The position numbers were made by a program, and so were the translations under genes. Of a DNA stretch of 11,171 nucleotides, positions 1 to 11,171 are shown one piece after another; the stretch's first letter is position 1, and the number at the start of each line of letters is the position of its first letter. The DNA lies in assembly GCA_049599895.1 (NCBI GenBank), contig JBMYPC010000103.1, positions 1 through 11,171 of the forward strand. Reading direction: 5' to 3'. Source of the stretch: Bacteriovoracaceae bacterium (GTDB lineage Bacteria > Bdellovibrionota > Bacteriovoracia > Bacteriovoracales > Bacteriovoracaceae). The notes under the pieces are model-generated. The model was not told the origin of the DNA and did no database searches. It was given only the letters and a program-made list of their open reading frames with translations.

Positions 1-95
1 AAGAGAAGCCTCTCCGCGGTGAAAGCCCTGACGACGAAGAGGATGAAGAAAGTGAAGAAGCTGAATATGAAGATGATGAAGAAAATGACGAATGA
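1..95 (+). CDS. 3' end of a truncated CDS with a highly acidic C-terminal tail; product not identifiable
   Basis: Frame starting at nt 3 reads EKPLRGESPDDEEDEESEEAEYEDDEENDE followed by TGA at 93-95, with no internal stop. It lies just upstream of the cytochrome c gene on the same strand. Confidence 0.75.
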   Translation, partial: EKPLRGESPDDEEDEESEEAEYEDDEENDE

Positions 96-114
96 GCTCT
101 TCATTTCATAAGTC

Positions 115-543
115 ATGAAATATTTCATCCCTATTTTAGTTCTTATCATTTCCAGTTGCCAAAAACCTGTCTCTAAAAAGGACGACATAAATCACGACAT
201 GCTCGAAGTTGCAAGTATCAGTGAAGGTCGTAAGCAATTTGTTATCTGCCTTGCTTGTCATAATATAAATAAAGGTGAACCCAGTCGTGGAACTTCTAAG
301 AAGCAAATTTTTGTTGGCCCAAACCTTCATGGAGTCTACAATCGCAAGGTTGCCTCTCTGTCAGACTTTAAGTTCTCCGAGGCTCTTAAGAAGCATTCAT
401 CAAAGTCATGGACCGTTGAGAACCTCGATCTCTATTTAAAAAGTCCTCATCGATTTGCCCCAAATACGAGTATGAAGTTTCCAGGCATAGGAGATCCTCA
501 AGACAGGATGGATGTCATCGCCTACTTAATGAGTTTGCAATAA
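115..543 (+). CDS. Class I c-type cytochrome (cytochrome c2/c550-like), predicted lipoprotein
   Basis: Single heme motif CLACH, the GPNLHGV motif, and LYLKSP...PNTSMKFPGI containing the axial Met, all typical of class I cytochrome c. The N-terminus MKYFIPILVLIISSC ends in a lipobox-like ISSC (Cys15). Confidence 0.93.
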   Translation: MKYFIPILVLIISSCQKPVSKKDDINHDMLEVASISEGRKQFVICLACHNINKGEPSRGTSKKQIFVGPNLHGVYNRKVASLSDFKFSEALKKHSSKSWTVENLDLYLKSPHRFAPNTSMKFPGIGDPQDRMDVIAYLMSLQ

Positions 544-547
544 GTCT

Positions 548-1546
548 TTAATGAGACCTGAGAGCCTCAACTCTTTTAGTTAACTTTTCAATCTTTTGCT
601 GCTGAGCTTTCATTGCCTCTACTAAAATGGGAACGATCTTCCCATAATCCACAGACAACCGTCCTCGGTTGTTTGGTCTAAAAACGGCTTCAGGAAGAAT
701 TTTCTCAATTTCCTGAGCAATGAATCCATAGTCGTAAGAATTATCTCTTTCCCATTGAAAATAATGTCCATTTAACTCATTAAATATCTCATAGGAGTTT
801 TCAATTGAGGTTATCGACTCTTTAAGAATTTCATCTGAATCATATTCATAGGACTTTGCTACAGTCTGTCCGATGATTTGCATAACTCCATCTACAGTAA
901 GTCCTTCAGCATCAGGGTCATCATTGTGAACAGATACTGAATCAACATTTACAGGAGACTCCGTTTCAATTCCCACTCTTCCATTATAATAAACAGATAC
1001 ACCTGAGCCCCTCGACCAAAGCTGATCATCAGTATCCGATAAAGATCGGCAAGTCTTAAGGTTCCCCCCTCCATCCATTTCAACATACATTTCAATTTTT
1101 TTAAAAAATGAATCAGGACCACCCTTTGCTTTTAACAATCCTTTTTGCTTTACCTTCACAAAAAGAAAGTCTTTAGGCCCATCCAGGAGTTCATACTCTA
1201 AAATATTAAAATTTGAGTGACCAAAATAATCTTTTTCACTACCAGCATTTCCAAGTGTGAAGTATTTTTTCTTTTCAATATTTCCAGATACTTCATCAAT
1301 TTTTTCGACGATAAAATTCGGCGTAAATGTTGATTCAAATGTTTTAAGACATTTTGCGGGATCAGTAAGAATGCTTCTTATCTCATTAACAGAGAGATTA
1401 ACATCAAGAGCGAACTGCCTTCTCACATTATTAACTTCGGCTTGTTTCATCATCCCAATGACATAATAAGCAAGGCCAGCGATCGCAACACCTAAAAGAA
1501 GCAAGACAGGAAGAATCCCTCCTTGTTCATTCTTTCTTAGAATCAT
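548..1546 (-). CDS. PilX/GspK-like (Glu5-lacking) prepilin fused to a short fibre segment and a C-terminal peptidase S74 intramolecular chaperone domain
   Basis: N-terminus MILRKNEQG|GILPVLLLLGVAIAGLAYYVIGM (basic leader, Gly, hydrophobic helix). Cys66 and Cys166. W..G...YYNGRVGI fibre-type motif. S74 hallmarks SDEILKESI, LNGHYFQW, YGFIAQEIEKILPEAV and LSVDYGKIVPILVEAMK, followed by a coiled-coil tail. ATGA overlap with the upstream paralogue. Confidence 0.85.
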   Translation of the reverse strand: MILRKNEQGGILPVLLLLGVAIAGLAYYVIGMMKQAEVNNVRRQFALDVNLSVNEIRSILTDPAKCLKTFESTFTPNFIVEKIDEVSGNIEKKKYFTLGNAGSEKDYFGHSNFNILEYELLDGPKDFLFVKVKQKGLLKAKGGPDSFFKKIEMYVEMDGGGNLKTCRSLSDTDDQLWSRGSGVSVYYNGRVGIETESPVNVDSVSVHNDDPDAEGLTVDGVMQIIGQTVAKSYEYDSDEILKESITSIENSYEIFNELNGHYFQWERDNSYDYGFIAQEIEKILPEAVFRPNNRGRLSVDYGKIVPILVEAMKAQQQKIEKLTKRVEALRSH

Positions 1547-2613
1547 TTACGACTCCCTTGGAGTCCTTTTGATTGTTCAAGAAATTCTATCGATTTTTGA
1601 AGTTTCGAGATCTGTTCATTTTGCTTTTTTAGAGCTTCAACTAGAACTGGTACAATCTTCACATAATCTACTGTGAGTGTCCCCTTTTCTGTTTTCGATC
1701 CGACAATTTCAGGCAAAACTCTCTGTACATTTTGCGCAATAAAACCGACATCTTCTTCCCCATTGTTTTTCCAATGAAACTTTACACCTTCAAGATTCTT
1801 TATTTTTTCTATAGGAGAAGAGATTTTCTTTATATTTTTCTTAAATCGAGAGTCTGATTCATACATAAATGATCCAGCCTTAATCGTGTCTGTCACATAA
1901 GTATCACCTAAAACAAAAAGATTTGGTAAGTCTTCTTCATTTAAGACGGGAGCACTTGGATCTCCAGATGGAGGATTTGGCATATCACTTCTTCCAATAA
2001 TGACTTTTCCTCCAGCGTAATAAATATCATCTCCAAGCCCTCTAGACCAAATCAGTGTATTTGATGCTAGTAAGGATCGACATCGGGAAACTCCTAAAGA
2101 TTTGTCTGAAGGATCCTTCCACTCGACATACATATTTAACTTTCTAATAAGCTCAGTTTGGGTGGGGCTGATTGTCGTTGATGATTTTTTATTTTGAATC
2201 TTTATCTCCAACACATCATCAGTTCCATCTTCTTTGAGTTCGTAGCTAAGAATTTTTAATTTTGAATTACCATACCCACTCTTCCCCTTTGCCGTAGACT
2301 TCAAAAAGTAAGACTCTTTTTCTTTTGAGTAAGTAATTGGATTTGTCGATGTATCTTTGTCGACTCCATTAACAATTGAATCAGGTTCAAGAGTTGATTC
2401 GAATGTTAGAGTACATTTCTGAGGATCTGTCAGGTGAGCATTAATTTCATTTATCGTTTGTGTGAGATCATTTCTAAATTCTTGTCTCGTTGTCGAGCTA
2501 CTTGTTAGCTGACTAATCATCACCATGGAATAAGCAAGACCACCTAAAATAACAGCACTGATTAATAACTCAATGAGTGTCACACCACCTTGGTTTCTAA
2601 TAAGGGACCTCAT
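1543..2613 (-). CDS. Type IV prepilin (N-terminal cleavage/methylation motif) fused to a short fibre segment and a C-terminal peptidase S74 intramolecular chaperone domain
   Basis: MRSLIRNQGG|VTLIELLISAVILGGLAY is a class III signal with Glu at +5. Cys67 and Cys178. WSRG..DDIYYAGGKVIIG motif. S74 motifs SDSRFKKNI, LEGVKFHWK, VGFIAQNVQRVLPEIV and LTVDYVKIVPVLVEALK. GGAGG ribosome-binding site upstream of the ATG. Confidence 0.9.
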   Translation of the reverse strand: MRSLIRNQGGVTLIELLISAVILGGLAYSMVMISQLTSSSTTRQEFRNDLTQTINEINAHLTDPQKCTLTFESTLEPDSIVNGVDKDTSTNPITYSKEKESYFLKSTAKGKSGYGNSKLKILSYELKEDGTDDVLEIKIQNKKSSTTISPTQTELIRKLNMYVEWKDPSDKSLGVSRCRSLLASNTLIWSRGLGDDIYYAGGKVIIGRSDMPNPPSGDPSAPVLNEEDLPNLFVLGDTYVTDTIKAGSFMYESDSRFKKNIKKISSPIEKIKNLEGVKFHWKNNGEEDVGFIAQNVQRVLPEIVGSKTEKGTLTVDYVKIVPVLVEALKKQNEQISKLQKSIEFLEQSKGLQGSRK

Positions 2614-2624
2614 GTTACCTCCAT

Positions 2625-3107
2625 CTACAAATGTATCTTCTTAACCGTTCTGAAAGCTCTTACAACAGCACCTGCTTTAAAACGATGGGCGATCTCCTCC
2701 GTCTCTATAAAACCAAGCTTCTTGTAAAAGCCTCTGGCCGTCAGGGATGAAGTTAAAGAAAGTTGAGAATACCCTCTCTTTTTAGCCTGTTTTTCAAGAG
2801 TATAATAAAGTTTAACACCAACACCTTTACCTATGCCAATTTTTGCGACATAGATTGCCATAATTTTGTCTTCTTTTATGGAACTAAAGCCTATAATTTT
2901 ATGACCTTCAACAGCAACAAAGAAATCCTCGCCATTTCCCTTTGCATTAAGGAACCCATCAACTTTCAAGTGGTCAGACCAGGCTGAAACTTGAGCTTGA
3001 TTATGATCTTTTGACGCAACTTCTCTGATTGAATTTTTATGAACCTCAAGAACCTCAGAAAAATCTTCTTCTGAGGCTTTTCGAATTATAATTAATGGTT
3101 TGGTCAT
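2625..3107 (-). CDS. GNAT family N-acetyltransferase (YafP-like)
   Basis: IRKASEED start, FFVAVEGHKIIGF strand, acetyl-CoA loop IYV...GIGKGVG, and SLTARGFYKKLGF motif. Confidence 0.9.
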   Translation of the reverse strand: MTKPLIIIRKASEEDFSEVLEVHKNSIREVASKDHNQAQVSAWSDHLKVDGFLNAKGNGEDFFVAVEGHKIIGFSSIKEDKIMAIYVAKIGIGKGVGVKLYYTLEKQAKKRGYSQLSLTSSLTARGFYKKLGFIETEEIAHRFKAGAVVRAFRTVKKIHL

Positions 3108-3121
3108 TTGCTCTTTCGGAA

Positions 3122-4432
3122 TTAGAACATTGAACTGGGATCCATCTCTCTTAAGTTTCTGTGAATCGCCTCTAAGAACTTCCCACCAAGCTCACCATCA
3201 ACAAGTCTGTGATCATAAGTATGAGTTCCGTACATCATGCTTCGAACAGCAATGGCGTCGTCCTTCATTACCATGACACGCTTTTGGATTACGCCAGCGG
3301 CATAAATCCCAACCTGTGGTTGAAGAATAACGGGAGTCGCGAGAAGCGTTCCAAATGATCCCACGTTGGTGAATGTAAATGTTCCACCTGTAAGCTCATC
3401 CATCGTTAACTTTTTCGCTCTTGCTTTCTTTGCAAGTGAATCAATCGCTCGGCAAAGACCTGTCATGTTAAGATTATCAGCACCTTTAATAACAGGAACC
3501 ACAAGACCATTTCCAGGAACTGCGACAGCACAACCAAGATTGATGTCTTTTTTCACAACAATGTTATCGCCTTCAATTGAGGCGTTCACAAGTGGGAACT
3601 CTTTAAGAGCACGGATAATCGCCATCATAATAAATGGAGTATAGGTCAGCTTAAAGCCTTCTTGCTTTTGGAACTCATTTTTGAACCCTTCTCTAAAAGT
3701 CACAAGATGAGTCAGATCAACTTCACTGATAGAGTTCACATGAGGAGAAGTCAGTTTTGATTGAACCATATTTCTTGCGATGGCCTTTCTCATATTATCC
3801 ATTGGGATAACTTCAACTCGATCACCTTCAGTATATGTTGGTGCAGGAGCAGCAGCAGGAGTTGGAGCTGCGGCAGGCGCAGGTGCCGATGCAGGAGCTT
3901 GAGCTGCTTGAGTCGCTGCTCCACCAGATCTGTTACCAAGATAAGCTTCAAAGTCTTTTTTAGTCACTCTTCCACCAGCACCTGAGCCAGTTAAAGAATC
4001 AAGTTCAGAAAGAGCCACTCCATGAGTTTCCGCCATCTTTCTCACAAGTGGAGTATAAAATCGTCTCTCCCCACTTGAAGCTGCTGGTGCTTCTGGAGTT
4101 GCCGCAGCAGGAGCTGAAGTTTCAGCGGGAGCACTTGCAGCAGGAGCTTCAGTACTTCCAGAAGATGAGCCACCTCCAAAAGCAACTGAAAGATCTGTTT
4201 CAATTACCGCAATTTTTATTCCAACATCAATTGTATCCCCTTCCTCAAAAAGAACTTCTTCGACTCGTCCTTTAAAAGGTGAAGGTATTTCTGATTCAAC
4301 TTTGTCTGTTGAGATCTCTAGAAGAATCTCATCGATTTGAATTTCATCACCTGGGGCCTTGTGCCACTTTGTGATAGTTCCGTTAGTAATCGACTCACCC
4401 ATTTGGGGCATAACAATATCTTTCTTGGCCAT
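3122..4432 (-). CDS. 2-oxoacid dehydrogenase complex E2 (dihydrolipoamide acyltransferase) with one lipoyl domain; acyl specificity not determinable
   Basis: Lipoyl domain with EISTDKVESEIPSP, Ala/Pro-rich linkers, E3-binding domain TPLVRKMA...GSGAGGRVTKKD, and catalytic TYDHRLVDG. AGAGGAG ribosome-binding site. Confidence 0.96.
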   Translation of the reverse strand: MAKKDIVMPQMGESITNGTITKWHKAPGDEIQIDEILLEISTDKVESEIPSPFKGRVEEVLFEEGDTIDVGIKIAVIETDLSVAFGGGSSSGSTEAPAASAPAETSAPAAATPEAPAASSGERRFYTPLVRKMAETHGVALSELDSLTGSGAGGRVTKKDFEAYLGNRSGGAATQAAQAPASAPAPAAAPTPAAAPAPTYTEGDRVEVIPMDNMRKAIARNMVQSKLTSPHVNSISEVDLTHLVTFREGFKNEFQKQEGFKLTYTPFIMMAIIRALKEFPLVNASIEGDNIVVKKDINLGCAVAVPGNGLVVPVIKGADNLNMTGLCRAIDSLAKKARAKKLTMDELTGGTFTFTNVGSFGTLLATPVILQPQVGIYAAGVIQKRVMVMKDDAIAVRSMMYGTHTYDHRLVDGELGGKFLEAIHRNLREMDPSSMF

Positions 4433-4453
4433 AATATTTCTCCTCTAATTTTT

Positions 4454-5839
4454 TTAATAGTTTAAAGCTCTACCCTTAGCGGCCATCACACTTTCAGCAA
4501 GCCACTCTCCAAGAGTTGGATGGGGATGAACAGTTGCAAAAATCTCTTCATCAATTCCTTCCATTGTCCTAAACAGAGCATATTCATGAATCAGTTCTGT
4601 TGCATGAGTTCCCACAATATGGGCGCCAAGAAGTTCACCGTATTCACCTAATAACGTCTTAACAAAACCATCTGTTTCCTGACTGGCAACAGCTTTACCA
4701 TTGGCCATAAAAGGAACTTTTCCGACAGAGTATTTAATTTTCTTTTCTTTAAGCTCTCTTTCTGTGTAACCCACAGATGCGACTTGAGGCTGGCAATAAG
4801 TACATCCAGCAATATTTTTATTATCAAGAGCGTGAGGTTTTTCACCAGAGAGGTGTTCTGCCGCAATCACTCCTTCATGAGAAGCAGCATGAGCAAGAAG
4901 TGGAGGTCCTGCAACATCACCAATTGCATAGATATTGGGAACATTTGTCTGATACATATCATTCACTTTGATAAAGCCTCGGTCCGTTTGAACACCAGCT
5001 TTTTCAAGTCCTATTCCGTCGATATTTCCAGTCATTCCAACAGCAATGAGACCCATTTCAAAATTATGCTTCTCTTCTTTACCATTATTAGTCACAGTAA
5101 AAGTCACATCATTTCCATTGTTCTTAGCAGTGATTTTTTCAATACCAAGACTCATTTTAATTCCATATTTTTTATAAGCTTTTTCTATTTCTTTTGAACT
5201 ATCTTCATCTTCGATTGGAAGAAGGTGTTTTTGGAGTTCAAAGATATGAACGTCCACACCAAACGCATTCCAAAAATAAGCAAACTCAACCCCAATAGCC
5301 CCAGCACCTACAATTCCGATAGACTTAGGAAGAGCTTCCATTTTGATTGCTTCCCAAGCACCGATCAGTCTCTTTCCATCATGCTCAAGTCCTGGAAAGC
5401 TTCTATAATGAGCACCTGAAGCCACAATAAAATTCTTGGCACTCACTTTAGTGGTAACACTTTTATCTTTCACTTCAAGAGTGTTCTTATCTAAAAATTG
5501 ACCGAAACCAGTAATGACATCGATCTTATTTTTCTTCATAAGATAGGCAACACCTTTAGAGATTTTATCTGAAATTCCTTTGGCCCTTTTAACAGCTTGG
5601 GCACCATCAACGCTTTTTAAATCAACGTTCACACCAAGGTCTTTAAAATGAGCAAGTTCGTGAACAGCATGAGCAGATTTTAAGACAGCTTTTGTTGGGA
5701 TACAGCCGCGGTTAAGACAAACACCACCGAGTTTATCGAATTCAACAATGGCAGTTTTCTTTCCTAACTGGCTTGCTCGAATAGCTGCGATATACCCGCC
5801 AGGGCCAGAACCAAGAACAACCACATCGTATGTTTTCAT
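4454..5839 (-). CDS. lpdA: Dihydrolipoyl dehydrogenase (E3)
   Basis: FAD-binding GSGPGGY, redox disulfide GGVCLNRGCIPTK, NAD-binding GAGAIGVE, YAIGD, and catalytic HPHPTLGE. AAGGAG ribosome-binding site. Adjacent to E2. Confidence 0.97.
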   Translation of the reverse strand: MKTYDVVVLGSGPGGYIAAIRASQLGKKTAIVEFDKLGGVCLNRGCIPTKAVLKSAHAVHELAHFKDLGVNVDLKSVDGAQAVKRAKGISDKISKGVAYLMKKNKIDVITGFGQFLDKNTLEVKDKSVTTKVSAKNFIVASGAHYRSFPGLEHDGKRLIGAWEAIKMEALPKSIGIVGAGAIGVEFAYFWNAFGVDVHIFELQKHLLPIEDEDSSKEIEKAYKKYGIKMSLGIEKITAKNNGNDVTFTVTNNGKEEKHNFEMGLIAVGMTGNIDGIGLEKAGVQTDRGFIKVNDMYQTNVPNIYAIGDVAGPPLLAHAASHEGVIAAEHLSGEKPHALDNKNIAGCTYCQPQVASVGYTERELKEKKIKYSVGKVPFMANGKAVASQETDGFVKTLLGEYGELLGAHIVGTHATELIHEYALFRTMEGIDEEIFATVHPHPTLGEWLAESVMAAKGRALNY

Positions 5840-5968
5840 ACTTCTCCTTCAAGACTTTGTGACACATTGAGAAAATGCATTTTACATCTAAGACTAACTC
5901 ATGGAAATGTTTAAATTCTGCATTATTTTCTGTCAACTTTAACAAAACTGTGAGAGACACATTTCTCG

Positions 5969-6904
5969 ATGTTAATTAATACAAAAAAACAGGACTCTAA
6001 GGATCTAGAAGTTAGCGGAGATGCCTCTGTTGACACGGAGCTCTTGCTTAAGGCCTTCCCAAAAGGTGTGGTTGTTTTTGATCTTGAGACCACGGGTCTT
6101 TCGTCTCTTTGTGACTCTATCATTGAGATTGGAGCGATTAAGGTCTCTCCCGATGGCAGCCTTGATCACTTTCAAACTCTTATAAATCCTGGAAAACCTA
6201 TCTCAGAGCGCTCCATTAAAATTCACCACATCACCGATGACATGGTGAAAGAGGCACCTAAAACTGAAGAAAGTATTAAAAAGTTTTATGAATTTATCGA
6301 AGACTTTGACCTTGTTGCACACAACGCACAATTTGATGCAGGGTTTATTATTTTCGATCTTCACATGCATTCATTAGAGCCTAAGGCCAATTCAATTTAT
6401 TGTTCATGTCTCTACGCAAGAAGAACTATCAGAGACGCTGCGAACCATAAGCTTTCAACTTTGGCGCATAAATTCGGGATTGATATGAACAGACATCACA
6501 GGGCCTACGATGACGCCCTTACTTGTTTATCGATTCTTCAAAACTCCTTAAAGAACGATCCTAAACTTAAGCTTCTGAATAAAGCAAAACTCTATGAGCT
6601 TAAGCAATTTAAAAAAAATGTTGTTGCGACAGAAGACAAAAAAATGAAGTTTCTTTTTGAATCTTCAAAAGAGAATACTCCCATTCTGATTGAATATAAT
6701 GGTGGTACTTATAAAAACATTAAACGCCCCATTACACCAGTTGCTCTTATGCCCACACCTCGTGGTAATGTGTTGTATGCTCTTTGCCTCATAACAGATA
6801 ACTATAAAAGCTTTATGCTGAAAAAAATTGATCGTTATGAAACAGCAACTCAAGAAGAGGTTCAAGGGCTTATTTTAAAACTGAACTCACCAAATAGATC
6901 GTAA
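5969..6904 (+). CDS. DnaQ-like DEDDh 3'-5' exonuclease with a C-terminal WYL-like domain
   Basis: ExoI VVFDLETTG, ExoII HNAQFD and ExoIII HRAYDDA are all intact. The C-terminal segment IEYNGG...KRPITPVALM...LYALCL...KSFMLKKI follows the WYL-domain pattern (recognised by eye). Confidence 0.88.
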   Translation: MLINTKKQDSKDLEVSGDASVDTELLLKAFPKGVVVFDLETTGLSSLCDSIIEIGAIKVSPDGSLDHFQTLINPGKPISERSIKIHHITDDMVKEAPKTEESIKKFYEFIEDFDLVAHNAQFDAGFIIFDLHMHSLEPKANSIYCSCLYARRTIRDAANHKLSTLAHKFGIDMNRHHRAYDDALTCLSILQNSLKNDPKLKLLNKAKLYELKQFKKNVVATEDKKMKFLFESSKENTPILIEYNGGTYKNIKRPITPVALMPTPRGNVLYALCLITDNYKSFMLKKIDRYETATQEEVQGLILKLNSPNRS

Positions 6905-7137
6905 TGAAAAACTTATTTTTAAATAAATTCTCTTATCGATTACAACAAGTTTTTATTTTTGTTTTGCATATTCTCTTACTCTATTGGATCGTTTACGTTC
7001 TCAACAATAGCAGTGAACTATCCGTCACAGAGACGTTCTATCACTTCACAGGGCTTTCTTTCGCTGGAGCAGGGTTGATTATAGGTTGCGCGAAATGGGC
7101 CAAGTGGCATCATCTCAATCAACCTCAAGGCGAATAG
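6904..7137 (+). CDS. Small hypothetical membrane protein with two predicted transmembrane helices
   Basis: Hydrophobic stretches VFIFVLHILLLYWIVYVL and FTGLSFAGAGLIIGC. TAATG 1-nt overlap with the exonuclease stop codon, and the stop lies 2 nt before the next ATG. Confidence 0.75.
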   Translation: MKNLFLNKFSYRLQQVFIFVLHILLLYWIVYVLNNSSELSVTETFYHFTGLSFAGAGLIIGCAKWAKWHHLNQPQGE

Positions 7138-7139
7138 TC

Positions 7140-8120
7140 ATGGTTCAAACCAACTTTTCAACTCTTTTAACGGATCATGTCCGAAGACAAATTGAACAGT
7201 ATGGGATGGAATCAGAAGTCGGCAAACAATACCTCCCCGATGAAAAAGAAATGGACCTTGATCTCCAAGAACATGGTCTGATTGACCCCATCACCGACAA
7301 AGAGTTCAACAAGGCTCCACAAATTATTCATCGCTACAAATCAAGAGCACTTTTTCTTCCCACTCATATTTGCCCTGTTCATTGTCGTTACTGCTTTAGG
7401 CGAAATCACTTGGGTCAATATGATCAAAAAAAAACTGATTCTCTCTTTCAACAAGAACTTTCAAAAACATTAGATTATCTAAAGTCCCATCCTGAAATTT
7501 TAGAACTTATTTGGACGGGTGGAGATCCCTTAAGTTTAAGTAACTCAAAAATTGAAAAGTACCTTGAGGCCTTTTCAAAAATTGATCACCTTAAGTTTAT
7601 GAGAATTCATTCAAAGTTTCCGACGGTGCAGCCTTCAAGGATCGATGAAGATTTATTAAAAGTTTTTAAGAATTATAAAGATCATTTCTCAGCAATCACA
7701 ATTGTCATTCATATCAATCACGCCAAGGAAATAAGTGACGGACTTAAAAAGTCAGTCGAAAAACTCAAAAATGTCGGAATTAATGTGCTCTCTCAAAGTG
7801 TTCTCCTTAAAGGAGTAAACGATAGTCAAAAAGCACTATCTCAACTTTTCTTAAGATTGGGCGAAATAGGCGTTATTCCCTATTATCTTCATCATCCTGA
7901 TAGGGTAAAACATGCGATGCATTTCTATCTTCCCCTTGAGCAAGGAAGAATCCTTTATAACAAACTTAAAAATGAACTTCCTGGCTGGTTAATTCCAAGA
8001 TATGTCTTAGACTTGCCTAACGGCGATGGAAAAACTCAAGCATTTGATCCAGAAAAGTTCGAAGTTGGTTCCCATTTTCTCAATCGAAATAGTCAACTGA
8101 CCAGTGTGGTTGAGCAATAG
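7140..8120 (+). CDS. KamA-family radical SAM lysine 2,3-aminomutase (EpmB/YjeK-like)
   Basis: HRYKSRALF, CxxxCxxC cluster motif CPVHCRYCFRR, TGGDPL, QSVLLKGVND, PYYLHHPD, and YVLDLPNGDGK (PLP lysine region). Start placed at ATG 7140, directly after the upstream stop, rather than TTG 7086, which overlaps the upstream gene. Confidence 0.93.
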   Translation: MVQTNFSTLLTDHVRRQIEQYGMESEVGKQYLPDEKEMDLDLQEHGLIDPITDKEFNKAPQIIHRYKSRALFLPTHICPVHCRYCFRRNHLGQYDQKKTDSLFQQELSKTLDYLKSHPEILELIWTGGDPLSLSNSKIEKYLEAFSKIDHLKFMRIHSKFPTVQPSRIDEDLLKVFKNYKDHFSAITIVIHINHAKEISDGLKKSVEKLKNVGINVLSQSVLLKGVNDSQKALSQLFLRLGEIGVIPYYLHHPDRVKHAMHFYLPLEQGRILYNKLKNELPGWLIPRYVLDLPNGDGKTQAFDPEKFEVGSHFLNRNSQLTSVVEQ

Positions 8121-8163
8121 TCTTTTTTTCTAAATTATCAAGAACGTCATAAATGGGCACTTT

Positions 8164-8634
8164 ATGGTTGTACTTAAATCAACTTCTTTATATCCTTATC
8201 GTATGCTCAAAACTGGATTAGCTGACAAAATTAATTTAGATGATTTCAAGACCCTGAAACATTACATGGTAATGAAAAATGAGACTTCGTCTACTCCATT
8301 TCTCGATGCCAATGCTTTTGAGTTTCAAGGTATTGCAGATAACATGTTTTATTTTCTCTCGCCCAAGAATACCTGTAACCATGGACATCATCTTCAAGTG
8401 GCCCTACTCCCCAAAAAGCCAAAAAGGCCTTTTGCCCATTTTCCCAATGAACAGGGAAATCAAACTGCAATATTTTTGGTTGGGAAAGTAACCGAGATCG
8501 ACAATTTGAGCGCCGAAAAAATGATCATTCATTTAAAGATTGGTCAGGTCAATATGAATGACATTAGTGATGTAAGTAAAGTTTATGAGAATCGACAAGC
8601 GGCTATAAACGATTTGATTGATAGAGGGAAATGA
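8164..8634 (+). CDS. Hypothetical protein (start uncertain)
   Basis: 156-codon ORF filling the gap on the coding strand, with an ATGA overlap into the next gene. No motif recognised with confidence. Confidence 0.7.
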   Translation: MVVLKSTSLYPYRMLKTGLADKINLDDFKTLKHYMVMKNETSSTPFLDANAFEFQGIADNMFYFLSPKNTCNHGHHLQVALLPKKPKRPFAHFPNEQGNQTAIFLVGKVTEIDNLSAEKMIIHLKIGQVNMNDISDVSKVYENRQAAINDLIDRGK

Positions 8635-9965
8635 AAAAAATTAACATTAATCCATTAGACAGGTCAAATTCGCATCTTCGCCGATACTTTGAGGGGAAGT
8701 CGTTTCTTATTGTTGACCCTTCTAACACGATTCGACCGATTATCAAGAAACTCATGATTGAACTTAAAGCCGAACAGATCAACAAAGTTCCCGAAACATT
8801 TGCTGAATACGAAGATATTATTAATAGCACCTGTCCCTATTATATTTTTTCAACACAGAACTTTAAAAATAAGTCAGTCGAACCCCTCGTCAATTTGCAC
8901 ACTCAAATCAGACCCGATCGAATGAACTCTGGCTTTTATGTTATTACAGACAATAACTCCATGGCCTCAGCCTCATCAAAGATTGATAGTGAAATCGATG
9001 CGGTTATCTCCGCTCCATTCACAAAGCAAAGTGTTTATAAGACGTTGTTTCAATCATTTAATAAAAAAGCGAAGCCAAGTGAGTATGACAAACTTGTCAA
9101 TGAAGGTCGAAAGTCATTCTTTGAAGAGGACTTTGAAACAGCAACTCAACCATTAAGAGAAGCAAAGTTTCTTGGAAAAAAACCAGTTCTTGCTCATTAT
9201 TATTTAGGTCTTATTGAATTTAAAAATAAAAACTTTGATCAGGCCATCGGCTGTTTTGAACAAGCTTTAATGATCAAACAAGATCACTATAGAAGTCTTA
9301 ACCGTTATTTAGAATCAGCACTTAAGATTAACAATTTAAAAAAGGCTTACAGTGCAGCCTCAACAATATTAGATCATTACCCTATTCCTGCTGATAAAAT
9401 CCCAACTTTTATAAAGCTCTCTGTTGCCAATCAAAAGTATGAAGATATCTTTCGTTATGCTGAACTCTTTACTGACCTTGAAGAAAGAAATGATGATCTC
9501 CATAAACACATTGCTGCCGGACTCGCCATTTGTGGTAAATATTTTCTGAAGGCAAACGATCTCAAAAAAGGGAAAGAGATTCTTGTGAAAGCTTCTGAGA
9601 TGGCGAGAGGGAACTTTCAAATTATTCAAACAGTTTGTCTCACGCTTATTAGTCATAAAATCACCTGTACTGTTGATGAAATCATGCTTCGAGTTGGTGA
9701 GTACCACGAATTTAGCGAAGAATATAAAGTCTTTGAGTTTGAAATTTTCAGTTATTATGGAAAGCCAGCAAAAATTGTTCAAGAAGGTCTTAACTACATT
9801 CAAAAGGGAGTGAAAACGCCTAGGATTTATGAAGCTGTAATTAAGGCATCAATTGATATTGAGAGAAAGAAAGATCTTATCGAAGATATTGTGATTGAGG
9901 CGAAAAAAGCTTTTCCGGAGCACGGAAATAAGTACGAGAGGATGTTAAAGAATATAAGTTATTAA
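8631..9965 (+). CDS. Degenerate receiver (REC-like) domain plus tetratricopeptide-repeat protein
   Basis: FLIVDPSNTIRPIIKKLM...PYYIFST...FYVIT...IDAVISAPF follows receiver topology. AHYYLGLIEFKNKNFDQAIGCFEQALMIKQDH is a canonical TPR. Confidence 0.8.
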   Translation: MKKININPLDRSNSHLRRYFEGKSFLIVDPSNTIRPIIKKLMIELKAEQINKVPETFAEYEDIINSTCPYYIFSTQNFKNKSVEPLVNLHTQIRPDRMNSGFYVITDNNSMASASSKIDSEIDAVISAPFTKQSVYKTLFQSFNKKAKPSEYDKLVNEGRKSFFEEDFETATQPLREAKFLGKKPVLAHYYLGLIEFKNKNFDQAIGCFEQALMIKQDHYRSLNRYLESALKINNLKKAYSAASTILDHYPIPADKIPTFIKLSVANQKYEDIFRYAELFTDLEERNDDLHKHIAAGLAICGKYFLKANDLKKGKEILVKASEMARGNFQIIQTVCLTLISHKITCTVDEIMLRVGEYHEFSEEYKVFEFEIFSYYGKPAKIVQEGLNYIQKGVKTPRIYEAVIKASIDIERKKDLIEDIVIEAKKAFPEHGNKYERMLKNISY

Positions 9966-9981
9966 TTGTTCGATTGCACAG

Positions 9982-10011
9982 TTGACGGATCATCAACAAA
10001 AAATTTAGTAT
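9982..10011 (+). promoter_or_regulatory. Putative sigma70 promoter for the tRNA locus
   Basis: TTGACG (9982-9987), 18-nt spacer, TAGTAT (10006-10011), about 25 nt upstream of the first tRNA 5' end at 10037. Confidence 0.55.
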
Positions 10012-10033
10012 TCACCACCTAGATCTCACTAGA

Positions 10034-10049
10034 TAAGCGGGTGTAGCTC
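10034..10049 (+). repeat. Duplicated 5' fragment of tRNA-Gly (3 nt of flank plus tRNA nt 1-13)
   Basis: TAAGCGGGTGTAGCTC at 10034-10049 is identical to 10147-10162. Confidence 0.95.
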
Positions 10050-10146
10050 CCGGTCTGCAGCAAAAGTGTCCAGAGGACAGTTTTGATGCACGAGCGGACA
10101 GACAGATCTCGTTAAGAGATCTGGTAAAACACCAAGTTTCGAATTT
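10050..10146 (+). mobile_element. Putative miniature hairpin element, copy A (97 bp), between 16-bp direct repeats of the tRNA 5' end
   Basis: Begins CCGG. The 50-nt core 10050-10099 folds as an imperfect hairpin and is 38/50 identical to the reverse complement of 10276-10325. A second palindrome, CAGATCTC-GTTAA-GAGATCTG, lies at 10103-10123. Mobility is inferred. Confidence 0.7.
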
Positions 10147-10149
10147 TAA

Positions 10150-10225
10150 GCGGGTGTAGCTCAGTTGATAGAGTGGTTGCTTGCCATGCAACAGGTCGTG
10201 GGTTTGAGTCCCATCACCCGCTCCA
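10150..10225 (+). tRNA. tRNA-Gly (anticodon GCC)
   Basis: 76-nt cloverleaf: acceptor GCGGGTG/CACCCGC, D-stem GCTC/GAGT, anticodon stem GTTGC/GCAAC with loop TTGCCAT (GCC at 10183-10185), T-stem GTGGG/CCCAT, discriminator T73 and encoded CCA. G1-C72, C2-G71 and U73 are bacterial Gly identity elements. Confidence 0.96.
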
Positions 10226-10325
10226 CTATTCCAAGTCTTTTAGTTTTCAAAGTAAGTGCTTATGGCCTGCAACGAGTCCGCTTATGCATCAATGCTTGCC
10301 ACTGGCAACCATTGCTGCAAACCGG
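10226..10325 (-). mobile_element. Putative miniature hairpin element, copy B (100 bp), between 44-bp direct repeats of the tRNA 3' half
   Basis: On the minus strand it begins CCGG at 10325 and reads CCGGTTTGCAGCAATGGTTGCCAGTGGCAAGCATTGATGCATAAGCGGAC, the same hairpin as copy A. Mobility is inferred. Confidence 0.7.
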
Positions 10326-10369
10326 TGCCATGCAACAGGTCGTGGGTTTGAGTCCCATCACCCGCTCCA
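10326..10369 (+). repeat. Duplicated 3' fragment of tRNA-Gly (anticodon loop to CCA), possibly also an att core
   Basis: The 44 nt TGCCATGCAACAGGTCGTGGGTTTGAGTCCCATCACCCGCTCCA are identical to 10182-10225. Confidence 0.97.
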
Positions 10370-10402
10370 AAAAATTCACTAACATTCGATAAACCAAAAT
10401 AA

Positions 10403-10440
10403 TCACCAATGATTTTAAACATTTGTAATCATTAGGGTGA
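10403..10440. repeat. Imperfect inverted repeat downstream of the tRNA 3' fragment (possible terminator or att-associated structure)
   Basis: TCACC-AATGATT (10403-10414) pairs with AATCATT-AG-GGTGA (10427-10440). AT-rich, with no clean poly-T tail. Confidence 0.45.
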
Positions 10441-10493
10441 CTTATCTTAGAACTTTTAAACATTTCACAGAATTTCAGCTTATTTCAAAATTT

Positions 10494-10521
10494 GGTTACT
10501 TTTTGGTTACCCATAGGTTAC
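10494..10521 (+). repeat. Three GGTTAC direct repeats at 11-bp period; putative tyrosine-integrase arm-type sites
   Basis: GGTTAC at 10494-10499, 10505-10510 and 10516-10521. Confidence 0.7.
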
Positions 10522-10774
10522 CTCGTAGCATACCTATTTTCTGAGCTACAAACCGTAGCACTTAATCACTCTAAACGACTTAAATTAAAAAACAAATTTG
10601 CGGCAAGTGAGCTTGCCAAAAATTTTTACTTTAAAACAAGCGCTGCCTTGCCATTTGGAAGGCACACCCATTTTTCATTCATTCAAAATTGTAAAGCAAT
10701 AGATCTAGAGAGCTATTTGGAAAGAGCAATTAAAGATATTGATATTAACTTTTTGATTCAAAGGAGAATGCAAA

Positions 10775-11171
10775 ATGCAGCAGACCATTGAAGGAAAATG
10801 CGACAAAAAAAGCACTACTGATGCAGCAGTGATTTTAAAGAAAATGCGCGACTTAAAAGGACTTTCTCGCAAACAAGCTGGAATTATTTTTAACGTCACA
10901 TTTAAGACTATTGAAAAGCTTGAAAATGGACGTGGCAAAATTGATGAGCAAAGACTTGTCTCATTTGCAACAGGCTACGGTTTCACACTTGATGACCTTA
11001 TGAAAATTAAGAATGGGCAATACGACACGGACTTATCCTTAAAAAGTCGTATCAAAAAAGAGAAAGACCCACTTAGAAGGGACAGGAGGTTTTGCAAACC
11101 AAATATAACAAAAGAGTGCAAAGCTTTAAGGCAACTTCGAGAGAAAAGAAATATATCTCAATACAAACTAA
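10775..11171 (+). CDS. XRE-family helix-turn-helix protein with at least two HTH domains; truncated by the window end and absent from the ORF track
   Basis: AAGGAG at 10761-10766 and ATG at 10775. The open frame reads MQQTIEGKCDKKSTTDAAVILKKMRDLKGLSRKQAGIIFNVTFKTIEKLENGRGKIDEQRLVSFATGYGFTLDDL...KECKALRQLREKRNISQYKL. The first XRE domain is complete and the second begins at LRQLREKRNISQ. Confidence 0.88.
   Translation, partial: MQQTIEGKCDKKSTTDAAVILKKMRDLKGLSRKQAGIIFNVTFKTIEKLENGRGKIDEQRLVSFATGYGFTLDDLMKIKNGQYDTDLSLKSRIKKEKDPLRRDRRFCKPNITKECKALRQLREKRNISQYKL

Follow-up and report, generated by a model that had tools for sequence, protein, structure and literature searches.

Hairpin repeats bracketed by duplicated gene ends at a tRNA-Gly gene and other loci of a Bacteriovoracaceae genome

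To our knowledge, the way in which the REP-like and MITE-like hairpin repeats of bacteria spread in vivo is still poorly understood. Several described systems offer points of comparison for a repeat that sits at the end of a gene. Integrative islands and phages carry a replacement gene end in their attP, as with tRNA 3' ends and with phage 21 and e14 in icd, and a 44-nt block that runs from the anticodon loop to CCA has the classical shape of a tRNA att site. One-ended or read-through mobilisation is known from IS91/ISCR, from Helitrons, and from the 3' transduction of L1. Homology-facilitated illegitimate recombination and microhomology-mediated template switching leave two unlike joints, of which one is homologous or microhomologous and the other non-homologous, together with short templated patches and local duplications. 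The attC sites of integrons are made up of R''/L''-L'/R' boxes with extrahelical bases, and are found in cassette arrays with an adjacent integron integrase.

The palindromes of REPs carry a tag, GTAG or CGTC, at one end, and REPs that overlap stop codons are mentioned in the same paper, the main text of which does not contain the word "duplication" (PMC3733652). In the open-access text that was searched, no account of hairpin repeats between duplicated gene ends was found, and on repeats in the Bacteriovoracaceae there was nothing beyond a remark on plasmids (PMC3526173). Here we describe such an arrangement at a tRNA-Gly(GCC) gene and follow it through the genome of the bacterium in which it occurs. 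The stretch of DNA that was analysed, referred to below as the window, is the whole of an 11,171-bp contig (C103) of a genome of 266 contigs, 3.27 Mb and 37.7% G+C, and all loci discussed come from this one 266-contig MAG.

The intact tRNA gene stands between two elements, A and B, that lie on opposite strands (Table 1). A first-pass annotation of the window had claimed duplications of 16 and 44 bp reaching position -3 of the tRNA and exactly its CCA end, and both were recovered as exact repeats of the gene located by ARAGORN and Rfam. The same annotation had held that the two elements share one layout, with a precise CCGG junction and a length of about 100 bp. This description also stood, as both A and B, each read in its own orientation, have the outer tRNA fragment followed at once by CCGG. 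The promoter-like sequence that had been placed beside the outer 5' fragment was found there by a consensus scan (three sites against a shuffle mean of 1.4), and judging from its sequence it likely drives transcription through the outer fragment and A into the tRNA, the transcript of which would probably be trimmed by RNase P. The putative integrase arm sites that had been noted at this locus were not confirmed; the window contains no integrase gene, only a downstream HTH gene that is cut by the contig end, and no contigs overlapping beyond position 11171 were found. A search of Rfam over positions 9800-10800, with E values up to 10, returned the tRNA and chance-level matches only, and the 44-mer occurs no more than twice in the assembly. 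The repeats at tRNA-Gly are exact, and their identity gives no clue to which copy came first.

Table 1. Features of the tRNA-Gly(GCC) locus, in coordinates of the window
Feature	Position	Strand	Remarks
Sigma-70-like promoter match	9982-10011	+	TTGACG-18 nt-TAGTAT; upstream of outer 5' fragment; consensus scan only
Outer copy, tRNA 5' end (-3 to +13)	10034-10049	+	Exact 16-nt direct repeat; adjoins CCGG foot of A
Element A, 97 nt	10050-10146	+	CM R1 65.7 bits; fold z = -6.07
A, hp1 hairpin	10050-10100		
A, second hairpin (hp2)	about 10103-10123		Family similarity stops near 10136
A, 10-nt filler	10137-10146	+	Between right end of family similarity and inner repeat (8-copy alignment)
Inner copy, 16-nt repeat (3 nt leader + tRNA 1-13)	10147-10162	+	Exact direct repeat
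Intact tRNA-Gly(GCC)	10150-10225	+	ARAGORN; Rfam RF00005, 64.5 bits
Inner copy, 44-nt repeat (tRNA 33-76)	10182-10225	+	Exact direct repeat
30-nt stretch (last 6 nt of tRNA + adjoining 24 nt of B tail)	10220-10249		Identical to intergenic C178:2572-2601 of the same genome (G000)
Element B, 100 nt	10226-10325	-	CM R1 71.1 bits
B, tail	10226-10274		
B, hp1 hairpin	10275-10325	-	CCGG foot 10325-10322
Outer copy, tRNA 3' part (33-76, exact CCA end)	10326-10369	+	Adjoins CCGG foot of B; then unique downstream DNA

When A is compared with the reverse complement of B, the two can be aligned over about the first 50 columns; this part folds into an extended hairpin of 48 nt, in which the differences between A and B are largely compensatory, and the tails are unrelated. 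The best explanation for A and B is that they belong, independently of each other, to a family of small REP/MITE-like repeats that are structured, non-coding and specific to this lineage. We named the family hp1 after the hairpin of 48-52 nt, footed by CCG(G), that opens each element. An alignment of 22 copies contains 18 predicted pairs, 10 of them with compensatory double changes, and 99.7% of its cells are paired, a share that falls to 32-40% if the 3' partners are shifted by 1-3 columns. Conserved features of the hairpin are the CCG...CGG foot (all 22 copies start with CCG), an unpaired position 4 (G4), a G/G mismatch, and an apical CCAG-N-GG. Six copies were found in the genome with a strict pattern, 45 with nhmmer, and 75 with the CM at E <= 0.01. 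Run across 41 genomes, the CM returned 69 copies in the bacterium's own genome, two partial copies in G013, two copies in G036, and none in the other 38. The hp1 pattern had no exact match among genomes representing each GTDB species, with the bacterium's own left out, and no match in IMG/VR viral contigs; in phage records only the tRNA part was matched.

Element A belongs to a subfamily of 87-nt units with two hairpins, hp1-hp2, of which eight copies (A and seven others) were aligned, and the similarity among them stops at a common right end, ...AAAAC-N-AAGAG. Element B has only hp1 in common with A and continues into a different tail, the junction of which with the tRNA falls inside a 6-nt overlap (microhomology). 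The foot of the hairpin is the fixed junction point of these elements, while the opposite end is not precise and may include additional nucleotides. No target motif was seen in the left flank of hp1, where the commonest triplet occurs at 8 of 69 copies, A occupies position -1 in 36 of 69, and the last three bases are diverse.

The genome was scanned for exact direct repeats of at least 14 nt lying 40-320 nt apart, and 146 pairs were kept in 3.27 Mb. These pairs are mostly coding tandem repeats, and because pairs that include tRNA sequence nevertheless occur at 5 of the 28 tRNA genes, the pattern is far from chance. A survey of all tRNA genes for adjacent fragments joined to CCGG had been proposed in the first-pass annotation, and it was productive: four of the five genes that have copies of their own ends also have hp1. 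In addition to tRNA-Gly(GCC), with its 16-nt (5') and 44-nt (3') repeats at A and B, these are tRNA-Cys, where 14-16 nt of the 3' end are repeated in two tandem 100-nt units that each terminate in hp1-CCGG abutting the repeat; tRNA-Pro(GGG), where 18-19 nt of the 5' end are followed by a degenerate hp1 (CM 11.4 bits); and tRNA-Gly(TCC), where the 15-nt repeat consists of 10 nt of the 3' end and 5 nt of trailer. The fifth gene, tRNA-Ala(GGC), has a repeat of 22 nt exact, or 29 nt with one mismatch, and no hp1. A diverged 5' copy lies near tRNA-Leu(CAA).

Wherever this layout occurs, the outer copy stops at the foot of the hairpin. On its far side the repeat extends to within a few nucleotides of the end of the gene, at -3 for A, 0 for B, +2 for tRNA-Cys, -1 for tRNA-Pro, and +5 for tRNA-Gly(TCC). 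At gene ends the element is flanked on both sides by the stretch from junction to gene end, so that the gene is restored, and units of element plus repeat may occur in tandem. At the tRNA-Gly loci of 19 relatives the CCA is not followed by a comparable hairpin, and Rfam found nothing in the inserts present at six relatives' loci; inverted copies of the D-arm were seen in G037 and G038.

Repeats of this kind in a draft genome invite the suspicion of an assembly artefact. The MAG is rich in repeats and divided into 266 contigs, assembler overlaps occur at contig ends, and B is possibly collapsed. An artefact is nonetheless the least probable of the explanations considered, as the independent assembly of run X1 (Logan contigs 9600-10211, 10196-10318, 10289-10355 and 10340-10800) covers each junction with 0 differences, and the junctions between B and the 44-mer are present in run X2, from another study, as well. 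Several 55-nt "repeats" at contig ends are assembler overlaps. Run X1 is probably the source sample of the genome, and no joints that skip the elements, as empty sites would give, were reported in it. Its contigs have a depth of 26.3 and 18.3 in B-specific sequence and 30.5 in the 44-mer, compared with 9.68 and 8.4 in the flanks; contig depth is not copy number, and the unit of B plus 44 nt may be present two to three times in tandem, collapsed to one in the assembly. Run X2 yielded a 174-nt contig with the same 30 nt at both ends, that is, a closed 144-nt cycle of B and the 44-mer, which is either a tandem array or a circle; positions 9723-10132 are not covered in this run. Runs X3 and X4 gave only the tRNA parts of other organisms.

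The runs that contain DNA of this genome are seawater or marine metagenomes. The lipoamide dehydrogenase is at most 79% identical to those of Bacteriovoracaceae and Halobacteriovoraceae MAGs, which makes the bacterium an uncultured, marine and predatory member of this group. A comparison of the orthologous locus in relatives had been suggested as a way to find empty or single-element alleles, and it brought none to light: the 40 GTDB relatives, none of the same genus, matched only at the tRNA. Metagenome scans with the neighbouring TPR protein and with a 32-nt tRNA stretch found no close relative or empty site.

The opposed orientation of A and B raises the further question of whether they arrived together. 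The two hp1 copies are inverted with their CCGG feet outermost, and inverted hp1 doublets exist elsewhere in the genome, as pairs on C16, C33, C79, C148 and C163. The 276 bp from 10050 to 10325 might on this reading be a single composite, similar to a REPIN doublet, with inverted hp1 ends and a cargo tRNA-Gly, that landed in a resident tRNA-Gly gene and deleted its positions 14-32, leaving the outer fragments as the remains of the old gene. We consider this quite improbable. The layout is one-sided at the other tRNAs (3' at Cys and Gly-TCC, 5' at Pro), the tails of A and B are unrelated, the B-specific contigs are two to three times as deep as the one covering A, and B with its 44 nt forms a cycle of its own in X2; moreover, it would take a coincidence for a cargo tRNA to land in its own gene. 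No further tRNA with inverted hp1 copies on both sides, at a site outside tRNA genes, was seen among the 28. On C155 two inverted hp1 copies, separated by 4.4 kb, were considered as an autonomous element; this was rejected, as the genes between them are ordinary (a tadA-like deaminase, PilZ, DUF481 and CBS).

The layout is not confined to tRNA genes. It was found at the 3' ends of three ORFs, on C158, C8 and C15, with repeats of 39-45 nt. The order there is the gene with its complete end, 0-110 nt of further sequence, hp1 in reverse orientation down to its foot, and, directly at the foot, a second copy of the last 13-15 codons followed by the native downstream DNA. The far end of the repeat includes the stop codon at C8 and C15 and just misses it at C158, where the protein is one residue longer. 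At C8 the whole "element" is a 54-nt hairpin, and at C15 there is no identical core beside the junction. The two copies of the repeat differ at 7 positions at C8 and at about 9 at C15, and all of these differences, including Ser TCC/AGC and the stop codons TAG/TAA, are synonymous in the frame of the gene. From this it follows that the two copies at each of these loci evolved in separate lineages, both of them under coding constraint. Such synonymous-only divergence points either to a gene end that was borne by the element from another lineage or to a later allelic replacement of the functional copy. An origin of the diverged copies from paralogues was rejected, since each copy is unique to its own locus.

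These loci bear on the enzymes that might be responsible. The first-pass annotation had argued that neither the fixed-length duplication of a transposase nor an integrase fits well, and the wider survey, with its repeats of 14-45 nt, unrelated cores, and both 5' and 3' gene ends, upheld this. A DDE-type fixed duplication is excluded by these facts. A site-specific integrase is very unlikely because one hairpin family meets unrelated cores at 5' and 3' ends, with elements down to 54 nt. The related proposal, in which tyrosine-integrase elements left the repeats as their attL/attR identity blocks in the tRNA and later shrank by deletion to about 100 bp, draws on the tRNA att-site shape of B's 44-mer, on seven Phage_integrase matches (tyrosine recombinases) in the genome, on the HTH gene downstream in the window, and on one real island beside tRNA-Ser(GGA), with its 16-nt 3' fragment on C193. 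It is very improbable, for the same foot abuts repeats of unrelated sequence and length (both ends of Gly-GCC, Cys, Pro, Gly-TCC and the three ORF ends), and repeats of 5' ends are atypical for integrases. The mere 54-nt hairpin at C8, the junction without identical core at C15, the lack of an integrase in the window and that of a third 44-mer in the assembly tell against it as well.

Reverse transcription was weighed for similar reasons. Here an end-to-end template switch would take place between hp1 RNA, with its 5' end at CCGG, and tRNAs, with their 3' CCA, and the cDNA would recombine into the chromosome. Such a switch would account for junctions at mature tRNA ends, for the direct joining of CCA to CCG at 6 of the 28 tRNAs, and for tRNA repeats that end at CCA or within 3 nt of +1. 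We regard it as extremely improbable, as the sole RVT_1 gene encodes a DRT8-type defence reverse transcriptase located in an island, and B joins the tRNA in antisense to hp1 in sense, which is impossible for one cDNA of two sense RNAs. Furthermore, the repeats at Gly(TCC) and Cys overshoot the CCA by 5 and 2 nt, and those at ORFs end at stop codons, not at RNA ends. A single Y1_Tnp match, on C53, is RAYT-like (PF01797, 30.2 bits, above the cut-off; NCBIfam REP_Tyr_transpos, 63.6 bits, below the cut-off of 80), and the repeat that flanks its gene in inverted orientation is another hairpin, 19 nt long and present 22 times in exact form in the genome. The idea that hp1 is the RAYT's own repeat is not supported, as the hp1 CM scores only 5.5 bits there. 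None of the genome's RAYT-like Y1 transposase, tyrosine recombinases and reverse transcriptase could be tied to hp1.

Most hp1 copies lack flanking repeats. An exact-suffix test found them at 8 of the 45 nhmmer copies, and a local-alignment test, in which a repeat had to score above the 99th percentile of 300 random controls and end within 2 nt of the foot, found them at 10 of 69. These ten include C105 and C163, which are neighbouring repeat modules, the one on C163 reaching the contig end. Where present, the flank repeats measure 14-45 nt. Because 59 of the 69 copies have no repeat that passes both of these thresholds, duplication is not an obligatory product of hairpin placement. At six of the 28 tRNAs (Val-GAC, Tyr, Val-TAC, Arg-ACG, Trp and Ala-TGC) an hp1 copy on the strand of the tRNA begins right at the CCA end (distance 0 or -1) with no duplication, and the 5' end of tRNA-Ser(GGA) is met by one further copy, which lies on the opposite strand. 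By our arithmetic, the chance expectation for contacts between hp1 and tRNA ends, given about 70 copies in 3.27 Mb, is far below one. On contig C193 a 16-nt fragment of the tRNA-Ser 3' end is followed by hp1, beside an integrase, and tRNA-Ser(GGA) itself adjoins the DRT8-type reverse transcriptase; the arrangement looks like an ordinary island that split the tRNA from its hairpin trailer.

In the main rival explanation the hairpins are static residents of 3' and 5' flanks, for instance with a terminator-like or RNA-stabilising role, and the duplications are local errors of replication. A nascent strand would fold at the palindrome, leave its template at the foot, and re-prime nearby, so that a templated patch is laid down at the foot and selection shapes the survivors. 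Every junction lies exactly at the end of a palindrome, one junction shows 6-nt microhomology with a patch common to another locus, tandem units exist, no transposase is tied to hp1, and the six tRNAs abutted without duplication look as they would if hp1 were a resident trailer. We nevertheless judge this rival unlikely. About 70 lineage-specific copies, with near-identical 87-nt units at unrelated loci and with defined ends, speak of spread and not of 70 origins. In B it is the outer 44-mer, and not the hairpin, that is followed by the native downstream DNA, a pure tandem duplication of tRNA 33-76 plus B gives the wrong order, and the synonymous-only divergence at C8 and C15 needs a further event.

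We tentatively favour a structured repeat with the hairpin foot as its fixed junction, copied into the target with the help of homology or microhomology in such a way that the gene end is rebuilt. In this account the element would exist as a single strand whose 5' end is fixed at the hairpin foot and whose 3' end continues into flanking DNA. Where homologous or microhomologous to the end of a target gene, this 3' end would pair there at the replication fork and be copied in, and the 5' end at the hairpin foot would be joined to a nascent 3' end already beyond the pairing point. The stretch between the pairing point and the joining point would be duplicated in the process, and selection would retain only insertions whose duplication reaches the gene end. 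Tandem units could result from unequal exchange between repeats or from rolling-circle copying of an excised circle of element and repeat. A nick-primed copy-in with one precise end had already been put forward, as one of two possibilities, in the first-pass annotation; the precise CCGG foot and the variable duplications that leave the tRNA intact were borne out, and no enzyme and no empty or single-element allele was found. Plain fill-in of a staggered cut is disfavoured because of the filler in A, because of the C178-identical stretch, with its 6-nt microhomology, in B, and because of the diverged repeat copies at C8 and C15.

A bolder reading, which we hold to be possible but rather doubtful, is that hp1 units represent a novel type of ultra-small mobile DNA, of 54-100 nt and with no ORF, in which single strands anchored at the foot would capture the end of a neighbouring gene and re-enter by pairing there, so rebuilding the 5' and 3' ends of tRNAs and the 3' ends of ORFs. 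They would then represent an integrase-free miniature of the gene-end restoration practised by islands, and might pass through circles of 100-150 nt that are copied several times round.

The observation itself is real and non-random: the repeats are small, structured and interspersed, and their insertion scar is unusual in restoring the gene. The layout seen across genes suggests an undescribed way for tiny repeats to spread. The scars are informative in several respects: the junction at the foot is invariant, the gene-restoring duplications are variable, filler and microhomology occur at the other end, units stand in tandem, and coding constraint has shaped the divergence of copies. Taken together, they narrow the mechanism to a process that is single-stranded, coupled to replication and assisted by homology, and they show that essential genes can survive invasion by tiny repeats. 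Should this be confirmed, it would mean for annotation that stray tRNA fragments need not mark islands. It would also bear on models of how repeat populations persist within genomes, and would possibly provide a natural example of scar-tolerant insertion into tRNA genes.

Of the known systems, hp1 behaves most like the REP/REPIN repeats and the miniatures of the IS200/IS605 type, without fitting what defines either. The REP/BIME/REPIN repeats, which go with RAYT (Y1 HUH) transposases, resemble hp1 in being short imperfect palindromes with tens of extragenic, lineage-specific copies, often at gene 3' ends, sometimes in inverted doublets and usually without target duplication, and a RAYT-like gene is present in this genome. 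hp1 thus shares with REPs the many extragenic structured palindromes, but it is longer, at 48-52 nt, it has a CCG(G) foot in place of the GTAG/CGTC tag, and it is not the repeat that flanks the RAYT-like gene. Unlike DDE-derived MITEs, the 87-nt unit has unlike ends, and flank repeats are mostly absent or 14-45 nt long. Miniatures of the IS200/IS605 type (PATEs) are similar to hp1-hp2 units in having a hairpin near each end, no terminal inverted repeats, defined ends and usually no target duplication. They differ in that hp1 has no conserved target tetra- or pentanucleotide at its left and places its hairpin at the very end of the element; the genome, moreover, has no TnpA of that type apart from the RAYT-like gene. 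As regards attC sites, hp1 has conserved unpaired bases (G4 and the G/G mismatch) in a covarying stem, and the best integrase tested scored 51.7 bits, far below the integron-integrase cut-off of 265.

The att duplications of tyrosine integrases at tRNA genes are matched in shape by B's 44-mer, but the same hairpin abuts 5'-end repeats and unrelated cores. Islands and phages share with these loci the order of an intact gene with an element-proximal end, the element, and the displaced native end, and there too the copies can differ by synonymous changes only; the elements described here differ in measuring 54-100 nt, lacking an integrase, and occupying many unrelated sites that include tRNA 5' ends. 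One-ended mobilisation likewise combines one precise end with a variable end that holds pieces of former flanks, as the filler in A and the C178 stretch in B may be, but neither a Rep/HUH Y2 transposase nor a reverse transcriptase is tied to hp1, which is also far smaller. Homology-facilitated and microhomology-mediated recombination, lastly, produces the same types of joint as are found at these loci, with the difference that the non-homologous joint here is always the foot of hp1.

The foot of hp1, the lineage-specific hairpin repeat whose CCG(G) end forms a fixed junction point, was found joined within its own genome to truncated hp1 copies, which had been cut after 29 nt (...CCAGTGGCA) at three loci and after 14-16 nt (...GCAGCAA) at two. 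The hp1 foot therefore also joins broken members of its own family. Separately, on either side of the hp1-containing composite near tRNA-Arg(TCT) stands a copy of an imperfect repeat, some 40 nt of the 3' flank of the tRNA, and this repeat starts exactly behind the CCA. The regions with the reverse transcriptase and the integrase on contigs C155 and C193 are probably a single island at tRNA-Ser(GGA), divided between the two contigs.

X2, a sequencing run from another study, contains junctions between element B and the 44-mer (nt 33-76 of tRNA-Gly(GCC)). One of its Logan contigs, 174 nt long, joins up with its own start to form a 144-nt cycle consisting of B and the 44-mer (window 10182-10325). 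Depth in X2 was 5.2 for this contig versus 2.5 for the flank, and the self-closing contig represents a small circle or else an array of tandem units.

Elsewhere in the window, two paralogues both carry a C-terminal Peptidase_S74 (endosialidase chaperone) domain, and one of them has an N-terminal prepilin-type methylation motif. The HTH_3 gene, which contains a 28-nt imperfect repeat within the start of its ORF, is incomplete and continues past the contig end; no contig overlapping the window end was found. The window contains no integrase gene.

Features in the window, in its genome (contigs C6 to C193) and at tRNA loci of other genera of the phylum
Feature	Location	Detail
Peptidase_S74 ORFs, 332 and 356 aa	window 548-2613, - strand	neighbouring paralogues
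AT-rich stretch containing two copies of TTTTAAACATTT among its short direct repeats, then HTH_3 gene downstream	window 10370-10560 and 10775-11170	
Full hp1 + 29-nt truncated hp1	C57:18725, C88:1642, C6:61	
Full hp1 + 14-16-nt truncated hp1	C53:16206, C88:6109	
Composite containing hp1	C30:25960-26263	downstream of tRNA-Arg(TCT)
DRT8-type defence reverse transcriptase	C155:264-1817	directly downstream of tRNA-Ser(GGA)
Region with 16-nt tRNA-Ser 3' fragment, then hp1	C193:213-3311	beside tyrosine integrase and M3 peptidase
RAYT-like Y1 transposase, 191 aa	C53:3513-4088 (= L047:1468-2043)	
Upstream 5'-end copies, tRNA-Gly	L008/L159	genome G038
Upstream 5'-end copies, tRNA-Asp	L162	genome G038
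Upstream 5'-end copies, tRNA-Met	L183	genome G038
Upstream 5'-end copies, tRNA-Gly-CCC	L021	genome G037
Upstream 5'-end copies, tRNA-Gly	L023/L182	genome G023
Upstream 5'-end copies, tRNA-Gly	L016	genome G030
Antisense D-arm copy, tRNA-Met	nt 12-26	exact
Antisense D-arm copy, tRNA-Asp	nt 11-26	
Antisense D-arm copy, tRNA-Gly-CCC	nt 10-43	diverged

Among tRNA genes from other genera of the phylum, those in the table have their own 5' end repeated once or twice at 56-304 nt upstream. These copies comprise nt 1-17 to 1-23 of the tRNA, with the end point in the D-loop, and some are arranged in tandem units broken by scaffold gaps. The inserts at these loci are unrelated to hp1 and gave no match in an Rfam search; three of them contain an antisense copy of the D-arm region of their own tRNA, spanning the junction. 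Fragments were present at 4 of 19 tRNA-Gly loci and, in a sample of three genomes, at 4 of 35 distinct tRNAs, a count that excludes two rows for a neighbouring tRNA pair with a common 14-mer.

The RAYT-like gene on C53 is flanked on both sides by 36-nt inverted repeats containing a 19-nt hairpin. This hairpin occurs in 22 exact copies across the genome, some of them arranged in tandem with a unit length of about 44-48 nt. The genome thus has a second REP family, and a very homogeneous one.

Follow-up and report, generated by a model that had tools for sequence, protein, structure and literature searches.

A dispersed hairpin repeat with a strand-asymmetric fold and a preference for stable-RNA genes in a Bacteriovoracaceae bacterium

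Introduction

The described systems closest to the hairpin reported here are the REP, BIME and REPIN repeats with the group 2 TnpA-REP (RAYT) proteins, and our hairpin is, like them, a short imperfect palindrome with many intergenic copies (PMC8266576, PMC3333891, PMC3116915). It also shares with REP/REPIN sequences the conserved stem mismatches, the single stable strand, and the occurrence in inverted doublets, tandems and nested arrangements. The E. coli TnpA-REP is strand-specific and requires the conserved stem mismatches, cleavage by HUH enzymes yields a 5'-phosphotyrosine together with a free 3'-OH, and the way in which REP-like repeats spread is still open (PMC8266576), while a rolling-circle-like amplification model has been proposed for BIMEs (PMC3333891). 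The GTAG repeats often have G·T pairs (PMC3733652), and the CGTC repeats, considered together with TIRYT and the subclass 2.1 Y1 enzymes, are like our hairpin without a known transposase (PMC3733652, PMC6006769). The ends of IS200/IS605 elements resemble our hairpin in being strand-specific imperfect hairpins with a cut beside the foot (PMC3333891, PMC6006769), and MITEs are likewise small, non-coding, folded and flanked by direct repeats (PMC3184786).

The hairpin was studied in a window of 11,171 nt, that is, the whole stretch of DNA analysed from a Bacteriovoracaceae assembly, in which two copies, A and B, lie in opposite orientation around a tRNA gene. Other systems bear on this locus as well. 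Integron attC sites have RYYYAAC and GTTRRRY boxes at their ends and, as our hairpin would, work as folded single-stranded DNA with conserved unpaired bases. Islands that integrate in tRNA genes, either tyrosine integrase islands or CIMEs, restore the target tRNA and displace a fragment of it, and in the case of the hairpin the target gene is also restored and a fragment displaced. IS200/IS605 elements insert beside a fixed tetra- or pentanucleotide, and the Y1 enzymes of this type are not known to make a target duplication.

We found that the hairpin is a dispersed, inserting repeat with a strand-asymmetric fold, a preference for stable-RNA genes and one usually exact end. It is a small DNA repeat of predatory, Bdellovibrio-like bacteria, a real variant of the palindromic mobile repeats known in bacteria, distinguished by unusual signatures of insertion. 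The variant is apparently undescribed: a literature search that had subscription papers outside its reach returned no description of the family, and the supplementary cluster tables of bioRxiv 10.64898/2026.10.21.760802 might contain it. The more unusual part of the family is its long target duplications at tRNA genes, which were absent from the original prediction made for this DNA.

Structure and Covariation of the Hairpin

Core A (10050..10099, + strand) and core B (10276..10325, − strand, read from 10325 to 10276) can be aligned gap-free, and the sites at which they differ are precisely the 12 that the original prediction had listed, with five compensated pairs (6/43, 15/33, 16/32, 19/29 and 20/28), one change in the loop, one in the bulge, and the mismatches G4·G45, G11·A37 and G17·G31 common to both cores; all of this could be reproduced. 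One correction concerns positions 10 and 38, which form an A-T pair in the two cores; of 26 members of the family, 21 have a purine·A mismatch there. As single-stranded DNA, the folding energies are −18.1 kcal/mol for core A and −19.3 kcal/mol for core B (z-scores −8.0 and −7.5, with 0 of 200 shuffles folding equally well), while the reverse strands fold at −10.4 and −11.3, about 8 kcal/mol worse than the top strands as DNA. The weak similarity that had been claimed for the distal halves of A and B is not homology, since the end of "B" as first delimited (10226–10249) recurs on another contig, C178, and the tail of A is a module of other copies; on C178 these last 24 nt lie ahead of a chromosomal-looking gene.

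The covariation first seen between two copies persisted in larger alignments. Among 26 distinct gap-free copies, 13 of the 16 inner positions are Watson-Crick in 25–26 copies and 5 of the 6 outer positions in all 26. The mismatches are kept as well, G17·G31 by 24 copies, G11·A37 by 23 and, less often, the outer G·G by 19. In a second alignment of 79 distinct rows including relatives, which are related rows fitted to a structure model and therefore lean towards structure, 97.2% of the cells pair and double changes occur in 14 of 18 pairs. The real value is reached by 0 of 500 shuffles and slid partners give 35–45%, although these controls overstate the significance because the copies are related. 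It is the structure, not the sequence, that is conserved, as the prediction had it, with Watson-Crick swaps being nearly exclusive and the G·G and G·A mismatches kept; a protein presumably recognises this hairpin structure.

The comparison with Rfam, which had been proposed as a check of novelty, gave no Rfam 15 family over A or B at E values up to 1, and at 15 other loci only tRNAs passed the gathering score, the mir-232 model overlapping one hairpin with 21.9 bits versus 67.

Two Insertions at the tRNA-Gly(GCC) Gene

A and B flank a tRNA-Gly(GCC) gene and each adjoins a duplicated piece of it, a context that the original prediction did not contain, and the best reading is that they are two independent insertions into this gene. 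The intact tRNA-Gly(GCC), the target of both, lies at 10150..10225 on the + strand (ARAGORN; Rfam RF00005, 64.5 bits) and is the sole GCC glycine tRNA that ARAGORN finds in the genome. Upstream, at 9982..10011 (+), there is a weak sigma-70-like promoter match with 9 of 12 consensus bases, which is probably the native tRNA promoter; the region has 3 promoter-like sites versus 2.0 expected, and this one alone is not significant. The tRNA itself carries A for the usual G19 and T for C56, a matched change of the elbow pair which is also found in 3 of 30 other glycine tRNAs compared (L009, L014 and L020).

Insertion A occupies 10050–10146 in full and lies between identical 16-nt copies of its target, made of 3 leader bases plus nt 1–13 of tRNA-Gly: the upstream copy, or displaced 5' fragment, at 10034..10049 (+), and the downstream copy at 10147..10162 (+), which restores the 5' end of the tRNA. 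The first C of core A adjoins the displaced copy, after tRNA nt 13 at the junction of D stem and D loop. The tail of A (10100..10146, +) has a second hairpin by folding at 10103–10123 that is also found in other copies; its first 32 nt past the stem are 90.6% identical to the copy on C57, and the tail module has 9 occurrences in the genome.

In the case of B, the insertion point is in the anticodon loop, after tRNA nt 32 and before nt 33, with the element on the antisense strand; the first C of core B again adjoins the displaced copy. Its tail of 26 nt (10250..10275, −) is unique in the assembly, matching itself alone. The first copy of B's duplication (10182..10249, +) contains tRNA nt 33–76 (44 nt) plus 24 nt of 3' flank, and the second is a displaced 44-nt fragment of the tRNA 3' end at 10326..10369 (+), so that 10182–10225 and 10326–10369 are identical over 44 nt. 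The last 6 tRNA bases and the following 24 nt (10220–10249) recur at C178:2572–2601, where this 30-nt repeat sits between toxin-antitoxin-like ORFs and the chromosomal-looking gene (annotation by eye). From this repeat beside toxin-antitoxin-like ORFs we infer a later island in the displaced tRNA fragment, whose left end probably occupies 10370..11171 (no strand assigned), separate from the hairpin element. B's duplication was probably 68 nt long before the island split it, and the simplest order of events at the locus would be an insertion of B (76 nt) accompanied by a 68-nt duplication, followed by integration of the island in the displaced copy. Selfish DNA can thus sit inside essential tRNA genes without breaking them, and the spare tRNA fragments made by the hairpin serve islands as attachment sites, probably so at 10369/10370.

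The probable island would have an HTH-type gene at its left end, running from 10775 past the window end with weak matches to HTH regulators, and the toxin-antitoxin-like ORFs at its right end on C178. Short GGTTAC-type repeats at about 10490–10525 resemble integrase arm sites, and the inverted repeat at 10602–10617, which is short and GC-rich, has a T-rich tail on either strand and is terminator-like in both directions. A 174-nt contig of run X2 that joins 10325 back to 10182 was not counted as a circle or as an island-free allele, because 174 is 144 + 30, as expected of a cycle in the assembly graph. Contigs of run X1 span the junctions without differences, but this run may be the source of the window DNA and is not independent of it.

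A restored tRNA with a displaced fragment is also the classic signature of an island, and one could see A and B as eroded mini-islands, left by tyrosine recombinases at tRNA attachment sites, each with a replacement piece of tRNA. Two observations agree with this idea, the 7 tyrosine-recombinase matches of the genome and the real island that probably begins at 10370. The hairpin, however, is found at only 1 of these 7 integrase loci, there at the tmRNA gene, and a single hairpin family is found at many unrelated sites (tRNAs on both strands, metK and other repeats), always joined at its foot, while the target sites have no common core sequence. Unlike tRNA islands and CIMEs, moreover, the hairpin elements are about 65–200 nt long, have no integrase and use unrelated sites on both strands, including non-tRNA sites, and the mini-island origin is the least probable of the readings weighed here. 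We keep to two hairpin insertions followed by a probable island.

Copies in the Genome and in Relatives

That A and B belong to a family is confirmed by an iterated profile (nhmmer), which gave 83 matches in the genome, 57 of them full length, versus 0 in the reversed genome, and by further copies in relatives. A covariance model also gave 83 matches, 6 of which are the opposite strand of a listed copy, and the later counts use 88 copies, the 83 plus five added from other scans. What could have spoken against a new family did not appear: no named family was matched, more copies were found and the covariation was not lost. A hand-written structural descriptor was dropped, with 24 matches versus 25 in the reversed genome.

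The copies are single, in inverted doublets, in tandem, nested, or within a second repeat module; the inverted doublets (on C16, C33, C79, C148 and C163) and the tandem (on C45) are a minority, and evenly spaced runs of four copies are found in the relative G225. Only 6 of 88 copy midpoints fall inside ORFs of at least 110 aa, the neighbours are mostly housekeeping or unrelated genes (by eye), and the tails of the copies are mosaics. The second dispersed module, with 53 matches of its 12-nt motif (for example C31:25030–25082 and C35:4314–4366), is a frequent hairpin target, and its copy on C7 has a 13-nt flanking duplication. At C156:6511–6723 a divergent hairpin copy is followed by further small hairpins, partly repeated at the contig end.

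Within the phylum, to which the covariance-model searches were confined, model R1 had matches in 8 of 60 family genomes, and model R2 in 19 of 149 family genomes and in 8 of 149 phylum genomes, the latter in four families. The presence is patchy, with 6 of 11 genomes positive within one genus. An exact degenerate pattern found 5 loci in the genome collection (Bacteriovoracaceae, Bacteriovoracia, Bdellovibrionales and Oligoflexia); exact-pattern scans of metagenome and viral contigs and blastn against plasmids and phages gave no match.

More directly, empty sites could be compared with occupied ones. In G254, the terminal repeat of a Y1 gene is interrupted by an insert of 93 nt flanked by a 21-nt duplication, and the orthologous site of G015 is empty. 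At the 3' end of metK in one genus, hairpin and duplicated gene end are present together in 4 of 13 genomes; a single end is found in 8, one of which carries a different insert, and 1 is unreadable. In the four metK loci (L294, L295, L297 and L299), the displaced 51-nt end still encodes a stretch of 16 residues with hardly any change. Three of the strains agree completely in the in-frame end, and the displaced ends differ mostly silently, with 3–7 synonymous versus 0–2 non-synonymous codons per pair. From these identical in-frame ends and silently diverged displaced ends, we conclude that the insert has moved between strains carrying its own copy of the metK end. Homologous recombination is enough for such a transfer, and repeated enzymatic insertion does not follow from it. 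Gene ends are in this way shuttled between strains by hairpin insertions, and the readable junctions together with matched empty sites in near-complete relatives make the insertion chemistry directly testable.

Targets, Junctions and Duplications

The hairpin has a strong preference for stable-RNA genes. Of the 88 copies, 20 have a tRNA or tmRNA gene no more than 150 nt away; when copies were placed at random between genes 2000 times, there were 1.7 such copies on average and at most 8. Of the 31 tRNA/tmRNA genes, 16 are hit. In relatives, hairpins are likewise at tRNA and tmRNA genes and, by eye, at those of 5S and RNase P RNA. Many copies stand directly behind the CCA end of the tRNA and others inside the D loop, the anticodon loop or the T arm, on either strand.

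Duplications of at least 11 nt flank 15 of 37 copies in relatives and 2 of 200 random sites, while in the genome itself they flank 11 of 58 copies, two of these re-counting tandem units and three (C8, C15 and C163) not abutting the foot; the other 47 are without a detectable duplication. Junctions were tabulated in 39 rows (8 from own copies, picked for having a duplication, and 31 from relatives), of which 27 have duplications of 11–77 nt, one row being misplaced by a mismatch. Among these 27, C is the first base of the element in 20 and the target resumes with a purine in 25, a bias with p of about 0.001 among rows that are not independent. Where there is a duplication, the hairpin foot is usually its exact end and the tail end is variable. 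Taken together, these features make it very probable that the hairpin is a mobile element with an exact foot and long variable duplications.

These junctions also set the hairpin apart from its closest known counterparts. Unlike REP sequences, it has a longer stem, the stable-RNA-gene preference and long variable target duplications, and it is without a GTAG-type tag, a CT cleavage motif at its junctions or a flanking tnpA-REP gene; in the test for such tags, the foot of 57 copies carried GTAG in 2, GTGG in 4, GGAG in 0, CGTC in 3 and CnGA in 7. The hairpin family is thus REP/REPIN-like in its working and not a member, since the tag and the cognate gene were tested for and not found. CGTC stands ahead of the foot in only 3 of 57 copies, unlike in the CGTC repeats. 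IS200/IS605 elements have a transposase enclosed by paired ends and a target tetranucleotide; the hairpin has neither, and it differs further in its long duplications and in showing no lagging-strand bias. No conserved tetranucleotide, such as known Y1 systems use, was found at the foot of 57 copies, the targets have no motif beyond the following purine, and 44 copies on contigs of clear skew divide 26 to 18 between the replication strands (p 0.29). Unlike MITEs, it has no terminal inverted repeats round the whole insert, an unfixed duplication length and one ragged end. The comparison with attC sites, asked for at the outset, gave their boxes in 0 of 57 hairpin copies and no cassette arrays. 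As for an integron integrase, catalytic-domain stretches from five of the seven recombinase matches were scanned, and none reached the TIGR02249 cut-off, which fragments of this kind could not reach.

One exact end, one variable end and a variable duplication are the pattern of target-primed reverse transcription, and the hairpin shows all of these, its duplications being also long. A SINE-like mechanism, in which a nicked target primes the copying of an RNA that ends at the hairpin foot, would have a candidate enzyme in the one reverse transcriptase gene of the genome (C155:264–1817, L003, 517 aa). This protein, however, matches best the defence-type Drt4, Drt5 and Drt3a models, below their cut-offs, and lies in a probable island at tRNA-Ser(GGA). 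No PF00078 match was found in 3 of 5 near-complete hairpin-positive genomes, two of these three having 11 and 13 hairpin matches, and the template would be the less stable strand, all of which leaves this mechanism with a very small chance in our estimate. We keep to an element that works as DNA, for the reasons that follow.

Action as DNA or as RNA

The top strand is the more stable one in 52 of 55 copies as DNA and in 49 of 55 as RNA, so that a host-selected structured RNA, such as a processing signal of the tRNA precursor, a terminator or a small RNA, spread by local duplication, has to be weighed too. Many copies stand in sense immediately after the tRNA CCA end, and A, which is downstream of the promoter-like site, would be co-transcribed with the tRNA, a weak argument for such a role. 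Against it, B and many other copies are antisense to their tRNA, and between co-directional genes there is no sense bias (8 sense, 10 antisense). The G·T intermediates are also rare, with 16 single-side G·T cells versus 253 double-change cells in the sum of the per-pair table; the patchy presence given above (19/149 family genomes, 6/11 in one genus) and the interruption of HNH genes by hairpin copies do not suit a host function either, and we regard a host RNA as quite improbable. Rather, because of the rare G·T changes, the insertions into tRNA genes on both strands and the missing sense bias, the element probably acts at the DNA level.

Search for a Cognate Enzyme

The single Y1 match of the genome, on C53, is subclass-2.1-like by its motifs NHYH and YVYQNP, by comparison with PMC6006769, and scores 63.6 bits against NF047646, with a cut-off of 80. 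Its gene (C53:3411–4107, L001) is flanked by its own 21-nt palindrome. The palindrome makes up a repeat family distinct from the hairpin; it was matched 24 times, on 11 contigs, for the most part in inverted doublets 130–240 nt apart and sometimes in tandem. This terminal palindrome resembles the inner stem of the hairpin, 4 of 2000 shuffled palindromes scoring as high in a post hoc comparison, and the likeness is a lead, no more.

The hairpin was found flanking none of the Y1 genes in overlapping sets of 62, 27 and 24 loci (model scans), and among 29 further Y1 loci there was one clear match, the insertion of G254 into the gene's terminal repeat that is missing from the ortholog. Y1 genes are present in 12 of 13 hairpin-positive relatives tested. 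The original prediction had asked whether the element correlates with a nuclease or transposase family, and the presence of Y1 does not discriminate: within the family, the genes are in 7 of 8 positive genomes and in 31 of the 52 negative ones (Fisher p 0.24). Among 43 Y1 proteins placed in a tree, there was no clade that was both confined to the hairpin-positive genomes and covering them. A REPtron, that is, a tnpA-REP gene flanked by the hairpin, was not found in the assembly, which is in 266 contigs and could lack the gene.

Other candidates were rejected. On C86, two hairpins have a single-copy HNH gene beside them; this gene is present in 30 of 60 family genomes, and 0 of 29 homologous loci have the hairpin. 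A multi-copy HNH family has hairpin matches at 4 of 29 loci, one of them weak, and no such family is found in G015 or in this genome; these genes look like targets, not movers. The family (L209–L238) consists of proteins of about 270 aa with a C-terminal HNH domain, with 30, 21 and 10 matches in G077, G066 and G082, and its copies in G066 and G082 have an AT-rich motif in common ahead of the gene, a sign that the gene may be mobile in its own right. GIY-YIG and DUF559 matches had no hairpin flanks, including 3 of the 12 loci of one set, and an all-against-all comparison of the neighbouring ORFs gave no recurrent mobile gene besides the multi-copy HNH family.

That no partner gene was found in any family tested favours the view that there is no dedicated enzyme and that the insertions come from host replication or repair. 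In this view a nascent strand, stalled in the folded template of a tRNA gene, switches to the donor at the hairpin foot with the help of 1–3 nt of microhomology and then returns, either upstream or through homologous recombination; conserved genes would be favoured as anchors for recombination between strains. The foot is preceded by A in 33 of 51 copies and by CA in 16 of 51, which fits the CCA ends, the metK ends imply that inter-strain recombination moved the insert, and the CGTC repeats are likewise without a dedicated transposase (PMC3733652). Polymerase stalling alone, however, needs no fixed G·G and G·A mismatches amid swapping pairs, and the last duplicated base is unbiased in the 27 junction rows (A 8, G 7, C 6, T 6). 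We consider template switching rather unlikely for these reasons, and prefer an element moved by a protein.

Proposed Mechanism

The hairpin would be a non-autonomous single-stranded DNA element of REP-like type whose active part is the imperfect hairpin of about 50 nt, built of 5-bp helices split by the conserved G·G and G·A mismatches and stable mainly on one strand. A trans-acting protein, most likely a nuclease of HUH/Y1 type, would bind the top-strand hairpin and cut it at the 5' foot, and the cut end would be joined to a 3'-OH made in a target that is structured and single-stranded, as a rule with a purine following; this polarity is that of HUH strand transfer (PMC8266576). For the second end there would be no fixed cut site, and it would be closed by copying or recombination, much as in the rolling-circle-like model of BIME amplification (PMC3333891), bringing in a variable donor tail and duplicating 11–77 nt of the target. 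This duplication may rebuild the interrupted tRNA or gene end, with the result that the insertion survives, and surviving insertions could amplify in tandem and pass between strains via homologous recombination. To this whole explanation, with its one-ended join and its trans-acting protein, we give about an even chance. The case for HUH/Y1-type chemistry taken separately we regard as evenly balanced, and it is disfavoured by the lack of a cognate enzyme, of a Y1 gene that discriminates positive genomes, of a foot tetranucleotide and of a replication-strand bias.

If no Y1 enzyme acts on the hairpin, a new nuclease or a host pathway would be indicated. A more tentative and somewhat doubtful reading is that of an undescribed class of prokaryotic mini-elements moving one-endedly by an enzyme outside the known transposase families, with one end exact at a mismatch-rich DNA hairpin, the other ragged, and tens of target bases duplicated. 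Such elements would aim at the folded single-stranded DNA of stable-RNA genes and ferry replacement gene ends, along with neighbouring sequence, from strain to strain.

Elsewhere in the window, at 548–2613 (−), there are two tandem genes of similar layout with a pilin-like N-terminus by eye, and their C-termini resemble an intramolecular chaperone domain.
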